In this document: positions 1 to 64,000 of the stretch, piece after piece | Layout: each line of letters begins with the position of its first letter | How positions within the stretch are numbered: position 1 is the stretch's first letter | Source of the DNA: Escherichia coli | Lineage (GTDB): Bacteria; Pseudomonadota; Gammaproteobacteria; Enterobacterales; Enterobacteriaceae | Strand: one strand, 5' to 3' | NCBI RefSeq assembly: GCF_003334305.1 | Contig: NZ_QOWS01000009.1 | DNA: 64,000 bases | Translations under genes and position numbers: made by a program | Notes under the pieces: generated by a model | What the model was told of the DNA's origin: nothing | Databases searched by the model: none | The model's input: the letters and a program-made list of their open reading frames with translations, nothing else

Positions 1-18
1 ACTCAGGGGTTAGCTTTA

Positions 19-171
<153 letters not shown>

Positions 172-409
172 CTAAACTTGAATAAATTCAATGGCTTTAT
201 TGGATATCCGCCGAAAAATGAAACGATGGACACCGAAGCCATGGGTGATTAAAGAGGCCGGATTGTAATAATTGTACACTCCGGAGTCAATTCTCTTTCC
301 TTATTTACCGCGCTTTTCCGCACCTTTTCGCAGGGAAAATGTACGACCTCACACCAGTGAAAACCAGCATGGCGCGCCGGGTGGAGGATTATACGGGCTG
401 ATGGGTAAA

Positions 410-660
410 GCGCAAGGATCGTCCTGGATCTTTATTAGATCGATTAAGCCAATTTTTGTCTATGGTCATTAAATTTTCCAATATGCGGCGTAAATCGTGC
501 CCGCCTCGCGGCAGGATCGTTTACACTTAGCGAGGTCTGGAAAGTCCTGTGGATAAATCGGGAAAATCTGTGAGAAACAGAAGATCTCTTGCGCAGTTTA
601 GGCTATGATCCGCGGTCCCGATCGTTTTGCAGGATCTTGATCGGGCATATAACCGCAGAC
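410..660. promoter_or_regulatory. dnaA promoter region: cluster of GATC (Dam) sites and a DnaA box (TGTGGATAA, about 548-556)
   Basis: At least 8 GATC tetramers within about 230 bp upstream of dnaA; 9-mer matching the reverse complement of the DnaA box TTATCCACA. Confidence 0.6.
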
Positions 661-765
661 AGCGGTTCGTGCGTCACCCTCAAGCAGGGTCTTTTCGACG
701 TACGTCAACAATCATGAATGTTTCAGCCTTAGTCATTATCGACTTTTGTTCGAGTGGAGTCCGCC

Positions 766-2169
766 GTGTCACTTTCGCTTTGGCAGCAGTGTCTTGCCCG
801 ATTGCAGGATGAGTTACCAGCCACAGAATTCAGTATGTGGATACGCCCATTGCAGGCGGAACTGAGCGATAACACGCTGGCCCTGTACGCGCCAAACCGT
901 TTTGTCCTCGATTGGGTACGGGACAAGTACCTTAATAATATCAATGGACTGCTAACCAGTTTCTGCGGAGCGGATGCCCCACAGCTGCGTTTTGAAGTCG
1001 GCACCAAACCGGTGACGCAAACGCCACAAGCGGCAGTGACGAGCAACGTCGCGGCCCCTGCACAGGTGGCGCAAACGCAGCCGCAACGTGCTGCGCCTTC
1101 TACGCGCTCAGGTTGGGATAACGTCCCGGCCCCGGCAGAACCGACCTATCGTTCTAACGTAAACGTCAAACACACGTTTGATAACTTCGTCGAAGGTAAA
1201 TCTAACCAACTGGCGCGCGCGGCGGCTCGCCAGGTGGCAGATAACCCTGGCGGTGCCTATAACCCGTTGTTCCTTTATGGCGGCACGGGTCTGGGTAAAA
1301 CTCACCTGCTGCATGCGGTGGGTAACGGCATTATGGCGCGCAAGCCGAATGCCAAAGTGGTTTATATGCACTCCGAGCGCTTTGTTCAGGACATGGTTAA
1401 AGCCCTGCAAAACAACGCGATCGAAGAGTTTAAACGCTACTACCGTTCCGTAGATGCACTGCTGATCGACGATATTCAGTTTTTTGCTAATAAAGAACGA
1501 TCTCAGGAAGAGTTTTTCCACACCTTCAACGCCCTGCTGGAAGGTAATCAACAGATCATTCTCACCTCGGATCGCTATCCGAAAGAGATCAACGGCGTTG
1601 AGGATCGTTTGAAATCCCGCTTCGGTTGGGGACTGACTGTGGCGATCGAACCGCCAGAGCTGGAAACCCGCGTGGCGATCCTGATGAAAAAGGCCGACGA
1701 AAACGACATTCGTTTGCCGGGCGAAGTGGCGTTCTTTATCGCCAAGCGTCTACGATCTAACGTACGTGAGCTGGAAGGGGCGCTGAACCGCGTCATTGCC
1801 AATGCCAACTTTACCGGACGGGCGATCACCATCGACTTCGTGCGTGAGGCGCTGCGCGACTTGCTGGCATTGCAGGAAAAACTGGTCACCATCGACAATA
1901 TTCAGAAGACGGTGGCGGAGTACTACAAGATCAAAGTCGCGGATCTCCTTTCCAAGCGTCGATCCCGCTCGGTGGCGCGTCCGCGCCAGATGGCGATGGC
2001 GCTGGCGAAAGAGCTGACTAACCACAGTCTGCCGGAGATTGGCGATGCGTTTGGTGGTCGTGACCACACGACGGTGCTTCATGCCTGCCGTAAGATCGAG
2101 CAGTTGCGTGAAGAGAGCCACGATATCAAAGAAGATTTTTCAAATTTAATCAGAACATTGTCATCGTAA
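766..2169 (+). CDS. dnaA: Chromosomal replication initiator DnaA (GTG start, 467 aa)
   Basis: Track ORF 754..2169; protein from [13 protein letters not shown] matches E. coli DnaA; AAA+ Walker [11 protein letters not shown]; start moved to the internal GTG. Confidence 0.95.
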
Positions 2170-2173
2170 ACCT

Positions 2174-3273
2174 ATGAAATTTACCGTAGAACGTGAGCAT
2201 TTATTAAAACCGCTACAACAGGTGAGCGGTCCGTTAGGTGGTCGTCCTACGCTACCGATTCTCGGTAATCTGCTGTTACAGGTTGCTGACGGTACGTTGT
2301 CGCTGACCGGTACTGATCTCGAGATGGAAATGGTGGCACGTGTTGCGCTGGTTCAGCCACACGAGCCAGGAGCGACGACCGTTCCGGCGCGCAAATTCTT
2401 TGATATCTGCCGTGGTCTGCCTGAAGGCGCGGAAATTGCCGTGCAGCTGGAAGGTGAACGGATGCTGGTACGCTCCGGGCGTAGCCGTTTTTCGCTGTCT
2501 ACCCTGCCAGCGGCGGATTTCCCGAACCTCGATGACTGGCAGAGTGAAGTCGAATTTACCCTGCCGCAGGCAACGATGAAGCGTCTGATTGAAGCGACCC
2601 AGTTTTCTATGGCGCATCAGGACGTTCGCTATTACTTAAACGGTATGCTGTTTGAAACCGAAGGTGAAGAACTGCGCACCGTGGCAACCGACGGCCACCG
2701 TCTGGCGGTCTGTTCAATGCCAATTGGTCAATCTTTGCCAAGCCATTCGGTGATCGTACCGCGTAAAGGCGTGATTGAACTGATGCGTATGCTCGACGGC
2801 GGCGACAATCCGCTGCGTGTGCAGATTGGCAGCAATAACATTCGTGCCCACGTTGGCGACTTTATCTTCACCTCGAAACTGGTGGATGGTCGCTTCCCGG
2901 ATTATCGCCGCGTTCTGCCGAAGAACCCGGACAAACATCTGGAAGCAGGCTGCGATCTGCTCAAGCAGGCGTTTGCTCGCGCGGCGATTCTCTCTAACGA
3001 GAAATTCCGCGGTGTGCGCCTGTATGTCAGCGAAAACCAGCTGAAAATTACTGCCAACAACCCGGAACAGGAAGAAGCGGAAGAGATCCTCGACGTTACC
3101 TATAGCGGTGCGGAGATGGAAATCGGCTTCAACGTCAGCTATGTGCTGGATGTTCTGAACGCGCTGAAATGCGAAAACGTCCGCATGATGCTGACCGATT
3201 CGGTTTCCAGTGTGCAGATTGAAGATGCCGCATCACAGTCGGCTGCCTATGTTGTCATGCCAATGAGACTGTA

Positions 3274-3274
<1 letters not shown>
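2174..3274 (+). CDS. dnaN: DNA polymerase III beta sliding clamp
   Basis: 366-aa [22 protein letters not shown], immediately downstream of dnaA. Confidence 0.95.
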
Positions 3275-6790
<3,516 letters not shown>

Positions 6791-6808
6791 TGGCGCTAAC
6801 CATGCGAG

Positions 6809-6912
6809 CGTGCCTGATGCGCTACGCTTATCAGGCCTACGAAAATCTTGCAATGTATTGAATTTTCATGATTTTGTAGGCCGGATAAGGCGTTCACGCC
6901 GCATCCGGCAAG
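6809..6912. repeat. REP/BIME-type extragenic palindromic repeats downstream of gyrB
   Basis: Two REP-like palindromes (gcctgatgcgctacgcttatcaggcctac and gtaggccggataaggcgttcacgccgcatccggc) in inverted orientation. Confidence 0.7.
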
Positions 6913-6923
6913 AAGCTATAAGA

Positions 6924-6953
6924 AAAGGGCGGAGATCATCTCCGCCCTTTTTA
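6924..6953 (+). terminator. Rho-independent terminator after the gyrB REP cluster
   Basis: Hairpin gggcggagatcatctccgccc followed by a T-run. Confidence 0.7.
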
Positions 6954-7029
6954 TTTCTGCAATCCGCAATTATCATCCCGCAAATCTATACTTTTTGGGT
7001 CAACACGTAACGCTTTACAGGTGATTATC

Positions 7030-7428
7030 ATGGGGCTTTTTGATGAAGTTGTCGGTGCCTTTCTGAAAGGCGATGCGGGGAAATATCAGGCTATTTTAAG
7101 TTGGGTTGAGGAGCAGGGCGGCATTCAGGTGCTGCTGGAAAAACTGCAAAGTGGCGGCTTAGGGGCCATTCTCTCAACCTGGCTGAGTAATCAACAGGGC
7201 AATCAATCGGTTAGTGGCGAGCAACTGGAATCGGCGCTCGGCACAAATGCGGTGTCCGATCTCGGGCAAAAACTTGGCGTGGATACCAGTACAGCTTCCA
7301 GTTTACTGGCAGAGCAATTGCCGAAGATTATTGATGCGCTCTCACCGCAAGGTGAAGTGTCACCACAAGCCAATAACGATCTGCTTTCCGCAGGTATGGA
7401 ACTGCTGAAAGGGAAACTCTTCCGCTAA
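7030..7428 (+). CDS. yidB: Uncharacterised protein YidB (DUF937-like)
   Basis: Track ORF 7021..7428; start chosen at MGLFDEVVG to give 132 aa; start uncertain. Confidence 0.8.
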   Translation: MGLFDEVVGAFLKGDAGKYQAILSWVEEQGGIQVLLEKLQSGGLGAILSTWLSNQQGNQSVSGEQLESALGTNAVSDLGQKLGVDTSTASSLLAEQLPKIIDALSPQGEVSPQANNDLLSAGMELLKGKLFR

Positions 7429-7542
7429 GCAAATGGGGAGCATGCAACCCGCGTTGCATCCCCCTTTTCCCTCGGGTGTTGTACTGATTTTTGAGCGGAA
7501 TCGCGTTAGCATGGGTCAGGAACTAATCTACCTGGGGAACTC

Positions 7543-8355
7543 ATGGCTATCAAACTCATTGCTATCGATATGGATGGCACCCTTCTGCTGCCCGATCACA
7601 CCATTTCACCCGCCGTTAAAAATGCGATTGCCGCAGCTCGCGCCCGTGGCGTGAATGTCGTGCTAACGACGGGTCGCCCGTATGCAGGTGTGCACAACTA
7701 CCTGAAAGAGCTGCATATGGAACAGCCGGGCGACTACTGCATTACTTATAACGGCGCGCTGGTACAGAAGGCCGCTGATGGTAGCACCGTGGCGCAAACT
7801 GCTCTCAGCTATGACGACTATCGTTTCCTGGAAAAACTCTCTCGCGAAGTCGGTTCTCATTTCCACGCCCTGGACCGCACCACGCTGTACACCGCCAACC
7901 GTGATATCAGCTACTACACGGTGCATGAATCCTTCGTTGCCACCATTCCGCTGGTGTTCTGCGAAGCGGAGAAAATGGACCCCAATACCCAGTTCCTGAA
8001 AGTGATGATGATTGATGAACCCGCCATCCTCGACCAGGCTATCGCGCGTATTCCGCAGGAAGTGAAAGAGAAATATACCGTGCTGAAAAGTGCGCCGTAC
8101 TTCCTCGAAATCCTCGATAAACGCGTTAACAAAGGTACGGGGGTGAAATCACTGGCCGACGTGTTAGGTATTAAACCGGAAGAAATCATGGCGATTGGCG
8201 ATCAGGAAAACGATATCGCAATGATTGAATATGCAGGCGTCGGTGTGGCGATGGATAACGCTATTCCTTCGGTGAAAGAAGTGGCGAACTTTGTCACCAA
8301 ATCCAACCTTGAAGATGGCGTGGCGTTTGCTATTGAGAAGTATGTGCTGAATTAA
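7543..8355 (+). CDS. yidA: HAD-superfamily sugar phosphatase YidA
   Basis: 270-aa ORF with HAD motif I DMDGTLL near the N-terminus. Confidence 0.9.
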   Translation: MAIKLIAIDMDGTLLLPDHTISPAVKNAIAAARARGVNVVLTTGRPYAGVHNYLKELHMEQPGDYCITYNGALVQKAADGSTVAQTALSYDDYRFLEKLSREVGSHFHALDRTTLYTANRDISYYTVHESFVATIPLVFCEAEKMDPNTQFLKVMMIDEPAILDQAIARIPQEVKEKYTVLKSAPYFLEILDKRVNKGTGVKSLADVLGIKPEEIMAIGDQENDIAMIEYAGVGVAMDNAIPSVKEVANFVTKSNLEDGVAFAIEKYVLN

Positions 8356-8364
8356 TCAGTGGAC

Positions 8365-8391
8365 GGGCAAACAGCATAAACGCGTTTGCCC
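8365..8391. terminator. Hairpin between convergent yidA and yidX (possible bidirectional terminator)
   Basis: Inverted repeat gggcaaacagcataaacgcgtttgccc; no clear T-run. Confidence 0.4.
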
Positions 8392-8400
8392 GCTTACTGA

Positions 8401-9057
8401 TTATTGGTTTACTGCATATACAACCAGAAATTGCAGCGGTGCAGTAATGATGTCCAGCGTAACAGTCACTGGCAGTAATGCTGCGGAAACACCATCCGGA
8501 ATGCCTCTGGGTGAATAGTATTCATAAAATCGCACTTTAAACGGATGATAGAACGCCATCACCTTTGAGTAATCCATGTTTTTATTTTTCTCATGGATTG
8601 TGCCTTTTAGGTTTTCCAGTGACCTGGTACAGTGTTGAACACCACAGGCAAAACCATAATGCGTTGCCAGTGCCTTTTCTTCTTCGTTATTCCAGTAGTA
8701 GTAAAGCGATATTGTGCCGGTAAATTTCTTTTTCCCCGCATTTAAAACAAATCTTGCGTCATCGGCAACCTGAATATTGTGCCGGTTAAGTGCTGGATCA
8801 TTGAGCATCTTAACGATGTCATCGGCACCATCAGTGATAAGGTAATCCAGCGATTCCCCTACAAAAACATAGCCTTTTGTTCCATTACTATCTTTTGCCT
8901 GCGATAGCCCAGTGATGGTGTCTGACTGCGATTGATACTTTCCTGAACTACCCTTTGCGGTATGGGAAACCAGAGCATACGAGATACAGCCTGAAAGCAT
9001 CAGCGCCAGTGGGAATAAACCGGCAGCCTTAAAAAATCCCTTAAAATTCAACTTCAT
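8401..9057 (-). CDS. yidX: Putative lipoprotein YidX
   Basis: Track ORF 8401..9174; start moved to [24 protein letters not shown] (signal peptide plus lipobox), 218 aa. Confidence 0.85.
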
Positions 9058-9194
9058 GATTAATCCTTTAAACGAGTAGCTAAGCCGTTGAAAGCATACT
9101 CTTCTTTCCCTCCTGTTTAGCGCCTGATATCCCTTTTCAGATTTCTGCCCGACGCATGTCATTTTTTTATGCATTGTTCTTTTTGTGATCTAAA

Positions 9195-9269
9195 TTGTAG
9201 TACAATAATATAAGTTTGTACTACATTACGCACACGGCAAACGCGAACGTCATCACGCTGGTACTACAA
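9195..9269. promoter_or_regulatory. dgo promoter/operator: three copies of the TTGTAGTACAA-type DgoR operator motif
   Basis: ttgtagtacaa (9195-9205), ttgtactaca (9216-9225), tactacaa (9262-9269) directly upstream of dgoR. Confidence 0.6.
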
Positions 9270-9334
9270 AGTTGCCGCGTTATGCATCGATCGGGGTAAA
9301 GTAGAGAAGAACATACAGAGCACAAGGACTCTCC

Positions 9335-10024
9335 ATGACTCTCAATAAAACCGATCGCATTGTCATTACGCTGGGTAAACAGATCGTTCACGGCAAATAC
9401 GTACCTGGCTCGCCACTTCCGGCTGAGGCGGAGCTCTGTGAAGAGTTTGCAACCTCGCGCAACATCATCCGTGAGGTGTTCCGTTCGCTGATGGCGAAGC
9501 GGCTGATTGAAATGAAACGTTATCGCGGGGCGTTTGTGGCACCGCGTAACCAGTGGAATTACCTCGACACTGACGTACTGCAATGGGTGCTGGAAAACGA
9601 CTACGACCCACGGCTTATCAGTGCCATGAGCGAAGTGCGAAATCTGGTGGAACCGGCGATTGCCCGTTGGGCAGCAGAGCGCGCGACTTCCAGCGATCTG
9701 GCGCAGATTGAATCGGCGCTGAACGAGATGATTGCCAACAATCAGGACCGCGAAGCGTTTAACGAAGCGGATATTCGCTACCACGAGGCGGTGCTGCAGT
9801 CGGTACATAACCCGGTGTTACAGCAACTTAGCATTGCGATCAGTTCGTTGCAGCGGGCGGTTTTTGAACGAACCTGGATGGGCGATGAGGCCAACATGCC
9901 GCAAACGCTCCAGGAACATAAGGCGCTGTTCGATGCAATACGGCATCAGGACGGCGATGCGGCAGAGCAGGCGGCGCTTACCATGATCGCCAGCTCGACA
10001 CGAAGGTTAAAGGAAATCACATGA
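9335..10024 (+). CDS. dgoR: GntR/FadR-family repressor of D-galactonate catabolism
   Basis: 229-aa ORF, N-terminal wHTH, first gene of the dgo operon. Confidence 0.9.
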   Translation: MTLNKTDRIVITLGKQIVHGKYVPGSPLPAEAELCEEFATSRNIIREVFRSLMAKRLIEMKRYRGAFVAPRNQWNYLDTDVLQWVLENDYDPRLISAMSEVRNLVEPAIARWAAERATSSDLAQIESALNEMIANNQDREAFNEADIRYHEAVLQSVHNPVLQQLSIAISSLQRAVFERTWMGDEANMPQTLQEHKALFDAIRHQDGDAAEQAALTMIASSTRRLKEIT

Positions 10025-10899
10025 CAGCTCGCTACATCGCAATTGACTGGGGATCGACCAATCTGCGCGCCTGGCTTTATCAGGGCGACCACTGCCTGGA
10101 GAGCAGGCAATCAGAAGCAGGCGTCACGCGCCTGAACGGAAAATCTCCGGCTGCGGTGTTAGCAGAAGTCACGACCGACTGGCGTGAAGAAAATACGCCA
10201 GTGGTGATGGCAGGAATGGTCGGCAGCAATGTCGGCTGGAAAGTTGCTCCGTATTTATCTGTTCCTGCCCGTTTTTCGTCTATTGGCGAACAATTAACGT
10301 CTGTTGGCGACAATATCTGGATTATTCCCGGATTATGCGTCTCTCATGACGATAACCACAATGTGATGCGCGGCGAAGAAACACAATTGATCGGCGCGCG
10401 AGCTCTGGCTCCTTCCTCTCTTTATGTTATGCCCGGTACGCATTGCAAATGGGTGCAGGCCGATAGCCAGCAAATCAACGATTTTCGCACCGTGATGACC
10501 GGTGAATTACATCATTTACTGTTAAATCACTCATTGATTGGCGCAGGTTTGCCGCCGCAGGAAAACTCTGCCGATGCCTTCGCGGCTGGCCTTGAGCGCG
10601 GCCTTAATGCGCCCGCCATATTGCCGCAGCTTTTTGAAGTTCGCGCCTCGCATGTGCTGGGAACACTTCCCCGCGAACAGGTCAGCGAATTTCTCTCTGG
10701 TTTGTTGATTGGCGCAGAGGTTGCCAGTATGCGCGACTATGTGACCCATCAACACGCCATCACCCTTGTCGCCGGAACATCGCTGACCGCGCGCTACCAG
10801 CAAGCCTTTCAGGCGATGGGTTGCGACGTGACGGCGGTGGCGGGCGACACGGCATTTCAGGCTGGTATAAGGAGCATCGCTCATGCAGTGGCAAACTAA
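10021..10899 (+). CDS. dgoK: 2-dehydro-3-deoxygalactonokinase
   Basis: 292-aa ORF overlapping the dgoR stop; operon context. Confidence 0.9.
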   Translation: MTARYIAIDWGSTNLRAWLYQGDHCLESRQSEAGVTRLNGKSPAAVLAEVTTDWREENTPVVMAGMVGSNVGWKVAPYLSVPARFSSIGEQLTSVGDNIWIIPGLCVSHDDNHNVMRGEETQLIGARALAPSSLYVMPGTHCKWVQADSQQINDFRTVMTGELHHLLLNHSLIGAGLPPQENSADAFAAGLERGLNAPAILPQLFEVRASHVLGTLPREQVSEFLSGLLIGAEVASMRDYVTHQHAITLVAGTSLTARYQQAFQAMGCDVTAVAGDTAFQAGIRSIAHAVAN

Positions 10900-11500
10900 A
10901 CTTCCGCTGATCGCCATTTTGCGCGGCATTAAGCCCGACGAGGCGCTGGCGCATGTTGGCGCGGTGATTGACGCCGGGTTCGACGCGGTTGAAATCCCGC
11001 TGAATTCCCCACAATGGGAGCAAAGCATTCCCGCCATCGTTGATGCGTATGGCGACAAGGCGTTGATTGGCGCAGGTACGGTACTGAAACCTGAACAGGT
11101 CGATGCGCTCGCCAGGATGGGCTGTCAGCTCATCGTTACGCCCAATATCCATAGTGAAGTGATCCGCCGTGCGGTGGGCTACGGCATGACCGTCTGCCCC
11201 GGCTGCGCGACGGCGACCGAAGCCTTTACCGCGCTCGAAGCGGGCGCGCAGGCGCTGAAAATATTTCCGTCATCGGCTTTTGGTCCGCAATACATCAAAG
11301 CGTTAAAAGCGGTATTGCCATCGGACATCGCAGTCTTTGCCGTTGGCGGCGTGACGCCAGAAAACCTGGCGCAGTGGATAGACGCAGGTTGTGCTGGGGC
11401 GGGCTTAGGCAGCGATCTCTATCGCGCCGGGCAGTCCGTAGAACGCACCGCGCAGCAGGCAGCAGCATTTGTTAAGGCGTATCGAGAGGCAGTGCAATGA
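10883..11500 (+). CDS. dgoA: 2-dehydro-3-deoxy-6-phosphogalactonate aldolase
   Basis: 205-aa ORF overlapping the dgoK 3' end. Confidence 0.9.
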
Positions 11501-12645
11501 AAATCACCAAAATTACCACGTATCGTTTACCTCCCCGCTGGATGTTCCTGAAAATTGAAACCGATGAAGGCGTGGTCGGTTGGGGCGAGCCCGTGATTGA
11601 AGGCCGCGCCCGTACGGTGGAAGCGGCAGTTCACGAGCTGGGTGACTATTTGATTGGTCAGGATCCTTCGCGCATCAATGACTTATGGCAAGTGATGTAT
11701 CGCGCCGGATTTTATCGTGGCGGTCCAATCCTGATGAGCGCCATTGCCGGGATCGACCAGGCGTTATGGGATATCAAAGGCAAAGTGCTGAATGCGCCGG
11801 TCTGGCAACTGATGGGCGGCCTGGTTCGCGACAAAATTAAAGCCTACAGTTGGGTCGGCGGCGATCGTCCGGCGGATGTTATCGACGGCATTAAAACCCT
11901 GCGCGAAATCGGCTTCGATACCTTCAAACTGAACGGTTGTGAAGAACTGGGGCTAATTGATAACTCCCGCGCGGTAGATGCGGCAGTCAACACCGTGGCA
12001 CAAATTCGTGAAGCTTTTGGCAATCAGATTGAGTTTGGTCTTGATTTCCACGGTCGCGTCAGCGCGCCAATGGCGAAAGTGCTGATTAAAGAACTGGAGC
12101 CGTATCGCCCGCTGTTTATTGAAGAGCCGGTGCTGGCGGAACAAGCCGAATACTACCCGAAACTGGCGGCACAAACGCATATTCCACTGGCAGCGGGTGA
12201 GCGCATGTTCTCACGTTTCGATTTTAAACGCGTGCTGGAGGCAGGCGGTATTTCGATTCTGCAACCGGATCTCTCCCATGCAGGCGGTATTACCGAATGC
12301 TACAAAATTGCTGGAATGGCAGAAGCCTATGATGTGACCCTTGCGCCGCACTGTCCGCTCGGACCGATTGCACTGGCGGCTTGCCTGCATATCGACTTTG
12401 TTTCCTATAACGCGGTACTTCAGGAACAAAGTATGGGCATTCATTACAACAAAGGCGCGGAGTTACTCGACTTTGTGAAAAACAAAGAAGACTTCAGTAT
12501 GGTTGGCGGCTTCTTTAAACCGTTAACGAAACCGGGCTTAGGTGTGGAAATCGACGAAGCTAAAGTTATTGAGTTCAGTAAAAATGCCCCGGACTGGCGT
12601 AATCCGCTCTGGCGTCATGAAGATAACAGCGTAGCAGAGTGGTAA
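11497..12645 (+). CDS. dgoD: D-galactonate dehydratase (enolase superfamily)
   Basis: 382-aa [28 protein letters not shown]. Confidence 0.9.
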
Positions 12646-12764
12646 TTCCTGCCACGTAAACCCCTCATCGGGCACTAAAACAGCAATACAAAAATATAAC
12701 CCTCTGTAAATTACAGGGCATGGTGAGCGGCTTCGCTATGCCCAAAATCTGGAGAAAGCTCGCT

Positions 12765-14057
12765 ATGGATATTCCCGTTAATGCAGCAAAGCCGGGGCGT
12801 CGGCGTTATCTGACGCTGGTGATGATCTTTATTACGGTGGTCATTTGTTATGTTGACCGCGCTAACCTGGCCGTGGCTTCCGCCCATATTCAGGAAGAGT
12901 TCGGCATTACGAAAGCGGAAATGGGCTATGTATTTTCGGCCTTCGCCTGGCTTTATACGCTATGCCAGATCCCCGGCGGTTGGTTTTTAGATCGCGTAGG
13001 TTCTCGCGTGACTTATTTTATTGCGATATTTGGTTGGTCAGTGGCGACTTTATTCCAGGGCTTTGCCACGGGATTAATGTCATTAATTGGTCTGCGTGCG
13101 ATAACCGGTATTTTCGAAGCGCCCGCTTTCCCGACCAATAACCGGATGGTGACCAGCTGGTTCCCGGAACATGAACGCGCTTCCGCCGTTGGTTTTTATA
13201 CGTCTGGTCAGTTTGTCGGTCTGGCGTTTTTGACTCCGCTGCTGATCTGGATTCAGGAGATGTTGAGCTGGCACTGGGTGTTCATTGTCACTGGTGGTAT
13301 CGGCATTATCTGGTCGCTGATTTGGTTTAAGGTTTATCAGCCGCCGCGCCTGACCAAAGGTATCAGCAAAGCTGAACTGGATTACATTCGTGATGGCGGC
13401 GGTCTGGTGGATGGTGATGCGCCGGTGAAGAAAGAGGCGCGTCAGCCGTTAACAGCCAAAGACTGGAAACTGGTGTTCCATCGTAAACTGATCGGCGTTT
13501 ATCTTGGGCAATTTGCGGTGGCTTCTACACTGTGGTTTTTCTTAACCTGGTTCCCGAACTATTTAACCCAGGAAAAAGGAATCACGGCGCTGAAAGCAGG
13601 CTTTATGACCACGGTGCCATTCCTCGCGGCGTTTGTCGGCGTCCTGCTCTCTGGCTGGGTCGCGGATCTGCTGGTACGTAAGGGCTTTTCACTGGGCTTT
13701 GCGCGTAAAACGCCGATTATCTGCGGCTTGCTGATCTCCACCTGCATTATGGGCGCTAACTACACCAACGATCCGATGATGATTATGTGCCTGATGGCGC
13801 TGGCATTCTTCGGCAACGGTTTTGCTTCGATTACCTGGTCGCTGGTCTCTTCTCTGGCACCGATGCGCCTGATTGGTTTAACCGGCGGCGTGTTTAACTT
13901 CGCCGGTGGTCTGGGCGGCATCACCGTTCCGCTGGTGGTGGGGTACCTGGCGCAGGGTTACGGTTTCGCACCTGCACTGGTTTATATCTCCGCCGTCGCG
14001 TTGATTGGCGCGCTCTCTTATATCCTGCTGGTGGGCGATGTGAAGCGCGTTGGCTAA
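12765..14057 (+). CDS. dgoT: D-galactonate:H+ symporter (MFS)
   Basis: Track ORF 12720..14057; start set at [15 protein letters not shown] to give 430 aa; multi-TM MFS. Confidence 0.85.
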
Positions 14058-15118
14058 TCCTTCAACTGTGGAATATGTGCCACACCACTGCGCATAATCC
14101 ACTTTCTTAAAGCCGGTGCGGTCAGGCATCGGCTTTTTACTATCTTGCCGAAGAGTTTTAAACGCAGTTTGCGGGTGGCGCGCCAGTAAGCGGCGTTGCT
14201 CTTCTCCGGCTGTTTCAGGAACACCGCACGCAGAATCTCTGCGCTATCCAGCGCATAGCTAATCCCCTCCAGCGAGCTGGCGCTGATAAATCCCGCCGCT
14301 TCGCCAATCAGAAAGGCGTTGTCCTTACCGCAGACAAAATCCTGCCAGCGTGAGGGAAACAGCACCGTGCATTTTTCGCTTTTCACCGCTTTGCCAAACT
14401 GGAACTGAAAGGCGCTCATTTTCTCTTTCAGCGTCGTGAAACGCGTCTGACCGTCTTTCATTGGATAAGCACCGCCAAAGATAAAATAACCGTCTTTGCT
14501 GATACTCCATGAGTAACAGTCAGTTATCGCATTATCAAAGATGCAGGAGTAGAACAGCACCGGATGTTTCTCTGCGAACCACTGCTGGATAGCGACATAT
14601 TTACGAATTTGATGATCCGGGTAGAGATGTCGCCGCACCATCGAGTTTGCGCCATCGGCACCGACCAGATAGCGGGCAGTAATATGTTGCTCCCAGCCGT
14701 CTGCACGAAAAATGACATGCCATTTATCATCCTCACGCCAGATTTTTCGACACAGGCTGTCGTGATAAACCTCAACGCTGGCGGGGATCAGCGATTTCAT
14801 CCACAAGTCGAAAGCATGGCGATTAATATTGATATAGCTTCGCTGGTAGTTACGCGTGAGCGATGCGGCGACGTCGACAGTTTTGACGCTGAAAATCTGC
14901 GGGTTGGCGATTACATCGACAGGAAGCGTCAGTCCATCGCGAATAAAAGATCGCTGCGCGTCCGGTGCCAGCAGACCGCCACAAGGTTTGCTGAAACCTT
15001 CAGTACCATGCTGGTGCTTTTTATCCAGCGCGATCACCTGCATTTTGCCAGCTAACTTTCGTGCCAACGCCGACCCTGCCGGGCCGAGGCCAATAATCGC
15101 CACGTCGAAATGTTCCAT
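14054..15118 (-). CDS. cbrA: FAD-dependent oxidoreductase CbrA (colicin E2 tolerance)
   Basis: Track ORF 14054..15139; start at [19 protein letters not shown] (FAD Rossmann GxGxxG), 354 aa. Confidence 0.85.
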
Positions 15119-15182
15119 CTTTTCACTCACATTCATCACGATGGCAAAAGACTATTGTCTGAAAGTGAAGTCCTTGTGAAGT

Positions 15183-16433
15183 ATGATGGCGGGAACCGTT
15201 TTGTATCAGGACCCCGCCATGAAACAGATAACCTTTGCTCCCCGTAATCACCTGCTCACCAATACCAATACCTGGACGCCCGACAGCCAGTGGCTGGTAT
15301 TTGACGTGCGTCCTTCTGGCGCGTCGTTTACCGGCGAGAGCATTGAGCGTGTGAATATCCATACCGGCGAGGTCGAGGTTATCTATCGCGCGTCACAGGG
15401 CGCACACGTCGGCGTGGTGACCGTTCATCCGAAGTCAGCGAAATATGTTTTCATCCATGGCCCGGAAAATCCTGATGAAACATGGCATTACGACTTCCAT
15501 CATCGGCGCGGAGTCATTGTTGAAGGCGGCAAGATGAGTAACCTTGATGCGATGGATATTACCGCGCCGTATACGCCTGGAGCGCTGCGCGGCGGCAGCC
15601 ATGTGCATGTCTTTAGCCCGAACGGTGAAAGGGTGAGCTTTACCTATAACGACCATGTAATGCATGAACTCGATCCGGCGCTGGATTTGCGAAACGTCGG
15701 GGTTGCTGCGCCGTTTGGCCCGGTCAACGTACAAAAGCAGCATCCGCGTGAATACAGCGGTAGCCACTGGTGCGTGCTGGTGAGCAAAACCACGCCCACG
15801 CCGCAGCCTGGCAGCGATGAAATCAATCGTGCTTATGAAGAAGGATGGGTAGGAAATCACGCGCTGGCATTTATTGGCGACACACTTTCGCCAAAGGGCG
15901 AGAAAGTGCCGGAGCTGTTTATCGTTGAGTTACCGCAAGATGAAGCTGGCTGGAAAGCGGCAGGTGATGCGCCGTTAAGTGGAACGGAAACCACCCTGCC
16001 CGCGCCACCGCGCGGCGTCGTGCAGCGACGTTTAACCTTTACCCACCATCGGGCTTATCCGGGGTTAGTCAACGTCCCGCGCCACTGGGTGCGCTGTAAT
16101 CCGCAGGGTACGCAAATCGCGTTTTTAATGCGTGATGATAACGGCATTGTGCAACTGTGGCTTATCTCGCCACAGGGCGGCGAGCCGCGCCAGTTAACCC
16201 ATAACAAAACGGATATTCAGTCTGCATTTAACTGGCATCCGTCAGGAGAATGGTTGGGCTTTGTGCTGGATAATCGAATTGCTTGTGCCCATGCGCAAAG
16301 TGGCGAGGTTGAGTATTTAACCGAAAACCACGCCAATCCGCCTTCTGCGGATGCCGTGGTCTTCTCACCGGATGGTCAATGGCTGGCGTGGATGGAAGGT
16401 GGCCAGCTGTGGATCACCGAAACTGATCGCTAA
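15183..16433 (+). CDS. yidR: Uncharacterised protein YidR
   Basis: 416-codon track ORF; start may be the second Met at 15186. Confidence 0.8.
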   Translation: MMAGTVLYQDPAMKQITFAPRNHLLTNTNTWTPDSQWLVFDVRPSGASFTGESIERVNIHTGEVEVIYRASQGAHVGVVTVHPKSAKYVFIHGPENPDETWHYDFHHRRGVIVEGGKMSNLDAMDITAPYTPGALRGGSHVHVFSPNGERVSFTYNDHVMHELDPALDLRNVGVAAPFGPVNVQKQHPREYSGSHWCVLVSKTTPTPQPGSDEINRAYEEGWVGNHALAFIGDTLSPKGEKVPELFIVELPQDEAGWKAAGDAPLSGTETTLPAPPRGVVQRRLTFTHHRAYPGLVNVPRHWVRCNPQGTQIAFLMRDDNGIVQLWLISPQGGEPRQLTHNKTDIQSAFNWHPSGEWLGFVLDNRIACAHAQSGEVEYLTENHANPPSADAVVFSPDGQWLAWMEGGQLWITETDR

Positions 16434-16434
16434 A

Positions 16435-16767
16435 TCAGTTATCAGGCATTCTGGCCGGTGGAATAACCGCATTGGTGGCTTGCGCGTTGGCTTCGCTTTT
16501 TTCAACGCGCGAGCGCACCGAGCTGTCTTTGCGGAACACATCCCACGGCAGTAAAAGCGTGTCCATCACAGCGGTAAACGGCATATCGAGAATCGCCAGC
16601 GACTTAGTGCCCCAGTTGGTTTCATCGTCGCCAATCATGGTGGCGCTGGCGCGGGTGCCGGGATACGTTCCTTCTTTCCCCCCGGTATGGGACATCACGC
16701 TGGAGCATCCTCCGAGTAATGTCATTCCGCTGCATATCATGAACGCTAACAACACATTTCTTATCAT
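16435..16767 (-). CDS. yidQ: Putative lipoprotein YidQ
   Basis: Track ORF 16435..16842; start at MIRNVLLAFMICSGMTLLGGC (lipobox), 110 aa. Confidence 0.8.
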   Translation of the reverse strand: MIRNVLLAFMICSGMTLLGGCSSVMSHTGGKEGTYPGTRASATMIGDDETNWGTKSLAILDMPFTAVMDTLLLPWDVFRKDSSVRSRVEKSEANAQATNAVIPPARMPDN

Positions 16768-16941
16768 AATAAATTCATCTGTTGATCGTGGGTGTTGGCC
16801 TGATGAGTTATAGCGATCCCTTGCTGAAAATAACATCATCATTACGTCGCTCTGTGGCGGCTATCGCACTTTAACGTTTCGTGCTGCCCCCTCAGTCTAT
16901 GCAATAGACCATAAACTGCAAAAAAAAGTCCGCTGATAAGG

Positions 16942-16970
16942 CTTGAAAAGTTCATTTCCAGACCCATTTT
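16942..16970 (+). promoter_or_regulatory. Sigma-32 heat-shock promoter of ibpAB
   Basis: cTTGAAA, 14-bp spacer, CCCATtTT matches the sigma-32 consensus TTGAAA-N13-15-CCCCATNT; about 100 nt upstream of ibpA. Confidence 0.65.
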
Positions 16971-17071
16971 TACATCGTAGCCGATGAGGACGCGCCTGAT
17001 GGGTGTTCTGGCTACCTGACCTGTCCATTGTGGAAGGTCTTACATTCTCGCTGATTTCAGGAGCTATGATT

Positions 17072-17485
17072 ATGCGTAACTTTGATTTATCCCCGCTTTA
17101 CCGTTCTGCTATTGGATTTGACCGTTTGTTTAACCACTTAGAAAACAACCAGAGCCAGAGTAATGGCGGCTACCCTCCGTATAACGTTGAACTGGTAGAC
17201 GAAAACCATTACCGCATTGCTATCGCTGTGGCTGGTTTTGCTGAGAGCGAACTGGAAATTACCGCCCAGGATAATCTGCTGGTGGTGAAAGGTGCTCACG
17301 CCGACGAACAAAAAGAGCGCACCTATCTGTACCAGGGCATCGCTGAACGCAACTTTGAACGCAAATTCCAGTTAGCTGAGAACATTCATGTTCGTGGCGC
17401 TAACCTGGTAAATGGTTTGCTGTATATCGATCTCGAACGCGTGATTCCGGAAGCGAAAAAACCGCGCCGTATCGAAATCAACTAA
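17072..17485 (+). CDS. ibpA: Small heat-shock protein IbpA
   Basis: 137 aa from [20 protein letters not shown]; alpha-crystallin domain. Confidence 0.9.
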
Positions 17486-17596
17486 TTCCCTAAGGCCGCC
17501 TGGCGCGGCCTGACATCTCCATGCTCGCCGTCAGGGAGCATATGCGAATCTTCGGATTTGCAGGTACTTACTCGCTTCTTAGAAGGAGAAATGACT

Positions 17597-18025
17597 ATGC
17601 GTAACTTCGATTTATCCCCACTGATGCGTCAATGGATCGGTTTTGACAAACTGGCCAACGCACTGCAAAACGCCGGTGAAAGTCAGAGCTTCCCGCCGTA
17701 CAACATTGAGAAAAGCGACGATAACCACTACCGCATTACCCTTGCGCTGGCAGGTTTCCGTCAGGAAGATTTAGAGATTCAACTGGAAGGTACGCGCCTG
17801 AGCGTAAAAGGCACGCCGGAGCAGCCAAAAGAAGAGAAAAAATGGCTGCATCAAGGGCTTATGAATCAGCCATTTAGCCTGAGCTTTACGCTGGCTGAAA
17901 ATATGGAAGTCTCTGGCGCAACCTTCGTAAACGGTTTACTGCATATTGATTTAATTCGTAATGAGCCTGAACCCATCGCAGCGAAGCGTATCGCTATCAG
18001 CGAACGCCCCGCGTTAAATAGCTAA
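17597..18025 (+). CDS. ibpB: Small heat-shock protein IbpB
   Basis: 142 aa from [20 protein letters not shown]; tandem paralogue of ibpA. Confidence 0.9.
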
Positions 18026-18040
18026 CTAGCTATTCTCTTT

Positions 18041-18069
18041 GCCCCGCCATTCTGGTGGGGCTTTTTTTA
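18041..18069 (+). terminator. Rho-independent terminator of ibpAB
   Basis: Hairpin gccccgccattctggtggggc followed by tttttttat. Confidence 0.75.
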
Positions 18070-18220
18070 TCTTTCTTCTTCAACAATGCGTTAAATTTCG
18101 CCTGTTTAAGATATTTCGGCACGTTCTTTCCCGTGATAATGTGCGCTATAAGGCAAATCTGCTTCACCGATTCAGCCATAATCCGTAGCAATTAAAATGT
18201 TATCTCAAGAGAAATGGACG

Positions 18221-19882
18221 ATGAGTGATATAGCATTAACGGTCAGTATTCTGGCTTTGGTGGCAGTCGTCGGTTTGTTTATCGGCAACGTCAAATTTCG
18301 CGGCATAGGATTAGGTATTGGCGGCGTGCTGTTTGGTGGGATCATCGTCGGCCATTTTGTTTCTCAGGCGGGGATGACATTAAGTAGCGATATGCTGCAT
18401 GTTATTCAGGAATTTGGCCTGATCCTGTTCGTTTATACTATCGGGATTCAGGTAGGGCCGGGCTTCTTTGCCTCATTGCGCGTCTCCGGATTACGCCTCA
18501 ACCTGTTTGCTGTTCTGATCGTCATCATCGGTGGTCTGGTTACCGCCATCCTGCATAAACTGTTTGATATTCCACTGCCGGTAGTGCTGGGGATTTTCTC
18601 CGGTGCGGTTACCAATACGCCAGCGCTGGGGGCAGGGCAGCAGATTTTGCGCGACCTGGGTACACCAATGGAAATGGTCGATCAGATGGGGATGAGTTAC
18701 GCGATGGCGTATCCATTCGGCATTTGCGGGATTTTGTTCACCATGTGGATGTTGCGGGTTATTTTCCGCGTCAATGTCGAGACAGAAGCTCAGCAGCACG
18801 AGTCTTCACGCACCAATGGCGGCGCGCTGATCAAGACTATCAATATTCGCGTTGAGAACCCTAACCTGCATGATTTAGCCATTAAAGATGTACCGATTCT
18901 CAACGGCGACAAAATTATCTGCTCGCGTCTGAAACGCGAAGAAACCCTAAAAGTTCCTTCGCCAGATACCATTATCCAACTGGGCGATTTGCTGCATCTG
19001 GTGGGGCAGCCAGCGGATTTACATAATGCGCAACTGGTGATTGGTCAGGAGGTCGATACTTCGCTGTCCACGAAAGGCACTGATTTGCGCGTCGAGCGTG
19101 TGGTGGTCACCAATGAAAACGTGCTCGGAAAACGTATTCGCGACCTGCACTTTAAAGAACGCTATGACGTTGTTATCTCGCGCCTGAACCGTGCCGGGGT
19201 CGAACTGGTCGCCAGTGGCGATATCAGCCTGCAGTTCGGCGATATCCTCAATCTGGTGGGGCGTCCGTCCGCAATTGATGCCGTTGCCAATGTGCTGGGG
19301 AATGCGCAGCAAAAACTGCAACAGGTTCAGATGCTGCCAGTGTTTATTGGCATCGGGCTTGGCGTATTGTTAGGTTCTATTCCCGTCTTTGTGCCTGGGT
19401 TCCCGGCCGCGTTGAAACTGGGGCTGGCGGGCGGTCCGCTGATTATGGCGTTGATCCTCGGGCGTATCGGCAGTATCGGCAAGCTGTACTGGTTTATGCC
19501 GCCAAGTGCCAACCTCGCGCTGCGGGAGCTGGGGATCGTGCTGTTCCTCTCGGTCGTTGGTCTGAAATCTGGTGGGGATTTTGTGAATACCCTGGTCAAT
19601 GGCGAAGGGCTAAGCTGGATTGGTTATGGTGCCCTGATCACCGCCGTTCCGCTGATTACTGTTGGCATTCTGGCGCGGATGTTAGCCAAAATGAATTACC
19701 TGACCATGTGCGGGATGCTGGCAGGTTCCATGACCGATCCTCCGGCGCTGGCGTTTGCTAATAATCTTCATCCAACCAGTGGTGCGGCGGCGCTCTCTTA
19801 CGCCACTGTCTATCCGTTAGTGATGTTTCTGCGCATTATCACCCCCCAATTACTGGCGGTGCTCTTCTGGAGTATCGGTTAA
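18221..19882 (+). CDS. yidE: Putative transporter YidE (AAE family, two TrkA-C/RCK_C domains)
   Basis: Track ORF 18197..19882; start at [18 protein letters not shown] to give 553 aa. Confidence 0.85.
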
Positions 19883-20595
19883 CTCTTTTCCGGGTGGAGT
19901 CGCCGTAAATGGTACTCCACCTGGTATTCGCTGGCATTTCTGAACATCACTGAATAATTCAAAAACTCCCCGCTCTCGCTATATGACAACGAGGTGATCC
20001 GCAGCAGTGGCGTGTGTTCCGCTACCTTCATTTGCCGCGCCAGCAGTCTATCGGCGAGCACCGGCGTCAGGCTTTCATAATTACCGCCAATCAAAATCCC
20101 GCACTCTTGTCCAATATATTCAAACTTCGACCCTTCCAGATGTTGCAGCGAAAGATTACGGAACAGTTTAACCGGCATATAGCTGTCTTCCAGCATCAGC
20201 GGTTTCCCTTCCACAAAACGAACGCGACGGGAGAAGTAGATCTGCTCGTTGATTTGAATCCGTAACTGGCTGGCAATGGCCGGAGGCGCAGGCATGATTT
20301 CAAAAATCAGCACCTGGCTGGTGACCGTTTTTCCCTGCCGTTTTAACACCTCCACCAGTCCGGTCAGGCTGGCGGTTTGATGCAGCACATCTTTGCGCAC
20401 CAGGTAAGTGCCGCTGCCGTGGCGGCGGACCACCAGCCCCCACGCTACCAGCAGGTCAATCGCTTTACGGATGGTCATCCGGGATACTGCAAATTCTTCC
20501 GCCAACTTTTTTTCACCGGGAAGAAGGCTGTTTAGCGTGAAATCCGCGGAATTAAGTCGAATTCTTAACCGCTCCGCAATGCTTTTGTAGATCAT
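19879..20595 (-). CDS. yidP: GntR/HutC-family transcriptional regulator YidP
   Basis: Track ORF 19879..20754; start at [14 protein letters not shown] to give 238 aa; N-terminal wHTH plus UTRA domain. Confidence 0.85.
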
Positions 20596-20890
20596 CTCTA
20601 GATCTCTTTTTTGCCTGCAAGCCCGGGTAATGCGCCCACAAGTTCTGCTTAATCGATTGAAAAAACATCTTTTTTTTAAAGATGTGTTCGATGCTGTGTA
20701 CCAGTGCTCACAGATGTCTACTTTTTCGCGAAAACGTAGATCTCTACCGCCCAACGAAAAGCATGAAAGCGATCACGAATCCCATTGGGTCGTCATGTTC
20801 TGCCGATCGCATCTTCCTATCCTCGCTCCAGGCCTGCCGCATAACCAATCAGGCTTCCTACTTACAGAATTGAGAAAAGAGGATGTGGAA

Positions 20891-24211
<3,321 letters not shown>

Positions 24212-24377
24212 TTTAATATCCCTCCGGCGAATTATGCTCACAACCTGAACTTAACAGAAAACAATCCGTTCAGGGATACGACGTTTGTATTTTAAGAATC
24301 TGACTGCCTGACCCGACGCATTTTACCTCTCCCTATATTCATGCGTCCGGGACATAAACATAAATAAGGGCTATGAG

Positions 24378-26093
24378 ATGAATTCGTTACAAATCTTGAG
24401 TTTTGTCGGTTTTACGCTGCTGGTGGCGGTGATCACCTGGTGGAAGGTCCGCAAAACAGATACCGGATCGCAACAAGGCTATTTTCTTGCCGGACGTTCA
24501 CTAAAAGCGCCGGTTATTGCCGCTTCGTTAATGCTAACCAACCTTTCCACGGAACAACTGGTCGGCCTTTCCGGGCAGGCCTACAAAAGCGGCATGTCGG
24601 TGATGGGCTGGGAAGTGACTTCAGCGGTGACGCTGATCTTCCTCGCGCTAATCTTTTTACCGCGCTATCTGAAGCGCGGCATTGCCACCATCCCCGATTT
24701 TCTGGAGGAACGTTATGATAAAACGACGCGTATTATCATCGACTTCTGCTTCCTCATTGCCACCGGCGTCTGCTTTCTGCCGATTGTTCTCTACTCCGGC
24801 GCGTTGGCGCTCAACAGCCTGTTTCACGTCGGGGAATCGCTACAGATTTCTCACGGTGCGGCTATCTGGCTACTGGTAATTTTGCTTGGTCTGGCGGGAA
24901 TTTTGTATGCGGTGATCGGCGGACTGCGCGCAATGGCAGTGGCGGACTCCATCAACGGTATTGGGCTGGTTATCGGCGGGTTGATGGTGCCGGTATTTGG
25001 CCTGATCGCGATGGGCAAGGGCAGCTTTATGCAGGGCATTGAGCAACTCACCACCGTTCACGCCGAGAAATTAAACTCAATCGGTGGCCCGACCGATCCC
25101 TTGCCGATTGGCGCGGCATTTACCGGTTTGATTCTGGTGAACACCTTTTACTGGTGTACAAATCAGGGCATCGTGCAACGCACGCTGGCGTCAAAAAGCC
25201 TGGCGGAAGGGCAAAAGGGGGCGCTGTTAACGGCGGTGCTGAAAATGCTCGACCCGCTGGTACTGGTGCTGCCAGGGTTGATTGCGTTTCATCTGTATCA
25301 GGATTTACCGAAAGCCGACATGGCCTACCCGACGCTGGTCAATAACGTTCTGCCAGTGCCAATGGTGGGTTTCTTCGGCGCGGTGTTATTTGGTGCGGTG
25401 ATCAGTACCTTCAACGGCTTTCTGAATAGCGCCAGTACGTTATTCAGTATGGGTATTTACCGTCGCATCATTAACCAGAATGCCGAGCCGCAGCAACTGG
25501 TCACCGTCGGGCGCAAATTTGGTTTCTTTATCGCTATCGTTTCGGTGCTGGTCGCGCCGTGGATCGCCAACGCGCCGCAGGGGCTGTATAGCTGGATGAA
25601 ACAGCTCAACGGCATTTACAACGTGCCGCTGGTTACCATCATCATTATGGGCTTTTTCTTCCCGCGCATCCCGGCGCTGGCGGCAAAAGTGGCGATGGGG
25701 ATTGGCATAATCAGCTACATCACCATCAACTATCTGGTGAAGTTCGACTTCCATTTCCTCTATGTGCTGGCCTGTACGTTCTGCATCAACGTGGTCGTGA
25801 TGCTGGTGATCGGTTTTATCAAACCGCGCGCCACGCCGTTCACCTTCAAAGATGCGTTTGCGGTGGACATGAAACCGTGGAGAAACGTCAAGATCGCGTC
25901 AATTGGCATCCTGTTCGCGATGATTGGCGTCTATGCCGGGCTGGCTGAATTCGGCGGCTACGGTACGCGCTGGTTAGCGATGATCAGTTATTTCATTGCC
26001 GCCGTAGTGATTGTCTACCTGATTTTTGACAGCTGGCGGCATCGTCACGACCCAGCCGTAACCTTTACTCCCGACGCGAAGGATAGCCTATGA
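24378..26093 (+). CDS. yidK: Solute:sodium symporter family transporter YidK
   Basis: 571-aa multi-TM ORF, divergent from yidL. Confidence 0.9.
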   Translation: MNSLQILSFVGFTLLVAVITWWKVRKTDTGSQQGYFLAGRSLKAPVIAASLMLTNLSTEQLVGLSGQAYKSGMSVMGWEVTSAVTLIFLALIFLPRYLKRGIATIPDFLEERYDKTTRIIIDFCFLIATGVCFLPIVLYSGALALNSLFHVGESLQISHGAAIWLLVILLGLAGILYAVIGGLRAMAVADSINGIGLVIGGLMVPVFGLIAMGKGSFMQGIEQLTTVHAEKLNSIGGPTDPLPIGAAFTGLILVNTFYWCTNQGIVQRTLASKSLAEGQKGALLTAVLKMLDPLVLVLPGLIAFHLYQDLPKADMAYPTLVNNVLPVPMVGFFGAVLFGAVISTFNGFLNSASTLFSMGIYRRIINQNAEPQQLVTVGRKFGFFIAIVSVLVAPWIANAPQGLYSWMKQLNGIYNVPLVTIIIMGFFFPRIPALAAKVAMGIGIISYITINYLVKFDFHFLYVLACTFCINVVVMLVIGFIKPRATPFTFKDAFAVDMKPWRNVKIASIGILFAMIGVYAGLAEFGGYGTRWLAMISYFIAAVVIVYLIFDSWRHRHDPAVTFTPDAKDSL

Positions 26094-27583
26094 AACGCCC
26101 CAATTTTCTGTTCATCATGACCGATACCCAGGCCACCAATATGGTCGGTTGCTATAGCGGTAAACCGCTGAATACGCAAAATATTGATAGTCTGGCGGCG
26201 GAAGGTATTCGCTTTAATTCCGCCTACACCTGTTCACCGGTTTGTACGCCTGCACGCGCCGGACTATTTACCGGTATCTACGCTAACCAGTCCGGCCCGT
26301 GGACCAACAACGTCGCGCCAGGCAAAAACATCTCCACTATGGGGCGCTACTTTAAGGATGCCGGCTATCACACCTGTTACATCGGCAAATGGCATCTCGA
26401 CGGTCATGACTATTTCGGCACTGGCGAGTGTCCGCCGGAGTGGGACGCTGATTACTGGTTCGATGGGGCGAACTACCTTAGCGAACTGACGGAAAAAGAG
26501 ATCAGCCTGTGGCGCAATGGCCTAAACAGTGTTGAGGATTTACAGGCGAACCATATCGACGAAACCTTCACCTGGGCGCACCGCATCAGCAATCGGGCGG
26601 TAGATTTTCTGCAACAGCCCGCGCGCGCCGAGGAACCCTTCCTGATGGTGGTTTCGTATGATGAGCCGCATCACCCGTTCACCTGTCCGGTGGAGTATTT
26701 AGAGAAATACGCTGATTTTTACTACGATCTGGGCGAGAAAGCTCAGGATGACCTGGCGAACAAACCGGAACATCACCGCTTATGGGCGCAGGCGATGCCA
26801 TCGCCAGTCGGTGATGACGGGCTTTATCACCATCCGCTCTATTTTGCCTGTAATGACTTTGTTGATGACCAAATCGGACGGGTCATCAATGCCTTAACGC
26901 CAGAGCAACGTGAAAATACGTGGGTCATTTATACTTCCGATCACGGCGAAATGATGGGCGCACATAAGCTGATCAGTAAAGGAGCGGCGATGTATGACGA
27001 CATCACCCGTATTCCGCTGATCATCCGTTCGCCGCAAGGGGAGCGGCGACAGGTCGATACGCCAGTCAGTCATATCGATTTACTGCCGACAATGATGGCG
27101 CTGGCAGATATTGAAAAACCAGAGATTCTGCCGGGGGAAAATATCCTTGCCGTGAAAGAGCCACGCGGTGTAATGGTGGAATTTAACCGCTACGAGATTG
27201 AGCATGACAGCTTTGGCGGTTTTATTCCGGTGCGTTGCTGGGTGACGGATGACTTTAAACTGGTACTCAACCTCTTCACCAGTGATGAACTTTACGATCG
27301 CCGTAATGACCCAAATGAAATGCATAACCTGATCGATGATATCCGTTTTGCAGACGTTCGCAGCAAAATGCATGACGCCTTATTGGATTACATGGACAAA
27401 ATTCGCGATCCGTTCCGCAGTTACCAATGGAGCCTGCGTCCGTGGCGTAAAGATGCACTGCCGCGCTGGATGGGGGCATTTCGTCCACGCCCACAAGATG
27501 GCTATTCGCCGGTGGTACGTGACTATGACACCGGCCTACCGACGCAAGGAGTGAAAGTGGAAGAGAAAAAACAGAAGTTCTGA
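26090..27583 (+). CDS. yidJ: Cys-type sulfatase YidJ
   Basis: 497-aa ORF with sulfatase signature C-T-P-A-R-AGLF-TG; overlaps the yidK stop. Confidence 0.9.
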   Translation: MKRPNFLFIMTDTQATNMVGCYSGKPLNTQNIDSLAAEGIRFNSAYTCSPVCTPARAGLFTGIYANQSGPWTNNVAPGKNISTMGRYFKDAGYHTCYIGKWHLDGHDYFGTGECPPEWDADYWFDGANYLSELTEKEISLWRNGLNSVEDLQANHIDETFTWAHRISNRAVDFLQQPARAEEPFLMVVSYDEPHHPFTCPVEYLEKYADFYYDLGEKAQDDLANKPEHHRLWAQAMPSPVGDDGLYHHPLYFACNDFVDDQIGRVINALTPEQRENTWVIYTSDHGEMMGAHKLISKGAAMYDDITRIPLIIRSPQGERRQVDTPVSHIDLLPTMMALADIEKPEILPGENILAVKEPRGVMVEFNRYEIEHDSFGGFIPVRCWVTDDFKLVLNLFTSDELYDRRNDPNEMHNLIDDIRFADVRSKMHDALLDYMDKIRDPFRSYQWSLRPWRKDALPRWMGAFRPRPQDGYSPVVRDYDTGLPTQGVKVEEKKQKF

Positions 27584-27586
27584 CGA

Positions 27587-27620
27587 TAATGCCCGCTGAT
27601 GAACACCCGGCGGGCATTAT
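27587..27620. terminator. Bidirectional hairpin between yidJ and yidI
   Basis: Inverted repeat atgcccgc ... gcgggcat between convergent genes. Confidence 0.5.
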
Positions 27621-27629
27621 TCAGGCTGC

Positions 27630-28079
27630 TTAAACCAGTGAACCGCCGGTCAGGAAGGAAAAAATCAGGAATATCAGCAAAATGCTGCACACGATGCCGA
27701 TACCAAAAAGCAAGGTATGGAAAGCCAGCGTCCCGCCGCCAAAAACCAGCGCGCCGCGAATGCCCCAGCGATTTTCCTTACGCATACCGCCAATAAATGC
27801 GCAAAGTAGCGCAGCAATGGCCAGTGCGATACCGCTTTGATCGAGGATTTTATCGACATCTACGTCCTCTTTTTTCTCCACGGTGGTAATTTTTTCGCCT
27901 TTTATTCCGGCGAGAAGACCTCTTTTAATTTCAGCCGTTTTGTCCGCCACGATGCTTTCAAACGTTGGCGGTGGTGCGGAAAAAGGGCCGAATGAAAAGT
28001 GGATAATCCCCATCATTAAAGCGATGGCACCGAACAGCATGCCCAATGAACTGATTTTATTTTGAGCTATGATACCCAT
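27630..28079 (-). CDS. yidI: Inner-membrane protein YidI
   Basis: 149-aa hydrophobic ORF. Confidence 0.85.
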   Translation of the reverse strand: MGIIAQNKISSLGMLFGAIALMMGIIHFSFGPFSAPPPTFESIVADKTAEIKRGLLAGIKGEKITTVEKKEDVDVDKILDQSGIALAIAALLCAFIGGMRKENRWGIRGALVFGGGTLAFHTLLFGIGIVCSILLIFLIFSFLTGGSLV

Positions 28080-28188
28080 CTGACCTCCTTGTAGCGGATG
28101 GCGAAAGCATATCAGGAAACGGGCGGACGAAATTCTTAAAAAAAAACCGCTAAAGGTAGAGCGTTAGTGAAATTGCAAAGGAGCAACA

Positions 28189-28536
28189 ATGAAAATTTCC
28201 CGCCTTGGAGAAGCGCCCGATTACCGCTTCTCGCTGGCTAATGAGCGTACTTTTCTGGCGTGGATCCGTACCGCACTAGGATTTCTGGCGGCGGGGGTTG
28301 GGCTTGATCAACTTGCGCCAGATTTCGCCACGCCCGTCATTCGTGAACTGCTGGCGTTGTTGTTGTGTCTGTTTTCCGGCGGGTTAGCGATGTATGGCTA
28401 CCTGCGCTGGTTACGCAATGAAAAAGCGATGCGTCTGAAAGAGGACCTGCCCTACACCAACAGCTTATTAATCATTAGCTTAATATTGATGGTCGTGGCG
28501 GTGATCGTTATGGGACTGGTGTTGTATGCCGGATAG
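28189..28536 (+). CDS. yidH: Inner-membrane protein YidH (DUF202)
   Basis: 115-aa ORF with ERTFLAWIRT motif. Confidence 0.85.
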   Translation: MKISRLGEAPDYRFSLANERTFLAWIRTALGFLAAGVGLDQLAPDFATPVIRELLALLLCLFSGGLAMYGYLRWLRNEKAMRLKEDLPYTNSLLIISLILMVVAVIVMGLVLYAG

Positions 28537-28888
28537 CCGCAAAGCCAGACGCATTGCCGACCCAGGACTGCAGCCGGAGCGCACATCACTGGCGTGGTTT
28601 CGTACCATGCTGGGCTACGGCGCGTTGATGGCGTTGGCTATCAAACACAACTGGCACCAGGCGGGCATGTTATTCTGGATTTCGATTGGCATTCTCGCCA
28701 TCGTGGCGCTGATCCTCTGGCACTACACCCGTAATCGCAATTTAATGGATGTCACGAATAGCGATTTTTCCCAATTTCACGTAGTCCGTGACAAATTTTT
28801 GATCTCCCTCGCGGTGTTATCTCTCGCAATACTGTTTGCTGTAACGCATATACATCAACTTATCGTATTTATTGAGAGAGTCGCATGA
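28526..28888 (+). CDS. yidG: Inner-membrane protein YidG (DUF202 paralogue)
   Basis: 120-aa ORF with ERTSLAWFRT motif; overlaps yidH by 11 nt. Confidence 0.85.
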   Translation: MPDSRKARRIADPGLQPERTSLAWFRTMLGYGALMALAIKHNWHQAGMLFWISIGILAIVALILWHYTRNRNLMDVTNSDFSQFHVVRDKFLISLAVLSLAILFAVTHIHQLIVFIERVA

Positions 28889-29382
28889 CAGGAAGTCAGG
28901 TCATTGATGCTGAAGAGGACAGGCATAAACTGGTTGTAGAGTACAAGGATGCTCTGCAACCTGCCGATTTTTATCACAATTTCAAACAGTGGGGCATCCG
29001 CTCCGTACAGCTCATTCCCTATCTTGAATTTGATGACCGGGGCGATCTGACGGCCGCTTCGGTGACAGCAGAGCTGTGGGGGAAATTTTTAATTGCCCTG
29101 TTCGAGTGTTGGGTGCGGGCAGATATCAGTCGTATCTCGATTGAGCTTTTTGACGCCACCTTACAAAAATGGTGTGGCAGCGAAAACCCGCAACCGCGCC
29201 GTGACTGCCAGGCGTGCGACTGGCATCGCCTGTGCCCGCACGCTCGCCAGGAGACGCCAGACAGCGTGCTTTGTGCGGGCTATCAGGCGTTTTATTCTTA
29301 CTCCGCACCGCATATGCGGGTGATGCGTGATCTGATAAAGCAGCATCGTTCTCCCATGGAGCTGATGACGATGCTGCGGTGA
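28885..29382 (+). CDS. yidF: YidF, SPASM-domain fragment resembling the C-terminal half of an anaerobic sulfatase-maturating enzyme
   Basis: 165-aa ORF with C-terminal cysteine cluster WCGSENPQPRRDCQACDWHRLCPH; no CxxxCxxC radical-SAM motif. Confidence 0.8.
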   Translation: MTGSQVIDAEEDRHKLVVEYKDALQPADFYHNFKQWGIRSVQLIPYLEFDDRGDLTAASVTAELWGKFLIALFECWVRADISRISIELFDATLQKWCGSENPQPRRDCQACDWHRLCPHARQETPDSVLCAGYQAFYSYSAPHMRVMRDLIKQHRSPMELMTMLR

Positions 29383-29389
29383 CGTGCGC

Positions 29390-30574
29390 TTAAACGGGCT
29401 GCCCCTGATGCGACATCCGCGTCGCCAGCGGCAGCCAGCACAGCACGATCAACAATCCCATTAAGGTCATCAACAACCCCAGGCTGCCCTGACCGGTTTG
29501 CGGCAACATCGCAGAGAGCGACGCCAGCACGCCGGAACCAATGTTTTGCAGACCGCCGACCAGCGCGCCAGCCGTGCCCGCCAGGAAGGGGAACGGCTCC
29601 ATCGCGCCGCTGGTCGCCAGCGGAAACAGCATCCCGGCACCGAAAAAGAACAGCGCGGCGGGAACGAGCAGCGTCCAGACATTCATCACGCCAAACCAGT
29701 CGGGGATCCACATCAGCAAGCCAGCCAGCAGGCAGCAGATAACCGACTGCCACATTAACGTGGAGAAGCGTTTATTGGGACGTCCGGCAAACCATGCGCC
29801 AAAAAACGCTGCCGGAATCGGCAGAATAAACAAAATACTGACCGTCATACTGCTCAGCCCTAACACCGCGCCCATCAGCACGCCGGAGCAGGCTTCAAAG
29901 GCGGCAATCCCGGCCAGACCGCCAATCAGCATCAGCAAATAACAGTTAAAACCGCTGTTACCGAAAAGCGTTTTATAACTGGTAAGCAGGCGCGTGCGCG
30001 GTGCATCGACCGGACGCGTTTCCGGCATCCAGCGGGCCATACTGAAGGTCACACCAGCACAAAGAACCAACAAAAAGAGATAACAGGCGCGCCAGTTCCA
30101 CATCGTATCCAGCAGACCGCCGATTAGCGGTGCGAGCAACGGACTGACGAGAATCCCCATGTTTAACAGGCTGTTAGCATGGCGCAACTGTGTCCGTTCA
30201 TATAAATCTCGCGGCAAAGTACGCGCCATTACGCCGCCAACGCCGGTGCCCATCCCCTGCATCGCGCTGGCGGCAATCAACACCGTCAAACTGGAGGTCG
30301 TGACCGCGACCAGCGTTGCCAGCATAAAAATGGACATTCCGACGAGGATCACCGGTCGGCGGCCCACGCGGTCGGAAATCGGGCCATAAAACAGCTGTGA
30401 GACACCGTAAGTCAGCAGATAAGCGCCCATTACGCTCTGCACCGCCCCTTCACGGACGTTGAGATCGCGCGCCATATCGGCAATAGCTGGAATATAAATG
30501 GTTTGCGCCATCTGACCGACGGCCACGAGTAATACCAACATCAATAACAAATTGACGTTTCTTTGCCTTTTCAT
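29390..30574 (-). CDS. emrD: Multidrug efflux MFS transporter EmrD
   Basis: Track ORF 29390..30580; start at MKRQRNVNLLLM to give 394 aa. Confidence 0.9.
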   Translation of the reverse strand: MKRQRNVNLLLMLVLLVAVGQMAQTIYIPAIADMARDLNVREGAVQSVMGAYLLTYGVSQLFYGPISDRVGRRPVILVGMSIFMLATLVAVTTSSLTVLIAASAMQGMGTGVGGVMARTLPRDLYERTQLRHANSLLNMGILVSPLLAPLIGGLLDTMWNWRACYLFLLVLCAGVTFSMARWMPETRPVDAPRTRLLTSYKTLFGNSGFNCYLLMLIGGLAGIAAFEACSGVLMGAVLGLSSMTVSILFILPIPAAFFGAWFAGRPNKRFSTLMWQSVICCLLAGLLMWIPDWFGVMNVWTLLVPAALFFFGAGMLFPLATSGAMEPFPFLAGTAGALVGGLQNIGSGVLASLSAMLPQTGQGSLGLLMTLMGLLIVLCWLPLATRMSHQGQPV

Positions 30575-30763
30575 TATCACGGATGCTTTTATAAAAATAA
30601 TTAGAATAAGTCACTACGCATTCCCATAAATGCGGGAGAGGAATCTATCACATTGATGAATGTTAGCCAGATATACGCCAGGAATGGGGAATTGTTTAGC
30701 GGCAGAATATGTAAACAAAAGCGGCAATAAATGTTGCCGGGAGGGATTACGTGCGAACTGTAA

Positions 30764-30861
30764 CCCTCTCCCCAAAGGGGCGAGGGGGAAACCACCGTTC
30801 CCTTTCAGAAAATGAGCTAAACATTGCACGGGACGGTCCCCTCGCCCCTTTGGGGAGAGGG
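30764..30861. repeat. Inverted-repeat element: 24-bp perfect arms separated by about 50 bp
   Basis: ccctctccccaaaggggcgagggg (30764-30787) is the exact reverse complement of cccctcgcccctttggggagaggg (30838-30861). Confidence 0.7.
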
Positions 30862-30944
30862 CTAGGGTGAGGGGCACAGGCAGCGCAGGTGCAAACATTC
30901 TGCTGGTAGAAGAAGCCCCCAACTCCAACCCGCACGCTAAATAT

Positions 30945-30974
30945 AAAAGGGGAGCGGTTACCCGCTCCCCTTTG
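30945..30974 (-). terminator. Rho-independent terminator of tisAB (bidirectional hairpin)
   Basis: aaaaggggagcgg-tta-cccgctcccctttt about 20 nt downstream of the tisB stop. Confidence 0.7.
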
Positions 30975-30992
30975 GTGCGACTTGAATCTGAA

Positions 30993-31082
30993 TTACTTCA
31001 GGTATTTCAGAACAGCATCAAGCAGTTGCAGTGCTGCAACAATGAGTTTGAGGATAAGAATGGCGATATCCACCAGGCTCAT
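30993..31082 (-). CDS. tisB: SOS-induced type I toxin TisB (29-aa membrane peptide)
   Basis: Minus-strand translation MSLVDIAILILKLIVAALQLLDAVLKYLK with AGGAG SD; too short for the ORF track. Confidence 0.85.
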   Translation of the reverse strand: MSLVDIAILILKLIVAALQLLDAVLKYLK

Positions 31083-31338
31083 ACGCGTCTCCTGTGGTTC
31101 AGGAGCACTGCCAGCTGACGTACCTTTCCGCTGCCTGTTGCCAGCTGTTGTGCACGCGGTATCTTAAGGAGAAACGTTGTGCTTGTTGACATAACACAGT
31201 GTGCTCACGCGGGGTTAAGGCGCTGACGGCACCACCCGTTTCAGCCAGGACTTAGTGCGCCGGGTAACGATGCGGCCCCCGCATAACACATTGCGTACAG
31301 TGATATTATAGAAGTTTACTGTATAAATAAACAGTAAT

Positions 31339-31354
31339 ATTTGGACAAAACGCA
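31339..31354. promoter_or_regulatory. LexA box (SOS operator) between the divergent tisAB and istR promoters
   Basis: CTGTATAAATAAACAG fits CTG-N10-CAG; a perfect TATAAT -10 for the leftward tisAB promoter lies about 10 bp away on the minus strand. Confidence 0.75.
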
Positions 31355-31442
31355 AACTGTGATCGATACTCAACTATGCCCTAAATACGTCAAAATTCGT
31401 GCCGAAATTGCGCGTTCTGCGCGGAACACGTATACTTTCAGT

Positions 31443-31518
31443 GTTGACATAATACAGTGTGCTTTGCGGTTACCAGCCGCAGGCGGCTGATGAAACCTCG
31501 CTCCGGCGGGGTTTTTTG
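31443..31518 (+). ncRNA. istR: IstR-1 antitoxin sRNA (longer IstR-2 isoform would start upstream, near 31370-31380)
   Basis: About 75-nt unit ending in an intrinsic terminator (GC-rich stem plus tttttt at 31512-31517); its 5' 20 nt ttgacataatacagtgtgct is near-identical to 31189-31208 in the tisAB leader, so the two RNAs are complementary; TATACT -10 at about 31432. Confidence 0.6.
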
Positions 31519-31646
31519 TTACCTGCAATTCAGTACAAAACGTGATCAGCCCCTCAATTTTCCCTTGCTGAAAAATTTTCCATTGTCTCCCCTGTAAAGC
31601 TGTGCTTGTATAAATATTGTTAAACACAAAACCAACAAGGTCCCCA

Positions 31647-31745
31647 ATGACTACTTCCATGTTCAACGCAAAACTACTACCAACTGCGCTATCCGCCGCA
31701 GTGGTCGTCGTGCGTGTGGTGGTGGTCGTCGGCAATGCGCCGTAG
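31647..31745 (+). CDS. ivbL: ilvB operon leader peptide (Val/Leu-rich)
   Basis: MTTSMFNAKLLPTAPSAAVVVVRVVVVVGNAP, 32 aa; located by hand. Confidence 0.85.
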   Translation: MTTSMFNAKLLPTALSAAVVVVRVVVVVGNAP

Positions 31746-31769
31746 GGACTGGAACAACACACGATTCCA

Positions 31770-31806
31770 AAACCCCGCCGGCGCAAACCGGGCGGGGTTT
31801 TTCGTT
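31770..31806 (+). terminator. ilvBN attenuator terminator
   Basis: aaaaccccgccggcgcaaaccgggcggggttttt hairpin plus T-run between ivbL and ilvB. Confidence 0.75.
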
Positions 31807-31850
31807 TAAGCACCTCCCGGAAAGTCGGCCCAGAAGAAAAGGACTGGAGC

Positions 31851-33539
31851 ATGGCAAGTTCGGGCACAACATCGACGCGTAAGCGCTTTACCGGCGCAGA
31901 ATTTATCGTTCATTTCCTGGAACAGCAGGGCATTAAGATTGTGACGGGCATTCCGGGCGGTTCTATCCTGCCTGTTTACGATGCCTTAAGCCAAAGCACG
32001 CAAATCCGCCATATTCTGGCCCGTCATGAACAGGGCGCGGGATTTATCGCTCAGGGGATGGCGCGCACCGACGGTAAACCGGCGGTCTGTATGGCCTGTA
32101 GCGGACCGGGTGCGACTAACCTGGTGACCGCCATTGCCGATGCGCGGCTGGACTCCATCCCGCTGATTTGCATCACCGGTCAGGTTCCCGCCTCGATGAT
32201 CGGCACCGACGCCTTCCAGGAAGTGGACACCTACGGCATCTCTATCCCCATCACCAAACACAACTATCTGGTCAGACATATCGAAGAACTCCCGCAGGTC
32301 ATGAGCGATGCCTTCCGCATTGCGCAATCAGGCCGCCCAGGCCCGGTGTGGATAGACATTCCTAAGGATGTGCAAACGGCAGTTTTTGAGATTGAAACAC
32401 AGCCCGCTATGGCAGAAAAAGCCGCCGCCCCCGCCTTTAGCGAAGAAAGCATTCGTGACGCAGCGGCGATGATTAACGCTGCCAAACGCCCGGTGCTTTA
32501 TCTGGGCGGCGGTGTGATCAATGCGCCCGCACGGGTGCGTGAACTGGCGGAGAAAGCGCAACTGCCTACCACCATGACTTTAATGGCGCTGGGCATGTTG
32601 CCAAAAGCGCATCCGTTGTCGCTGGGTATGCTGGGGATGCACGGCGTGCGCAGCACCAACTATATTTTGCAGGAGGCGGATTTGTTGATAGTGCTCGGTG
32701 CGCGTTTTGATGACCGGGCGATTGGCAAAACCGAGCAGTTCTGTCCGAATGCCAAAATTATTCATGTCGATATCGATCGCGCAGAGCTGGGTAAAATCAA
32801 GCAGCCGCATGTGGCGATTCAGGCGGATGTTGATGACGTGCTGGCGCAATTGATCCCGCAGGTGGAAGCGCAACCGCGTGCAGAGTGGCACCAGTTGGTA
32901 GCGGATTTGCAGCGCGAATTCCCGTGTCCAATCCCGAAAGCGTGCGATCCATTAAGCCATTACGGCCTGATCAACGCCGTTGCCGCCTGTGTCGATGACA
33001 ATGCGATTATCACCACCGATGTGGGTCAGCATCAGATGTGGACCGCGCAAGCTTATCCGCTCAATCGCCCACGCCAGTGGCTGACCTCCGGTGGGCTGGG
33101 CACGATGGGTTTTGGCCTGCCTGCGGCGATTGGCGCGGCGCTGGCGAACCCGGATCGCAAAGTGTTGTGTTTCTCCGGCGACGGCAGCCTGATGATGAAT
33201 ATTCAGGAGATGGCGACCGCCAGTGAAAATCAGCTGGATGTCAAAATCATTCTGATGAACAACGAAGCGCTGGGGCTGGTGCATCAGCAACAGAGTCTGT
33301 TCTACGAGCAAGGCGTTTTTGCCGCCACCTATCCGGGCAAAATCAACTTTATGCAGATTGCCGCCGGATTCGGCCTCGAAACCTGTGATTTGAATAACGA
33401 AGCCGATCCGCAGGCTGCATTGCAGGAAATCATCAATCGCCCTGGCCCGGCGCTGATCCATGTGCGCATTGATGCCGAAGAAAAAGTTTACCCGATGGTG
33501 CCGCCAGGTGCGGCGAATACTGAAATGGTGGGGGAATAA
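31851..33539 (+). CDS. ilvB: Acetolactate synthase I large subunit
   Basis: 562-aa ThDP-enzyme ORF downstream of the ivbL attenuator. Confidence 0.95.
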   Translation: MASSGTTSTRKRFTGAEFIVHFLEQQGIKIVTGIPGGSILPVYDALSQSTQIRHILARHEQGAGFIAQGMARTDGKPAVCMACSGPGATNLVTAIADARLDSIPLICITGQVPASMIGTDAFQEVDTYGISIPITKHNYLVRHIEELPQVMSDAFRIAQSGRPGPVWIDIPKDVQTAVFEIETQPAMAEKAAAPAFSEESIRDAAAMINAAKRPVLYLGGGVINAPARVRELAEKAQLPTTMTLMALGMLPKAHPLSLGMLGMHGVRSTNYILQEADLLIVLGARFDDRAIGKTEQFCPNAKIIHVDIDRAELGKIKQPHVAIQADVDDVLAQLIPQVEAQPRAEWHQLVADLQREFPCPIPKACDPLSHYGLINAVAACVDDNAIITTDVGQHQMWTAQAYPLNRPRQWLTSGGLGTMGFGLPAAIGAALANPDRKVLCFSGDGSLMMNIQEMATASENQLDVKIILMNNEALGLVHQQQSLFYEQGVFAATYPGKINFMQIAAGFGLETCDLNNEADPQAALQEIINRPGPALIHVRIDAEEKVYPMVPPGAANTEMVGE

Positions 33540-33542
33540 GCC

Positions 33543-33833
33543 ATGCAAAACACAACTCATAACAACGTAATTCTGGAGCTCACCGTTCGCAACCATCCGG
33601 GCGTAATGACCCACGTTTGTGGCCTTTTTGCCCGCCGCGCTTTTAACGTTGAAGGCATTCTTTGTCTGCCGATTCAGGACAGCGACAAAAGCCATATCTG
33701 GCTACTGGTCAATGACGACCAGCGTCTGGAGCAGATGATAAGCCAAATCGATAAGCTGGAAGATGTCGTGAAAGTGCAGCGTAATCAGTCCGATCCGACG
33801 ATGTTTAACAAGATCGCGGTGTTTTTTCAGTAA
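33543..33833 (+). CDS. ilvN: Acetolactate synthase I small (regulatory) subunit
   Basis: 96-aa ACT-domain ORF. Confidence 0.95.
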
Positions 33834-33855
33834 CCGCTCAAGGCTTGAACAACAT

Positions 33856-33889
33856 CGCGCTTATCGTTAAGGTAAGCGCGTTTTTTTTT
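33856..33889 (+). terminator. Rho-independent terminator of ilvBN
   Basis: Hairpin cgcgcttatcgttaaggtaagcgcg followed by a 9-T run. Confidence 0.8.
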
Positions 33890-33907
33890 ACCCGCCAGGA
33901 CAAGACC

Positions 33908-34498
33908 ATGATCACCGTTGCCCTTATAGACGATCACCTCATCGTCCGCTCCGGCTTTGCGCAGCTGCTGGGGCTGGAACCTGATTTGCAGGTAGTTGCC
34001 GAGTTTGGTTCGGGGCGCGAGGCGCTGGCGGGGCTGCCGGGGCGCGGTGTGCAGGTGTGTATTTGCGATATCTCCATGCCCGATATCTCCGGTCTGGAAC
34101 TGCTAAGCCAGCTGCCGAAAGGTATGGCGACAATAATGCTCTCTGTTCATGACAGTCCGGCGCTGGTTGAGCAGGCGCTTAACGCGGGGGCGCGCGGCTT
34201 TCTCTCCAAACGCTGTAGCCCTGACGAACTGATTGCGGCGGTGCATACGGTTGCTACGGGCGGCTGTTATCTGACGCCGGATATTGCCATTAAACTGGCA
34301 TCCGGTCGTCAGGACCCGCTGACCAAACGTGAACGCCAGGTGGCGGAAAAACTGGCGCAAGGAATGGCGGTGAAAGAGATTGCCGCCGAACTGGGCTTGT
34401 CACCGAAAACGGTACACGTCCATCGCGCCAATCTGATGGAAAAACTGGGCGTCAGTAACGACGTAGAACTGGCGCGCCGCATGTTTGATGGCTGGTGA
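33908..34498 (+). CDS. uhpA: Response regulator UhpA (NarL/LuxR family)
   Basis: Track ORF 33845..34498; start at [16 protein letters not shown] to give 196 aa. Confidence 0.9.
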
Positions 34499-36000
34499 TG
34501 AAGACGTTGTTCTCCCGCTTAATTACCGTTATTGCCTGCTTTTTTATCTTCTCTGCCGCATGGTTTTGCCTGTGGAGTATCAGCCTGCACCTGGTTGAGC
34601 GCCCTGATATGGCGGTGCTGTTATTTCCGTTTGGTCTGCGGCTAGGGCTAATGCTGCAATGCCCGCGCGGATACTGGCCCGTATTGCTGGGTGCGGAATG
34701 GCTGCTAATTTACTGGCTAACGCAGGCGGTCGGTTTAACCCATTTTCCGTTATTGATGATCGGTAGTTTACTGACGTTACTGCCCGTAGCGCTGATCTCG
34801 CGCTATCGCCATCAGCGTGACTGGCGCACCTTGCTGTTACAGGGGGCGGCGTTAACGGCGGCGGCGTTGTTGCAGTCGCTGCCCTGGCTTTGGCACGGCA
34901 AAGAGTCGTGGAATGCGCTGTTGCTGACTTTAACTGGCGGCCTGACGCTGGCCCCGATATGTCTGGTGTTCTGGCACTATCTCGCCAATAACACCTGGCT
35001 GCCGCTCGGCCCGTCACTGGTTTCTCAACCGATCAACTGGCGCGGGCGGCATCTGGTCTGGTACTTGCTGTTGTTTGTTATTAGTCTCTGGCTCCAGTTG
35101 GGATTGCCGGACGAACTGTCGCGCTTTACGCCATTCTGCCTGGCGCTGCCGATTATCGCGCTGGCCTGGCACTACGGTTGGCAAGGGGCGCTGATCGCGA
35201 CGTTGATGAACGCCATCGCGCTGATCGCCAGTCAAACCTGGCGCGATCATCCGGTGGATTTATTGCTCTCGTTGCTGGTGCAAAGTCTGACAGGGTTGTT
35301 ACTGGGCGCTGGCATCCAGCGGTTGCGTGAACTTAACCAGTCGCTGCAAAAGGAACTGGCGCGCAATCAGCATCTGGCTGAACGGTTGCTGGAAACCGAA
35401 GAGAGCGTGCGTCGTGATGTGGCGCGTGAGCTGCATGATGATATCGGTCAGACCATCACTGCTATTCGTACTCAGGCGGGCATTGTTCAGCGGCTGGCGG
35501 CAGATAACGCCAGCGTGAAGCAGAGCGGGCAGCTCATCGAACAACTATCGCTGGGCGTTTACGACGCGGTGCGCCGTTTGTTGGGTCGGTTACGTCCGCG
35601 CCAGTTGGATGATCTCACCCTGGAGCAGGCCATCCGCTCACTGATGCGGGAAATGGAGCTGGAAGGGCGCGGTATTGTCAGCCATCTCGAATGGCGAATC
35701 GATGAATCAGCATTAAGTGAAAACCAGCGCGTGACGCTGTTTCGTGTCTGCCAGGAAGGGCTGAACAACATTGTGAAACATGCTGATGCCAGCGCGGTCA
35801 CGCTGCAAGGCTGGCAGCAGGATGAACGGTTGATGCTGGTTATTGAAGACGATGGCAGCGGTTTGCCGCCGGGTTCCGGGCAACAAGGTTTTGGCCTCAC
35901 CGGAATGCGCGAGCGCGTAACGGCGCTGGGTGGCACATTACACATTTCCTGTCTGCACGGCACGCGTGTCAGCGTTTCTCTACCTCAACGCTATGTCTAA
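34498..36000 (+). CDS. uhpB: Sensor histidine kinase UhpB
   Basis: 500-aa membrane histidine kinase; track ORF starts one codon upstream. Confidence 0.9.
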
Positions 36001-36009
36001 GGTTTGATG

Positions 36010-37329
36010 ATGTTGCCGTTTCTGAAAGCGCCTGCCGATGCGCCATTAATGACTGATAAATATGAAATTGATGCCCGCTATCGCTACTGGCGTCGGCATA
36101 TTCTGCTGACCATCTGGCTGGGTTATGCGCTGTTTTACTTCACGCGGAAAAGTTTTAACGCCGCCGTACCAGAAATCCTTGCTAACGGCGTGCTCAGCCG
36201 TAGCGATATCGGCCTGTTAGCGACCCTGTTTTACATTACCTATGGCGTGTCGAAGTTTGTCTCCGGCATTGTCAGCGATCGCTCAAATGCCCGTTATTTT
36301 ATGGGGATAGGGCTTATCGCCACGGGCATTATCAACATTCTGTTTGGCTTCTCGACGTCGCTATGGGCGTTTGCCGTGCTCTGGGTGCTGAACGCCTTTT
36401 TCCAGGGCTGGGGTTCACCGGTGTGTGCGCGTCTGTTAACGGCCTGGTATTCACGTACCGAGCGCGGCGGTTGGTGGGCATTATGGAACACGGCGCATAA
36501 CGTCGGCGGCGCACTCATTCCCATTGTGATGGCAGCGGCTGCACTACATTACGGCTGGCGTGCCGGGATGATGATTGCTGGTTGTATGGCGATCGTCGTG
36601 GGAATTTTTCTCTGCTGGCGGCTGCGCGATCGCCCGCAGGCGTTAGGTTTACCGGCGGTCGGTGAATGGCGACACGACGCGCTGGAGATAGCTCAACAAC
36701 AAGAAGGGGCAGGGCTGACGCGTAAAGAGATCCTCACCAAATATGTGTTGCTGAATCCGTATATCTGGCTGCTTTCGTTTTGCTATGTGCTGGTCTATGT
36801 GGTCCGGGCGGCAATCAACGACTGGGGCAATTTGTATATGTCCGAGACGCTGGGCGTCGATCTGGTCACGGCGAATACGGCAGTGACGATGTTTGAACTG
36901 GGCGGATTTATCGGTGCGCTGGTAGCCGGTTGGGGCTCGGACAAATTGTTTAACGGCAACCGTGGGCCGATGAATTTGATTTTCGCCGCCGGAATTTTGC
37001 TTTCAGTCGGCTCGCTGTGGCTGATGCCATTTGCCAGCTACGTGATGCAGGCAACCTGCTTCTTCACCATTGGTTTTTTTGTCTTTGGCCCGCAGATGTT
37101 AATCGGCATGGCGGCGGCAGAGTGTTCCCACAAAGAGGCGGCAGGGGCGGCGACGGGGTTTGTCGGCTTGTTTGCTTATCTGGGGGCGTCGCTTGCTGGT
37201 TGGCCGCTGGCGAAAGTACTCGATACCTGGCACTGGAGCGGATTTTTTGTGGTTATCTCTATCGCCGCCGGGATTTCCGCACTGCTGTTACTGCCCTTTT
37301 TGAACGCCCAGGCACCGCGCGAAGCGTGA
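36010..37329 (+). CDS. uhpC: Membrane sensor UhpC (MFS, glucose-6-phosphate receptor)
   Basis: 439 aa from MLPFLKAPADAPLMTDKYEIDARYRYW. Confidence 0.9.
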   Translation: MLPFLKAPADAPLMTDKYEIDARYRYWRRHILLTIWLGYALFYFTRKSFNAAVPEILANGVLSRSDIGLLATLFYITYGVSKFVSGIVSDRSNARYFMGIGLIATGIINILFGFSTSLWAFAVLWVLNAFFQGWGSPVCARLLTAWYSRTERGGWWALWNTAHNVGGALIPIVMAAAALHYGWRAGMMIAGCMAIVVGIFLCWRLRDRPQALGLPAVGEWRHDALEIAQQQEGAGLTRKEILTKYVLLNPYIWLLSFCYVLVYVVRAAINDWGNLYMSETLGVDLVTANTAVTMFELGGFIGALVAGWGSDKLFNGNRGPMNLIFAAGILLSVGSLWLMPFASYVMQATCFFTIGFFVFGPQMLIGMAAAECSHKEAAGAATGFVGLFAYLGASLAGWPLAKVLDTWHWSGFFVVISIAAGISALLLLPFLNAQAPREA

Positions 37330-37356
37330 TGCATCTCACCTTTTCACTTCATATCC

Positions 37357-37390
37357 GGCAAAACTAAGAAATTTTCCAGGTTTTGCCTGG
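37357..37390. promoter_or_regulatory. Inverted repeat in the uhpT promoter region (candidate UhpA site)
   Basis: ggcaaaac-N16-gttttgcc about 80-110 bp upstream of the uhpT ATG. Confidence 0.4.
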
Positions 37391-37466
37391 ACGCTATCTC
37401 AGGCCTGATTTGCTGCTGATTTTTACAATGCATGCCTCACGCAGGTATTCATTTCAGGAGTAACCC

Positions 37467-38858
37467 ATGCTGGCTTTCTTAAACCAGGTTCGCAAGCCGA
37501 CCCTGGACCTTCCGCTCGAAGTGCGGCGCAAAATGTGGTTCAAACCGTTCATGCAATCCTACCTGGTGGTCTTTATCGGCTACCTGACGATGTACCTGAT
37601 TCGCAAGAACTTTAACATCGCGCAGAACGACATGATTTCGACCTACGGGTTGAGCATGACGCAACTGGGGATGATCGGCCTGGGTTTCTCCATCACTTAT
37701 GGCGTGGGTAAAACGCTGGTTTCCTACTACGCCGACGGCAAAAACACCAAACAATTCCTGCCGTTTATGCTTATCCTGTCTGCCATTTGTATGCTGGGCT
37801 TCAGTGCCAGTATGGGCAGCGGCTCGGTTAGCCTGTTCCTGATGATTGCCTTCTACGCCTTAAGCGGCTTTTTCCAGAGTACCGGCGGTTCGTGCAGTTA
37901 CTCCACCATCACCAAATGGACGCCGCGTCGTAAACGCGGGACATTCCTCGGTTTCTGGAATATTTCTCACAACCTTGGCGGTGCAGGCGCAGCAGGTGTG
38001 GCGCTGTTCGGGGCAAATTACCTGTTCGATGGCCATGTCATCGGCATGTTTATCTTCCCGTCGATTATCGCGCTGATTGTCGGTTTTATCGGCCTGCGTT
38101 ACGGTAGCGACTCCCCGGAATCTTATGGCCTCGGCAAAGCTGAAGAACTGTTCGGCGAGGAGATCAGCGAAGAGGACAAAGAGACAGAATCTACCGATAT
38201 GACCAAGTGGCAGATCTTTGTTGAGTATGTGCTGAAAAACAAAGTGATCTGGCTGCTGTGCTTCGCCAACATTTTCCTCTATGTGGTACGTATTGGTATC
38301 GACCAGTGGTCAACCGTATACGCGTTCCAGGAACTGAAACTCTCTAAAGCGGTGGCGATTCAGGGCTTTACGCTGTTTGAAGCTGGTGCGCTGGTCGGTA
38401 CGCTGCTGTGGGGCTGGCTCTCTGACCTGGCGAACGGTCGCCGTGGCCTGGTGGCCTGCATCGCGCTGGCGTTGATTATCGCCACGCTCGGTGTGTATCA
38501 ACATGCCAGCAACGAATATATCTATCTGGCTTCTCTCTTTGCGTTGGGTTTCCTGGTCTTTGGCCCGCAATTGTTGATTGGTGTGGCTGCTGTTGGCTTT
38601 GTACCTAAAAAAGCGATTGGCGCTGCCGATGGTATTAAAGGCACCTTTGCTTACCTGATTGGTGACAGCTTTGCCAAGTTAGGTCTGGGAATGATTGCCG
38701 ATGGGACGCCGGTATTCGGCCTTACCGGCTGGGCAGGCACATTCGCCGCACTTGATATCGCCGCGATTGGTTGTATCTGCCTGATGGCGATAGTGGCGGT
38801 GATGGAAGAACGCAAAATCCGCCGCGAGAAAAAAATTCAGCAGTTGACAGTGGCATAA
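37467..38858 (+). CDS. uhpT: Hexose-phosphate:phosphate antiporter UhpT (MFS)
   Basis: 463-aa [27 protein letters not shown]. Confidence 0.95.
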
Positions 38859-38877
38859 ACGTAACTGGTGACTTTTG

Positions 38878-38902
38878 CCCGGCATGACGCCGGGCTTTTT
38901 TA
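38878..38902. terminator. Bidirectional terminator between uhpT and ade
   Basis: Hairpin gcccggcatgacgccgggc followed by tttttt. Confidence 0.7.
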
Positions 38903-50095: not shown

Positions 50096-52414
50096 ATGAA
50101 AATTAGCGATGGAAACTGGTTGATTCAACCTGGCCTCAATTTGATTCACCCGCTTCAGGTGTTCGAGGTTGAACAGCAGGATAATGAAATGGTGGTCTAT
50201 GCTGCCCCCCGTGATGTGCGTGAACGTACCTGGCAGCTTGATACGCCTTTATTTACGTTGCGCTTTTTCTCCCCACAGGAAGGTATTGTCGGTGTGCGGA
50301 TTGAGCATTTTCAGGGGGCGCTGAATAACGGTCCTCATTATCCGCTCAATATTTTGCAGGACGTGAAGGTCACAATCGAAAACACAGAACGTTATGCTGA
50401 GTTTAAAAGTGGCAACTTAAGCGCGCGTGTCAGCAAAGGTGAGTTCTGGTCACTGGATTTTCTGCGCAACGGCGAACGTATTACCGGTAGTCAGGTGAAA
50501 AATAATGGCTACGTGCAGGACACGAATAATCAACGCAATTATATGTTTGAGCGGCTTGATCTTGGCGTTGGCGAAACAGTTTACGGTCTGGGAGAGCGCT
50601 TTACTGCCCTGGTGCGCAATGGCCAGACGGTAGAGACCTGGAACCGGGACGGCGGCACAAGTACTGAACAGGCGTATAAAAATATCCCGTTCTACATGAC
50701 TAACCGTGGTTATGGGGTACTGGTCAATCATCCCCAGTGTGTCTCTTTTGAAGTGGGATCGGAGAAAGTCTCCAAAGTGCAGTTCAGCGTTGAGAGTGAA
50801 TATCTCGAATACTTTGTTATCGACGGCCCGACGCCGAAAGCGGTACTTGATCGTTATACCCGCTTTACTGGTCGTCCGGCGCTGCCGCCCGCGTGGTCCT
50901 TCGGCCTGTGGCTAACCACTTCATTTACCACCAACTACGACGAAGCGACGGTAAACAGCTTTATCGATGGTATGGCGGAACGCAATCTGCCGCTGCATGT
51001 TTTCCACTTTGACTGTTTCTGGATGAAAGCCTTCCAGTGGTGCGATTTTGAGTGGGACCCGCTGACTTTCCCTGACCCGGAAGGGATGATCCGCCGCCTG
51101 AAAGCGAAAGGGCTGAAAATCTGCGTCTGGATTAACCCCTATATCGGTCAAAAATCCCCCGTCTTTAAAGAGTTACAAGAGAAAGGCTATTTACTCAAAC
51201 GCCCCGACGGTTCGCTATGGCAGTGGGATAAATGGCAGCCAGGTCTGGCGATTTATGACTTTACCAATCCGGATGCCTGCAAATGGTACGCCGACAAACT
51301 GAAAGGTCTGGTCGCGATGGGCGTTGATTGCTTTAAGACCGACTTTGGCGAACGTATCCCAACTGATGTTCAGTGGTTTGACGGTTCCGATCCGCAGAAA
51401 ATGCATAACCATTATGCGTACATCTACAACGAACTGGTGTGGAACGTGCTCAAGGACACCGTTGGTGAGGAAGAAGCTGTCTTGTTTGCCCGCTCGGCCT
51501 CCGTCGGTGCGCAGAAATTCCCGGTACACTGGGGTGGCGATTGTTACGCTAACTACGAATCAATGGCGGAAAGCCTGCGCGGTGGTTTGTCTATTGGCCT
51601 TTCAGGTTTTGGCTTCTGGAGCCACGATATCGGCGGCTTTGAAAATACCGCTCCGGCGCACGTTTACAAACGCTGGTGCGCGTTTGGTTTGCTCTCCAGC
51701 CATAGCCGTTTACACGGTAGCAAATCTTATCGTGTGCCGTGGGCCTACGATGATGAGTCCTGTGATGTGGTGCGCTTCTTCACGCAACTGAAATGCCGCA
51801 TGATGCCGTATCTGTATCGTGAAGCTGCGCGTGCGAACGCGCGGGGTACGCCGATGATGCGGGCCATGATGATGGAGTTCCCGGACGATCCGGCTTGTGA
51901 TTACCTTGACCGTCAATACATGTTAGGCGACAACGTGATGGTTGCGCCGGTGTTCACTGAAGCGGGCGATGTGCAGTTCTACCTGCCGGAAGGTCGCTGG
52001 ACACACCTGTGGCACAACGATGAACTCGACGGTAGTCGCTGGCATAAACAGCAGCACGGCTTCCTGAGTCTGCCCGTTTATGTGCGTGATAACACTCTAC
52101 TGGCGCTGGGCAACAACGATCAACGTCCCGATTACGTGTGGCACGAAGGCACGGCATTCCACCTCTTTAATCTGCAAGACGGGCATGAAGCCGTCTGTGA
52201 AGTGCCCGCTACTGACGGATCGGTGATCTTTACTTTAAAAGCAGCACGTACTGGCAACACGATTACTGTGACTGGTGCGGGCGAGGCGAAGAACTGGACG
52301 CTGTGCCTGCGCAATGTTGTGAAAGTAAATGGTCTGCAAGACGGTTCGCAGGCTGAAAGTGAGCAGGGGCTGGTGGTGAAGCCTCAAGGGAATGCGCTGA
52401 CAATTACGTTGTAA
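50096..52414 (+). CDS. yicI: Alpha-xylosidase (GH31)
   Basis: 772-aa ORF, co-directional 9 bp after yicJ. Confidence 0.9.
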
Positions 52415-52428
52415 TCTATTGATGGAAT

Positions 52429-52456
52429 GCCGGGTACGTCTGAGTCGTACCCGGCG
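52429..52456. terminator. Bidirectional hairpin between yicI and yicH
   Basis: Perfect inverted repeat gccgggtacg ... cgtacccggc. Confidence 0.6.
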
Positions 52457-52466
52457 AGATTGATGT

Positions 52467-54176
52467 TTACCGCACCGGCTCCGTCGATGTAACTTCACCG
52501 CTGGAAACGATGCCAGCATTCATGGTTTGAGTCACTTGCTGCTTTGCGGCGTTCACGGCATGCAATTGCCCGCTAACCGTAGGTTTCAACGGGACATTGG
52601 CCTGAATATCGCCACTGGCGGTAAGCTGAATATTGCCGTCGCCAGTCAACGGTAATTTAGGCCATCCCCACTGTTGCAAAATATTCACCGGCACACCGCG
52701 TCCATTCAGGCTGATATGTGTCTGACGTTGTGGCGTTTGTGAAACACTGGCGGTGGCTTCCAGAATGCCTTTTTCAGTAAATGCACTCAGTTCGCTGATA
52801 TTCACCGTGCTGCTGTTGGCGGTCAGCGCCAGCGACGGGCGACGAACATCAACACGATTGAATGTCGCGGCGGCGGCATTCAGATTCGCCGAGCCACTCC
52901 AGACGCCCCATTTATGATCGGTAACCAGCGTCAGGTTGGCACCGTAACCATCGAGCGTGGTGAGCTGCCACGGGAAGTCAGGGTCGATATCAATGATCAG
53001 ATTGCGGCTGGCGCTAAATCTCTTCAGTTGCAGGCTGTTTAACCAACCGGGTGTCGTTTCCATCCACAACTGTTGCCAGTTTTTCGGCAAGGTATATTCC
53101 AGCCCGGCAATTGCCGCATCATCAAGGATCAACGTTTTCCCGTCACGCAGCCAGTTCCCTGACGTTCTGACCATACCCCCTTCCCAGCGGCTGGTGAACT
53201 GGCGCAGCGCTACGCCCTGCGGGGAAAATTCCGCGTTTATAATCGGGTCAAATAAATGCAGCGAACCATAAATGAACTCTCTAGCGTTCATCGACAGTTT
53301 GCCTTCTTGTGTCTGCCAGTCATCTTTACTGAAGGTCATGTTGCGCAAGCTGAGATCGAGGTCGGTCACCGCCCAGTCCGGACCTTGCAAACGAGCATCG
53401 ATCACTTCCAGGCGACCAATCTGCAACGACGGGACAGAGCGTAATGGCGCAAAGAAGTCGGTTAGCGATTTTTCGCTTTGTAGACGTATATCCGCCATGC
53501 GCAGGTTTTCCACTTGCCAGCTGCCGTCGGCGTTACGCTGCGCGTTTCCGGTTAATGTCCCGCGGGCGATGTCGGCACCCAGGTTAGTCAGCGTAACGCG
53601 ATCATTATCAATACTGCCTTCAATCAGTACATTGGTGGCAGGAACATCATTGAGCGAAAGCGATCCGGCACTAAACTGAATCTGCGCCTTCGTACCCAGC
53701 ACTTTACCGGCTTCTGGTGACCACGGAACCACGCCGCCATTTACCCGCTGCGCGCTCAGTTTCCATTCGCTATTCGGGCTATTAAACGCCATATCACGCA
53801 GTTGCAGACGATCGGCTTTGAACGGTAGCGGCGCGGTCTGGTCGGTGAGATTCAGCGTCCCGTTTTCCAGCAGGATGGTATCGACATGGCGTGGTTCGGT
53901 CAGTTGCCGACTGCTTAGCGCAATGTCGACACTTTTTGCCACCAGGGTCGCGGGCTGACCATCACGACCAAACGTGACGTTCTCCAGCACGATATGAGAT
54001 GGCGCGGAAAAACGGTGATCCATCGCCCCGAAGGCCAGATGATAGTCGCTATTCTCGGAAACCCATGCGCTGATATGTTCTGCTCCCCAGCGGGTTTGCA
54101 GAAGAAAATAGAGGCCAGCGATCACCACTAACAGAGCGATGAGAATGTAGAGAAGCAGCTTCCCAATAAATTTCAT
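52467..54176 (-). CDS. yicH: AsmA-family protein YicH
   Basis: Track ORF 52467..54200; start at MKFIGKLLLYILIALLVVIAG (N-terminal TM anchor), 569 aa. Confidence 0.85.
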   Translation of the reverse strand: MKFIGKLLLYILIALLVVIAGLYFLLQTRWGAEHISAWVSENSDYHLAFGAMDHRFSAPSHIVLENVTFGRDGQPATLVAKSVDIALSSRQLTEPRHVDTILLENGTLNLTDQTAPLPFKADRLQLRDMAFNSPNSEWKLSAQRVNGGVVPWSPEAGKVLGTKAQIQFSAGSLSLNDVPATNVLIEGSIDNDRVTLTNLGADIARGTLTGNAQRNADGSWQVENLRMADIRLQSEKSLTDFFAPLRSVPSLQIGRLEVIDARLQGPDWAVTDLDLSLRNMTFSKDDWQTQEGKLSMNAREFIYGSLHLFDPIINAEFSPQGVALRQFTSRWEGGMVRTSGNWLRDGKTLILDDAAIAGLEYTLPKNWQQLWMETTPGWLNSLQLKRFSASRNLIIDIDPDFPWQLTTLDGYGANLTLVTDHKWGVWSGSANLNAAAATFNRVDVRRPSLALTANSSTVNISELSAFTEKGILEATASVSQTPQRQTHISLNGRGVPVNILQQWGWPKLPLTGDGNIQLTASGDIQANVPLKPTVSGQLHAVNAAKQQVTQTMNAGIVSSGEVTSTEPVR

Positions 54177-54296
54177 GGTCTTCCATCCCGTGAAATGCAC
54201 ATAAGGGAGTTATGCACGATTTACGCGCAATCCTCAAGGCGGGAATGGTGAAAGAGGTGAGACTGCGGCGGTAATTATCTTACCGCCGCCAGTGAA

Positions 54297-55688
54297 TTAC
54301 TGTTTTTCTGGTGGGAAAATCAGATTCAGCACGATGGCAGTAATACCGCCCGCGGCGATCCCGGAGGAGAGCAGGTTTTTCAGCCATTCAGGGGCAAACT
54401 GCAAAATCAGCGGCTGCTGAGACACGCCCAGACCAACCGCCAGCGACAGCGCGATAATCAGAATCGCCCGACGGTTCAGCGGCTCACGAGAAACGATACG
54501 CACACCGGAGGCGGCGATGGTGCCAAACATTACAAGCGTTGCGCCGCCCAGAACCGGTTCTGGAATGTGTTGTACAAAACCGCTCACTGCCGGGAACAGA
54601 CCCAGCACGATCAACATCAGCGCGACGACAAAACCGACATAGCGGCTGGCAACACCAGTCAACTGGATCACTCCGTTGTTTTGCCCGAAGCAGGAGTTCG
54701 GGAAGGTGTTAAACACCGCCGAAACAAACGAGTTCAGGCCGTTTGCCAGCACGCCGCCTTTCAGGCGTTTCATGTACAGCGGACCGGACACTGGCTGTTC
54801 GGAAACGTCAGAGGTCGCCGTGATATCGCCAATGGTTTCCAGCGAAGTGATCATAAAGACCAGCATCAGCGGCAGCAGCAGACTCCATTCAATGCCAAGA
54901 CCGTAATAGAGCGGCGTTGGCACCATAATCAGTTCTTGCGTCATCGGTTCGTTGCTTTCTGGCAACATGCCCATAAACCACGCCAGCGCATATCCGGCCG
55001 CCATCGCAATCACCAGTGAGGCCACGCGTAAGTAAGGGTTACGTTGACGGTTAAGCAGGATAATTAAGGCTAAGACCACGCCTGCCAGCAGCAGATTTTT
55101 CGGTGCGCCGAAGGTGTTATCGCTCATGGCTGCGTAACCGCCGCCAATGGACGTTAACCCAACCTGAATTAGCGACAGGCCGATAATCATCACCACAACG
55201 CCAGAAACCAGCGGCGTAATAATGCGGCGCGCCAGATGCAGAACGCGGGAGAGCACCATCTCGGTGCAACTTGCCAGCATCAACGTGCCGAACAAAGCCG
55301 CCATCATGGTAGGAACATCAGCACCACCGGTTTTCAGCGCGGTACCGCCCATAATCAGCGGGGCAACAAAGTTGAAGCTGGTGCCCTGAATAGACAACAG
55401 CCCGGAGCCAACCGGACCCCAGGCCTTAATTTGAATAATCGATGCCACACCGGAGGCAAACAGCGACATACTAATAATGTGTTGCGTGTCTTGTGCCGGT
55501 AAACCCAGCGCCTGGCAGATTAATAGCGCTGGCGTGATCACCGCAACGAACATCGCCAGCAGATGCTGACAGGCGGCAAACAGGGTTTGAGGAAGCGGCG
55601 GACGATCTTCAAGACGGTAAATCAGTTCGCTGTTTTGAGTCTGCGCAACCGGTTGCGCATTTTCTGACTCGAGGGTGGAAACAGACAT
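54297..55688 (-). CDS. xanP: Xanthine permease XanP (NCS2 family)
   Basis: Track ORF 54297..55697; start at [10 protein letters not shown] to give 463 aa. Confidence 0.9.
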
Positions 55689-55967
55689 CGAAAACAATCC
55701 CGTGGTAGCAAAGCGGGCATTTTAGCTGACCGAAAGAGAAAAGCAAACGTTTGCCACATCCTCATCTAAATATTTAAATGAGATAAATGCACTTTTTTAT
55801 ATAACTTTTGGTATTTTTCTGCTTAAAATCCATGCCATTTGTTCATTAACAGCTGAGAATTTGACCCAGGAAAGCATAACTCGATACCCGTCATAGTTCA
55901 TGAAGTTGCCACTGCGCGATGAAGTATGACGAGTATGAAAGAGTGATGCGGATACAAAGGAGTAACT

Positions 55968-57173
55968 ATGTTTCATCTCGATACTTTAGCAACGCTTGTT
56001 GCCGCAACGCTGACGTTGCTGCTCGGGCGTAAGTTGGTCCATTCCGTCTCCTTTTTGAAGAAATACACCATACCGGAACCTGTTGCGGGTGGTTTGTTGG
56101 TGGCGCTGGCGCTACTAGTACTGAAAAAAAGCATGGGCTGGGAAGTCAACTTTGATATGTCCCTGCGCGATCCGTTAATGCTGGCTTTCTTCGCCACCAT
56201 TGGCCTGAACGCCAACATTGCCAGTTTGCGTGCCGGTGGGCGTGTGGTTGGCATCTTCTTGATTGTGGTTGTTGGTCTGTTGGTGATGCAAAATGCCATT
56301 GGCATTGGTATGGCTAGCCTGTTAGGGCTTGATCCGCTGATGGGGCTGTTGGCCGGTTCTATTACGCTTTCCGGCGGTCACGGTACGGGCGCTGCGTGGA
56401 GTAAATTGTTCATTGAACGTTATGGCTTCACCAATGCGACGGAAGTGGCGATGGCCTGTGCAACGTTCGGTCTGGTGCTGGGCGGCTTGATTGGCGGTCC
56501 GGTGGCGCGCTATCTGGTGAAACACTCCACCACGCCGAACGGTATTCCGGATGACCAGGAAGTCCCGACGGCGTTTGAAAAGCCGGATGTGGGCCGCATG
56601 ATCACCTCGCTGGTGCTGATTGAAACTATCGCGCTGATTGCTATCTGCCTGACGGTGGGGAAAATTGTTGCGCAACTTTTGGCTGGCACTGCTTTTGAAC
56701 TGCCGACCTTCGTCTGTGTCCTGTTTGTTGGCGTGATTCTGAGCAACGGTCTGTCAATGATGGGCTTTTACCGCGTCTTTGAGCGTGCGGTATCCGTGCT
56801 GGGTAACGTAAGCCTGTCGTTGTTCCTGGCGATGGCGCTGATGGGGCTGAAACTGTGGGAGCTGGCTTCGCTGGCGCTGCCGATGCTGGCGATTCTGGTG
56901 GTACAGACCATCTTCATGGCGTTGTATGCCATCTTCGTTACCTGGCGCATGATGGGCAAAAACTACGATGCGGCAGTGCTGGCTGCGGGTCACTGTGGTT
57001 TTGGCCTCGGTGCAACGCCAACGGCAATCGCCAACATGCAGGCGATCACTGAACGCTTTGGCCCGTCGCACATGGCGTTTTTGGTGGTGCCGATGGTCGG
57101 TGCGTTCTTTATCGATATCGTCAATGCGCTGGTGATTAAGCTGTATTTAATGTTGCCGATTTTTGCCGGTTAA
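55968..57173 (+). CDS. gltS: Sodium/glutamate symporter GltS
   Basis: 401-aa ORF MFHLDTLATLVAATLTLLLGRKLV. Confidence 0.9.
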   Translation: MFHLDTLATLVAATLTLLLGRKLVHSVSFLKKYTIPEPVAGGLLVALALLVLKKSMGWEVNFDMSLRDPLMLAFFATIGLNANIASLRAGGRVVGIFLIVVVGLLVMQNAIGIGMASLLGLDPLMGLLAGSITLSGGHGTGAAWSKLFIERYGFTNATEVAMACATFGLVLGGLIGGPVARYLVKHSTTPNGIPDDQEVPTAFEKPDVGRMITSLVLIETIALIAICLTVGKIVAQLLAGTAFELPTFVCVLFVGVILSNGLSMMGFYRVFERAVSVLGNVSLSLFLAMALMGLKLWELASLALPMLAILVVQTIFMALYAIFVTWRMMGKNYDAAVLAAGHCGFGLGATPTAIANMQAITERFGPSHMAFLVVPMVGAFFIDIVNALVIKLYLMLPIFAG

Positions 57174-57175
57174 AA

Positions 57176-58042
57176 ATGAAAAAGCGTCGGAAGGAACCGG
57201 AAACGCTACGTGAACACTGTCGCCATATTTTTGGTGATGAGCCGCCAGTGCTCTGTGTATGGGAAACGGAATTTGATTACGCAGATGCCGAACTCAAGGC
57301 GCTGGCGGCTAAAGAGTGGCAGCAGATCAGCGTATGGGATTTGAGTGCTTACTATGTACTCAATCTCGTTTATAACGAACCGATGCAAATAGATTTGTTT
57401 CGCTATCTGTTTCCGCTCTGCCTGGCGCAATGGCATGAAACCGTTTTAGCTGGCGGTTATGGTGATCACTTCGAAGAATCCTTAATGAAGGCATTGTGTC
57501 GGCCCTATCTCTGGCAGGAGATGATGAATGCTTCCCAACGCCAGCAGGTACGGCAATTTTTACTGGACACCGCGTTGCAGCGTATGGATAACGAGCGTGG
57601 TTTCAATAACGTTCTTTGCTGGCTGGCGGTGTTCAATACTCTGGGTGGGGCCGCGCCGTTAATTCGTTCTCTCTGGTCGCGCTGGTGGGCGCTGGATACG
57701 CCAGGAAAAGCGGTGTGTGCTATTCAGTATGCCGCGCATCTAATTTATCCCATAGAAGCCAATCCGTTATGGTCGCAAGAATGGATAGGCTGGGGGCATC
57801 CATTAGGCCATAAAGATGGCTGGTCCTCTGATAATCGCGCTTTTCTTCGCCAAATGTTAACACCTGAAATGATTGTGGCTGGCGTACAGGCAGCGGCTGA
57901 AATTCTGCGTGGTGAACCGGAAGGCGCAATGGCGGCGCGAATTGCACAGGATGCGTATGAGGCAATGGATATCCTCACTATCCAGATTGAAGATTTACTG
58001 CGTGACTTGTCTTGTGATGAGTCTGGTCATGCGTTGGAGTAA
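57176..58042 (+). CDS. Hypothetical cytoplasmic protein (288 aa, Trp-rich, no recognised domain)
   Basis: Uninterrupted 288-codon ORF starting 2 nt after the gltS stop (TAA-AA-ATG) and ending 16 nt inside the convergent recG 3' end; no comparable ORF on the opposite strand; composition typical of E. coli. Confidence 0.5.
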   Translation: MKKRRKEPETLREHCRHIFGDEPPVLCVWETEFDYADAELKALAAKEWQQISVWDLSAYYVLNLVYNEPMQIDLFRYLFPLCLAQWHETVLAGGYGDHFEESLMKALCRPYLWQEMMNASQRQQVRQFLLDTALQRMDNERGFNNVLCWLAVFNTLGGAAPLIRSLWSRWWALDTPGKAVCAIQYAAHLIYPIEANPLWSQEWIGWGHPLGHKDGWSSDNRAFLRQMLTPEMIVAGVQAAAEILRGEPEGAMAARIAQDAYEAMDILTIQIEDLLRDLSCDESGHALE

Positions 58043-60108
58043 CGTTCCGTCTCCGGCATCCAGCGTTCTATCAGGGCTTTTGCTTGTTGTGGGTAACGTT
58101 CGTGAATATGTCGCGCCAGGCGCTGAACTTCCGGGATCATCGCCTGATCGCGCAGTAAATCCGCCACTTTAAATTCAGCATTACCCGTCTGACGCGTGCC
58201 TAACAATTCGCCAGGGCCGCGAATCTCCAGATCTTTTTGCGCAATCACAAAACCGTCGTTACTGTCGCGCAGCACTTGCAGGCGAATTTGCGCCGTTTTG
58301 GAGAGCGGCGTTTTGTAGAGCAGCACGCAGTGAGAAGCCACCGCGCCACGACCTACGCGCCCGCGCAGCTGGTGTAACTGCGCTAGACCCAGACGCTCAG
58401 GGTTTTCGATAATCATCAGACTGGCGTTAGGCACATCAACGCCGACTTCAATAACGGTAGTGGCAACCAGCAGTTGTAGCTCACCTTGTTTAAACGACGC
58501 CATCACCGCCTGTTTCTCGGCTGGTTTCATCCGCCCGTGTACCAGGCCAACATTCAATTCTGGTAGCGCCAGTTTCAACTCTTCCCAGGTAGCTTCCGCC
58601 GCCTGCGCTTCCAGTAACTCTGACTCTTCAATCAACGTACAAACCCAGTACGCCTGACGACCTTCAGTCATGCAGGCGTGGCGCACGCGGTCAATGATGT
58701 CGGTACGGCGGGTATCAGGAATAGCGACCGTAGTCACTGGCGTGCGGCCTGGCGGCAGCTCATCTATCACCGAGGTATCGAGATCGGCATACGCCGTCAT
58801 TGCCAGCGTGCGGGGGATCGGCGTGGCGGTCATGATCAACTGATGCGGATGGAAGCCCTGCTGCTGGCCTTTCTCCCACAATGCCAGACGCTGATGCACG
58901 CCAAAACGATGCTGTTCATCGATAATCACCAGCGCCAGACCGTTAAACTGCACCTGTTCCTGGAAGATGGCGTGTGTACCGACAATCATCTGCACCTGAC
59001 CGCTGGCGATGGCTTCCTGCTGTGCCAGTCGCGCTTTACCTTTCTGCTTACCGGCGAGCCAGCCCACTTCGATACCGAGCGGTGCAAACCAGTTGCGGAA
59101 GTTATTGGCGTGCTGCTCGGCGAGTAATTCGGTTGGTGCCATCAGGGCCACCTGTTTGCCGTGGGCAATCGCACGCAGCGCGGCGAGGGCGGCGACCAGT
59201 GTTTTACCGGAACCTACATCGCCCTGCACCAGGCGCATCATTGGAACATCCAGCGCCATATCATGCTCGATCTCCGCCACTACGCGTGCCTGTGCGCCCG
59301 TTGGCTTGAACGGTAAGGCGGCGAGGAGTTTATTTTTCAGCGCGTCATTGGCGCTCAGCGGCTGGGCATGAAAACGCTGTGCTCCGGCACGTAAGGCTAA
59401 CATGCTGAGGTTGTGCGCCAGCAGTTCTTCCAGAATCAGACGACGTTGCGCCGGATGCTGCCCGGTTTCCAGATCGCTAAGCTGTAGCGTCGGCGGCGGG
59501 CGGTGCAAAGTGCGCAACGCTTCCGGTAGCGTCATCATTCCTTGTGACAGTTCCGGCGGCAGGAGTTCTTCAATGGCGCAGGTGTCGAGCAGATCCAGCG
59601 CCTGGTCGGTTAATTTACGCAGCGTGGCCTGCTTTACGCCTTCCGTTGTTGGATAAACCGGCGTGAGCGTTTCCTGTAATTCTGGCGTGCTGAGATCGCC
59701 CTGCACGCGGTATTCCGGGTGGATCATCTCCGCACCATATTTACCGCGCTTTGCTTCGCCATAAGCCAGTACACGGCGGCCCGTCGCCAGGCTATTTTTC
59801 ATTGCCGCGCTGAAATTGAAAAAGCGCATGGTGAGGATGCCGGAACCGTCGCTGATCTGGCAGGTCATCATCCGCCGACCGCCGAAGGAGATATTGCAGT
59901 TCAGCACTTCGCCTTCCACCGTGGCATAAACGCCCGGCAGTAGTTCTCCGATGGGGTAGAGATGGGTGCGATCTTCGTAGCGCAGGGGAAGGTGTAAGAG
60001 TAGATCCTGCACGGTATGCAGGTTGATTTTCGCCAGTTTGTTACTAAGTGCTGCGCCAACGCCCGTTAGGGAACTGAGTGGGACAGCATCTAACAGGCGA
60101 CCTTTCAT
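58027..60108 (-). CDS. recG: ATP-dependent DNA helicase RecG
   Basis: Track ORF 58027..60141; start at MKGRLLDAVPLSSLTGVGA to give 693 aa; Walker A GDVGSGKT. Confidence 0.9.
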   Translation of the reverse strand: MKGRLLDAVPLSSLTGVGAALSNKLAKINLHTVQDLLLHLPLRYEDRTHLYPIGELLPGVYATVEGEVLNCNISFGGRRMMTCQISDGSGILTMRFFNFSAAMKNSLATGRRVLAYGEAKRGKYGAEMIHPEYRVQGDLSTPELQETLTPVYPTTEGVKQATLRKLTDQALDLLDTCAIEELLPPELSQGMMTLPEALRTLHRPPPTLQLSDLETGQHPAQRRLILEELLAHNLSMLALRAGAQRFHAQPLSANDALKNKLLAALPFKPTGAQARVVAEIEHDMALDVPMMRLVQGDVGSGKTLVAALAALRAIAHGKQVALMAPTELLAEQHANNFRNWFAPLGIEVGWLAGKQKGKARLAQQEAIASGQVQMIVGTHAIFQEQVQFNGLALVIIDEQHRFGVHQRLALWEKGQQQGFHPHQLIMTATPIPRTLAMTAYADLDTSVIDELPPGRTPVTTVAIPDTRRTDIIDRVRHACMTEGRQAYWVCTLIEESELLEAQAAEATWEELKLALPELNVGLVHGRMKPAEKQAVMASFKQGELQLLVATTVIEVGVDVPNASLMIIENPERLGLAQLHQLRGRVGRGAVASHCVLLYKTPLSKTAQIRLQVLRDSNDGFVIAQKDLEIRGPGELLGTRQTGNAEFKVADLLRDQAMIPEVQRLARHIHERYPQQAKALIERWMPETERYSNA

Positions 60109-60113
60109 GGCAC

Positions 60114-60803
60114 TTACCCTGCAGCCTGCATAGTAGCCCACCAGTCGGCATCAGCTTCGATCTCGCCTTGCTGATTGACGTGGGGATAAGGCAGGCCTTT
60201 GCGTTTTGCGACTTTCGCCAGCACCGGATAGCCGCCTTCAAACAACAGGCGTTGTTGCTCTGCTTCCGGCAACATGCTGTTTTCACGCAGGTACATGCCT
60301 GCATTTTGCCGCTGACGCTGGGCTTCGTAAAGAATGAGGGCTGAGGCAACGGAAACATTCAGCGACTGCACCATGCCGATCATCGGAATGATGATGTCCT
60401 GATCCGCCAGGGCCAATGCTTCCTGCGTGATGCCCGTTTTCTCCTGTCCCATCAAAATGCAGGTCGGGCGAGTGTAATCAATTTCGCGGAAATCGACAGC
60501 GTTATCAGAAAGATGGGTTGCCAGAATCTGCATGCCCTGGCCTTTGAGATGAGCGACGGCATCGCCAATGGTGCGGTGTGTTTTCACCTGTACCCAGCTG
60601 TTACTACCCGCCGCTGCCGAAGCCATGGTGCGCATGCGGCTACCAGGCCAGACGGCGTGAACTTCATGTACGCCAACGGCATCTGCGGTACGAATAATCG
60701 CAGAAACGTTATGAGGTTTGTGGACCTGCTCCATGCAGACGGTCAGATCAGGCTGCCGCCTGGCGAGCATTTCGCAGATGCGTGCATAACGTGTTGGGTT
60801 CAT
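60114..60803 (-). CDS. trmH: tRNA (Gm18) 2'-O-methyltransferase TrmH (SpoU)
   Basis: 229-aa ORF between spoT and recG. Confidence 0.9.
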   Translation of the reverse strand: MNPTRYARICEMLARRQPDLTVCMEQVHKPHNVSAIIRTADAVGVHEVHAVWPGSRMRTMASAAAGSNSWVQVKTHRTIGDAVAHLKGQGMQILATHLSDNAVDFREIDYTRPTCILMGQEKTGITQEALALADQDIIIPMIGMVQSLNVSVASALILYEAQRQRQNAGMYLRENSMLPEAEQQRLLFEGGYPVLAKVAKRKGLPYPHVNQQGEIEADADWWATMQAAG

Positions 60804-60809
60804 AAAACA

Positions 60810-64000: not shown

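Follow-up and report, generated by a model that had tools for sequence, protein, structure and literature searches.

The GATC-dense stretch at positions 410-765 of the window (the whole stretch of Escherichia coli DNA that was analysed, 64,000 nucleotides) is almost certainly the native, textbook E. coli dnaA promoter region located between the divergent genes rpmH and dnaA, judging from its sequence, its flanking genes and its motifs. This promoter region is already known in detail, and the analysis added nothing new on the circuit; a first reading of the sequence alone (the sequence-only reading) had rightly called it known biology, as the region has been characterised in the K-12 literature (PMC5835720, PMC8203912, PMC466948). 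The region represents a classic link of DNA replication with gene expression, in which DnaA limits its own synthesis and fork passage leads to a temporary shut-off. Sequence identity, motif positions, motif excess and conservation were computed here, while DnaA and SeqA binding, methylation and effects on transcription were taken from published K-12 experiments.

Identity and context of the locus

In the first 2400 bases of the window, rpmH (19-159, minus strand) was followed by a 606-bp intergenic region and by dnaA (766-2169, plus strand), and then by dnaN, recF and gyrB. The GATC-dense region therefore lies between divergent rpmH and dnaA, directly 5' of the dnaA GTG. The GTG start of dnaA named in the sequence-only reading is the annotated one at 766, whereas the mechanical list of open reading frames let dnaA begin at the in-frame GTG at 754. 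In RefSeq, both MG1655 and the identical stretches are annotated with rnpA, rpmH, the 26-codon gene ysdD, dnaA and dnaN.

Positions 1-2400 showed 100% identity to many E. coli chromosomes and were matched in 5425 of 5426 complete E. coli genomes. The shorter stretch 400-770 was matched in 5424 of the 5426 genomes, with at least 97.5% identity among the matches listed. Compared with K-12 MG1655 (MG1655 position = 3884495 minus window position), six mismatches were found over the 2400 bases. Two of these were located in the rpmH-dnaA intergenic region, namely A for G at 360 and G for T at 535, and they left all of the GATC sites and the DnaA box untouched. The SNP at 535 is near the putative transcription start of P1. 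Alignment to the characterised dnaA promoters had been proposed as a check on the sequence-only reading; the alignment was run and agreed with it, as these two SNPs were the only intergenic differences and the motifs were placed as in the K-12 literature.

The window was collinear with the chromosome of strain 05-3629 from rpmH to gmk at about 99% identity, except for one indel of about 120 bp, and this collinearity indicates that the window runs away from oriC. The indel corresponds to about 120 bp of the uhpC-uhpT intergenic region of strain 05-3629 that are missing from the window at about 37431-37454. When MG1655 oriC (3925744-3925975) was compared by BLAST with the 64 kb, only chance matches of at most 26 bp (E ≥ 1.7) were obtained, one of which was the DnaA box itself. 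An identity of the GATC-dense region as oriC or a fragment of it was rejected on this result, and the earlier statement that oriC lies outside the window held, with the gene map from rpmH pointing the same way. With the dnaA landmark, the window can thus be identified as E. coli chromosome and oriented: it lies about 41 kb from oriC and heads away from it.

No RNA family was found inside 410-765 by the Rfam search. Folding of 617-790, which covers the P2 leader, gave z = -0.37 against shuffled sequences, showing nothing unusual in structure. Elsewhere in the window, Rfam strongly matched 1276-1356 on the minus strand, inside the dnaA coding sequence, to AsdA, the RNA antisense to dnaA mRNA (101.9 bits compared with a gathering score of 52), and AsdA would add another layer of dnaA control in the window. 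Other Rfam matches were istR (31388-31517, plus strand) adjoining tisB, the ROSE_2 thermoregulator (17007-17078, plus strand) 5' of ibpA, tRNA-Sec (48321-48411, minus strand) and the ES036 sRNA (6833-6875, minus strand) just 3' of gyrB.

GATC sites, promoters and DnaA boxes

Nine GATC sites were counted in 410-765, where the sequence-only reading had claimed at least eight. The sites start at 417, 427, 438, 515, 583, 607, 620, 633 and 639 and span 417-642, a total of 226 bp. They had been placed upstream of the GTG within about 250 bp, which is correct for the width of the block and incorrect as a distance, since the block extends from -349 to -124 relative to the dnaA GTG and only five sites (583-639) are within 250 bp of it. 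The spacings were 10, 11, 77, 68, 24, 13, 13 and 6 bp, giving two sub-clusters at 417-438 and 583-639. The GATC at 515-518 is isolated and located just 5' of the putative P1 -10 element. Cooperative SeqA binding takes place on GATC pairs within about three helical turns of each other, and both of the sub-clusters appear suited to it by their spacing. The dnaA promoter region of K-12 has been described as containing nine GATC sites within 225 bp (review by Hansen and Atlung, PMC5835720), and the same number was present in 226 bp of the window.

The whole window contained 275 GATC sites, or one per 233 bp. Under a Poisson model with λ = 0.97 per 226 bp, the probability of nine or more sites was about 9e-7. 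In 64-kb Markov simulations, the GATC count of the densest 226-bp stretch stayed at or below 8 in 200 order-1 sequences and at or below 7 in 200 order-3 sequences, and nine sites were reached in none of the 400. The promoter cluster was the densest 226-bp GATC stretch of the window, and the one other stretch with at least six sites was located inside the dnaA coding sequence. It is scarcely credible that the GATC clustering and the DnaA box arose by chance in an intergenic region balanced in AT and GC. Short motifs do recur, and 18 one-mismatch variants of the box were present in the window compared with 11.4 expected matches of all kinds. However, the perfect DnaA box was the only one in 64 kb, the GATC density exceeded that of every simulation and of the Poisson expectation, and both the GATC cluster and the box were kept in about 100 species. 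Chance clustering was rejected on the basis of the simulations and the cross-species conservation.

Two tandem promoters are placed in this region. The P2 -35 region, AAGATC (581-586, plus strand), holds the GATC at 583-586, and AGATCT is located at 582-587. The P2 -10 element TATGAT overlaps the GATC at 607-610 and is followed by the discriminator CCGCGG at 610-615, the two together covering 604-615 on the plus strand. The spacer between AAGATC (581-586) and TATGATC (604-610) was 17 bp. From the position of CCGCGG, the P2 start is predicted at about 616-617, and the three close GATC sites 620, 633 and 639 (620-642) are found just 3' of it. With P2 placed in this way, the dnaA 5' leader from P2 would be about 150 nt long (616-765, plus strand). 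The core of P1 is probably formed by the -10-like hexamer TACACT at 522-527 with a start near 535 (522-536, plus strand). We inferred this start from the placement of P1 5' of the DnaA box in the literature and from the distance between P1 and P2, which we take to be roughly 80 bp.

These placements follow the published descriptions of the K-12 promoters. P1 is located upstream of the DnaA box (PMC5835720, PMC8203912), and a primer with which 'dnaA1p and dnaA2p' were cloned begins at window position 446 (PMC11732032), which agrees with a P1 between 446 and the DnaA box. For p2, a GATC in the -10, a GATC in the -35 and a CCGCGG just 5' of +1, known as the discriminator or 'Travers box', have been reported (PMC5835720). 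Iuliani et al. (PMC466948) described five SeqA-relevant GATC sites at P2, of which the -35 and -10 hold two and the other three follow the start at short spacings; the three sites 3' of the P2 start are the SeqA sites mutated in the m3SeqA construct (PMC466948). The same layout was found in the window, with GATC in both hexamers, CCGCGG before +1 and GATC at 620, 633 and 639.

A consensus sigma-70 scan of 150-800 detected neither of the dnaA promoters. Both match TTGACA/TATAAT poorly, and they were therefore placed from the published descriptions, with P1 partly by inference. The only promoter-like site returned by the scan was on the rpmH side, a good sigma-70-like promoter facing rpmH at 262-290 on the minus strand (TTGACT, 17 bp, TACAAT).

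The TTATCCACA-type DnaA box noted from the sequence alone was confirmed as a perfect copy at 548-556 on the minus strand. It reads TGTGGATAA on the dnaA strand and was the sole zero-mismatch TTATCCACA in the 64 kb. The box is located 5' of the P2 elements (581-617), and P1 would in turn be 5' of the box, which places it between the two promoters. A consensus DnaA box between p1 and p2 has been described in K-12 (PMC5835720), where it serves as a high-affinity site whose role is treated in PMC5835720 and PMC8203912. A candidate for DnaA box 2, TTTCTCACA, was found at 569-577 on the minus strand with one mismatch to the relaxed consensus TTWTNCACA. Box 2 is reported upstream of P2 (PMC5835720, PMC466948), together with further ATP-dependent DnaA sites (PMC5835720). 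AGATCT, present at 582-587, is the ATP-DnaA-specific hexamer, and AGATCT boxes are needed for full repression, while deletion of the consensus box alone leaves autoregulation in place (PMC8203912). According to these papers, DnaA acts through more than the single consensus box, using box 2 and ATP-DnaA sites including AGATCT as well; the window contains box 2 and AGATCT as sequences. Near-consensus DnaA boxes were also observed within the dnaA coding sequence, namely GTATCCACA at 836-844 (minus strand) and TTTTCCACA at 1514-1522 (plus strand), the latter fitting the relaxed TTWTNCACA.

Conservation across Enterobacterales

Species-representative genomes were scanned with a degenerate DnaA N-terminal peptide pattern, which gave 120 loci, almost all of them from Enterobacterales. 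The taxa included Escherichia, Salmonella to Yersinia, Serratia, Photorhabdus, Providencia, Pantoea, Erwinia, Edwardsiella and Arsenophonus. The compared set of 104 comprised 103 loci with at least 620 bp of upstream sequence and the window itself. A perfect TGTGGATAA in the same orientation was present 210-400 bp before the GTG in 102 of the 104 loci. The box was then used as the anchor of the alignment. Its conservation among the 102 follows from that choice, while its presence in 102 of 104 is an independent result.

Each of the two P2 positions had a GATC no more than 3 bp away in 99 of the 102 species, and the exact 24-bp spacing was kept in 96. In the MAFFT alignment, the columns of the sites at 583 and 607 read GATC in 97% of the species each, those at 417, 427 and 438 in 73, 89 and 76%, respectively, and that at 515 in 41%. 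The sites at 620, 633 and 639 were kept at their exact position in 33-53% of the species and within 3 bp in 39-53%. Mean identity to E. coli was 78% for GATC columns compared with 53% for other columns. Box 2, AGATCT and the -10 were nearly invariant across species, with box 2 columns conserved at 80-99%. The 240-bp core contained a median of 8 GATC sites, compared with 1.24 expected from each locus's own density. What the comparison mainly re-confirms is that conservation in the region is strongest at the DnaA box and at the GATC pair within the -35 and -10 hexamers of P2. Outside this order, a locus of Oceanimonas sp. (Aeromonadales) had nine GATC sites in the 360 bp 5' of dnaA without a perfect TTATCCACA, which suggests that GATC enrichment reaches beyond Enterobacterales independently of the consensus box.

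The upstream triplet of GATC sites at 417, 427 and 438 (417-441), spaced by 10 and 11 bp and thus one helical turn from each other, overlaps ysdD, an annotated small open reading frame of 26 aa (MTIDKNWLNRSNKDPGRSLRFTHQPV; 389-469, minus strand). A terminator-like hairpin with a T-rich tail was observed at 364-380 (minus strand), just 3' of the ysdD stop. The triplet might be outside dnaA control altogether and be kept for ysdD coding or as part of divergent rpmH-rnpA control, a reading that we consider unlikely. It would account for the location of the sites inside ysdD, with the putative P1 start about 100 bp or more 3' of them and the next GATC 77 bp away, and for the primer for both dnaA promoters, whose start at 446 leaves the triplet out (PMC11732032). 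On the other hand, only about 15 of 102 Enterobacterales species had a recognisable YsdD-like open reading frame, although the GATC sites of the triplet were kept in 73-89%. Conservation over the triplet peaked on the GATC motifs and had no 3-base periodicity, and the original description counts the triplet among the nine promoter-region sites (PMC5835720). Coding constraint on ysdD as the cause of triplet conservation was rejected because of the rarity of the open reading frame. Since ysdD is rare and conservation peaks on GATC without codon periodicity, the three sites are, as far as the alignment indicates, conserved as DNA and not via the YsdD peptide; they may serve dnaA, rpmH or both.

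The triplet could also be a separate SeqA/Dam element conserved at the DNA level, which might nucleate sequestration of the whole rpmH-dnaA region or couple the expression of rpmH-rnpA (or ysdD) to fork passage. We regard this as a long shot; if true, the triplet would be more than a part of the dnaA promoter proper.

A second GATC cluster was observed within the dnaA coding sequence, with 14 sites in 1419-1964 (546 bp) and 15 in the whole coding sequence compared with 5.7 expected. Across 75 Enterobacterales the dnaA coding sequence had a median of 8 GATC sites, a weak excess over the 5.8 expected. The promoter cluster could accordingly be read as mainly a part of a broader SeqA domain that spans dnaA and its promoter and helps to organise the chromosome behind the fork or to discriminate strands in mismatch repair, with any effect on DnaA synthesis being secondary. 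The dense intragenic cluster fits such a domain, as does the SeqA ChIP-chip signal, which 'spread across the entire gene' dnaA and was gone when replication was blocked (PMC2912659). Initiation synchrony also stayed intact when the three GATC sites 3' of P2 were removed (summarised in PMC466948). However, only the promoter cluster was strongly conserved (median 8 per 240 bp compared with 1.24 expected; intragenic, 8 compared with 5.8 per coding sequence), and the two best-conserved GATC sites are located exactly in the P2 -35 and -10. In addition, mutation of the three downstream sites shifted the phase of the reporter oscillation and the coupling to division (PMC466948), and dnaA transcription ceases just after the gene is replicated (PMC5835720). 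A mainly domain-wide role of the promoter sites thus seems improbable to us.

Regulation of dnaA and comparison with known systems

DnaA autoregulation and SeqA/Dam sequestration have been experimentally established for the K-12 region (PMC5835720, PMC8203912, PMC466948). The earlier interpretation of Dam/SeqA-coupled and autoregulated dnaA transcription is supported for the window by its match to this region, with function taken from these papers. In the window, dnaA would be driven by two tandem promoters with starts near 535 (P1, putative) and near 616-617 (P2). P2 is the stronger promoter, and its GC-rich discriminator makes it sensitive to ppGpp (PMC5835720, PMC466948); DnaA both activates and represses it (PMC466948). 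DnaA would bind the box at 548-556 and box 2 at 569-577, and at low DnaA-ATP this would stimulate P2. With rising DnaA-ATP, the protein would oligomerise from the boxes over weaker ATP-dependent sites, including the AGATCT of the -35, so that RNA polymerase would be occluded and both promoters repressed.

The GATC sites would be methylated by Dam, and methylation of the P2 sites raises transcription about twofold (PMC5835720). Initiation takes place at oriC, about 41 kb away, and the fork that passes soon afterwards would leave the sites hemimethylated. SeqA would bind the close hemimethylated sites and delay their remethylation, keeping the promoters off for part of the cell cycle, and the shut-off would prevent new DnaA from being made directly after initiation. 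In K-12 the fork replicates dnaA about a minute after initiation, and the region is hemimethylated for about one fifth of the doubling time with both promoters off (PMC5835720).

The extent to which the promoter GATC sites influence the timing of initiation is disputed. The -35/-10 sites reportedly contribute little to SeqA repression (summarised in PMC466948), whereas the three sites 3' of P2 set the phase of promoter oscillation and its coupling to division (2024 single-cell study, PMC466948). According to a modelling paper, the influence on timing that GATC sites in the promoter exert 'remains to be established'.

The closest known system is K-12 dnaAp1/dnaAp2 (Hansen et al. 1982, as reviewed in PMC5835720), which is the same locus with the same flanking genes. 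The nine GATC sites, the consensus box, box 2, AGATCT, the -10 TATGATC and CCGCGG were all identical in the window, and the differences were strain-level SNPs only, A instead of G at 360 and G instead of T at 535. E. coli oriC resembles the dnaA region in its roughly tenfold GATC excess and its DnaA boxes, with 11 GATC sites in 232 bp compared with 9 in 226 bp, and both are sequestered by SeqA after replication (PMC5835720). However, the two share no sequence similarity beyond an 11-nt match at the box, and the dnaA region lacks an array of boxes and is a promoter, not an origin. Sequestration is also shorter at the dnaA region, about 1/5 of the doubling time compared with 1/3 at oriC (PMC5835720). 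The mioC promoter beside oriC is likewise repressed by DnaA and has one consensus box and several weaker close boxes (PMC5835720). Unlike the dnaA region, it is not sequestered (PMC5835720), and it lies outside the window.

Follow-up and report, generated by a model that had tools for sequence, protein, structure and literature searches.

REP/BIME repeats downstream of gyrB and yicN in Escherichia coli: a BIME-1 and the probable relic of a BIME-2-like unit

Two intergenic sites in a 64,000-nucleotide stretch of Escherichia coli DNA (the window, which is ~99% identical to K-12 MG1655 over longer stretches and hence derives from a non-K-12 strain), one behind gyrB and the other behind yicN, raise the question of whether they hold members of the REP/BIME repeat family, of which type these would be and what they might do for the adjoining genes. 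REP/BIME elements are non-autonomous repeats, and their spread is attributed in the literature to the REP-associated tyrosine transposase (RAYT, TnpA_REP), an enzyme acting on these elements. According to the MG1655 annotation and the ORF lists, gyrB ends at 6790 (TAA stop codon at 6788-6790) and yidB starts at 7030, while yicN occupies 42231-42683 with its stop codon at 42681-42683. The next gene, nepI (42894-44084, 396 aa), has been delimited with NCBIfam NF007578 and the RefSeq NepI of MG1655 (1191 nt). All four genes lie on the plus strand, the gyrB/yidB and yicN/nepI pairs are co-directional, and each REP site lies at the 3' end of the upstream gene, in agreement with an earlier note on this DNA which had located REPs at 3' gene ends. 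In our assessment it is highly probable that the site behind gyrB is a BIME-1 and that behind yicN an eroded BIME-2-type unit, both of the enterobacterial REP/BIME family, the former contributing to the 3'UTR of gyrB and the latter largely inert.

The gyrB REPs are placed in the 239-bp extragenic spacer between gyrB and yidB, and the segment 6700-7100 containing it has a 100% match in many complete E. coli genomes, K-12 BW25113 among them. The search with REP consensus sequences that the earlier note had proposed as a check was carried out, and it returned both gyrB REPs with 0 mismatches. One of them is a z1-type REP, the short z palindromic unit (GCC...CTAC), on the plus strand at 6812-6840; its sequence is GCCTGATGCGCTACGCTTATCAGGCCTAC and its first base lies 21 nt past the gyrB stop codon. 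The other is a y-type REP on the minus strand at 6876-6909, inverted with respect to z1, which reads GCCGGATGCGGCGTGAACGCCTTATCCGGCCTAC on its own strand and GTAGGCCGGATAAGGCGTTCACGCCGCATCCGGC on the plus strand, the latter being the reverse complement of the classical REP consensus. This y REP is the same as the consensus published from 356 annotated REPs. The tetranucleotides at the hairpin feet are present in both, as CTAC at 6837-6840 and GTAG at 6876-6879, and a 35-nt L linker of the BIME-1 kind (6841-6875) joins the two REPs. A nhmmer profile made from 63 BIME-1 copies, all of them from other genomes, matched 6811-6910 with E=4.9e-32. With this profile only one BIME unit was found at gyrB, and in the 64 kb of the window no REP was found besides the gyrB and yicN sites.

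As support independent of prior consensus sequences, one genome per species was scanned for a z tail and a y tail with 20 to 50 nt between them, which yielded 135 matches. The commonest linker length was 35 nt (64 of the 135 elements), and among the 81 elements with linkers of 33-36 nt the short z form was present in 74 and the long z2 head in none. A linker consensus, AAGGTTTCTGCAATATATTGAATTTGCACGATTTT, was built from 63 copies in other genomes, and its core (positions 9-28) is 73-98% conserved. The gyrB linker agrees with this consensus at 26 of 35 positions, where copies of the family average 28 of 35, and at 18 of the 20 core positions; its departures occur in the outer portions. In the literature BIME-1 is defined by z1 and y with a long, well conserved L linker, frequently with an IHF site and in single copy, and BIME-2 by z2 and y with a short linker. 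Since the gyrB element has z1, y and the L linker in a single copy, as the published definition describes, it is by its sequence a canonical BIME-1 (RIP/RIB). In comparison to the BIME-1/RIP/RIB elements of Boccard & Prentki 1993, summarised in PMC3333891 (z1-L-y), it shares the short z1, the inverted y and the 35-nt L linker, together with the core TGCAAT(A/G)TATTGAATTT, the single copy and the position at the 3' end of a transcription unit, and it shows no substantive difference beyond the slightly lower agreement of the outer linker and an IHF site that is predicted only. A labelling of the short z REP as 'Z2' was considered and rejected, the long form being the one that the literature names Z2 and BIME-1 being z1+L+y, with which the scan agrees.

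The IHF-type core of the gyrB linker is CAATGTATTGAAT at 6851-6863, or ATTCAATACATTG on the minus strand, and by eye ATTCAATACATTG agrees with the IHF consensus WATCAANNNNTTR at 12 of 13 positions; a search of the L linker for the exact consensus gave no match. IHF binding is known for the BIME-1 family, and for the gyrB copy, with its core one position off the strict consensus, it is predicted. The site is thus a candidate on account of BIME-1 family membership rather than of the 12/13 core match. REPs were not mentioned in an IHF ChIP-seq paper.

Folding has supported the palindromic nature of the gyrB REPs and has separated them from a neighbouring structure. As single-stranded DNA the z1 hairpin reached -9.4 kcal/mol (z -4.0) and the y hairpin -12.2 kcal/mol (z -4.7); with z-scores of -4.0, -4.7 and -4.3 the gyrB REP hairpins behave as the imperfect palindromes expected of the family. 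As RNA, the 104-nt element was predicted to form one long z1:y stem with the L linker as its loop (-42.6 kcal/mol, z -5.5). A further hairpin, AAAAGGGCGGAGAT-CAT-CTCCGCCCTTTT, begins 13 nt 3' of the BIME and is followed by a T tract (6923-6956, plus strand). Its stem is GC-rich with 14 bp, its RNA folds with -23.3 kcal/mol (z -5.95) and runs into TTTTTATTT, and its DNA gave z-scores of -6.3 to -7.0 on both strands. This hairpin is the Rho-independent terminator of gyrB and stands outside the REP family; with an A tract upstream and the T tract downstream, it looks bidirectional. A pattern-based terminator scan had missed it, so the negatives of that scan are unreliable alone and folding was used instead. 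The REP/BIME region that had been drawn at 6809-6953 therefore holds good for the BIME-1 at 6812-6909, while its last third belongs to the terminator.

Comparison across genomes indicates that the element is old at this locus and that E. coli can do without it. Among 5,426 complete E. coli genomes, 4,603 match the window-type gyrB allele over at least 80% of the query. In 699 of the 5,426 (13%), the BIME-1 and its immediate flanks (window 6798-6926) are replaced by an unrelated 36-nt spacer, with no change in the terminator or in the sequence beyond it. A clean insertion or excision of the BIME was considered and rejected, as direct reading of the sequences pointed to replacement; the MAFFT alignment of the two alleles is misleading in the variable part. 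In Escherichia albertii a BIME-1 occupies the orthologous site between the same flanks, with a linker closer to the consensus than that of the window, and this orthologous copy argues that the gyrB BIME is old. Both the BIME-less allele and E. albertii keep the terminator unchanged. As the BIME is missing from 699 genomes, it is dispensable and has no essential role. Like REPINs, the REP doublets mobilised by RAYT, the gyrB element is an inverted doublet that can form one long hairpin, has GTAG and CTAC feet and is polymorphic for presence and absence among strains. It differs from them in that the window contains no RAYT gene and that the locus is occupied in E. albertii, which suggests an old, vertically inherited copy and no recent move.

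A number of roles have been described for REP/BIME elements, which include stabilisation of mRNA 3' ends, termination that is partial and depends in part on Rho, the binding of proteins (IHF, DNA polymerase I and gyrase), and service as targets of insertion sequences. In a 2026 preprint their main role is seen as that of local, context-dependent 3'UTR terminator-stabilisers whose effects are not uniform. The gyrB element would have arisen as a selfish repeat; copies of this kind would have spread through RAYT and afterwards have been inherited vertically. Since it lies behind the stop codon and ahead of the terminator, the BIME-1 is expected to be transcribed within the gyrB 3'UTR, where it could fold either as two hairpins or as the long z1:y stem. 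There it may act as an additional barrier to 3' exonucleases and weakly attenuate transcription before the true terminator is reached, and in duplex DNA the L linker would offer the candidate IHF site. A structural contribution to the 3'UTR together with an IHF site is the likely role of this copy. Stabilisation and attenuation by the BIME may be redundant, since the terminator 13 nt downstream would protect the 3' end on its own. A translational effect has been reported for REPs within 15 nt (<16 nt) of a stop codon, and the gyrB REP, being 21 nt away, is outside this range.

The alternatives for the gyrB site differ in what they would make of the same palindromes. That the palindromes at gyrB and yicN are chance inverted repeats or ordinary terminators of no repeat family has a probability close to nil, and this reading is already refuted. 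It draws its sole support from the genuine terminator at 6923-6956, and it is opposed by the E-value obtained with the independent profile, by the lack of any consensus match with up to 3 mismatches in 100 dinucleotide-preserving shuffles for each of z and y, and by the presence of the REP sequence in every one of the 5,426 complete E. coli genomes, the median number of places per genome being at least 40. It is also extremely unlikely that the gyrB BIME serves specifically for topological control, with binding of gyrase and IHF coupling local supercoiling to the expression of gyrB and yidB. The gyrase binding of REPs, the preferential cleavage of y-type REPs in vivo and the IHF-type site in the L linker would fit such a control, but the strong gyrase binding and cleavage have been reported for BIME-2 and not for BIME-1, so that a REP beside a gyrase gene calls for no special meaning. 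Moreover, the 699 genomes without the element speak against such a control, and as the element is one of many near-identical copies behind unrelated genes, its location behind gyrB needs no special explanation.

A very unlikely alternative holds that the gyrB spacer encodes a minus-strand ES036 sRNA (RF02751), antisense to the gyrB 3'UTR, and that this RNA is the functional unit. Rfam RF02751 (ES036) matches 6833-6875 on the minus strand, where the gyrB L linker scores 44.8 bits against a gathering score of 37.6, and an antisense transcription start site with 'considerable expression' was reported in the main text of PMC7967276 for the yidB-gyrB spacer of MG1655. The 43-nt model, however, corresponds to the BIME-1 L linker, read on the reverse strand, together with the REP foot, and matches any BIME-1 linker: in another E. 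coli genome, three other BIME-1 linkers were matched above the gathering score at the same relative position and strand. As these copies were matched at exactly that position, the hit at gyrB is a repeat match; judged from this comparison, what RF02751 effectively models is the L linker, and a match to it here points to the repeat and gives no evidence of an sRNA gene. According to PMC7967276, the antisense RNA has complementarity to the yidB 5'UTR; it would meet the bidirectional-looking terminator before reaching the BIME, and a pattern scan, which also missed the terminator, detected no sigma-70-like promoter in 6700-7100. A literature search on ES036 returned no paper on the family. RF02751 matches at BIME-1 copies are likely to be misannotated as sRNA genes. 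The y REP and the terminator together are matched by naRNA4 (RF02564) with 47.1 bits, below its gathering score of 59.5; naRNA4 is a y-l-z2 REP transcript, whereas the second hairpin of its gyrB counterpart is the terminator and no z2 REP. The other matches at gathering level in the window are AsdA, the antisense RNA of dnaA (1276-1356, minus strand), the ROSE_2 thermometer (17007-17078, plus strand), istR (31388-31517, plus strand) and tRNA-Sec (48321-48411, minus strand).

The site behind yicN probably belongs to a different BIME type from the BIME-1 of gyrB. A z2-type REP tail, CGTCTTATCAG-CCTAC with one G deleted, is found on the plus strand at 42692-42707 and begins 8 nt past the yicN stop codon. 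It was aligned with four BIME-2 units of MG1655, drawn from a published list, and it matches their z2 tails column for column. A short, S-type linker of 16 nt (42708-42723) follows tail to tail, and its length falls inside the 14-17 nt found at the same position in the MG1655 BIME-2 units. Next comes a decayed y-type REP on the minus strand, ACCGGATGCGGCGTGAACGTCTTATCCACCCGAC (42724-42757), which retains 29 of the 34 consensus bases (nhmmer E=6.9e-5) and carries GTCG in place of the GTAG foot; the consensus search proposed earlier thus finds it with 5 mismatches in 34. These parts point to the relic of a BIME-2-like unit, of which a truncated z2 and a decayed y are left, joined by the short linker. 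With BIME-2 (z2-S-y, gyrase-binding and usually tandem) the relic shares the z2-type tail, the 16-nt tail-to-tail linker and the inverted y, and it stands in register with the units at malE-malF, lamB-malM, efeB-phoH and gmhA-yafJ. It differs in being a single unit and no tandem, in the 5' half of z2, which would overlap the end of yicN and is unrecognisable, and in a y copy without GTAG and palindrome. A proposal that the last codons of yicN (TGG CTG CAT TAA; TGGCTGCAT) represent the z2 5' half (TGCCTGATG) was rejected, the similarity being too weak. At 42670-42691, which aligns weakly to TGCCTGATG, the yicN gene end may overlap an eroded REP.

The y copy at yicN, which is identical in MG1655, does not fold into a hairpin by itself (z +0.66 and +0.48), and all the structure that is left is a stem in which the z tail pairs with the y tail (42692-42740; RNA -21 kcal/mol, z -2.8). 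The earlier statement that a REP cluster follows yicN at 42690-42760 is borne out in so far as a y REP is there, but 'cluster' overstates a single decayed unit; likewise, the description of the REPs as typical palindromes fits the gyrB copies and not the non-palindromic yicN copy. The SCU-482 allele of this y copy is nearer to the consensus by two substitutions than the copy of the window and MG1655, a comparison that would fit with ongoing decay. We consider the relic to be largely inert and non-coding, with the z-tail:y-tail hairpin as its remaining structure. It is rather unlikely that the relic is functional in the sense that its hairpin stalls terminating ribosomes, lowers YicN or attenuates read-through to nepI. 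For such a function one may cite the hairpin itself, its distance of 8 nt in view of the reports that REPs less than 16 nt from a stop codon reduce translation, and the lack of a nepI-strand transcription start site in the spacer in one dataset, which is compatible with co-transcription through the relic. But the hairpin is an inter-REP remnant and no REP palindrome, and the wider yicN region folds no better than shuffles (z -1.3). The stem-breaking changes in the y copy suggest that the structure has not been under selection, and the two further departures from the consensus relative to SCU-482 also go against a function.

The relic has a direct bearing on the start of nepI. The ORF lists give an extended nepI frame which opens at a GTG (42729-42731) within the y relic, as the earlier note had observed when it preferred the shorter start. 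All 396 positions of the NCBIfam NepI equivalog NF007578 (1-396 of 396) correspond to residues 56-451 of the extended ORF, and since this alignment runs end to end, the NepI family begins at the ATG at 42894. The RefSeq NepI of MG1655 has 396 aa. The window-type yicN-nepI spacer is present in only 3,668 of 5,404 matching genomes; in an alternative allele that was sampled, 41 nt of the window (42759-42799) are replaced by an unrelated 839-bp segment that codes for a toxin of the RelE/ParE family and an HTH antitoxin, and the annotated start of nepI is still this ATG. Approximately one third of complete E. coli genomes have this toxin-antitoxin allele. The start of nepI at ATG 42894, for which the earlier note had argued, is thus supported by three independent lines, namely the profile, RefSeq and the replacement allele; it would also follow from the non-coding character of the relic. 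The extended frame from the GTG is spurious. No stop codon interrupts the nepI frame within the 210-nt spacer between yicN and nepI (42684-42893), and the first in-frame stop upstream of nepI is the stop codon of yicN, so that both genes are in the same frame. A stop-free spacer of 70 codons is probably a chance event, with roughly 3-4% expected.

Both loci have been catalogued before. The list of REP-containing MG1655 regions in PMC7967276 (2021) has yidB-gyrB as entry 1 (4e-13) and nepI-yicN as entry 14 (6e-06), and they are ordinary members of a long-known family with nothing new about them. Neither locus is mentioned in the 2026 REP preprint. The annotation of NC_000913.3 used here has no repeat features at the gyrB or yicN locus, nor in the yaaX-yaaA spacer. 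We take the yaaX-yaaA spacer to be one that carries a RIP annotation, and as it too is without a repeat feature, the absence at our two loci is uninformative.

One further idea concerns the ends of the repeats. The left junction of the 839-bp toxin-antitoxin segment at yicN-nepI falls exactly where the y REP relic has its outer end (42758), and at gyrB the entire BIME, together with its flanks, has given way to the unrelated 36-nt spacer in 13% of genomes. That the edges of REPs and their relics are preferred junctions for the gain and loss of gene cassettes is, in our opinion, quite improbable. Were REP ends to direct such exchanges, for instance by way of RAYT cleavage or of recombination stimulated by hairpins, these repeats would organise intergenic variation instead of being passive.

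This study is of use mainly for annotation: nepI should be taken from 42894 and not from the GTG in the repeat, the gyrB terminator should be set apart from the BIME, and the RF02751 ES036 match at this locus should receive no sRNA gene annotation. For the biology of E. coli, the two sites are two more copies of a repeat family that has hundreds of copies per genome.

Follow-up and report, generated by a model that had tools for sequence, protein, structure and literature searches.

A predicted third DgoR-type inverted repeat in the dgoRKADT regulatory region of Escherichia coli

Results

The dgo locus

The window (that is, the whole stretch of E. coli DNA that was analysed, 64,000 nucleotides in length) contains the regulatory region of dgoRKADT, the D-galactonate operon of E. 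coli, with the following genes:

8401–9057, minus strand: yidX, divergent neighbour bounding the regulatory region (RefSeq annotation mapped onto the window)
9335–10024, plus strand: dgoR, GntR/FadR-family repressor, first gene of the operon (RefSeq annotation of RM8385; GntR/FadR-type family hits)
10021–14057, plus strand: dgoK-dgoA-dgoD-dgoT block, 3′ of dgoR
10021–10899, plus strand: dgoK (RefSeq name 2-dehydro-3-deoxygalactonokinase)
10883–11500, plus strand: dgoA (aldolase NCBIfam hit; RefSeq name)
11497–12645, plus strand: dgoD (dehydratase NCBIfam hit; RefSeq name)
12720–14057, plus strand: dgoT (D-galactonate transporter NCBIfam hit; RefSeq name)

RefSeq gene names were taken from E. 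coli O103 strain RM8385, which is 100% identical to the window over positions 9060–9340. Together with the family hits, these names and this identity bear out the initial annotation of the sequence 5′ of dgoR as the dgo promoter. The spacer between yidX and dgoR comprises 277 bp (9058–9334), and the open reading frame listed for yidX extends further upstream, to position 9174. The interval 9060–9340 was also used as a query against 5426 complete E. coli genomes, and 5425 of them gave matches. The product of dgoK (292 aa) gives no NCBIfam hit at E ≤ 1e-3, which appears to reflect a gap in the library, not a property of the gene. The arrangement of the region is already in the literature, with two DgoR sites experimentally defined and a third site predicted, and it works largely as published.

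For about 400 of the 5425 complete genomes, coverage of the 9060–9340 query is less than 80%. E. coli O157:H7 EDL933 is without the entire dgoRKADT operon: its similarity to the window ends at about 9198, within the inverted repeat IR1 described below; the next intact gene is cbrA, and a 114-bp pseudogene remnant alone lies in between (window positions 9195–14057 vs. positions 2501–2750 of the EDL933 locus, L081). Strain RM8385 carries IS621 between gyrB and yidB, and the window is without IS621 there (positions 1892–2872 of the RM8385 locus, L082, vs. window positions 6790–7021); the strain that the window represents is therefore not RM8385.

The inducible promoter P1 and its CRP site

The regulatory region contains a D-galactonate-inducible, CRP-dependent promoter, P1, and two DgoR operators, IR1 and IR2:

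9181–9202, plus strand: class II CRP site; left half TGTGA, 9184–9188; right half degenerate, TTGTA, 9195–9199
9195–9205, no strand assigned: IR1, TTGTAGTACAA, perfect palindrome, centre at −135 from the dgoR ATG
9216–9226, no strand assigned: IR2, TTGTACTACAT, one mismatch, centre at −114, 21 bp from IR1
9222–9227, plus strand: −10 hexamer of P1, TACATT

From −160 to −140 relative to the dgoR start codon, Sort-Seq identified a CRP site of class II whose logo reads TGTGA (PMC6003448); this span maps to 9175–9195 of the window. The tgtga that had been annotated as a CRP-like half-site turns out to be the left half of this class II site (PMC6003448). The right half, TTGTA, overlaps IR1 and the −35 region, and is poor, with a 2/5 match. 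Activation at this promoter is reported to depend on cAMP-CRP, from Sort-Seq on cyaA cpdA cells given cAMP (PMC6003448). The 22-bp extent given here for the CRP site is the extent expected from the layout of the CRP consensus.

The wild-type −10 element was named as TACATT, within −120 to −100, by Belliveau et al. (PMC6003448). From the position of this hexamer and a CRP centre at −41.5, the P1 start site would be at about 9233–9235. The centre of the 22-bp CRP site is 9191.5, and, with a start site at about 9233, the CRP centre is at −41.5; that is, the geometry is that of a class II site, in agreement with PMC6003448. A scan for consensus sigma-70 promoters over 9050–9400 detected no promoter. 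P1 and the downstream promoter P2 (see below) are non-consensus, and the hexamer assignments therefore rest on the literature and on conservation.

Just 5′ of the CRP half-site lie a T-rich stretch and ATTGT (CATTGTTCTTTTTGTGA; 9170–9183), for which conservation is 0.7–0.97. They could be an UP-like element or part of a divergent yidX promoter.

IR1 and IR2 are the published DgoR operators

DgoR is described as a repressor of the GntR/FadR family and is reported, from size exclusion, to be dimeric in solution (PMC11705089). The first two of the three repeats proposed as DgoR operators in the initial annotation are, base for base, the IR1 and IR2 of the Chaba laboratory (PMC11705089, PMC12288454), and their assignment as operators is upheld. 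The core of IR1 does not differ from CTAAATTGTAGTACAACAATAT, as published (PMC11705089), and the DgoR cis element, with IR1 perfect and IR2 carrying one mismatch, is that of Singh et al. (2019, J Bacteriol 201:e00281-18, as described in PMC11705089, PMC12288454). Within the promoter, IR1 overlaps the CRP right half and the −35 region, and IR2 overlaps the −10 element of P1.

The published evidence for these operators is of several kinds. Sort-Seq places a DgoR-dependent repressor site from −140 to −110 relative to the start codon (PMC6003448), a span that maps to 9195–9225. DNA-affinity mass spectrometry showed that DgoR is pulled down on a −145 to −110 fragment, and the repressor signal is gone both in a dgoR deletion strain and in the presence of D-galactonate (PMC6003448). 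Binding of DgoR that is sensitive to D-galactonate has been reported for a fragment containing IR1 and IR2 (PMC6003448, PMC12288454), and a 55-nt EMSA probe that carries the two repeats but not the third site is sufficient for DgoR binding, for which the apparent KD is ~0.5 µM (PMC11705089, PMC12288454). DgoR binding depends on IR1 and IR2; that is, indifference of binding to mutation of these two repeats is contradicted by the cited literature.

The K-12 dgoRKADT operon (Singh et al., 2019, via PMC11705089, PMC12288454; Belliveau et al., 2018, PMC6003448) represents the same locus, with IR1, IR2, TGTGA, and TACATT identical and with matching positions. By comparison with the printed sequences, K-12 differs from the window at flanking bases only. 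Position 9207, beside IR1, is T in the window vs. C in K-12 (ACAATAATA for K-12 ACAACAATA), and position 9230, beside IR2, is G in the window vs. A in K-12 (TTACGC for K-12 TTACAC), a difference shared with Shigella flexneri. Both positions fall outside the 11-bp cores of the repeats as printed in the literature.

The third repeat is a full palindrome

A third repeat is present downstream of IR2:

9259–9269, no strand assigned: predicted third DgoR-type inverted repeat, TGGTACTACAA, mismatch at position 2, centre at −71 from the dgoR ATG

Measured between centres, the third repeat is separated from IR2 by 43 bp and from IR1 by 64 bp. The initial annotation had described this copy as a half-site on the opposite strand, and that description does not hold: TGGTACTACAA is a full 11-bp palindrome, with a 10/11 match. 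In quality it equals IR2, and its central base, C, is the same as that of IR2. Since copies 2 and 3 have the same central base, the designation ‘opposite strand’ has no real meaning.

The presence of three DgoR repeats is not new, since the third site was predicted in 2015. In their S1 File, Suvorova, Korostelev and Gelfand (2015; PLoS One 10:e0132618, FadR sheet) predict three E. coli DgoR sites, CTAAATTGTAGTACAACAATA, TAAGTTTGTACTACATTACAC (IR2), and CACGCTGGTACTACAAAGTTG (the third site), and the same number of sites in each of E. fergusonii, Shigella, Salmonella, Klebsiella, Enterobacter 638, Cronobacter, and Serratia (PMC4494728). This list contains the same three E. coli sites as found here and is computational only; it does not include the spacing of the sites, their relation to two promoters, or the absence of any perfect third site (see below), and the present survey extends it to 79 species.

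The experimental record for the third site differs from that for IR1 and IR2. In the literature examined, we found no experiment on DgoR binding at the third site; the experimental models in it, to 2025, including those for K-12, have two repeats only. The main texts of the Sort-Seq and Reg-Seq papers, which have base-pair resolution, report no repressor feature at −76 to −66 (PMC6003448 for Sort-Seq). Ireland et al. (Reg-Seq) state that no undiscovered sites are expected at dgoR, and the Reg-Seq tables list a ‘DgoR (right site)’, an entry that we could not match to one of the repeats.

The clustering of three repeats is not due to chance

The initial annotation placed three repeats within 75 bp upstream of dgoR, and all of the strings that it quoted are found in the sequence, at 9195–9205 (TTGTAGTACAA), 9216–9226 (TTGTACTACA(T)), 9262–9269 (TACTACAA), and 9184–9188 (TGTGA). 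These strings, including TGTGA, are located 66–151 bp 5′ of the dgoR ATG (9335), and the three repeats are located 66–140 bp 5′ of it. The centres of the three sites are at 9200, 9221, and 9264, corresponding to −135, −114, and −71 from the dgoR ATG, and, with 10.5 bp taken as one turn, the centre-to-centre spacings of 21, 43, and 64 bp amount to ~2.0, 4.1, and 6.1 turns, which puts the three sites on the same face of the helix.

Operators of the FadR subfamily follow a rule in which GT and AC boxes are separated by 3 nt, and DgoR is named among the regulators to which the rule applies (PMC4494728). Against the subfamily palindrome TTGTA-N-TACAA, IR1 matches at 11/11 positions, IR2 at 10/11, and the third site at 10/11; all three repeats have the palindrome pattern of DgoR operators and are located in the dgo promoter. 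The pattern TTGTASTACAW, with up to 1 mismatch, is matched at these three places only in the 64 kb. With a free central base (TTGTA-N-TACAA, 1 mismatch), there is one further, isolated match, at 40797, and one-mismatch sites of this kind are expected at ~1.5 per 64 kb by chance (shuffled sequence). The raw count is marginally unusual (6 strand-hits vs. 1.84 expected; at least 6 in 5 of 100 shuffles). Three sites within 75 bp were obtained in 0 of 5000 mononucleotide shuffles, and the Poisson expectation for a three-site cluster is ~2e-6 per window. We conclude that the clustering of the three repeats is not due to chance.

The isolated match at 40797–40807 (TTGTTTTACAA) lies between an adenine deaminase gene (38903–40669, minus strand) and a 444-aa open reading frame without a family hit. 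We considered this match as a member of the regulon and rejected it: it is isolated, is no more frequent than expected by chance, and is unconnected with galactonate.

A proposed downstream basal promoter, P2, next to the third repeat

Sort-Seq also detects a separate RNAP site, from −30 to −70, that is visible in glucose (PMC6003448). This site, taken here as the basal promoter P2, maps to 9265–9305, and glucose represents the repressing condition. Two elements in this span are candidates for promoter elements of P2:

9272–9277, plus strand: TTGCCG, tentative candidate −35 element of P2; TTG is conserved, and the hexamer is assigned here
9294–9303, plus strand: conserved block GGTAAAGTAG (conservation 0.934), containing TAAAGT (9297–9302), candidate −10 element of P2

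On the basis of conservation and the Sort-Seq RNAP span, TAAAGT probably is the P2 −10 element. The spacer between TTGCCG and TAAAGT would be 19 bp, which is long. The third repeat ends 2 bp before TTGCCG. In 75 of 79 species, the first base of the third repeat and that of the core GTAAAGT downstream of it are 37 bp apart. With these assignments, the third repeat would be at approximately −45 relative to the P2 start site.

The third repeat is conserved across Enterobacterales but is never perfect

A scan of contigs with one genome per species yielded 80 dgoR loci in Enterobacterales, of which 78 were scorable; with the window, these provide 79 promoters. Of these 79 species, 74 have a perfect IR1 palindrome, and 73 have an IR2 with exactly one mismatch. 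At the third site, 67 species show one mismatch and 10 show two, so that 77 of 79 have no more than two; the other 2 have more. The third site is separated from IR2 by 43 bp in 71 species, whereas 6 have 42 bp and 2 have 44 bp. TGTGA starts 11 bp 5′ of IR1 in 72 of 79 species.

Conservation was scored on a MAFFT alignment in 11-bp windows 5′ of the ATG. The scores rank IR1 highest (0.992), followed by the CRP block TTTTTGTGATC (0.969; the CRP window, 9181–9191, is conserved at 0.97, with 0.97–0.98 for the CRP element), IR2 (~0.947), the third site (0.915), and GGTAAAGTAG (~0.91–0.93). Spacers score 0.53–0.59, and the entire intergenic region scores 0.63; the spacer immediately 5′ of the third site scores 0.53, vs. 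0.915 at the third site itself.

Within the third site, conservation of the arms GTA and CAA is at least 0.9; positions 2 and 8 carry substitutions that vary by lineage, and the remaining positions are kept. Most genera have G or T, a mismatch, at position 8. In Escherichia, Salmonella, most Citrobacter, the Klebsiella oxytoca group, and a few others, it is position 2 that departs from the palindrome, with A or G. A perfect third site is present in 0 of 79 species. The combination of T at position 2 and A at position 8 is seen 0 times vs. ~12 times expected from the marginal frequencies. In the neighbour-joining dgo gene tree, the mismatch types are interleaved among Klebsiella-labelled and Raoultella-labelled loci, in a part of the tree that looks poorly resolved. 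The never-perfect property of the third site, which to our knowledge has not previously been pointed out, is no more than suggestive, since the species are phylogenetically related; it fits selection for a weak operator, that is, one of intermediate affinity.

Two further properties of the alignment bear on how conservation of the third site is to be read. Indels are rare throughout the region, and the length of every segment is as fixed as that of the IR2–third site segment across the 79 species; since all segments are equally indel-free, the fixed spacing of 43 bp is not specific evidence for a stereospecific interaction, and its use as evidence for looping is weakened. RNA structure in the leader was considered as a cause of the conservation and was rejected, since the 5′ UTR folds no better than shuffled sequences (z = 0.26) and the variable positions of the third site are not pairing partners in the palindrome.

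One locus in the survey (L056; CACSKA010000004.1) carries the label ‘Chryseobacterium sp. 18061’, yet encodes a DgoR that shares 90% identity with the E. coli protein, with an enterobacterial promoter layout. The assembly most likely is mislabelled or contaminated. This locus is one of the two with a degenerate third site (TCGTACTGCCA).

Discussion

A model for the dgo regulatory region

We propose that the dgo region operates as published, and that, in addition, the third repeat is a weak DgoR operator that tightens repression of P1 and damps P2. We assign a probability of about 0.7 to this reading, in which the part that concerns the third repeat comes from pattern, position, and conservation. 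In the steps of the model that are established by the literature, DgoR dimers in the absence of D-galactonate occupy IR1 and IR2, two helical turns apart, and there cover the −35 region with the CRP right half, and the −10 element, respectively; RNA polymerase and CRP are thereby excluded. D-galactonate frees DgoR from the DNA, and cAMP-CRP at TGTGA, centred at approximately −41.5, then activates transcription.

In the steps of the model that we add, the third repeat would be a genuine, weak DgoR operator at approximately +31 from the P1 start site, and P2 would supply DgoR under repressing conditions. The third site would be filled only at higher concentrations of DgoR, or with help from the upstream dimers on the same face of the helix, and the filled site would provide both tighter repression of P1 and damping of P2, that is, negative autoregulation of DgoR. 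Repression of P2 through the third site would be at most partial, since P2 is visibly active in wild-type cells in glucose (PMC6003448). As judged from sequence, the third repeat is most likely an auxiliary or autoregulatory operator of this weak kind.

A more ambitious version of the model, which we put forward tentatively and to which we give somewhat less than an even chance, is that the third repeat is a functional operator held sub-optimal by selection across Enterobacterales, coupling repression of P1 to homeostasis of P2 and DgoR, possibly through a short, same-face DgoR–DgoR bridge.

Alternative readings of the third repeat

The third repeat could instead function solely in looping or long-range cooperativity, with a dimer at the third site contacting the dimers at IR1 and IR2 over 43–64 bp to form a closed repression complex around the P1 start site, with no role in P2. 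Cooperative or looped binding was suggested in the initial annotation. The same-face phasing of the three sites, with spacings of 21, 43, and 64 bp, speaks for this reading, and the spacing of 43 ± 1 bp is kept in all 79 species while conservation of the spacer is just 0.53; in addition, a weak site that leans on strong neighbours fits the never-perfect pattern, and LldR, a related regulator of the FadR subfamily, has been proposed to loop (Aguilera, 2008, summarised in PMC8689689). However, DgoR is a dimer by size exclusion, with neither a tetramer nor bridging reported (PMC11705089), loops of 43–64 bp carry a high energy cost unless a protein bends the DNA, all other segments of the region are as free of indels as this one, and Sort-Seq reported no mutational signal at the third site (PMC6003448). 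We regard looping as the sole function of the site as rather unlikely. It is improbable, in our judgment, that the third site is kept for a reason other than DgoR, that is, as an upstream or −35-proximal part of P2 or as the target of another regulator, with its likeness to a DgoR operator a by-product or the trace of a decaying duplicate. Such a reading would account for the position of the site, which abuts the candidate −35 element of P2, for the presence of at least one mismatch in every species, and for the failure of Sort-Seq and Reg-Seq to report a repressor signature there, and one-mismatch sites do occur ~1.5 times per 64 kb by chance. Against it, a random one-mismatch site within 100 bp of IR2 is expected with a frequency of only ~2e-3, a decaying duplicate would not last at two or fewer mismatches in 77 of 79 species from dozens of genera, conservation is specific to the arms of the palindrome (GTA and CAA at 0.9 or higher, with positions 2 and 8 varying by lineage), and independent comparative genomics called the third site a DgoR site (PMC4494728).

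Improbable as well, finally, is that the site acts mainly as a roadblock, with DgoR at approximately +31 halting polymerases that escape from partially repressed P1. The third site is indeed 3′ of the P1 start expected at 9233–9235, in a leader of ~100 nt, and other repressors have operators at such positions, among them lac O1 (+11) and gal OI (+53.5); but a weak site for a dimeric winged helix-turn-helix (wHTH) repressor would make a poor roadblock, and the position of the P1 start on which the reading depends is itself deduced from the −10 element and CRP geometry.

Relation to other regulatory systems

The dgo region has partial parallels in other systems. LldR at lldPRD is, like DgoR, a FadR-type regulator of sugar or organic-acid metabolism encoded in its own operon. 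Its operators O1 and O2 flank the promoter with the same angular orientation and have been proposed to form a loop (Aguilera, 2008, in PMC8689689), and the DgoR sites likewise are located both 5′ and 3′ of the start site. DgoR differs from LldR in that DgoR is reported to be dimeric and looping is hypothetical; spacing at integral helical turns, of the type expected for looping, is nevertheless found at dgo (~2.0, 4.1, and 6.1 turns), with other segments of the region equally conserved in length. The LldR operators are much further apart than 43–64 bp, and LldR also activates transcription. General precedents for auxiliary operators are provided by lac O1/O3 and gal OE/OI.

NanR, a regulator of the GntR family, binds (GGTATA)3 cooperatively, with three repressor dimers at one promoter (PMC8012715). 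The NanR repeats are adjacent direct repeats, whereas DgoR has palindromic sites with spacings of 21 and 43 bp, and the cooperativity of NanR uses a 32-residue N-terminal extension that is absent from related regulators (PMC8012715). The comparison with lambda CI at OR3 and PRM, a weak third operator for negative autoregulation, is an analogy only. CI belongs to another protein family, and activation of its own promoter is not known for DgoR. As at OR3, a third site of lower affinity, beside the promoter that makes the repressor, would cap the concentration of repressor.

Implications

The importance of the finding is modest, and the third site itself has already been predicted. DgoR serves as a model for allostery in the GntR/FadR family, and adaptation in gut E. 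coli and Salmonella repeatedly affects dgoR and its promoter. The ‘gold standard’ quantitative promoter models provided by Sort-Seq and Reg-Seq, and the affinities from EMSA, include two operators only. If the more ambitious reading is correct, the two-operator model of a model GntR/FadR regulator would be incomplete. If the third site binds DgoR, then current models, 55-nt probes, and biosensor designs of the lactate and galactonate type would miss an element that sets leakiness and the basal level of repressor.

Follow-up and report, generated by a model that had tools for sequence, protein, structure and literature searches.

The locus between the dgo operon and ibpAB of Escherichia coli raises two linked questions, namely what the products of its three genes, cbrA, yidR and yidQ, do and whether their close packing reflects a common task or mere neighbourhood. 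The window analysed here (the whole stretch of 64,000 nucleotides) is E. coli chromosome, and the three genes are ordinary, already catalogued core genes: several E. coli chromosomes match the region at 100% identity, and coverage of 80% or more is found in 5415 of the 5426 complete genomes of the species. The explanation that we favour, with a probability of roughly 70%, is that these are three separately transcribed core genes, neighbours and not a module, CbrA being a lipid reductase, YidR (by inference) a propeller protein dealing with sugar acids and YidQ an outer-membrane lipoprotein.

The original prediction had set the trio directly between the dgo operon and ibpAB, with cbrA on the minus strand and divergent from yidR, and with yidQ convergent with yidR. 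All three open reading frames were found where it had put them, from the 3' end of cbrA at 14054 to 16767, where the yidQ start codon begins, and the order, strands and identities agree with the ORF coordinates, with the RefSeq annotation (dgoT, cbrA, yidR, yidQ, ibpA) and with the E. coli genomes just mentioned. cbrA (14054-15118, minus strand), recognized by its ORF, NF008519, TIGR02032 and RefSeq, encodes 354 residues from an ATG (MEHFD...), its frame being open upstream as far as a GTG at 15139; its stop codon overlaps by 4 bp that of dgoT, with which it converges. yidR (15219-16433, plus strand) encodes a single-domain DUF3748 beta-propeller, and yidQ (16435-16767, minus strand) a lipoprotein of 110 residues of the YceK/YidQ (DUF1375) type; the stop codons of these two convergent genes lie 1 bp apart. 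Neither where dgoT meets cbrA nor where yidR meets yidQ did a terminator search give a convincing site; it returned 2 sites against 4 expected by chance, both of them intragenic. Over the window, Rfam reported at threshold only the known ROSE element of ibpA, and the PADLOC models of anti-phage defence matched none of CbrA, YidR and YidQ.

The length of YidR had to be revised. The open reading frame runs from 15183 to 16433 on the plus strand, and the 415-residue form assumed in the original prediction, which is the legacy K-12 annotation and is still current there, begins at 15186. The true start is at 15219, 11 codons downstream of the legacy start, and yields a protein of 404 residues, because (i), N-terminal peptide and Ribo-seq data place it there (PMC5714196) and (ii), the PGAP annotation and comparative sequence both agree with this position. 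The gene is thus the same as in K-12 (b3689) and was called correctly; its annotated length was not. Counted from the true start, the divergent cbrA and yidR genes are separated by 100 bp, as against 67 bp from the legacy start.

CbrA matches the NF008519 equivalog with 681.4 bits (cutoff 303), its residues 1-354 aligning with positions 1-354 of the 355 of the model, and it shows no difference from the K-12 protein (b3690). With TIGR02032, the geranylgeranyl reductase family, it scores 116.4 bits (E 1.9e-33), which is homologous but under the 158.8-bit cutoff, so that CbrA is, as judged from its sequence, a homologous relative of the geranylgeranyl reductases rather than a canonical member. 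The N-terminus contains a GxGxxG dinucleotide-binding motif (GLGPAG, within residues 8-17), and weak Pfam matches to FAD_binding_3, DAO and Pyr_redox_2 were obtained. The RefSeq product name is now 'colicin M resistance lipid reductase CbrA' and the cbrA annotation is carried by thousands of genomes. A review (PMC8469651, citing Barreteau et al. 2020) describes overproduced CbrA as saturating C55-P, lipid I and lipid II at their alpha-isoprene unit; according to the same passage, which draws on Barreteau 2020 and Helbig 2012, colicin M can then no longer cleave these lipids. The reported substrates, C55-P and lipid II and not geranylgeranyl groups, also set CbrA apart from the canonical geranylgeranyl reductases. 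cbrA is under CreBC control (PMC3599342). By this published work, CbrA is an FAD-dependent enzyme of the CreBC regulon that hydrogenates undecaprenyl phosphate, lipid I and lipid II at the alpha-isoprene unit, thereby blocking colicin M. The original prediction held that none of the three genes has a defined biochemical role: this fails for CbrA, given the published saturation of C55-P, and stands for the reaction of YidR and the function of YidQ.

Between cbrA and yidR lies a perfect match (15165-15180, minus strand, reading TTCACAAGGACTTCAC) to the CreB site consensus, the cre tag, which Avison et al. reportedly defined in 2001 as TTCAC-N6-TTCAC. It precedes the ATG of cbrA by 47-62 nt and overlaps the -35 element of a candidate sigma-70-like cbrA promoter (15151-15180, minus strand; -35 TTCACA, 18-nt spacer, -10 AATAGT), that hexamer falling inside the tag. 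A candidate sigma-70-like promoter for yidR (15159-15187, plus strand; -35 CTGAAA, 17-nt spacer, -10 TATGAT), obtained like the first by a consensus scan, has its spacer almost wholly taken up by the same cre tag and contains the legacy yidR start codons (15183/15186) within its -10 hexamer; the transcription start predicted for yidR is near 15194. The perfect cre tag is thus placed between promoter-like sites of cbrA and yidR that are arranged back-to-back, and, since it sits in the spacer of the candidate yidR promoter, the predicted binding of CreB could influence yidR as well. Conservation of the GTGAA-N6-GTGAA core extends to 23 loci, 17 of which have a cbrA-yidR spacer of about 100 bp; the others include a Kosakonia locus with a longer spacer (L049), a duplicate E. 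coli locus (L001), L008, L024 and L044, and the remaining long-spacer loci (L041, L060 and L062) carry a variant of the tag with one mismatch only. Both hexamers of the candidate yidR promoter are invariant in the Escherichia, Citrobacter and Pseudocitrobacter loci with a spacer of about 100 bp.

YidQ is a small outer-membrane lipoprotein. It matches the NF008628 equivalog (211.9 bits, cutoff 91) and Pfam DUF1375 (E 1.5e-8) and has an LGGC lipobox at residues 18-21, as had been anticipated for a small lipoprotein, and in equivalog match, domain and lipobox it does not differ from the YceK/YidQ (DUF1375) lipoproteins. The residue at +2 is a serine, and sorting to the outer membrane is therefore expected under the Lol rule; the protein was found in outer-membrane vesicles (PMC7973035). 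Published data sets tie yidQ to envelope-stress regulators. The intergenic region that separates yidQ from ibpA holds a MarA/SoxS/Rob-type box (gcacgaaacgttaaa; 16870-16884, minus strand), roughly 100 nt upstream from yidQ, and a 15-mer identical to it is the MarA ChIP-seq target 'ibpA<>yidQ' in ETEC (PMC5684230). A scan for sigma-E promoters (GGAACTT-N15-17-TCAAA) from 13900 to 17200 returned one weak site only, within cbrA. Ahead of yidQ, the best sigma-E-like sequence (GGACTTT-N16-TCTAT, about 16900-16931, minus strand) was poor by eye and was not adopted.

YidR matches Pfam DUF3748 (PF12566) over the whole model (E 4e-58), as do, for the domain, all 70 of the 70 aligned homologues. The structure prediction and fold search suggested in the original prediction gave a confident model (pLDDT 97) of an all-beta, seven-bladed propeller that superposes on known seven-bladed propellers, the matches singling out no one propeller family; against AFDB50, the search returned unannotated members of the YidR family only. 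Signal peptide and lipobox are absent from the sequence, and YidR is therefore predicted to be cytoplasmic. Among the 70 diverse homologues G121 and Y143 are invariant, and conservation reaches 90% or more at D29, R31, Y91, R96, H128, H130, D145, R158 and W210; the conserved His-x-His, Asp, Tyr, Arg and Trp residues are found mostly in blades 1-4. In the standard propeller topology strand ends and loops form the top face, and it is on this face that most of the conserved residues would lie, as inferred from the secondary-structure string and not from coordinates.

Several more specific identities for YidR were tried and rejected. The legacy name 'ATP/GTP-binding protein' implies a P-loop, and the Walker A motif [AG]x4GK[ST] is absent from this all-beta fold. 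TolB (TIGR02800), with its cutoff of 343 bits, was discarded at a score of 15.5, YidR being wholly propeller, with no signal peptide and no N-terminal alpha/beta domain. An S9 peptidase of the DPP4 type was set aside because the 404 residues are all propeller, with no alpha/beta-hydrolase domain, and the propeller regions alone align; compared with the S9, DPP4 and TolB propellers, built of PD40 repeats, YidR shows a PD40 likeness in blades 5-7 only. Assignment by sequence to the PL22 lyases was dropped since PF14583 (Pectate_lyase22) matched 0 of the 70 family members, and the propeller lactonases were likewise left aside, Lactonase (PF10282) and SGL (PF08450) being absent from the matches of these 70 proteins.

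Do the three genes nevertheless belong together? One could imagine a single module for envelope modification or hyperadherence, with YidR exposed at the surface, and several observations lend themselves to it: annotation subsystems carry labels (for example 'hyperadherence yidQ, yidP, yidR') that suggest a grouping, the substrate of CbrA is a lipid carrier of the cell envelope and YidQ sits in the outer membrane as a lipoprotein, both yidQ and yidR appear in a list of sigma-E-regulon genes (PMC2685091), and YidR is handled as a surface antigen in the vaccine and adhesion literature. The gene neighbourhoods were compared at loci retrieved with a 19-sequence YidR alignment, a search that returned Enterobacteriaceae only, 76 species having enough sequence upstream of yidR and 80 being available downstream. 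yidQ is the next gene after yidR in each of the 80 species, which also speaks for a module. However, cbrA is immediately upstream in only 20 of 76 and is located elsewhere in Phytobacter and Kosakonia; the pairing of cbrA with yidR is lineage-specific, and the grouping implied by the original prediction is not supported. The alternating strands and separate transcription units, and a YidR devoid of signal peptide or lipobox, argue in the same direction. Moreover, yidQ and yidR form a convergent excludon by RNA-seq (PMC12288877), and the array signals that they share may come from overlapping transcripts. We consider a common module very improbable, and retain the explanation by three independent neighbours. 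The linkage of yidR to dgoT is the ancestral arrangement. dgoT is immediately upstream on the same strand, at about 51 bp, in 30 of the 76 species. Nonetheless, yidR is kept in genera without the dgo operon, and in Kluyvera and Buttiauxella it is yidA that is immediately upstream. The region upstream of yidR is a variable insertion spot, so that the adjacency of dgoT may be positional, not functional.

The K-12 RefSeq product of yidR is a 'DUF3748 domain-containing galacturonate catabolism protein YidR', and a single high-throughput study, using the Keio deletion, reported that a yidR mutant grows poorly on galacturonate and gluconate and that yidR is co-expressed with the dgo genes (PMC5293155). 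Our best guess is that YidR is an enzyme or a binding protein acting on sugar acids, which would explain both the growth defect and the co-expression. YidR would bind, and probably transform, a small molecule of the sugar-acid type (an aldonate, a uronate or a lactone), with a metal possibly held by H128, H130 and D145. Hints of a link to carbohydrates come from distant relatives, among them proteins fused with a GH31 glycosidase or with an arylsulfatase, a protein with a T9SS tail and genes with GH1, GH36 or MFS neighbours; in the seven gene contexts of distant homologues that we examined, the surroundings were inconsistent, with no recurring neighbour beyond occasional glycosidases. The Salmonella and Klebsiella literature describes adhesion and biofilm phenotypes for YidR, which are not an obvious consequence of a metabolic role.

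It is tempting to join these elements into one broader reading, which we hold tentatively and at well below even odds. YidR would be the founding member of an uncharacterised enzyme family built on the beta-propeller, probably dependent on a metal and directed at sugar acids, their lactones or uronides; its place in enterobacteria would be a missing accessory step in the use of galacturonate, galactonate or gluconate, and secreted relatives, some fused to GH31 or sulfatase domains, would serve marine and soil degraders of polysaccharides. Separately, the ancestral yidR leader would carry an RNA hairpin of no known class in which the ribosome-binding site is masked, maybe a new translational control element (no Rfam family matched this leader hairpin), lost in Escherichia and Citrobacter, where cbrA and a CreB-controlled promoter would replace it. 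A rival explanation, which we also place well below even odds, is that the YidR propeller has no catalytic activity and serves as a ligand sensor or a scaffold for protein interactions whose loss disturbs sugar-acid metabolism or the cell surface indirectly. Its structural seven-bladed matches are indeed mostly scaffolds (WD40 proteins, TolB and the gating domains of peptidases), the adhesion and biofilm phenotypes are pleiotropic and no sequence match to any catalytic family was found; on the other hand, the invariant His-x-His/Asp/Tyr/Arg cluster persists in very distant taxa, a pattern that suits an active site or a metal site better, and the family's relatives include secreted forms and fusions to a glycosidase and a sulfatase, which also speaks against a scaffold. 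We regard as unlikely a third possibility, that YidR, as a remote counterpart of PL22 in function, carries out the cytoplasmic cleavage of oligogalacturonides or of a related uronide and so supplies the step that E. coli lacks upstream of KduI/KduD. YidR shares 9% sequence identity with the PL22 oligogalacturonate lyase VPA0088 (PDB 3c5m), and the YidR family profile found no PL22 chain among its best 60 matches in the PDB.

All three genes are catalogued K-12 genes, one of them with its biochemistry solved, so that little is at stake for the locus as a whole, and YidR is the sole real functional puzzle of the trio. The supported yidR start codon, the confident YidR model, the invariant residues, the ancestral linkage to dgoT and the predicted shared CreB site now provide experimental handles on this protein. 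YidR is also under development as a vaccine antigen against Klebsiella and EHEC, and the lack of an export signal in its sequence calls into question the surface exposure that has been assumed for it.

The window belongs to the E. coli chromosome. A 3.3-kb query that took in cbrA-yidR-yidQ (14054-16767) matched several complete genomes at 100% identity, and 80% or more of its length was present in 5415 of the 5426 complete E. coli genomes searched. The ORF list and the RefSeq annotation agree on the gene order, namely dgoD and dgoT (plus strand), cbrA (minus, 14054-15118), yidR (plus, supported start 15219, ORF end 16433), yidQ (minus, 16435-16767), ibpA, ibpB and yidE, and they bear out the gene identities, strands, order and position between dgo and ibpAB given in the original prediction; the interval runs from the 3' end of cbrA to the start codon of yidQ. 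Both dgoT/cbrA and yidR/yidQ are convergent, the stop codons overlapping by 4 bp in the former pair (14054-14057) and being separated by 1 bp in the latter (16433-16435), and a search for intrinsic terminators found none credible at either junction. With practically no space between the genes of each pair and no terminator, the transcripts must overlap, and an RNA-seq survey classes both pairs as convergent units with overlapping transcripts, or "excludons" (PMC12288877). Transcription that runs on from the dgo operon through cbrA, in antisense, and into yidR could account for the co-expression reported for yidR and dgo. The start of dgoT itself differs among records (445 aa from 12720 in PGAP, 430 aa in K-12; 12720-12767, plus strand).

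The three genes had implicitly been presented as one group, a view not borne out by the mapping of the window genes onto yidR loci from 80 enterobacterial species. Directly downstream of yidR, a convergent yidQ and then ibpAB are found in all 80 species. Upstream, among the 76 loci with enough sequence, the direct neighbour is cbrA, on the opposite strand, in only 20 (Escherichia, Citrobacter, Pseudocitrobacter and a few others); in 30 it is dgoT, on the yidR strand and mostly at about 51 bp; and in the other 26 it is something else, for instance yidA (the dgo operon being absent), an MFS transporter with a 2-hydroxyacid dehydrogenase, or a regulator of the LysR type. In Phytobacter and Kosakonia, cbrA is found 5' of the dgo operon. 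The mapping thus defines a conserved backbone, gyrB-yidB-yidA-[variable]-yidR, followed by yidQ, which converges with yidR and diverges from ibpAB. That cbrA and yidR adjoin is particular to certain lineages, and cbrA, yidR and yidQ are not one functional unit. That dgoT so often adjoins yidR agrees with the co-expression reported for them, but yidR is also retained where dgo is missing, so the adjacency may be positional. Klebsiella grimontii, Siccibacter and others have gained, between the dgo genes and yidR, a further MFS transporter together with a 2-hydroxyacid (2-ketogluconate-type) dehydrogenase (fetched yidR loci L077:7163-9432, L083:7671-9940, L080:1401-3656 and L034:7201-9457), which is another sugar-acid cassette at the variable spot.

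CbrA had been said to have no defined biochemical role, which is wrong: in C55-P, lipid I and lipid II the alpha-isoprene unit becomes saturated when CbrA is overproduced, and this saturation prevents hydrolysis by colicin M (reviewed in PMC8469651). Colicin M induces cbrA along with creD, cbrB and cbrC, and CreBC exerts positive control on cbrA (PMC3599342). The protein matches the CbrA equivalog model over its full length (681 bits vs a cutoff of 303) and is a clear relative of geranylgeranyl reductases (E 1.9e-33), yet stays under that family's cutoff.

On the cbrA strand, a perfect TTCAC-N6-TTCAC repeat lies at 15165-15180, 47-62 nt 5' of the cbrA ATG. It matches the "cre tag" consensus of CreB, reportedly described by Avison et al. 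(2001). The core of the repeat is kept in 23 loci, including the 17 with cbrA about 100 bp from yidR, and three of four cbrA-yidR loci with longer spacers keep a one-mismatch tag. Consensus scans place the -35 of a minus-strand promoter-like site within the tag, and a candidate yidR promoter on the plus strand (CTGAAA-17 nt-TATGAT, 15159-15187) has a spacer made almost wholly of it; both plus-strand hexamers are invariant in the Escherichia, Citrobacter and Pseudocitrobacter loci, and the candidate -10 contains the legacy start codons of yidR (15183/15186). Taken with the shared tag, these consensus matches and the position of the legacy starts make the gap look like a back-to-back candidate promoter pair with one common CreB site, both promoters being proposed from consensus match and conservation. 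We infer that CreB may also affect yidR.

The 415 aa originally given for YidR match the K-12 RefSeq record, which still carries this length, but the start is 15219 and the product 404 aa on four lines of evidence: PGAP gives 404 aa, close homologues have 404-409 aa and begin MKQI or MKQV, the upstream ATG is not in the yidR frame in Citrobacter, and ribosome profiling with N-terminal proteomics places initiation 11 codons 3' of the annotated start (PMC5714196).

In L027 (8283-8313) and about 40 other enterobacterial loci (e.g. L052:9966-9995, L086:9961-9989), a conserved RNA hairpin, absent from the window, lies 6-9 nt 5' of the yidR start codon. It consists of ACCCUGAUGCG, a 5-7 nt loop and CGCAUCAGGGU, the 3' arm holding the Shine-Dalgarno sequence, and occurs once per locus, in species without the Escherichia/Citrobacter-type cbrA promoter region at yidR; Kosakonia quasisacchari (L049) has cbrA with the cre tag and the hairpin together. 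One pair shows compensatory changes (UA 26, GU 8, AU 7, GC 2), G·U pairs occur on the sense strand only, predicted folding energies are -21 to -26 kcal/mol (z-scores -4.4 to -5.7), and no Rfam family matched. E. coli retains no more of it than a 3' arm remnant, UAUCAGGAC (15203-15211). Around its yidR Shine-Dalgarno, AUGGCGGG (15186-15193) and CCCGCCAU (15212-15219) can form a stem on the plus strand (-16.9 kcal/mol, z -2.35); this stem is kept only in part in other Escherichia species, transcription may start downstream of its 5' arm, and its significance is doubtful.

YidQ (110 aa) matches its own equivalog model and DUF1375, and its lipobox (LGGC, residues 18-21) is followed by Ser at +2, which predicts outer-membrane sorting. 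Outer-membrane vesicles from a tolA mutant contained the protein (PMC7973035). Its gene has been grouped with sigma-E-regulon genes, and its induction lowers viability (PMC2685091); a sequence search for a sigma-E promoter gave nothing convincing. The 15-mer published for a MarA ChIP site (PMC5684230) occurs at 16870-16884. Further on, a sigma-32-type promoter (CTTGAAA, 16942-16948; 14 nt; CCCATTT, 16963-16969) precedes a ROSE_2 RNA thermometer in the ibpA leader (17007-17078, plus; 92.5 bits vs a gathering score of 65), an element already known and annotated by RefSeq. Sub-threshold Rfam matches just past ibpB (17997-18068; anti-hemB 25.9 bits, Hrs1 24.8 bits) are most likely chance matches to the ibpB terminator hairpin.

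YidR matches in Pfam DUF3748 (E 4e-58) and, faintly, PD40/DPP4-type repeats in its C-terminal third, and nothing more. An exhaustive search returned 187 cluster representatives at E < 1e-30; a sequence search of solved structures found no close relative, and a profile of the family aligns with PDB sequences only over the PD40-like blades at the C-terminal end. The structure prediction and fold search proposed earlier yielded a very confident all-beta AlphaFold2 model of 26 strands (70-sequence alignment, pLDDT 97.2, pTM 0.94), and matches in the AlphaFold database to unannotated family members only, from Enterobacteriaceae, Planctomycetes, Bacteroidetes, Kiritimatiellota-type taxa and prasinophyte algae. 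YidR is not TolB (15.5 bits vs a cutoff of 343), lacks the hydrolase domain of S9/DPP4-type enzymes and has no Walker motif for its legacy "ATP/GTP-binding" label.

In the 70 homologues G121 and Y143 never vary, and conservation reaches at least 90% at D29, R31, Y91, R96, H128, H130, T142, D145, R158, W210 and R271, in a motif reading PGALRGG(S/T)HxH...SFTY(N/E)D. The conserved residues all fall in the first four blades, and the secondary-structure string puts most conserved residues at strand ends or adjoining loops. In standard propeller topology these form the top face, where most conserved residues would therefore lie. A check for a signal peptide in E. coli YidR found none; many relatives have signal peptides or lipoboxes, fusions to a GH31 glycosidase, an arylsulfatase or a T9SS sorting tail occur in some, and GH1 and GH36 genes adjoin others. 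Deletion phenotypes and co-expression, also proposed earlier as checks, are available for yidR from a metabolomics screen: its deletion resembles that of dgoT, it is co-expressed with dgoT, dgoD, dgoR and dgoK, and growth of the mutant is poor on gluconate and galacturonate specifically (PMC5293155). Salmonella yidR is induced on lettuce, and the mutant attaches poorly (PMC4103518). Taken together, the missing signal peptide, the fusions and neighbours of the relatives, the conserved residues and the published phenotypes best support the reading of YidR as a cytoplasmic sugar-acid-binding protein that probably also catalyses a reaction on its ligand, a reading given about one chance in three; the protein may have a His/Asp metal site. 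The main rival is a propeller without catalytic activity. A lyase resembling the oligogalacturonate lyases (PL22) is a weaker one, none of the 70 aligned homologues matching Pectate_lyase22 or, for that matter, the lactonase families.

The original interpretation was partly right; the genes were already known, and one has a solved role.

Follow-up and report, generated by a model that had tools for sequence, protein, structure and literature searches.

The sigma-32 promoter of the Escherichia coli ibpAB operon and a predicted SD-masking hairpin before each of its genes

The ibpAB locus

We analysed a window of 64,000 nt of Escherichia coli DNA (assembly GCF_003334305.1, contig NZ_QOWS01000009.1), in which positions 16850–18100 correspond to the ibpA–ibpB locus. 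Several complete E. coli chromosomes are 100% identical to this part of the window, and the ibpAB stretch was found in 5420 of 5426 complete E. coli genomes, with one copy in each. RefSeq gives the order of genes and features as yidR, yidQ, a ROSE feature, ibpA, ibpB and yidE. Both operon genes are annotated by RefSeq and, like the promoter elements, the leader, the hairpins and the terminator described below, lie on the plus strand: the ibpA coding sequence (17072–17485) specifies a small heat-shock protein of 137 amino acids, and the ibpB coding sequence (17597–18025) a protein of 142 amino acids. The operon is closed by an intrinsic terminator at 18041–18068, which consists of a 9-bp GC stem followed by T7 (−16.7 kcal/mol). 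This site downstream of ibpB was the sole terminator-like site returned by a terminator scan of 16400–18300.

The control region of ibpAB is already known and annotated, and the main reading previously made of it from the sequence, a heat-shock promoter followed by a structured leader that is mirrored before ibpB, is correct. Our comparative set comprised 80 loci from Enterobacteriaceae, taken from one genome per species, and yielded 74–77 distinct sequences.

The sigma-32 promoter

The sigma-32 consensus is said to combine a −35 element CTTGAAA with a −10 element CCCCATNT, reportedly as set out by Nonaka and colleagues in 2006. Upstream of ibpA, a −35 element CTTGAAA (16942–16948) is followed after a 13-nt spacer by a −10 element ACCCATTTT (16962–16970), with matches to CCCCATNT at 7 of 8 positions. 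Written as CTTGAAA-N14-CCCATTTT, the promoter spans 16942–16970, and with the preceding A the −10 element becomes (A)CCCATTTT; read as CTTGAAA, 13 nt and ACCCATTT (7/8 matches), it agrees with the −35/−10 consensus at a spacing of 13–15 nt. The pattern CTTGAAA-N14-CCCATNT has a single match on both strands of the 64 kb, even when one mismatch is allowed, against a chance expectation of 0.11. Among the upstream regions of Enterobacteriaceae (77 distinct sequences), the −35 element never changes and CCCATTTT hardly does; the spacer between them is free to vary. The uniqueness and conservation of the pattern thus bear out the near-consensus sigma-32 promoter of the sequence-only reading. No sigma-70 promoter was called by a promoter scan of 16400–18300, and the operon has been reported to be under sigma-32 control (bioRxiv 10.1101/2020.04.20.050740; PMC8155344). 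When sigma-32 rises, the promoter at 16942–16970 would fire, with transcription presumably starting at about 16977.

The ibpA leader and its ROSE-like thermometer

We infer the start at about 16977 from the position of the −10 element and the 96-nt leader reported for K-12, minus a 1-nt deletion present here. The resulting 5′ untranslated leader of ibpA (16977–17071) is 95 nt long, in keeping with the earlier estimate of roughly 100 nt, and ends at an ATG at 17072 rather than 17073. Its predicted fold has three hairpins. SL1 (16977–17015) is stable, at −18.5 kcal/mol at 37 °C. SL2 (17018–17039; −9.0 kcal/mol) pairs GACCU-G-UCCA with UGGAAGGUC and carries an invariant bulged G. SL3 (17043–17068), predicted to mask the SD and thermolabile according to the literature, is the weakest hairpin of the leader at −5.1 kcal/mol; its weakness relative to SL1 and SL2 fits the published account, in which some elements are stable and others unstable. 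In published Term-seq data, a 3′ end maps 3 nt downstream of SL1.

In SL3, CUC-G-CUG (17047–17053) pairs with CAGGAG (17058–17063), which includes the SD AGGAG (17059–17063), and G17050 is bulged. By their last two digits, the predicted pairs are C47–G63, U48–A62 and C49–G61, followed by the bulged G50 and then by C51–G60, U52–A59 and G53–C58. The same region gave a full-length match to the Rfam model ROSE_2 (RF01832) at 17007–17078, covering model positions 1–73 of 73; at 92.5 bits the match clears the gathering score of 65 (E = 6.8e-21), and the RefSeq ROSE feature lies at the same place. The Rfam score and the RefSeq annotation together uphold the ROSE-like thermometer that had been suggested before ibpA.

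The three-hairpin fold is well supported across species. In the 77 sequences, 88.1% of alignment cells are paired, compared with no more than 50% in controls with slid 3′ partners, and there are 175 compensatory cells compared with 74 ± 7 in shuffles; none of 500 shuffles reached the observed value. The hairpins are conserved in different ways: SL1 and SL2 covary, whereas the core of SL3 is invariant. The inner stem of SL1 shows compensatory changes in 7 of 9 pairs with 95% of cells paired, SL2 shows them in 3 pairs with 94.9% of cells paired, and the SL3 core pairs are unchanged in 75–77 of the 77 sequences. According to the predicted fold, SL3 would stay closed in the cool, when CUCGCU would mask the SD AGGAG around the bulged G; heat would then melt it and give ribosomes access to ibpA, a temperature dependence that we take from the literature.

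A second structured leader between ibpA and ibpB

The spacer between the two genes (17486–17596; 111 nt) is predicted to fold into four hairpins, HP1 to HP4. Over 74 sequences, 95.7% of cells are paired in this fold, compared with at most 53% in slid controls, and the 116 compensatory cells contrast with 37.5 ± 5.3 in shuffles, none of which (0/500) reached the observed number. This support, together with the thermometers that published work describes before both ORFs, sustains the proposal of a second structured leader within the operon.

HP2 (17521–17541; −10.1 kcal/mol) is conserved in both sequence and structure. It folds as AUGCUC-G-CC guca GG GAGCAU, where the bulged G is invariant and the 3′ arm includes GGGAG; 96.3% of its cells are paired, compensatory changes occur in 3 pairs, and the core GC.YGCCG...GGG.GC shows little or no variation. 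HP3 (17543–17562) is variable and dispensable. Compensatory changes occur in 6 of its 8 pairs, Kluyvera and the Citrobacter freundii group lack it, and it is followed by an extra hairpin in Enterobacter and Lelliottia. A 20-codon upstream ORF that runs from an ATG at 17542 to a TAA at 17604, overlapping the ibpB start, was rejected as a conserved feature because its ATG and the HP3 region are absent in the Citrobacter freundii group and Kluyvera, because the frame differs in Klebsiella, and because the variation in HP3 is compensatory, as expected of an RNA stem.

The last hairpin, HP4 (17571–17588), is the weakest of the spacer (−4.0 kcal/mol) and is predicted to mask the ibpB SD. It has the form CUC-G-CUUC uua GAAGGAG, in which G17574 is bulged, UCGCU occupies 17572–17576 and the SD AGGAG (17584–17588) is fully paired. 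All of its cells (100%) are paired in the 74 sequences and 6 of its 7 pairs are invariant; the seventh varies only from C–G to U–G, in 7 of 74 sequences, which yields the known UUGCU variant. The second SD-like element that had been noted before ibpB is indeed present, as AGAAGGAGA at 17581–17589, with the ibpB ATG following 8 nt on at 17597. On this model, HP4 would mask the ibpB SD by the same arrangement of CUCGCU, bulged G and AGGAG as in ibpA.

The ibpB leader has the structural properties of a ROSE-like element: it precedes a small heat-shock gene, it falls within the range of 2–4 hairpins, the last hairpin holds the SD, and the SD pairs with U(U/C)GCU around a bulged G. Its position is intercistronic; the primary transcript does not start with this leader. 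Searches of 17486–17610 with the ROSE, ROSE_2 and ROSE_3 models gave no match, even at E ≤ 10 with permissive filters.

Likeness of the two initiation regions

The window holds exactly two copies of the motif CTCGCT-N4-9-AGGAG, one before ibpA at 17047–17063 and one before ibpB at 17571–17588, against an expected 0.12; none of 100 shuffles contained two or more. This is the sense in which the arrangement can be called mirrored before ibpB, as the sequence-only reading put it. From the SD into the coding sequence, 17059–17097 and 17584–17622 are 87% identical. In both leaders the SD-masking hairpin is the weakest, with −5.1 kcal/mol for SL3 and −4.0 kcal/mol for HP4, compared with −8.4 to −18.5 kcal/mol for the others.

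A published report states that ibpB arose by gene duplication (bioRxiv 10.1101/2020.04.20.050740). Because the similarity between ibpA and ibpB runs upstream through the SD, the duplication took along at least the translation initiation region and, to judge from the sequences, evidently carried the SD-masking hairpin with it. Solid similarity between leader and spacer is limited to the repeat from the SD into the coding sequence and to the CTCGCT...AGGAG motif. Nhmmer profiles of the 77-sequence ibpA leader alignment found no match in the spacer at E ≤ 10, and pairwise local alignments of leader and spacer were marginal, with 67–159 of 2000 shuffles scoring as well.

A further likeness extends beyond the SD-masking hairpins. 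SL2, SL3, HP2 and HP4, the four hairpins that are conserved in sequence, may represent a single module in which a pyrimidine-rich 5′ arm, broken by a bulged G that never varies, pairs with an SD-like purine arm on the 3′ side; these purine arms read GGAAGG, CAGGAG, GGGAG and GAAGGAG, respectively.

A conserved GC hairpin after ibpA

HP1 (17493–17511), predicted at −12.8 kcal/mol, begins 8 nt beyond the stop codon of ibpA. Its core, GGCCGC-cuggc-GCGGCC, is GGCCGCCTGGCGCGGCC at 17494–17510; the stem has 6–7 pairs around a 5-nt loop, and 6 of the 7 pairs are G–C. The GC-rich hairpin reported earlier between the two genes is therefore present, with its coordinates shifted one to two bases to the left of 17495–17512. 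A hairpin occupies this position in all 77 distinct sequences (77/77), with 7–11 pairs and 40 stem variants, and begins 0–12 nt (mostly 4–7) after the ibpA stop codon; pairing holds in 91.4% of cells, with compensatory changes at 3 pairs. HP1 was also considered as a REP/BIME repeat and rejected, as the 64-kb window contains a single copy even when 3 mismatches are allowed.

The tail of HP1 is UGACAUCUCC, which has no U-tract, and the terminator scan made no call there. Hairpins that lack a U-tract are not expected to release polymerase on their own. Among the 77 sequences, at least 5 T in the 8 nt after HP1 were found in only 2, and a continuous U run in none. Lacking a U-tract, HP1 fails a defining feature of an intrinsic terminator, and most likely it is not a canonical, intrinsic terminator. 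The partial termination that the sequence-only reading had offered for this hairpin is therefore unlikely: the window shows no U-tract there, and just 2 of 77 species reach even the lenient T-rich threshold. Its other suggestion, a second structured leader within the operon, is supported, but the hairpin predicted to mask the SD is HP4, 60 nt downstream, and not HP1. No 3′ end at HP1 appears in the supplementary Term-seq tables of Adams 2021, which cover cells that were not heat-shocked; the operon terminator end is likewise missing from the curated list.

Temperature response and IbpA feedback

In ViennaRNA partition functions computed for 20–50 °C, both SDs were mostly paired throughout. The mean unpaired probability of 17060–17064, a stretch set one base 3′ of the SD, rose only gradually, with values of 0.26 at 30 °C and 0.29 at 42 °C, and the nearest-neighbour model placed half-melting of the isolated hairpins at 80 °C for SL3 and 71 °C for HP4. 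As the folding model does not reproduce melting at physiological temperatures, we draw no claim about thermosensing from it.

Thermosensing by both leaders rests on published experiments, as described in papers that cite them. Structure probing and reporter assays are given as the evidence that each ORF has an RNA thermometer in its 5′ UTR (bioRxiv 10.1101/2020.04.20.050740), and ibpA is said to influence the function of the ibpB thermometer (bioRxiv 10.1101/2020.04.20.050740). Citing papers credit the thermometers before both genes to Waldminghaus 2009 and Gaubig 2011. According to these sources, the structure probing and reporter tests proposed in the sequence-only reading have already been published (bioRxiv 10.1101/2020.04.20.050740; PMC10410725), and the lack of temperature dependence that it named as its own contradiction was reportedly not the outcome.

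The leaders also respond to a product of the operon. IbpA, and not IbpB, represses reporters of both genes (Miwa et al., bioRxiv 10.1101/2020.04.20.050740), and mutations in SL1 and SL2 weaken this repression in reporters (bioRxiv 10.1101/2020.04.20.050740). A direct interaction of IbpA with the ibpA and ibpB 5′ UTRs has been reported (PMC10474464), and IbpA binding promotes mRNA decay by polynucleotide phosphorylase (PNPase; PMC8155344). The latter source summarises sigma-32 control, the masking hairpin and PNPase-assisted decay (PMC8155344), and the two leaders have been described as consisting of multiple stem-loops whose sequence and structure are ‘not identical’ (PMC10410725). Drawing on this literature, IbpA would bind both leaders and repress their translation until aggregates titrate it away.

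Discussion

We are highly confident that the region analysed here is the layered control region of E. coli ibpAB, which combines a sigma-32 promoter, an SD-masking hairpin before each gene and feedback by IbpA. Current understanding is unchanged: ibpAB is a textbook example of heat-shock control in layers, comprising the sigma-32 promoter, a thermometer for each gene, IbpA feedback, RNA decay and proteolysis. Our additions are modest. The 74–77 distinct Enterobacteriaceae sequences give comparative support to the three-hairpin ibpA leader and to the four-hairpin fold between ibpA and ibpB; HP1 is universally kept after ibpA and yet has no terminator U-tract; and SL2 and HP2 carry an invariant bulged G facing an SD-like arm, like the SD-masking SL3 and HP4.

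For HP1, we infer a role as a protective 3′ stem-loop of the ibpA mRNA. After an endonucleolytic cut in the single-stranded stretch between HP1 and HP2, HP1 would shield the ibpA mRNA from 3′ exonucleases and would thereby help IbpA to exceed IbpB. RNase E is said to process ibpAB into monocistronic mRNAs, reportedly a finding of Gaubig and colleagues from 2011; our literature search for RNase E processing of ibpAB returned nothing relevant. A protective role would fit the excess of IbpA over IbpB, the decay of the mRNA by PNPase and the reported RNase E processing. IbpA is 3–10 times more abundant than IbpB (PMC10410725).

The same imbalance would also arise if HP1 were a weak, partial intrinsic terminator that leaves less ibpB than ibpA mRNA, and the stability of this GC-rich hairpin 8 nt past the ibpA stop, conserved in 77 of 77 sequences, is what such a terminator would offer. 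We nevertheless regard this as unlikely, because the hairpin runs into UGACAUCUCC and not into a U-tract, because the scan called only the site after ibpB, and because 2 of 77 sequences reach 5 T in 8 nt with no continuous U run anywhere. Somewhat more plausible, albeit still doubtful, is that HP1 belongs to the ibpB leader as a scaffold or platform for IbpA oligomers that aids repression downstream, as SL1 and SL2 do for ibpA. In the ibpA leader, too, a stable hairpin rich in GC (SL1) comes first and CCUGAC...UCCAU next, and this 14-mer recurs after HP1 with 12 of 14 matches, a score equalled by 84 of 2000 shuffles; mutations in SL1 and SL2 weaken IbpA repression in reporters (bioRxiv 10.1101/2020.04.20.050740). 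Against this, the similarity is marginal, the profile search shows no homology between leader and spacer, and at HP1 the structure alone is conserved, with its 40 stem variants. Such conservation of structure without sequence suits a generic barrier better than a specific protein site.

Two further explanations concern the region as a whole. The spacer would be the true 5′ UTR of a separate ibpB transcript if ibpB also had its own sigma-54 promoter inside ibpA, for which a site, TGGTAAATGGTTTGCT, does occur in the window at 17406–17421. The site has been placed at −185 to −168 from ibpB, and ibpB has served as a positive control for sigma-54 ChIP, citing Kuczynska-Wisnik 2001 (PMC2831329); however, a genome-wide ChIP-seq study of sigma-54 saw no more than background at ibpB and judged the promoter to be misannotated (PMC4591121), and the site deviates from TGGCAC-N5-TTGCW. 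Because it lies within codons of a conserved protein motif, its conservation is uninformative on promoter function, and we consider an own promoter for ibpB quite improbable. Least credible by far is that the hairpins are functionless inverted repeats that arose by chance. From the window sequence alone, the leader and the spacer reach modest whole-region folding z-scores of −2.19 and −1.62, respectively, but the 88% and 96% of cells paired in 74–77 sequences, against at most 53% in slid controls, and the 175 and 116 compensatory cells, unreached in 500 shuffles, already contradict this explanation.

The recurrence of the bulged G in SL2, SL3, HP2 and HP4 might bear on how IbpA recognises its own mRNAs; recent papers identify no RNA-binding motif in IbpA. 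A speculative combination, which we regard as rather unlikely, is that the bulged-G module is the target of IbpA oligomers, that HP1 is a 3′ stabiliser against PNPase that sets the IbpA:IbpB ratio, and that the spacer is a diverged copy of the ibpA leader that stems from the duplication.

Comparison with known systems

The ibpA thermometer described here is the same element as the one known from E. coli (ROSE_2, RF01832; Waldminghaus et al. 2009), with which it shares three hairpins, the UCGCU anti-SD, the bulged G and the location of the SD in the last and weakest hairpin. It differs from the K-12 sequence by the lack of one T between the SD and the AUG (CUAUGAUUAUG instead of CUAUUGAUUAUG), which shortens this spacer from 9 nt in K-12 to 8 nt and creates an in-frame AUG at 17066. 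The ibpB thermometer is at the same locus as the one described for E. coli by Gaubig et al. 2011, and 17486–17596 is identical to K-12; as described in citing papers, the two have in common multiple stem-loops, a last hairpin that masks the SD, and repression by IbpA.

HP1 resembles intercistronic stabiliser hairpins in being a stable, U-tract-free stem-loop just after the upstream cistron with the more abundant product. Such stabilisers are exemplified by the puf operon of Rhodobacter and by the REP hairpins in malEFG; HP1 differs from the latter in that it is not a REP element and occurs once in the window.

A search with the rhizobial ROSE model (RF00435) came up empty here at E ≤ 10. The ROSE elements of Bradyrhizobium and its relatives lie behind sigma-70-type promoters. 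The rhizobial elements and those of ibpAB are alike in their place in the 5′ leaders that small heat-shock genes carry, in their 2–4 hairpins and in the pairing of U(U/C)GCU with the SD around a bulged G; they differ in that the promoter here is of the sigma-32 type and that a second copy of the element lies between the two cistrons.

Bulged-G hairpins resemble Shine-Dalgarno-masking structures

Two predicted hairpins, SL2 in the ibpA leader (17018-17039) and HP2 in the ibpA-ibpB spacer (17521-17541), each carry an invariant bulged G facing an SD-like purine arm, with CCU-G-UCC opposite GGAAGG in SL2 and CUC-G-CC opposite GGGAG in HP2. In this they look like SL3 and HP4, the pair in which a Shine-Dalgarno is actually masked, and the sequence conservation of both SL2 and HP2 exceeds what pairing alone would demand. 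A 20-codon open reading frame (17542-17604) starts 3 nt 3' of the HP2 GGGAG, and its UAA stop overlaps codons 2-3 of ibpB. This frame is not conserved: Citrobacter and Kluyvera lack it, and in Klebsiella the frame differs. A genuine upstream open reading frame is therefore unlikely here.

Between the last two spacer hairpins, HP3 (17543-17562 in the window) and the ibpB Shine-Dalgarno-masking HP4, Citrobacter sp. Awk 4, Trabulsiella odontotermitis and Siccibacter colletis have inserts of approximately 50-130 nt (comparison-set loci L069:1758-2012, L036:1831-2012 and L055:1838-2012). These inserts are strongly structured, with folding energies of roughly -30 to -61 kcal/mol for the HP3-to-HP4 segments that hold them. 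The L069 insert resembles a small, inserted palindromic element.

A one-nucleotide deletion shortens the ibpA SD-AUG spacer

Between the ibpA Shine-Dalgarno and its start codon (17064-17071), the window has one T fewer than K-12, with CUAUGAUUAUG replacing CUAUUGAUUAUG, such that the spacer measures 8 nt here versus 9 nt in K-12. E. coli A28 and H15 share this loss, whereas the T is kept in K-12 and in all remaining aligned Enterobacteriaceae sequences. The deletion also gives rise to an in-frame AUG at 17066, merely 2 nt past the Shine-Dalgarno.

Published transcript ends and Rho signals within the operon

Published Term-seq data (Adams et al. 2021, PMC7815308, Supplementary file 3) place a strong 3' end 55 nt 5' of the ibpA start codon, at K-12 NC_000913.3 position 3867477 on the minus strand; its Rho score is 1.87, flagged 'Yes', and its intrinsic-terminator score is 1.48. 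We mapped this end to 17016-17018, which is 3 nt past SL1, the first predicted leader hairpin (16977-17015). A short 5' leader fragment containing SL1 alone therefore builds up without heat shock, arising either from premature Rho termination or from trimming back to SL1. At the other end of the operon, the same study lists a Rho termination region at the ibpB terminator (Supplementary file 2, PMC7815308), with a Rho score of 2.56 at K-12 position 3866437, corresponding to 18057. Read-through beyond the ibpB intrinsic terminator (18041-18068), towards yidE, therefore goes up under Rho inhibition.

Previously described elements in the window

Within the coding region of ibpA, 17406-17421 holds TGGTAAATGGTTTGCT, which has been published as a candidate sigma-54 promoter for ibpB. 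The candidate was listed, and pulled down by ChIP, in one study (PMC2831329); genome-wide ChIP-seq designated it 'misannotated' (PMC4591121). Elsewhere in the 64-kb window, the above-threshold Rfam matches were istR (31388-31517, plus strand, 149 bits); AsdA, which is antisense to dnaA (1276-1356, minus strand, 102 bits); tRNA-Sec (48321-48411, minus strand, 84 bits); and the ES036 sRNA (6833-6875, minus strand, 45 bits).

Follow-up and report, generated by a model that had tools for sequence, protein, structure and literature searches.

What do two small membrane proteins do that almost every strain of Escherichia coli encodes side by side, in reading frames that run into each other? The question is raised by a stretch of 64,000 nucleotides of an E. 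coli contig (NZ_QOWS01000009.1, hereafter the window), in which yidH (28189..28536, + strand; 115 aa) and yidG (28526..28888, + strand; 120 aa) are both intact ORFs that start with ATG. Together they make up a 700-bp pair that belongs to the core of the species (5421 of the 5426 complete E. coli genomes) and has no assigned function. Several complete E. coli genomes match positions 27500 to 29500 of the window at 100% identity, and in this identical sequence RefSeq names the two products "YidH family protein" and "DUF202 domain-containing protein". Both genes and their membership of DUF202 had, in other words, already been annotated. What we add here is the near-universal pairing of the two genes, an AlphaFold signal that depends on correct pairing, and a recurrent link to cytoplasmic enzymes that form sulfate. 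This last link, and the homology to the VTC complex of yeast, were absent from the first-pass annotation of the locus, which had been a reading of the sequence alone.

The pair in E. coli and in other bacteria

A Shine-Dalgarno-like AAGGAG (28178..28183, + strand) lies 5 nt 5' of the yidH ATG. The two genes share 11 nt (28526..28536, + strand), a putative site of translational coupling, with the yidG ATG (28526-28528) falling within yidH and the yidH TAG at 28534-28536. At its other end yidG shares 4 nt (ATGA) with yidF (28885..29382, + strand), the 165-aa remnant of an anaerobic sulfatase maturase and the third gene of the coupled string. Upstream, yidI (27630..28079, - strand) stands here between yidH and yidJ (26090..27583, + strand), a Cys-type sulfatase that provides functional context. 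The position of the pair between yidI and yidF, the 11-nt overlap and the description of yidF as a maturase fragment had all been put forward in the first-pass annotation, and the ORF coordinates and the sequence bear them out. Between yidI and yidH no sigma-70-like site came up in a promoter scan, a result that weighs neither way.

Two further features were seen downstream. The emrD-tisB intergenic region of the window (30761-30864) contains an inverted repeat with arms of 27 nt, 96% complementary and 50 nt apart; a third, related copy of 20 nt follows at 30961-30980, and the whole resembles a small intergenic repeat element. The Hfq-binding antitoxin RNA istR was located at 31388-31517 of the window (Rfam RF01400, 149 bits), with tisB close to it, judging from how RefSeq annotates the identical region.

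Within E. coli the pair changes little. Strain ABU 83972 differs at 8 nt of yidH and at 3 nt of yidG and encodes the same two proteins; yidF evolves faster than yidHG (15 nt and 5 aa changes). Compared with E. albertii, yidH has 33 nt and 1 aa changes and yidG 20 nt and 3 aa changes. These figures indicate strong purifying selection on yidHG, which persists as a core pair of E. coli even where yidJ has been lost and yidF is degraded. The gene yidI lies outside the conserved unit. It is absent from ca. 1700 of the 5421 genomes, ABU 83972 and ST131 among them, and in these strains yidJ is followed by yidH on the same strand after only 59 nt, which in ABU 83972 gives the one-strand order yidK (a Na+/solute symporter), yidJ (the sulfatase), the 59-nt gap, yidH, yidG and yidF. 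By comparison of the junctions, the yidI-less strains are homologous to the window again from 28178 onwards, exactly where the ribosome-binding site of yidH lies. Strain LD93-1 has a different arrangement, in which a degraded IS200/IS605 tnpA and an intact TnpB (InsQ) gene take the place of yidL-yidK-yidJ-yidI (L003, 3177-4957); the replacement ends ca. 170 nt upstream of yidH and leaves yidHGF untouched.

The N-terminal motif said to be common to both proteins was found as described, ANERTFLAWIRT in YidH and QPERTSLAWFRT in YidG. A search with the DUF202 HMM, which had been suggested as a test of the assignment, matched both of them (Pfam PF02656; YidH, E=6.3e-19, model positions 1-68 of 68; YidG, E=3e-11, positions 1-57 of 68). 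Pairwise BLASTP of YidH against YidG gave E=8e-5, with an alignment that consists of the 17-aa motif alone, and hhalign of the two families (profiles from 42 YidH-type and 44 YidG-type sequences) gave a probability of 97.8% over 91 columns (E=9.6e-13). Taken together, the three methods place the similarity beyond chance and uphold the paralogy of the two proteins. Identity between the families is ca. 24%, and hydropathy predicts three TM segments in each protein.

Each subfamily has nevertheless retained a signature of its own. In the YidH family R13, E19, R20, R27, R52, R73, W74, E78 and R82 are conserved, and the YidG family has the signature DPGLQPERTxLAWxRT together with a conserved basic residue, K40, and a conserved R71. 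Mean column identity is 44% for YidH versus 27% for YidG, making YidH the more conserved subunit and YidG the faster-evolving one. No family was assigned to YidH, YidG or YidI by an NCBIfam scan, and in Pfam scans of YidH and YidG only DUF202 was significant, with no hit to PF01925 or to the YeiH family.

How far this arrangement extends was seen in a scan with the YidH profile, at one genome per species, which gave at least 590 loci. The best 80 were kept and span Enterobacterales, Vibrio, Azospirillum, Bordetella, Acetobacter and many Actinobacteria; one, a contig of 461 bp, was excluded, leaving 79 usable loci. A YidG-type gene follows directly 3' of YidH on the same strand in 78 of the 79 (from the best 80 of at least 590), and the H-then-G order and the tight coupling are kept in all of these 78, neither gene being found alone in the sampled loci. 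A failure of the two genes to co-occur elsewhere had been named as what would overturn the first-pass annotation; they are adjacent in distant phyla. The pair is an ancient, obligate unit. Its only split version was in Acetobacter garciniae (L047; 1570 and 5055), where the YidG-type gene lies ca. 3.4 kb upstream of the YidH-type gene and a sulfatase (3458-4762) is found between them.

When the start codon nearest to the YidH stop is taken, a heuristic that is biased toward overlaps, 53 of 75 loci have a candidate yidG start that overlaps with the stop of YidH (by 4 nt in 31 and by 11 nt in 15), and the remainder mostly have gaps of up to 24 nt. The 15 loci with the 11-nt overlap are from Enterobacteriaceae, and an overlap of 11 nt was also seen in Klebsiella and Salmonella. 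Overlapping starts and stops, or very short gaps, are the rule, which supports the translational coupling proposed earlier and suggests, by the conserved overlap or abutment, that yidH and yidG are a coupled operon pair. Two apparent "proteins" of 217-237 aa on high-GC contigs (P0211 and P0229) contain the YidH motif, an Arg-rich stretch that looks out of frame, and the YidG motif. They are probably artefacts of gene calling or frameshifts across the overlap and not real fusions.

Resemblance to the yeast VTC pore

Searched against the PDB as a single sequence, YidH matched the yeast Vtc1 chain over its full length (E=0.0025). Its family profile (hmmsearch) reached Vtc1 (E=8e-7), Vtc3 (2.5e-4) and Vtc4 (0.04). 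YidG alone gave nothing meaningful against the PDB sequences, and Vtc1 was reached only with the family profile (E=0.022). The three-TM-helix fold of YidH and YidG is superposable on the TM domains of Vtc1, Vtc3 and Vtc4 (PDB 7ytj, 8i6v, 9umg), which belong to the same Pfam family, DUF202. VTC is a heteropentamer of three-helix subunits (three Vtc1, one Vtc3 and one Vtc4) with a polyphosphate pore lined by the TM1 helices; the cytoplasmic mouth of this pore has two positive rings, made up of K24 and R31, and E30 and R83, both strictly conserved, provide "ionic locks" between subunits (bioRxiv 10.1101/2023.01.27.525886).

Many of these residues have counterparts in the bacterial pair. The TM1 motif ANERTFL.W is common to both systems, with the Glu-Arg pair that in VTC contributes to the inter-subunit lock and to the second positive ring. 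In the alignment R13, E19 and R20 of YidH correspond to K24, E30 and R31 of Vtc1, E18 and R19 of YidG to E30 and R31, and R71 of YidG to R83. The aligned residues are 94-100% conserved among the 79 pairs (YidH E19 100% and R20 97%; YidG E18 99% and R19 100%). At the spacing of Vtc1 K24, six residues before the Glu, YidH has the invariant R13 and YidG has D12, conserved in 80%. In the column of Vtc1 R83, YidG has R71 (94%); YidH is variable there, but R73 (86%) and R82 (100%) are nearby. Some natural variants of the otherwise invariant motif could guide mutagenesis. The YidH of Arthrobacter (L065 and L068) reads ANETT, with Thr replacing Arg at the position of Vtc1 R31, and the YidG of Pectobacterium (L045) reads QPQRT, with Gln replacing Glu at the position of Vtc1 E30.

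The likeness would extend, as far as the sequences and a structural model can tell, to an assembly of paralogous subunits with a basic vestibule that faces the cytoplasm. The differences are also clear. Unlike the VTC proteins, YidH and YidG (115 and 120 aa) consist of DUF202 only, without a fused polymerase or SPX domain; an overlapping operon encodes them 1:1 as the only two types of subunit; YidG has no equivalent of Vtc1 K24 and YidH no conserved Arg at the position aligned with R83; and YidHG belongs to the bacterial inner membrane, in a gene context that points to sulfate or sulfite rather than polyphosphate. Coupled 1:1 expression is an awkward fit to a pentamer. Weighing the homology and the likeness to VTC together, we consider that an anion-conducting pore of the VTC type is plausible, with a chance that falls slightly below even.

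Genes of sulfur metabolism around the pair

Clustering of the flanking ORFs of 78 loci showed that the most widespread neighbour families are the anaerobic sulfatase maturase (anSME; 15 loci) and the sulfatase (15-16 loci), and that these two are the only families that cross orders. Their arrangement follows at least five gene orders, among them symporter-sulfatase-maturase-H-G in L008 and in a Vibrio. Among the linked sulfatases, which are 23-29% identical to YidJ, at least four subfamilies are represented. All of them open directly with the catalytic domain, carry CxPxR, of the Cys type, within the first ca. 70 residues of the listed ORF (at residue 52-56 in most of those with a strict match) and have no signal peptide, so that they should release sulfate inside the cell.

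Other enzymes of sulfur oxyanions are found in Actinobacteria. A SorA/SoxC-type sulfite dehydrogenase (NCBIfam, E=3.5e-56 and 1e-66) adjoins the yidH-like gene in four loci, at spacings of -4, -1, +3 and 276 nt, and in three more loci a metallo-beta-lactamase/rhodanese fusion of the persulfide-dioxygenase type lies 0.7-2 kb from the pair. Rhodanese, TauE-like and CsoR-like genes surround the fusion in mycobacterial loci. A Pfam census outside Enterobacteriaceae, which took in 300 neighbour ORFs of 60 loci in two sets, gave a similar list: Sulfatase 8, Radical_SAM/SPASM 4, TauE 3 and Rhodanese 3 in the first set, and Bac_luciferase 4, Oxidored_molyb 3, Mo-co_dimer 2 and STAS 2 in the second. 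Enzymes of sulfur oxyanions are the only neighbours that recur across taxa, and what sulfatase and sulfite dehydrogenase have in common is their product, sulfate. Overall, ca. 23 of the 79 loci adjoin an enzyme that makes sulfate or sulfite and ca. 56 (ca. 70%) have no sulfur-related gene nearby, the enrichment being judged against an assumed genomic background and not a computed one. The pairs of Pectobacteriaceae, for example, are found among housekeeping genes (dut, slmA, pyrE, rph, cydB, fdhE), and in Salmonella a bare pair lies between yidE and emrD.

The sulfate or sulfite exporters currently discussed, TauE/SafE (PF01925) and PSE/YeiH/SuyZ (TC 2.A.98), were assigned largely by gene context in the same way. 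They are likewise small or medium inner-membrane proteins encoded beside enzymes that release sulfite or sulfate into the cytoplasm, and TauE-family genes are found near some yidHG pairs. YidH and YidG, however, have no sequence or fold relationship to them; the putative exporters are single polypeptides with 7-11 TM helices, and YidHG is a two-gene set of 3-TM subunits.

The best overall explanation that we can offer, and one on which our judgement is evenly poised, is that the coupled paralogues form a hetero-oligomeric, VTC-like anion pore that possibly exports sulfate or sulfite. Its substrate, read from the gene neighbourhoods, is the more tentative part, and we would call sulfate or sulfite a possible assignment rather than a likely one. 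The complex might instead be conserved for a role that has nothing to do with sulfur oxyanions, whether as a general factor in stress, redox or metal homeostasis, as the regulator or scaffold of some other membrane protein or as a channel that conducts a different ion, the linkage to sulfatases being a lineage-specific accident of gene order. The phenotype of a yidH deletion, sensitivity to H2O2 with lower NADPH and higher cellular iron (PMC4054840), speaks for such a role. Overexpression of YidH scored in a bioassay for D-alanine export, with D-alanine accumulation unchanged and a transport assay that did not confirm it (PMC10299036). These phenotypes do not point to sulfur, and our literature search found no paper that links yidH or yidG to sulfur. 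As they are all at the level of screens, the earlier statement that the pair has no known function is essentially correct. The majority of loci without a sulfur gene, the solitary pair of Salmonella and the persistence of yidHG in E. coli strains that have lost yidJ or carry a degraded yidF also speak for a role of this kind. Against it, three unrelated kinds of sulfur-oxyanion enzymes recur beside the pair in different phyla and gene orders, often with overlapping starts and stops, and no other functional class does so across taxa. We consider a role unrelated to sulfur rather unlikely.

The prominence of the maturase raises another possibility, that the pair is an accessory of sulfatase maturation and not a channel, anchoring the radical-SAM maturase or supplying it with reductant or iron-sulfur clusters. 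An anSME gene directly follows the pair in 13 loci, more often than any other gene does and usually sharing 4 nt with yidG, and it is found immediately upstream of yidH in L008 and L030; the iron phenotype of the yidH deletion could fit the handling of iron-sulfur clusters (PMC4054840). However, six loci have a sulfatase and no maturase nearby, the actinobacterial pairs beside genes for sulfite dehydrogenase or the dioxygenase-rhodanese have no maturase either, and the fold is that of a pore-forming unit.

The history of yidF also bears on this point. The E. coli gene has suffered two in-frame internal deletions that eliminated the radical-SAM cluster (CxxxCxxC) and a portion of the SPASM region, and retains the N-terminal MTG.Q and the C-terminus. 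The operon has the same make-up in Citrobacter werkmanii, Kluyvera, Pseudocitrobacter and an Enterobacter species, where a full-length orthologue with CxxxCxxC closes it in place of the remnant; the copy of Pluralibacter has the motif and is split into two ORFs. Open remnants of 166-176 aa, with the 4-nt overlap with yidG kept, are present in Citrobacter youngae and Klebsiella pneumoniae. The E. coli gene may be in decay or may have acquired a new use. The idea that yidHG had been inserted into an intact yidF was rejected, because the E. coli gene shows internal deletions and the full-length yidF of its relatives follows yidG at the same junction. E. coli and Klebsiella keep yidHG under purifying selection after the radical-SAM core of yidF was lost, which is hard to reconcile with an accessory of the maturase, and we regard this role as improbable.

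For YidJ itself, which has CTPAR (Cys-type) at residue 52 and no signal peptide, a cytoplasmic location is predicted. Its cognate maturase, yidF, appears from these deletions to be non-functional in this genome, so that maturation of YidJ would need another enzyme, or else YidJ would be inactive.

A probable heteromeric complex and what it may do

To model the two proteins together, AlphaFold2 was given a paired alignment of 52 YidH-(G4S)6-YidG fusions, with each row from one locus. With true pairing, the fused 1:1 model had six long helices joined by a disordered linker, a mean pLDDT of 78.3 and a pTM of 0.75. In a shuffled control, with the same sequences and each YidH joined to the YidG of a distant genome, pLDDT was 81.5 and pTM 0.58, in a contrast that comes from a single run per condition, an artificial fusion and 52 alignment rows. 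The fall of pTM on shuffling means that confidence in the relative placement of the two halves depends on correct pairing. This is what a co-evolving interface between YidH and YidG would give, and we take it as supportive, not decisive. The suggestion in the first-pass annotation of a two-subunit membrane complex thus gains indirect support from three sides, the obligate co-inheritance, the homology to a hetero-oligomeric pore and the pairing-dependent model, and we think it quite probable that YidH and YidG form a heteromeric complex.

The alternative would be that each protein forms homo-oligomers independently of the other, adjacency being an old tandem duplication kept by operon inertia. 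Homotypic contacts of Vtc1 do occur in VTC (bioRxiv 10.1101/2023.01.27.525886), which speaks for the idea. Inertia would nevertheless have had to preserve adjacency, order and coupling in 78 of 79 loci across phyla, between families that are only ca. 24% identical, with neither gene ever alone in the sampled loci and with both subfamily signatures intact. The dependence of pTM on the correct pairing of rows also argues against it, and we find independent assemblies highly improbable. Translationally coupled membrane proteins of a comparable kind are, for example, the heterodimeric pairs of the SMR type, which are also short paralogues encoded by overlapping genes and presumed to be functional only as hetero-oligomers. 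Their fold is unrelated, with four TM helices in an antiparallel topology, and their mechanism is a drug/proton antiport and not the ring pore proposed for YidHG.

A bacterial polyphosphate channel, passing polyphosphate across the inner membrane exactly as VTC does, has in its favour the homology in fold and motif to the VTC pore and the conserved basic residues at the aligned vestibule positions, but proteins of this size have no catalytic tunnel or SPX domain, translocation by VTC is coupled to synthesis by the attached polymerase (bioRxiv 10.1101/2023.01.27.525886), and no polyphosphate kinase, polymerase or other polyphosphate-related family was among those listed for the 300 neighbour ORFs or in the recurrent neighbour clusters, on which account we have set this reading aside as scarcely credible.

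Under the preferred reading, that of a hetero-oligomeric anion pore, the pair might work as follows. The two genes, anciently diverged paralogues of a three-helix DUF202 unit, would be transcribed together, and their translation would be coupled by the yidG start inside the yidH stop region. YidH and YidG would then come together as neighbours in a hetero-oligomeric ring similar to that of the VTC pore, with the TM1 helices lining a central pore and the conserved Arg and Glu of the ERT motif at its cytoplasmic mouth. The Arg after TM2 (R71 of YidG, aligned with Vtc1 R83) would lock neighbouring subunits. A pore lined by TM1 and with a basic cytoplasmic mouth would be suited to anions, and it could give a small anion a way out of the cytoplasm, the most plausible being sulfate (or sulfite) produced there by sulfatases, sulfite dehydrogenases or persulfide dioxygenases. 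It is tempting to go further and to see in the DUF202 pairs both a widespread and previously unrecognised class of bacterial hetero-oligomeric sulfate/sulfite channels, serving sulfatases, sulfite dehydrogenases and enzymes of sulfide oxidation, and the prokaryotic, stand-alone ancestor of the VTC pore, which eukaryotes would later have fused to a polymerase to give the polyphosphate translocase; this joint proposal we consider doubtful, and put it forward as a speculation.

The route by which bacteria rid themselves of internally formed sulfate or sulfite is an unsettled matter, and if the reading preferred here is true, the DUF202 pair would be a new class of transporter for this purpose. 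It would also be a simple and genetically tractable bacterial counterpart of the eukaryotic VTC pore, and would help to annotate many genomes, given the at least 590 loci found in one species-level scan. If the link to sulfur is wrong, the pair would still appear, from its inheritance and the model, to be a clear case of an obligate membrane complex of two paralogues, and one worth purifying.

Follow-up and report, generated by a model that had tools for sequence, protein, structure and literature searches.

A perfect inverted repeat between emrD and tisB of Escherichia coli is a copy of the BoxC/PIT/TMECO repeat family, whose units abut YcjD-type DUF559 genes

Results

Gene Context and Folding of the Palindrome

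The DNA analyzed is a stretch of 64,000 nucleotides of E. coli (contig NZ_QOWS01000009.1), here called the window. Genes around the palindrome were taken from the RefSeq annotation of a genome that is identical over this region, istR was recognized by Rfam, and terminator-like hairpins were located by a terminator scan.

29390-30574, minus strand: emrD (RefSeq annotation)
30656-30730, plus strand: ysdE, encoding a small protein of 24 amino acids and converging on tisB (RefSeq annotation)
30722-30739, minus strand: second terminator-like hairpin with T-run, CGGCAACATTTATTGCCG CTTTTGTTTA (terminator scan)
30946-30973, minus strand: hairpin resembling an intrinsic terminator of tisB, outside the repeat, with a 12-bp stem, a 4-nt loop and a T-run (terminator scan)
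30993-31082, minus strand: tisB (RefSeq annotation)
31388-31517, strand not given: istR (Rfam)

The palindrome (30764-30861) lies between the convergent genes ysdE and tisB, past the tisB terminator, and begins 34 nt past the stop codon of ysdE; with respect to emrD it is upstream, at 190 nt from the start codon. The original prediction had placed it downstream of emrD. However, emrD is encoded on the minus strand, and the element therefore precedes that gene and follows both tisB and ysdE in their directions of transcription; the idea of a structured RNA downstream of emrD had been built on the wrong orientation. The hairpin that had been taken for the tisAB terminator does have a terminator-like stem with a T-run on the tisB strand, but its loop is TTAC (4 nt) and not TTA. 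The descending arm of this terminator (30961-30980) shows 80% identity over 20 nt to the BoxC hairpin at 30839-30858 (CCCGCTCCCCTTTGGTGCGA versus CCCTCGCCCCTTTGGGGAGA), a likeness that probably arose by chance between G+C-rich hairpins. The second hairpin (30722-30739) lies between the palindrome and emrD, overlaps the 3' end of ysdE on the opposite strand and might insulate emrD from tisB read-through.

The left arm of the palindrome (CCCTCTCCCCAAAGGGGCGAGGGG) occupies positions 30764-30787 and the right arm (30838-30861) is its exact reverse complement, so that the perfect 24-nt arms and the 50-nt spacer that had been claimed were confirmed in the letters. The inverted repeat can be extended to 27 nt with 96% complementarity (30761-30787 and 30838-30864). 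In 100 dinucleotide-preserving shuffles of the window no inverted-repeat match was obtained even when up to three mismatches were allowed, in line with the expectation that such arms rarely arise by chance. The DNA fold of the region amounts to -41 kcal/mol, with z = -8.3 and -8.7 for the two strands when compared to shuffles, and the RNA fold in its context is likewise far more stable than that of shuffles (z = -7.3). Each arm is by itself a near-palindrome (CCCTCTCCCC-AAA-GGGGCGAGGG) and two folds are therefore possible for the region, a single long hairpin or a pair of short ones.

Open reading frames of 39-104 amino acids cross the repeat (30751-30870 on the plus strand, 30747-30935 and 30614-30928 on the minus strand). 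As genes they were considered spurious, their products being typical translations of the repeat (LSPKGRG, PLAPLGRGLG, PLPKGARG). In databases, reading frames of this kind probably give rise to spurious "hypothetical proteins" and to DUF559 proteins with false extensions at the N- or C-terminus.

The Palindrome Is the Core of a BoxC Doublet

BoxC or PIT repeats were reportedly described by Bergler in 1992 and by Hoyne and Maher in 2000 and 2002. According to Holder et al. (2015; PMC4666352), the TMECO sequences are the same as the BoxC repeats of the 1990s and as the PIT elements of Hoyne and Maher, and strain MG1655 contains 23 copies, among them five inverted pairs. The published consensus consists of three blocks, CCCTCNCCC N3-6 GGGNGAGGG N3 GGGNGAGGG. 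An exact match to it is present at 30839-30873 on the plus strand; it is the only one in the 64-kb window, and none was expected from shuffles. This right unit is of type "A mm", its second loop being CTA where other units have TTA. The right palindrome arm is made up by the first 23 nt of the unit, which differs by one loop base from the K-12 entries 7, 11, and 15 (Holder Table 1). The left unit does not match the three-block consensus, for it consists of the two hairpin blocks only and the third block was found on neither strand. Alignment with paralogous copies and with K-12 and O157 defines the following parts:

30749-30912, no strand: haplotype-specific segment relative to K-12 and O157, comprising the whole doublet and its flanks, right edge fuzzy (alignment with K-12 and O157)
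30750-30763, plus strand: left flank, ACGTGCGAACTGTAA region, common to paralogous doublets (alignment of paralogues)
30764-30787, minus strand: left arm, BoxC hairpin read as CCCTCGCCCCTTTGGGGAGAGGG, third block and second loop missing (consensus search, paralogue alignment)
30788-30837, no strand: doublet spacer, 50 nt, partly alignable with the spacers of paralogues and of DUF559 3' ends, chiefly at its ends
30839-30874, plus strand: complete BoxC unit CCCTCGCCCC-TTT-GGGGAGAGGG-CTA-GGGTGAGGGG (exact consensus match)
30875-30900, plus strand: right flank CACAGGCAGCGCAGGTGCAAACATTC, kept beside type-A units elsewhere (paralogue alignment)

Paralogous doublets are located at trmL-lldD (K-12 TMECO 17 and 18), cpxA-yiiM, and rhaA-rhaD, and they align with the window copy through the arms, the spacer ends, and both flanks, with a mean column identity of 72% for the alignment as a whole. 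The left unit of these paralogues carries an extra 12 nt, CCCTCACCCCGG, that are absent from the window copy, indicating that the left unit in the window has lost its third block. The right flank equals the spacer of about 27 nt that separates converging pairs of units, and the left flank resembles the last coding bases of DUF559 genes of Enterobacter and Phytobacter (about 10 of 15 positions match, which is suggestive only). As judged from these alignments, right and left units together with their conserved flanks form a doublet of about 150 bp and, by consensus match, the palindrome is a copy of BoxC (PIT/TMECO), a dispersed E. coli repeat that has been catalogued since the 1990s. The element is thus not novel; a match to a known repeat family is the very outcome that the original prediction had named as speaking against itself, although its statement that the REP consensus is not matched was correct, as the window element shows no similarity to REP.

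Like other BoxC copies, the element is intergenic and multi-copy, has a right unit that matches the consensus exactly and forms an inverted pair, as do the units at five K-12 sites. Partial deletions that spare the hairpin and a strong variability among strains have also been described before: TMECO loci are unusually variable and inverted pairs often shed small parts, yet keep the hairpin, whereas most loci are orthologous across strains (PMC4666352). Unlike the known copies, the second loop in the window is CTA and not TTA or CCG, and the left unit lacks the third block. Also, BoxC pairs in K-12 always combine a type-A with a type-B unit, whereas in the common window haplotype both arms have a type-A hairpin. 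The emrD-tisB locus is absent from the 23 TMECO sites of K-12, and the names emrD and tisB did not turn up among those entries of the Holder supplements (63 loci in all) that were covered by the search. Single strands of type A, B, and mm oligonucleotides adopt a triplex in vitro, as observed by CD and NMR, and the triplex was not detected in vivo (PMC4666352); the right unit of the window differs from these oligonucleotides by one loop base.

Copy Number and Alternative Alleles in E. coli Strains

When a 126-nt query was used, the family was found at 75,784 places in 5409 of 5426 complete E. coli genomes (15 places per genome at the median, 29 at most), and the element is therefore a multi-copy dispersed repeat. 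At emrD-tisB the doublet is present or absent depending on the strain; 1498 of the 5426 genomes, including strain W and strains of O26 and O103, carry it. With a query of 441 bp for the locus, full coverage was obtained in 1510 genomes and K-12-like places of 302 bp in others.

Three major haplotypes exist at emrD-tisB. In K-12 and O157 the doublet is replaced by a multi-copy, REP-type palindrome of 39-40 bp (GGTAGGGCGGATAAGATGCGTCAGCATCGCATCCGACAC), which fits the REP consensus (a palindrome of the GCCGGATG...CTTATCCGGCCTAC type). This assignment is based on consensus and copy number, because the MG1655 RefSeq record has no repeat features at either of the two loci inspected. In a B2 haplotype, that of the ST131 strain CU568-3, neither tisB nor, apparently, istR is present between ysdE and ivbL.

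The doublet is found at cpxA-yiiM in 161 genomes only and at rhaA-rhaD in 788. The alternative allele at cpxA-yiiM is a REP sequence of two units and that at rhaA-rhaD a short unrelated stretch. REP/BIME sequences are thus the alternative allele to a BoxC doublet at two independent loci, emrD-tisB and cpxA-yiiM, and the two palindrome families seem to replace each other in one intergenic slot. The elevated strain-to-strain variability of BoxC was encountered at all three loci. When filled and alternative alleles were compared at emrD-tisB, cpxA-yiiM, and rhaA-rhaD, no target-site duplication and no clean empty site was found, the alternatives being REP/BIME or short unrelated sequences. Of the suggested "small repeat or MITE-like insertion", the multi-copy, strain-polymorphic repeat holds; terminal inverted repeats and small size are those of a MITE, but a target-site duplication is lacking.

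Origin of the Perfect Arms

Identity to the window is 99% or higher in 1442 of the carriers at emrD-tisB, and 56 are more divergent. In three strains sampled from the divergent group the left hairpin was CCCTCTCCCTGAAAGGGCGAGGGG in every case, with one further substitution in two of them. CCCTCTCCCTGAAAGGGCGAGGGG is the canonical type-B hairpin of the paralogues and has three mismatches with the right arm; the rarer haplotypes therefore combine a type-B hairpin on the left with type A on the right, whereas both are of type A in the window haplotype. In strain L7_E1373 only 3 of 231 bp deviate from the window; these lie within 5 bp of the left hairpin, and at each of them the base of this strain restores the canonical type-B hairpin. 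For three independent substitutions within 5 bp, all of which create complementarity, a rough probability of 2e-5 was estimated.

The imperfect arm occurs on three flank backgrounds, one close to the window and two diverged by about 1.8%, which suggests that the imperfect state is ancestral. By this distribution, the imperfect left arm is most likely the ancestral state, and the perfect arms are the outcome of one recent, clustered 3-nt event, so that their perfection is no evidence of constraint. The event could have been a quasipalindrome template switch or a conversion by another type-A unit, and the two are not separable. Template switching at quasipalindromes is an established mutation mechanism of E. 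coli (PMC7202029). As at the quasipalindrome hotspots dealt with there, such as that in thyA, an imperfect repeat was made perfect by a clustered change templated by the other arm. In contrast to those hotspots, the arms in the window are 50 nt apart, the event is deduced from haplotypes, and ectopic conversion gives the same outcome.

BoxC-like Doublets in Other Bacteria

One genome per bacterial species was scanned with the doublet pattern (left hairpin, 40-70 nt, right hairpin) and at least 120 loci matched. Among the matches listed are loci from Prevotellaceae, Rhizobiales, Devosia, Sphingomonas, Hydrogenophaga, Cellvibrio, Anaerolineae, Acidobacteria, Planctomycetota, and Enterobacter, with more than 20 doublet copies in one metagenome-assembled genome of the Prevotellaceae, a lineage of Bacteroidota. 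The survey of Holder et al. had allowed only second loops of 3 nt and had reported Proteobacteria only (PMC4666352). The layout is constant among the matches listed: an inverted third block and a second loop precede the left hairpin, next come 43-69 nt of spacer, whose base composition is native, and on the far side the right hairpin leads into a second loop and the third block. In roughly half of the 47 complete doublets among these matches the hairpin parts are perfectly complementary, and in some doublets from other taxa the arms are identical to those of the window over the 23-nt hairpin. None of the 47 is bordered by a target-site duplication, the flanks just prolonging the palindrome.

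In Prevotellaceae the second loop is a mini-hairpin of 13-15 nt that differs between the two arms of one doublet. These mini-hairpins covary (GTCC/GGAC, GCCC/GGGC, GTCAC/GTGAC) and, among 22 distinct units, one of their base pairs is T-A 10 times and C-G 11 times; such clean covariation points to selection on single-strand structure.

In Enterobacter asburiae (locus L028, 5555-5805) and Klebsiella quasipneumoniae (L149/L150, 1852-2110) tandem arrays are enclosed by the outer BoxC units. They consist of three to four units of hairpin plus spacer, with spacers of about 44 nt, that are nearly identical to each other, and the Klebsiella array directly follows a DUF559 gene. A transposase between the units was considered for the Enterobacter locus L028, where the genes between converging units resemble neither nucleases nor transposases.

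BoxC Units Abut Genes for YcjD-type DUF559 Proteins

Open reading frames within 400 nt of BoxC hairpins were clustered in the scanned loci, and the largest group shared across loci encodes a protein of about 120 amino acids that matches Pfam DUF559 (E = 1e-31). Eight DUF559 reading frames are contained in the BoxC-selected loci (1.1 Mb), and for seven of them a BoxC hairpin is no more than 60 nt away, in many cases on either side, compared to 10.8% of the control reading frames (binomial p = 1e-6 for the excess). YcjD has long been predicted to be a Vsr-like PD-(D/E)XK nuclease (PMC1189080). In K-12, ycjD is the only DUF559 gene; the encoded protein ends in ...RRSPSP* and the TGA stop codon lies in the loop of a BoxC hairpin, with TMECO number 9 located 130 nt downstream of the gene. 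The gene lies near fabI (envM), the neighbourhood where BoxC was reportedly first described.

Six enterobacterial loci, from Enterobacter, Kluyvera, Klebsiella, Franconibacter, and Phytobacter, were chosen through the similarity of their proteins to YcjD alone. All six end in CCCTCACCCCGG-CCCTCTCCC-TGA/TAA-...GGGAGAGGG, behind which come a spacer and a type-A unit, and at the level of nucleotide alignment the 3' ends of enterobacterial DUF559 genes have the same doublet architecture as the window. Four distant metagenomic homologues, whose called proteins contain no repeat-derived peptides, are abutted by lineage-specific BoxC-like hairpins, which are present on both sides wherever upstream sequence is present. 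BoxC units therefore abut YcjD-type DUF559 genes in 11 of 11 loci chosen by protein, often with the stop codon in the hairpin loop, and a single-copy gene flanked by BoxC units is found in K-12, in the six enterobacterial, and in the four metagenomic loci. A wider search for DUF559 matched 25,063 cluster representatives; among the best 146 from beyond E. coli, 47 (32%) have BoxC-derived peptides next to the nuclease domain (PSPxxGEG, PLSPxGRG, PLPxGER) or a P-x-P end (PSP). A chimeric query that joined nucleotides 1-325 of ycjD to window positions 30755-30880 gave one collinear alignment in strain NCTC86.

The gene ycjD was found in 3306 of the 5426 genomes and is reported from phylogroups A, B1, and C, where it takes the place of eefRABCD (PMC12817139). 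In a sample of 60 genomes the median number of BoxC places was 15 in those with ycjD and 4 in those without it (p = 7e-7, uncorrected for phylogeny), yet O157 has no ycjD and still about 10 places. Numbers of TMECOs were reported as 29 in strain 55989 versus 1 in IHE3034, as none in Salmonella, and as 143 in Enterobacter asburiae (PMC4666352). In the searchable literature we found no report that links DUF559 with BoxC.

Some further features of these genes were observed. The 3' region of K-12 ycjD (locus L143, 1400-1700) contains a duplication of about 106 nt of the 3' end (GGAGACGGTGCTGGAGAATATTC... twice), which NCTC86 lacks; in the latter strain the annotation gives ycjD as a pseudogene whose C-terminus is absent. 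Enterobacterial DUF559 genes are preceded by a conserved 5' motif, CTGAAGGCNGATTCCA, and a hairpin. The gene is located at hemW-yggN in Enterobacter, Franconibacter, and Phytobacter, between an SBP gene and efeB in Kluyvera and Klebsiella, and at sapF-fabI in E. coli, and such chromosomal positions, differing by genus, suggest that the gene module itself relocates. A mismatch in the hairpin was considered as a recognition feature of the Vsr type and rejected; it occurs in 15 of 23 K-12 units but is not universal beside DUF559 genes, and since the cross-phylum pattern had in part enforced it as well, it stays speculation.

Discussion

We consider it likely that the 98-bp palindrome is the core of a BoxC doublet which originated as a gene-less copy from a DUF559 module and has no function specific to its locus. 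In its arms, spacer ends, and flanks the doublet shows homology to the one at the 3' end of YcjD-type DUF559 genes. It would be an offshoot of this gene module, non-autonomous and gene-less, and would be tolerated, as selfish or neutral DNA, in a permissive spacer close to a terminator. While replication or transcription leaves it single-stranded, it may fold into one long or two short hairpins, and the right unit may be able to form an intrastrand triplex. Such folding would lead to slippage and template switching. The 12-nt loss of the left third block lies between two CCCTC direct repeats, which fits replication slippage between them, and a template switch or a conversion to type A could have introduced the clustered 3-nt change that made the arms perfectly complementary.

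That the doublet is a mobile REPIN- or MITE-like element, moved in trans by YcjD and brought to emrD-tisB by transposition or homing, appears less probable, and we regard it as rather unlikely. It would account for the multi-copy nature and the strain-variable presence at several loci, for long inverted termini around a variable core, for the tight flanking of DUF559 genes by BoxC units, and for the higher number of BoxC places in ycjD-containing genomes (a comparison not corrected for phylogeny). Against it, no target-site duplication, clean empty site, or mobility event was seen, alleles differ by replacement and not by clean insertion, most TMECO loci are orthologous across strains (PMC4666352), O157 retains its copies without ycjD, and the sole solved homologue of YcjD, PDB 3HRL, is uncharacterised. 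The comparison with known mobile repeats is divided in the same way. MITEs resemble the doublet in size (about 120-160 bp), in being present in many copies and polymorphic for presence or absence, and in having a variable core between long terminal inverted repeats, whereas the doublet lacks a target-site duplication and no autonomous insertion sequence with a recognised transposase shares BoxC ends. REP/BIME sequences and the REPIN-RAYT system are similar in that short, G+C-rich palindromes, often in inverted pairs that form a long hairpin, lie in intergenic, terminator-proximal positions, and in that one small nuclease or transposase gene is flanked by its own repeat units, a geometry close to that of ycjD and BoxC. 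However, BoxC is unrelated to REP in sequence, DUF559 is a predicted Vsr-like PD-(D/E)XK nuclease and not a Y1 HUH transposase, and REP at emrD-tisB is an alternative allele and not the same element as the BoxC doublet.

No evidence of a locus-specific role as RNA or operator was found at emrD-tisB. The locus itself and five loci from across phyla gave only sub-threshold matches to eukaryotic miRNA hairpin models of Rfam. A consensus scan revealed no terminator- or promoter-like site at the element, and neither arm is followed by a T-run; a G+C-rich hairpin with a T-run, as in intrinsic terminators, is present at 30946-30973 and at 30722-30739 instead. K-12, which lacks the element, has an identical emrD protein (WP_000828746.1). 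The lack of an Rfam family and of terminator or promoter sites, the absence from most strains, and the many copies elsewhere suggest that there is no local role, a conclusion that we infer from the lack of evidence at this locus.

It is accordingly improbable that the doublet acts as RNA, as a stem-loop in the 3' UTR of ysdE or in tisB read-through transcripts that blocks 3' exonucleases or insulates emrD from SOS-induced read-through of tisB and so assumes the role of the K-12 REP. REPs stabilise upstream mRNA, and the place of the doublet is taken by a REP in K-12 and O157; the extremely stable RNA fold and the position between convergent genes, beyond the tisB terminator and 34 nt after ysdE, would also suit such a role. 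On the other side, in addition to the Rfam and terminator results, which leave the "structured RNA" of the original prediction unsupported, the element lies downstream of the strong tisB terminator and is missing in about 72% of E. coli genomes, and according to earlier work PIT elements neither act as promoters or terminators nor affect RNA polymerase (cited in PMC4666352). That the dyad is the site of a dimeric regulator controlling emrD or ysdE, a variant of the suspected protein-binding dyad, is very hard to credit; the position of a perfect dyad 190 nt ahead of the start codon of emrD would speak for it, but the sequence recurs about 15-26 times per genome in unrelated surroundings, is missing from most E. 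coli, including K-12 with its same emrD protein, has 24-nt G+C-rich arms and a 50-nt spacer that differ from known operators, and is separated from emrD by the terminator-like hairpin at 30722-30739.

For the family as a whole, the physical association between BoxC units and DUF559 genes is strongly supported by the 11 loci chosen by protein and by the 47 of 146 cluster representatives, and the most fitting reading of the window element, a doublet core with no apparent local role, is that of a copy without the gene, derived from the doublet at the 3' terminus of a YcjD-type module. The direction of this relationship could be either that BoxC units are the ends of a nuclease element or that the nuclease gene homes into BoxC. 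Tentatively, and with somewhat more doubt than confidence, we propose that BoxC repeats are the terminal inverted-repeat units of a compact DUF559-nuclease element (unit, gene, inverted unit) that occurs across bacterial phyla, and that the gene-less copies are its non-autonomous derivatives. The nuclease may then create, maintain, or target the gene-less units, and such a putative tie would parallel that between REPINs and RAYTs or between a homing endonuclease and its site.

The palindrome itself is ordinary, being another copy of a known repeat whose perfection is a mutational accident. The copy at emrD-tisB does offer a clean natural case of quasipalindrome "correction" and of the alternation of REP and BoxC in one slot. 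If the proposed relationship is true, an orphan repeat known for 30 years, since 1992, and the very large, uncharacterised DUF559 family would explain each other, and the genomic instability reported near BoxC repeats would gain a candidate enzyme. A by-product of the family survey may thus be a testable candidate for the origin, or for the partner enzyme, of an orphan repeat family.

Follow-up and report, generated by a model that had tools for sequence, protein, structure and literature searches.

The closest described system to the locus reported here is the tisAB/istR-1 module (ysdAB/istR) of Escherichia coli K-12, reported by Vogel et al. 2004 and Darfeuille et al. 2007 (both cited through PMC4147584 and PMC6690012). 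In K-12, LexA controls tisAB and a longer small RNA, IstR-2, which contains IstR-1, and the promoter of IstR-1 itself is constitutive and LexA-independent (PMC2826370). SOS induction and LexA binding have been shown for the K-12 locus, whose box is identical to the one found here (PMC2826370; PMC2577331). The tisAB transcript is 359 nt long (PMC2577331) and occurs in three forms under the +1/+42/+106 scheme (PMC6690012). Its complementarity with istR extends over 21 nt (PMC4147584), and both antisense repression and cleavage of the duplex by RNase III have been shown with K-12 RNAs (PMC6690012).

We find that the region 30940-31518 of the window, by which we mean the whole 64-kb stretch of DNA that was analysed, is almost certainly tisAB/istR, a type I toxin-antitoxin locus of the E. 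coli chromosome, and judging from its sequence it is intact and apparently functional. The gene order in the window is emrD, ysdE, tisB/istR, ivbL-ilvBN. A 701-nt query from the locus matches many complete E. coli genomes at 100% identity (e.g. strain 042 and LSN03-016011/A), and in the identical genomes RefSeq places tisB at the same spot, between emrD-ysdE and ivbL-ilvBN. The published promoter hexamers, the Shine-Dalgarno motif and the 22-nt antisense sequence are all found in the window with consistent spacing. Together with NCBIfam and Rfam matches above their cut-offs, these results confirm the identification as tisB/istR-1 made in an earlier note on this DNA, and no finding speaks against it. 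The span of 30993-31518 given there does hold these elements, but the module reaches further, to the tisAB terminator at ~30940.

The locus occupies the same chromosomal site as in K-12, with the same gene order, and the two modules are ~99% identical. They share the LexA box, the promoter hexamers, the Shine-Dalgarno sequence, the 21-nt duplex with its wobble and the terminators. An alignment with the K-12 derivative TG1 shows six single-base differences within 30940-31518 (Table 1), and both copies of the duplex sequence are identical in the window and TG1. The changes at 31486 and 31491, which fall in IstR, look structure-neutral in the predicted fold. The locus is already known, the Ser2 variant of the toxin included, and the module allele found here is the one carried by most natural E. 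coli. The value of the present description lies in annotation only: it documents that the best-characterised of the chromosomal type I toxin-antitoxin and persister modules is intact here, and it advances no open question. RefSeq lists tisB in the identical genomes and omits istR, tisA and the LexA box; the coordinates of these three given here complete the map of the locus.

The neighbourhood of the module holds several other elements. A long hairpin element lies at 30756-30870, between ysdE and the tisAB terminator, with arms of 27 nt each (30761-30787 and 30838-30864) that are 96% complementary and separated by 50 nt. It is a dispersed intergenic palindromic repeat, found at a median of 3 and a maximum of 8 places per E. 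coli genome, with a full-length copy in 1499 of 5426 genomes. At this site, upstream of the terminator, K-12 has a REP sequence, whereas the window has this different palindromic repeat. Another hairpin, followed by a T-run, is found just 3' of ivbL (~31771-31800). Weak Rfam matches to microRNAs and sRNAs at 30756-30870 and 31760-31828 were rejected, as they score far under the gathering thresholds; the first three lie on the palindromic repeat and are spurious, and the other two lie on the hairpin after ivbL. Farther away, four RNA features exceed their Rfam gathering scores (Table 1), among them selC. Beside selC there is no G+C anomaly in the window, and since the next ORFs after selC encode 479 and 772 aa, it seems that no large island is inserted there, unlike in strain LSN03-016011/A.

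Table 1. Features of the tisAB/istR locus, its surroundings in the window, and single-base differences from K-12
Feature	Position	Strand	Description and basis
tisB CDS	30993..31082	-	MSLVDIAILILKLIVAALQLLDAVLKYLK, 29 aa, Ser2 allele; ORF list, NCBIfam, RefSeq
tisB Shine-Dalgarno	31088..31093	-	AGGAGA; motif named in PMC11264685
tisA leader ORF	31079..31192	-	37 codons; ORF list; AUG at 31190-31192, within the IstR-1 target
IstR-1 target (ribosome standby site in the tisAB leader)	31185..31205	-	tisB Shine-Dalgarno sequence lies ~92 nt downstream
Published 22-nt antisense sequence	31184-31205	-	AGCACACTGTGTTATGTCAACA, verbatim in the window; PMC2577331
tisAB promoter -10	31305..31310	-	TATAAT; hexamer named in PMC11264685, Table 1
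tisAB primary transcript (putative)	30940..31298	-	from -10 position, terminator and published 359-nt length
tisAB mRNA ends (putative)	~31298; ~31257; ~31193		+1; +42; +106, RNase III cut
tisAB intrinsic terminator	30946..30973	-	12-bp G+C-rich stem, then T-rich tail; terminator scan, mRNA fold
LexA (SOS) box	31317..31336	.	TACTGTATAAATAAACAGTA; 18/20 against consensus TACTG(TA)5CAGTA
istR-2 promoter	31342..31370	+	-35 TGGACA, 17-nt spacer, -10 GATACT; promoter scan; hexamers per PMC11264685
IstR-2	31378..31517	+	~140 nt, LexA-controlled, includes all of IstR-1; putative 5' end from -10 position; Rfam istR
istR-1 promoter	31408..31436	+	constitutive; -35 TTGCGC, 17-nt spacer, -10 TATACT; hexamers per PMC11264685
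IstR-1 antitoxin sRNA	31443..31517	+	~75 nt; antisense 5' tail 31443-31463, two stem-loops; Rfam, fold, terminator scan
IstR terminator stem	31492-31514	+	followed by U run to ~31517
ysdE	30656-30730	+	24 aa; coordinates transferred from RefSeq annotation of an identical genome
ivbL, ilvBN leader peptide	31647-31745	+	32 aa; NCBIfam 78 bits
AsdA (antisense of dnaA mRNA)	1276-1356	-	Rfam above gathering score
ES036 (CssrF)	6833-6875	-	Rfam above gathering score
ROSE_2 thermosensor	17007-17078	+	upstream of ibpA; Rfam above gathering score
tRNA-Sec (selC)	48321-48411	-	Rfam above gathering score
Difference from K-12	30960		in tisAB terminator loop
Difference from K-12	31078		TisB N2S
Difference from K-12	31165		tisA E10K
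Difference from K-12	31380		just within the putative IstR-2 5' end
Difference from K-12	31486	+	G for A; stem 1 U-A becomes U-G
Difference from K-12	31491	+	T for C; linker between the two IstR stem-loops

The TisB toxin and its second residue

The minus-strand ORF, seen when 30700-31800 was read on both strands, encodes a 29-aa hydrophobic peptide, as the earlier note had proposed: 22 of its 29 residues are hydrophobic, and over its full length (residues 1-29 of 29) it scores above the cut-offs of both NCBIfam equivalog models for TisB (NF011340, 69.9 bits, cut-off 53; TIGR04459, 61.5 bits, cut-off 38). Public databases hold the exact peptide of the window under the name TisB. Residue 2 is Ser (minus-strand codon AGC, with C at 31078), as in strain LSN03-016011/A, whereas the K-12 derivative TG1 has Asn; the two alleles differ because of C versus T at 31078. 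TG1 thus confirms Asn for the K-12 peptide, as given in the earlier note. The difference is a strain variant, as that note had suggested it may be, with Ser2 as the dominant natural allele.

The part of tisB covered by a 61-mer is present in 4359 of 5426 complete E. coli genomes. The Ser2 61-mer of the window has an identical match in 3289 of these 4359 carriers, and the Asn2 61-mer of K-12 in 998. Ser2 has been described as the consensus: 85% of tis/istR loci have it, as do laboratory strains of the B lineage (PMC11264685). Compared with this TisB-N2S consensus allele (PMC11264685, mSystems 2024), the peptide of the window is identical and we found no difference. TisB-N2S is toxic, slightly more so than the K-12 allele at low induction, and survival of ciprofloxacin is the same (PMC11264685). 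In the 90% cluster to which this peptide belongs, the named members from Citrobacter and Salmonella also begin with MS, which suggests that Ser2 is the ancestral state of TisB.

SOS control, transcripts and the antisense pairing

To assess the LexA box, we compared the 20-mer with shuffled sequences, and none of them reached its agreement of 18 of 20 with the consensus. The core of the box, CTGTATAAATAAACAG (31319-31334), is the sole CTGT-N8-ACAG within the 64-kb window, although a motif as loose as these 8 bases is no rarity in random sequence (at least one occurrence in 46 of 100 shuffles). The box covers the position expected for the tisAB -35 hexamer, and the distance to the next promoter element downstream is 6 bp on the tisAB side (-10) and 5 bp on the istR-2 side (-35). 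Its CTGT and ACAG half-sites are invariant in 17/17 aligned sequences. A LexA box shared between the divergent promoters, as previously claimed, is thus found for tisAB and istR-2. For istR-1 the label is misleading, because IstR-1 uses its own LexA-independent promoter, ~75-100 bp past the box.

The small RNA is matched by the Rfam istR model (RF01400) at 31388-31517 on the plus strand, along its full length (model 1-130 of 130), with 149.1 bits (gathering score 45, E = 3.6e-32). The predicted fold of IstR-1 (-31.9 kcal/mol, z = -3.5) leaves the first 12 nt free and then forms two stem-loops.

A repeat search shows that TTGACATAATACAGTGTGCT at 31444-31463 reappears with one difference at 31186-31205, where chance would give 0.02 matches per window and where two matches occur in 0 of 100 shuffles. 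One extra match at the 5' end (G31443/G31185) extends the repeat to 21 nt (31443-31463 and 31185-31205). Both copies lie on the plus strand and the transcripts run in opposite directions, so that the sRNA and the tisAB RNA are complementary. The single difference (T31453 against C31195) is a U-G wobble in RNA, and all 21 of the 21 positions pair, with an energy of -33.5 kcal/mol. The repeat and the complementarity described in the earlier note are therefore real; the site, however, is 3 nt away from the 31189-31208 given there, and the complementarity of about 20 nt with one mismatch becomes one of 21 nt, the supposed mismatch being the wobble.

Against the tisAB mRNA, the 21-nt tail of IstR-1 reaches -35.6 kcal/mol, ~9 standard deviations past 1000 shuffled tails (-13.9 +/- 2.3, best -22.9). 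In the 64-kb window, searched on both strands, no other target better than -22.8 was found for the tail except istR's own antisense strand. The putative +106 cut, at 31193, falls within the duplex. We also considered whether the similarity between istR and the tisAB leader extends beyond the repeat, and rejected this, since the flanks align no better than shuffled sequences (233/2000 and 1423/2000 score as high). A full-length duplex of -76 kcal/mol was likewise discarded as an artefact, because that calculation ignores intramolecular structure.

The published length of 359 nt fits a tisAB transcript from 31298 to ~30940, where transcription probably stops. When the +1 mRNA is folded in silico, its nt 3-22 are predicted to pair with ~nt 85-105 and to mask half of the IstR-1 target, as the published model requires. 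The tisB Shine-Dalgarno sequence and AUG are predicted to be paired (unpaired probability 0.09-0.15), the Shine-Dalgarno sequence in all three forms of the mRNA (0.11-0.15). For the target, thermodynamic prediction gives an unpaired probability of 0.39 for the +1 mRNA, which rises to 0.47 for the +42 mRNA, and would thus reproduce the published +1 to +42 accessibility switch only weakly. With so small a difference (0.39 vs 0.47) we reject the prediction as in-silico proof of the switch, and we take the switch from the published experiments. The tisAB RNA has been reported to contain antisense stretches of 20 nt and 16 nt against the 3' ends of uxaA and dinD (PMC2577331); both are unchanged in the window, at 31254-31273 and 31013-31028 on the minus strand.

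Conservation among related genomes and rival readings

A degenerate DNA pattern for the TisB core, applied to species-representative genomes, identified 15 loci in Escherichia and Citrobacter; with the same pattern and in the same genomes, no Salmonella locus was found. For each of these loci, a divergent istR scores above the Rfam threshold beside tisAB (15/15), with its own IstR-1 promoter as in the window, and tisB and the duplex are also present in all of them. The alignment shows that the LexA half-sites, the istR-1 -10, the target and the tail are conserved, and that the adjacent leader sequence has diverged or been deleted. Across the loci, 20-21 pairs of the duplex are kept. The wobble position is C-G in every Citrobacter locus and U-G in Escherichia. 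At duplex position 7, three Citrobacter loci (L005, L008 and L017) have changed from A to G in both tail and target, from an A-U to a G-C pair, and in two others (L004 and L011) only the target has changed, which gives an A-C mismatch and destroys the tisA AUG. This covariation is not significant (5 distinct haplotypes, one compensated pair, 190 of 500 shuffles scoring as high) and was rejected as independent proof of the duplex, so that the case for the duplex rests on conservation, chance statistics and the experiments with K-12 RNAs.

The locus is not universal within the species: tisB is missing in 1067 of 5426 complete E. coli genomes (~20%), a presence/absence polymorphism, and since these genomes lack the locus, tisB/istR is dispensable. 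In strain MP1 (L018), the gap between ysdE and ivbL is 245 bp, with nothing annotated inside. If Ser2 is ancestral and the G-U wobble is specific to Escherichia, natural E. coli modules might differ in tuning from that of K-12, in that their toxin would be more potent and their duplex a little weaker; we consider such a difference unlikely. Its Ser2 half is already published, and its wobble half, if true, would amount to no more than a small quantitative refinement.

An arrangement like that of hok/mok/sok can be imagined, in which tisA is translated, its translation is required for that of tisB, and IstR-1 acts by covering the tisA start. The tisA AUG (31190-31192) does lie within the 31185-31205 duplex, its stop codon overlaps with the start of tisB (31079-31082), and the 37-codon frame is kept in 4 of 5 related Escherichia loci and in K-12. 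Beyond these the frame is not kept, however. Of the 15 related loci, 5 lack the tisA start codon and 11 have a disrupted frame (the two groups overlap): the start reads ACG in five Citrobacter loci, nine Citrobacter loci carry a frameshifting 32-nt deletion, and a further frameshift is found in L010. In contrast, tisB, the target site and istR stay intact in every locus concerned. Moreover, no NCBIfam family matches tisA, and tisA has been described as untranslated (PMC2826370). We therefore regard translational coupling through tisA as highly improbable, and tisA is probably not a gene. Blocking of a standby site by IstR-1 remains the reading that we prefer for the leader.

It could also be supposed that the operative antitoxin is IstR-2, whose SOS induction goes through the LexA box that it has in common with tisAB, and that toxin and antitoxin are induced together. 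Its promoter abuts the box, and the whole of IstR-1, antisense tail included, lies within IstR-2. Against this, IstR-2 has been reported without control of TisB production and IstR-1 as LexA-independent (PMC2826370; PMC11264685), the tail region is partly paired in the predicted IstR-2 fold, and IstR-1 has its own conserved promoter, whose -10 TATACT is invariant in 17/17 aligned sequences. There is very little chance that IstR-2 fills this role, and we keep IstR-1 as the antitoxin. The chance that the 20-nt repeat is a coincidence, or a purely historical duplication with no regulatory role, is close to nil. In favour of such a reading, the similarity is not significant beyond 21-22 nt and the covariation is statistically weak, but the expectation of 0.02 matches per window and the duplex energy far past that of the shuffled tails argue against it. 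Both copies are conserved in two genera while the flanking leader has diverged or been deleted, and the interaction was shown directly on the nearly identical K-12 sequence (PMC6690012; PMC4147584). We therefore retain the repeat as the site where IstR-1 pairs with the tisAB mRNA.

Proposed mechanism and comparison with related modules

All sequence elements of the established SOS-induced persister toxin module are found here at the expected spacing, with a LexA box of 18/20, and this description of the locus in the earlier note holds. For the source strain, transcription, processing, cleavage and toxicity are taken from the literature or inferred. The mechanism given below follows PMC6690012 and PMC4147584 for the standby site, S1 and RNase III, and PMC2826370 for regulation by LexA and IstR-1. 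LexA bound at 31317-31336 would repress both the minus-strand tisAB promoter and the divergent istR-2 promoter. Upon DNA damage LexA would be removed and the ~359-nt tisAB mRNA made, whose +1 primary form is expected to be translationally inert. Removal of the first 41 nt would then expose a single-stranded standby site, with the structured tisB ribosome-binding site ~100 nt downstream of it, and 30S subunits would load at the standby site with the help of protein S1 before relocating to the tisB start. The product, a 29-aa amphipathic helix, would enter the inner membrane, and the resulting collapse of proton motive force and ATP would lead to dormancy and persistence. IstR-1, made constitutively from its own promoter, would block the loading of ribosomes by placing its 5' tail on the standby site, and cleavage of the IstR-1/tisAB duplex by RNase III would leave the inert +106 mRNA. 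This implies that toxin would be made only when tisAB mRNA molecules outnumber those of IstR-1.

Other type I modules resemble this locus to different degrees. Similar to tisB/istR, the dinQ/agrB, zorO/orzO and shoB/ohsC modules combine a small hydrophobic toxin, a long processed 5' UTR and a divergent sRNA, but their peptide and RNA sequences are unrelated to those of tisB/istR. To our knowledge, tisB is the only one of the tisB, dinQ, zorO and shoB modules with a demonstrated S1-dependent standby site. The hok/mok/sok system is also a type I toxin silenced by an antisense RNA, with cutting of the duplex by RNase III. In hok/sok, however, antisense RNA and target overlap in cis, and the RNA stops the translation of mok, a leader ORF that is translated. 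In tisB/istR there is no overlap between the antitoxin gene and its target, and the leader ORF, tisA, has not been conserved.

Follow-up and report, generated by a model that had tools for sequence, protein, structure and literature searches.

The element at positions 31647–31806 (plus strand) of the Escherichia coli DNA analysed here, a stretch of 64,000 nucleotides of chromosome referred to below as the window, is almost certainly the ribosome-mediated transcription attenuator of the ivbL-ilvBN operon. It is a known element. As an attenuator, ivbL has been textbook material since 1982, and practically all E. coli genomes carry its annotation. The initial annotation, made from the letters of the window, had already read the region as the ivbL leader and attenuator upstream of ilvBN and had placed it correctly; its coordinates are accurate, with the ATG of ivbL at 31647 and the U-tract running up to 31807. 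The ivbL attenuator is also in use as a Val/Leu biosensor in metabolic engineering, and it carries little weight as a discovery. Our analysis confirms the reading, the coordinates and the mechanism with explicit structures. It additionally makes two modest points, namely that the core of the switch is invariant across the Enterobacterales, and that simple thermodynamics finds no protector hairpin of the sort assumed by the classical model.

The mechanism that we envisage runs as follows. Transcription would begin about 27 nt 5′ of ivbL, and a ribosome would translate the leader before RNA polymerase has finished transcribing it. Given an ample supply of charged Val-tRNA and Leu-tRNA, the ribosome would reach codons 29–32 and the stop codon, and there cover segment 2 of the leader RNA (31736–31747). 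Segment 3 (31769–31785) would then pair with segment 4 (31788–31801), giving the terminator with its U-tract, and transcription would stop before ilvB. Were the ribosome to stall at the CUA Leu codons or within the Val run (codons 19–27), segment 2 would be exposed and would pair with segment 3 as the latter emerges. With segments 2 and 3 paired, no terminator would form and the polymerase would read into ilvBN. Transcription-translation coupling and the response to amino acids, like the start site and the activation by CRP discussed below, are parts of this picture that we infer or take from the literature. The ORF and its codon bias, the two exclusive structures with their dependence on a simulated ribosome footprint, the conservation and the identity of ilvB and ilvN are shown directly by our analysis. 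Published reporters speak to the amino-acid response. Fusions of ivbL to gfp, carrying the K-12 allele, are repressed by Val and by Leu, whereas six further amino acids, for which the leader has fewer codons, do not repress them, and placing Thr or Pro codons where the regulatory codons stood re-targets the response (PMC11187965). The operon has been described as controlled through ivbL by attenuation (PMC11347164), and a passage of PMC3783181 citing Friden et al. 1982 likewise attributes attenuation to ivbL-ilvBN. The initial view of the region as a transcription attenuator accordingly has behind it genome annotation, family models and the K-12 reporters (PMC11187965), as well as the dependence on ribosome position described below.

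The leader ORF and the genes that it precedes

The ivbL ORF occupies 31647–31745 on the plus strand, with ATG at 31647 and TAG at 31743–31745. Its 32 codons, the length given in the initial annotation, translate as MTTSMFNAKLLPTALSAAVVVVRVVVVVGNAP, and a Shine-Dalgarno sequence, AAGG, lies 5′ of the ATG at 31637–31640. The RefSeq feature ivbL, "ilvB operon leader peptide IvbL", maps exactly to these coordinates by way of strain E2863, which is 100% identical here. The peptide also matches the NCBIfam equivalog NF007579 over its full length (1–32 of 32) with 78 bits against a cut-off of 60 (E = 3.7e-22).

The codon content of the leader is strongly skewed. Codons 19–28 (31701–31730, plus strand) form the regulatory Val run, VVVV-R-VVVVV, in which nine of ten codons specify Val and a single Arg interrupts. 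The three Leu codons lie within 31674–31691 on the same strand, at codons 10 and 11 (31674–31679) and at codon 15 (31689–31691), the last of these being specific to the allele of this strain. All three are CUA, a rare Leu codon in E. coli. There is no Ile codon. One detail of the initial annotation needs amending in this light: the string AAVVVVRVVVVVG, quoted as a run of Val and Leu codons, corresponds to codons 17–29 and contains Val, Ala, Arg and Gly. The Val part of that description stands, and the Leu part does not, the Leu codons being those upstream.

On the same strand, 105 nt past the ivbL stop codon, begins the regulated gene, ilvB (31851–33539), which encodes the large subunit of acetolactate (acetohydroxyacid) synthase I and scores 1089 bits against the equivalog NF006016 (cut-off 870). 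Next comes ilvN (33543–33833, plus strand), for the small subunit of the same enzyme, with 185.5 bits against NF006036 (cut-off 128). A scan of 30500–32500 with Rfam at a permissive E-value returned no family for the ilvB leader. The only matches that fell on the ivbL terminator, to STnc310 and P6, are on the minus strand and below the gathering score, and we regard both as noise.

Conservation across the Enterobacterales

Homologues were sought by scanning the genome collection once with a plain pattern for the run of Val-Arg-Val codons. The scan returned 120 stretches, 37 of which encode a short peptide of the form ...LL.TA...AVVVVRVVVVVG.AP, ending in AVVVVRVVVVVG(N/S/K/I)(A/T)P. In every one of the 37, ilvB starts 91–163 nt past the stop codon of the leader. 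Nearly all come from named Enterobacterales, including E. albertii, Serratia, Yersinia, Dickeya, Pectobacterium, Brenneria and Morganella. The matches to the GTN-run pattern from outside the Enterobacterales, most of them long ORFs of GC-rich genomes, were set aside as chance occurrences. As the homologues were picked through the Val-Arg-Val motif, conservation of that motif among them is circular.

In the alignment of 38 leaders, the start codon (ATG or GTG) and the AGG of the Shine-Dalgarno sequence line up in all 38. The tandem CUA-CUA (31674–31679; alignment columns 55–60) is likewise invariant at the nucleotide level in 38 of 38, while the codons around it vary freely. Invariance extends to the terminator arms, CCCCGCCGGCG and GCGGGG, and to the GCGCCGUA segment. 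Across the 38 genomes, 95% of the cells in the terminator are paired and 10 of its 13 pairs are invariant; in the main stem of the antiterminator, 5 of 7 pairs never vary. A covariation test of these two stems on the 38 sequences accordingly found conservation and no covariation, because the stems never, or nearly never, vary, and its outcome counts neither for nor against the two structures. The small hairpin that the antiterminator encloses does covary, and the same antiterminator is recovered in most single-sequence folds of the other genera.

From Escherichia to Morganella, the approximately 75 nt between the end of the Val run and the U-tract are almost invariant, even at bases of loops and spacers that are required by neither hairpin. 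As a long shot, the abundant attenuated leader transcript (~185 nt) might also act in trans, perhaps by pairing with or sponging GcvB or some other sRNA bound by Hfq, and the F6/L15 and L6/P15 alleles described below might also tune the sensitivity to Leu between E. coli lineages.

One leader differs in its spacing to the downstream gene. In Kluyvera genomosp. 1, ilvB lies 163 nt past the leader stop, as against 91–111 nt in the other 36 genomes, which suggests an insertion of ~55 nt between terminator and ilvB.

Two mutually exclusive structures and the position of the ribosome

A G+C-rich hairpin begins 24 bases past the ivbL stop codon. Its stem (segments 3:4; 31769–31781 with 31788–31801) has 13 pairs and one bulge, with a folding energy of −21.6 kcal/mol, and a U-tract, UUUUUCGUUU, follows at 31798–31807. 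This intrinsic terminator (31769–31807, plus strand), conserved in 38 of 38 leaders, bears out the strong hairpin and T-run described in the initial annotation. It was missed in a consensus terminator scan, probably on account of the bulged G at 31790. In K-12, a 3′ end termed ivbL_t has been reported by Term-seq (PMC9023263).

Folding from the last leader codons onward, with the 3′ arm of the terminator omitted, yields the antiterminator (segments 2:3; 31736–31785, plus strand; −21.9 kcal/mol). Here UGCGCCG..GGG (31736–31747) pairs with CCC..CGGCGCA (31774–31785), enclosing a small hairpin at 31750–31769. Terminator and antiterminator share seven bases, 31769, 31774–31776 and 31779–31781, and therefore only one of them can exist at a time. 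Folding the RNA for mutually exclusive hairpins was the check that the initial annotation had proposed; both hairpins are present, and their energies are nearly equal.

How would the ribosome choose between them? Equilibrium folds of the complete leader under ribosome masks invariably yield the terminator as soon as segment 4 is included. This implies a decision made co-transcriptionally, and we therefore assessed the competition on nascent transcripts, taking an RNA that ends at 31786 and blocking a 28-nt ribosome footprint codon by codon. With the A site at any of codons 1–26, the antiterminator has a probability of 0.98. Codon 27 lowers this to 0.80 and codon 28 to 0.16, and for codon 29 through to the stop it is 0. 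With segment 4 present and segment 2 not already paired, the terminator has a probability of 0.87. In this model, then, the simulated position of the ribosome selects the structure in the direction that attenuation requires.

Is segment 2 protected?

There is one respect in which equilibrium folding departs from the classical scheme. The behaviour in which lack of translation gives termination is not reproduced, because the antiterminator forms with a probability of 0.98 on the nascent transcript even with no ribosome in place. It is a reasonable possibility, though not the one that we favour, that the same element works as a two-state switch, thrown by ribosome occlusion alone and with no 1:2 protector hairpin. 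The antiterminator would then be the default, and termination would follow only if a ribosome is at codons 28–33 in time. The plateau at 0.98 up to codon 26, and the same value with no ribosome, are what such a switch predicts. Additionally, before segment 3 is made, all that holds segment 2 is a local hairpin of 4 bp, CGGC-AAUGC-GCCG (31730–31742, plus strand; invariant in 38 of 38), which occupies part of the segment and has a probability of ~0.98 on a transcript ending at 31770.

The only conserved candidate for a protector comes from RNAalifold, in which the middle of the Val run with its Arg codon (31709–31722) pairs with 31730–31742. That this pairing is recovered at all speaks against a switch with two states, as one-sided changes leave it intact, with C-G in place of U-G in 5 sequences and G-C in place of G-U in 10. 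In the E. coli ensemble, however, the hairpin (−10.3 kcal/mol) has a probability of ~0 at any ribosome position and under all conditions tested, and is thus not populated there. The full-length MFE structure offers a second candidate, a long-range pairing of the Shine-Dalgarno region with bases past the stop codon. It is 80% paired but indistinguishable from what shuffled sequences give. Two considerations of a more general kind weigh on the side of a protector. Kinetic traps are invisible to equilibrium calculations, and a 1:2 hairpin is part of the classical attenuators, trp among them. In trpL this hairpin is well established, whereas for ivbL we found no thermodynamically convincing 1:2 partner. 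On the modelling, either a kinetic trap invisible to equilibrium tools acts on segment 2, or the element is effectively a two-state switch operated by ribosome occlusion alone. This is a question about a detail of the mechanism and leaves the identity of the ivbL-ilvBN attenuator as it was.

RNAalifold also predicts a hairpin within the coding region (31683–31702, plus strand; ACUGCG with CGCAGU), in which segment 2 takes no part. It is supported by covariation. The pair 31685–31700 is C-G in 25 sequences, U-A in 11 and A-U in 1, and both of its bases are synonymous third positions, linking Thr13 (ACU/ACC) with Ala18 (GCA/GCG). This hairpin may be a pause hairpin for RNA polymerase.

The promoter, the 5′ UTR and post-transcriptional control

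In the alignment of 38 Enterobacterales loci, three conserved blocks stand out in the 150 nt upstream: (A/T)GTGATC, CCATTGTC and CTGTGCTTGTATAAAT. The first contributes to a putative cAMP-CRP site, CGTGATCAGCCCCTCA (31541–31556, plus strand), in which the GTGATC half-site (31541–31546) is conserved and the second half is degenerate in this strain. A search of the window with the CRP consensus pattern gave 187 matches against ~210 expected, which is not above chance, so the assignment stands on cross-species conservation and the literature. Control by cAMP is named in a title, that of the Friden et al. 1982 paper cited by PMC3783181. The other two blocks make up the promoter core (31580–31615, plus strand), conserved across genera, and the CTGTGCTTGTATAAAT block contains the −10 sequence TATAAA at 31609–31614. 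From this arrangement, transcription would start at about 31620–31622. A consensus promoter scan did not flag the ivbL promoter, which would fit a weak, activator-dependent −35 element. Taken from the sequence, the conserved blocks fit an activator-dependent promoter and an attenuated leader of ~185 nt.

The 5′ UTR (31620–31646, plus strand) comprises a CA-rich tract, AACACAAAACCAACAA (31622–31637), and the Shine-Dalgarno sequence. A CA-rich tract is expected of a GcvB seed target, and a published study (PMC11347164) reports that the sRNA GcvB binds ivbL close to its AUG and counteracts RNase E, with RNase E sites in the spacer between ivbL and ilvB. One could suppose from these observations that ilvBN is controlled mainly at the post-transcriptional level, through GcvB on the 5′ UTR and RNase E in the spacer, with the hairpin serving as an ordinary partial terminator or as a stabiliser of the RNA. 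The report that the ivbL_t terminator is weak in a heterologous assay (PMC9023263) is in line with this. We nevertheless consider it very improbable. Such control does not account for a reporter response to Val and Leu that depends on codons and is re-targeted by codon swaps (PMC11187965), and throughout the order the Val run, the CUA-CUA pair and both competing structures are conserved. The simplest view of the sRNA layer is that it adds to attenuation and does not replace it.

Alleles within E. coli and comparison with other attenuators

The ivbL-ilvBN attenuator of K-12 is the same system. Both the locus and its synteny (emrD-tisB/istR-ivbL-ilvB-ilvN-uhpA) agree, as does the length of 32 codons, and the Val run, the terminator and the antiterminator are identical. 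The IvbL peptides differ at two residues, both in the N-terminal half. K-12 has L6 and P15; the present strain has F6 and L15, owing to the changes CTC to TTC and CCA to CTA at window positions 31662 and 31690. From codon 16 to ilvB, the two strains are identical. Each allele has three Leu codons, and in F6/L15 all of these are CUA. The two alleles are common natural variants, since exact 81-mers place F6/L15 in 1525 and the K-12 allele in 1871 of ~5418 complete genomes. A third type of IvbL, F6/P15, occurs in strain AR_0081 and has only two Leu codons.

A close functional parallel is the ilvL leader, which like ivbL has 32 codons. It belongs to the ilvL-ilvGMEDA (ilvGEDA) attenuator of E. coli and, like ivbL, is a multivalent leader-peptide attenuator for the synthesis of branched-chain amino acids, a comparison for which we draw on the mention of Lawther and Hatfield 1980 in PMC3783181. 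ilvL has another locus and another peptide, with codons for Ile, Val and Leu, and responds to all three amino acids, whereas ivbL is without an Ile codon; ivbL-ilvBN, unlike ilvL-ilvGMEDA, is additionally reported to be cAMP-dependent. With trpL, leuL and hisL, the ivbL leader shares its layout, in which a short ORF with many cognate codons is combined with hairpins 2:3 and 3:4 as alternatives and, ahead of the first biosynthetic gene, with an intrinsic terminator. The sequences of those leaders are unrelated to that of ivbL, and each senses a single amino acid.

The genomic neighbourhood

In strain E2863, RefSeq gives the gene order yidF, emrD, ysdE, tisB, ivbL, ilvB, ilvN, uhpA. The ivbL leader is not a chance feature, because its folding is better than that of 200 of 200 shuffles (z = −3.48), because the motif followed by ilvB recurs in 37 other Enterobacterales, and because the leader with its surroundings, 341 bases in all, is matched in 5419 of 5426 complete E. 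coli genomes, in some of them with 100% identity and always under an ivbL feature. That the ORF arose by chance in a 5′ UTR, with the hairpin ending some upstream transcript, might be entertained in view of the 104 ORFs of at least 20 aa in the surrounding 7 kb, but the upstream istR has its own terminator (31500–31517), the peptide, start codon and Shine-Dalgarno sequence are conserved in 37 other genomes, always ahead of ilvB, and IvbL passes its equivalog model, and conservation and family results together refute the idea, leaving it practically no probability.

The istR sRNA itself (31388–31517, plus strand) is a strong, full-length Rfam match beside ivbL (RF01400, 149 bits). Its end at the terminator lies ~100 nt ahead of the start site that we propose for ivbL. 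Together with the toxin ORF tisB (30993–31082, minus strand), istR makes up the tisB/istR-1 type I toxin-antitoxin locus, directly 5′ of the ivbL promoter. Further upstream, between emrD and a palindromic repeat, is ysdE, a small protein gene of 24 aa (30656–30730, plus strand) that is annotated by RefSeq in E2863. The repeat is a G+C-rich inverted repeat at 30761–30864, with arms of 27 nt that are 96% complementary and lie 50 nt apart; a third related copy follows 100 nt further on, at 30961–30980. These copies yield spurious microRNA matches in Rfam, and the repeat has the look of an intergenic element of the palindromic-repeat kind, situated between ysdE and tisB.
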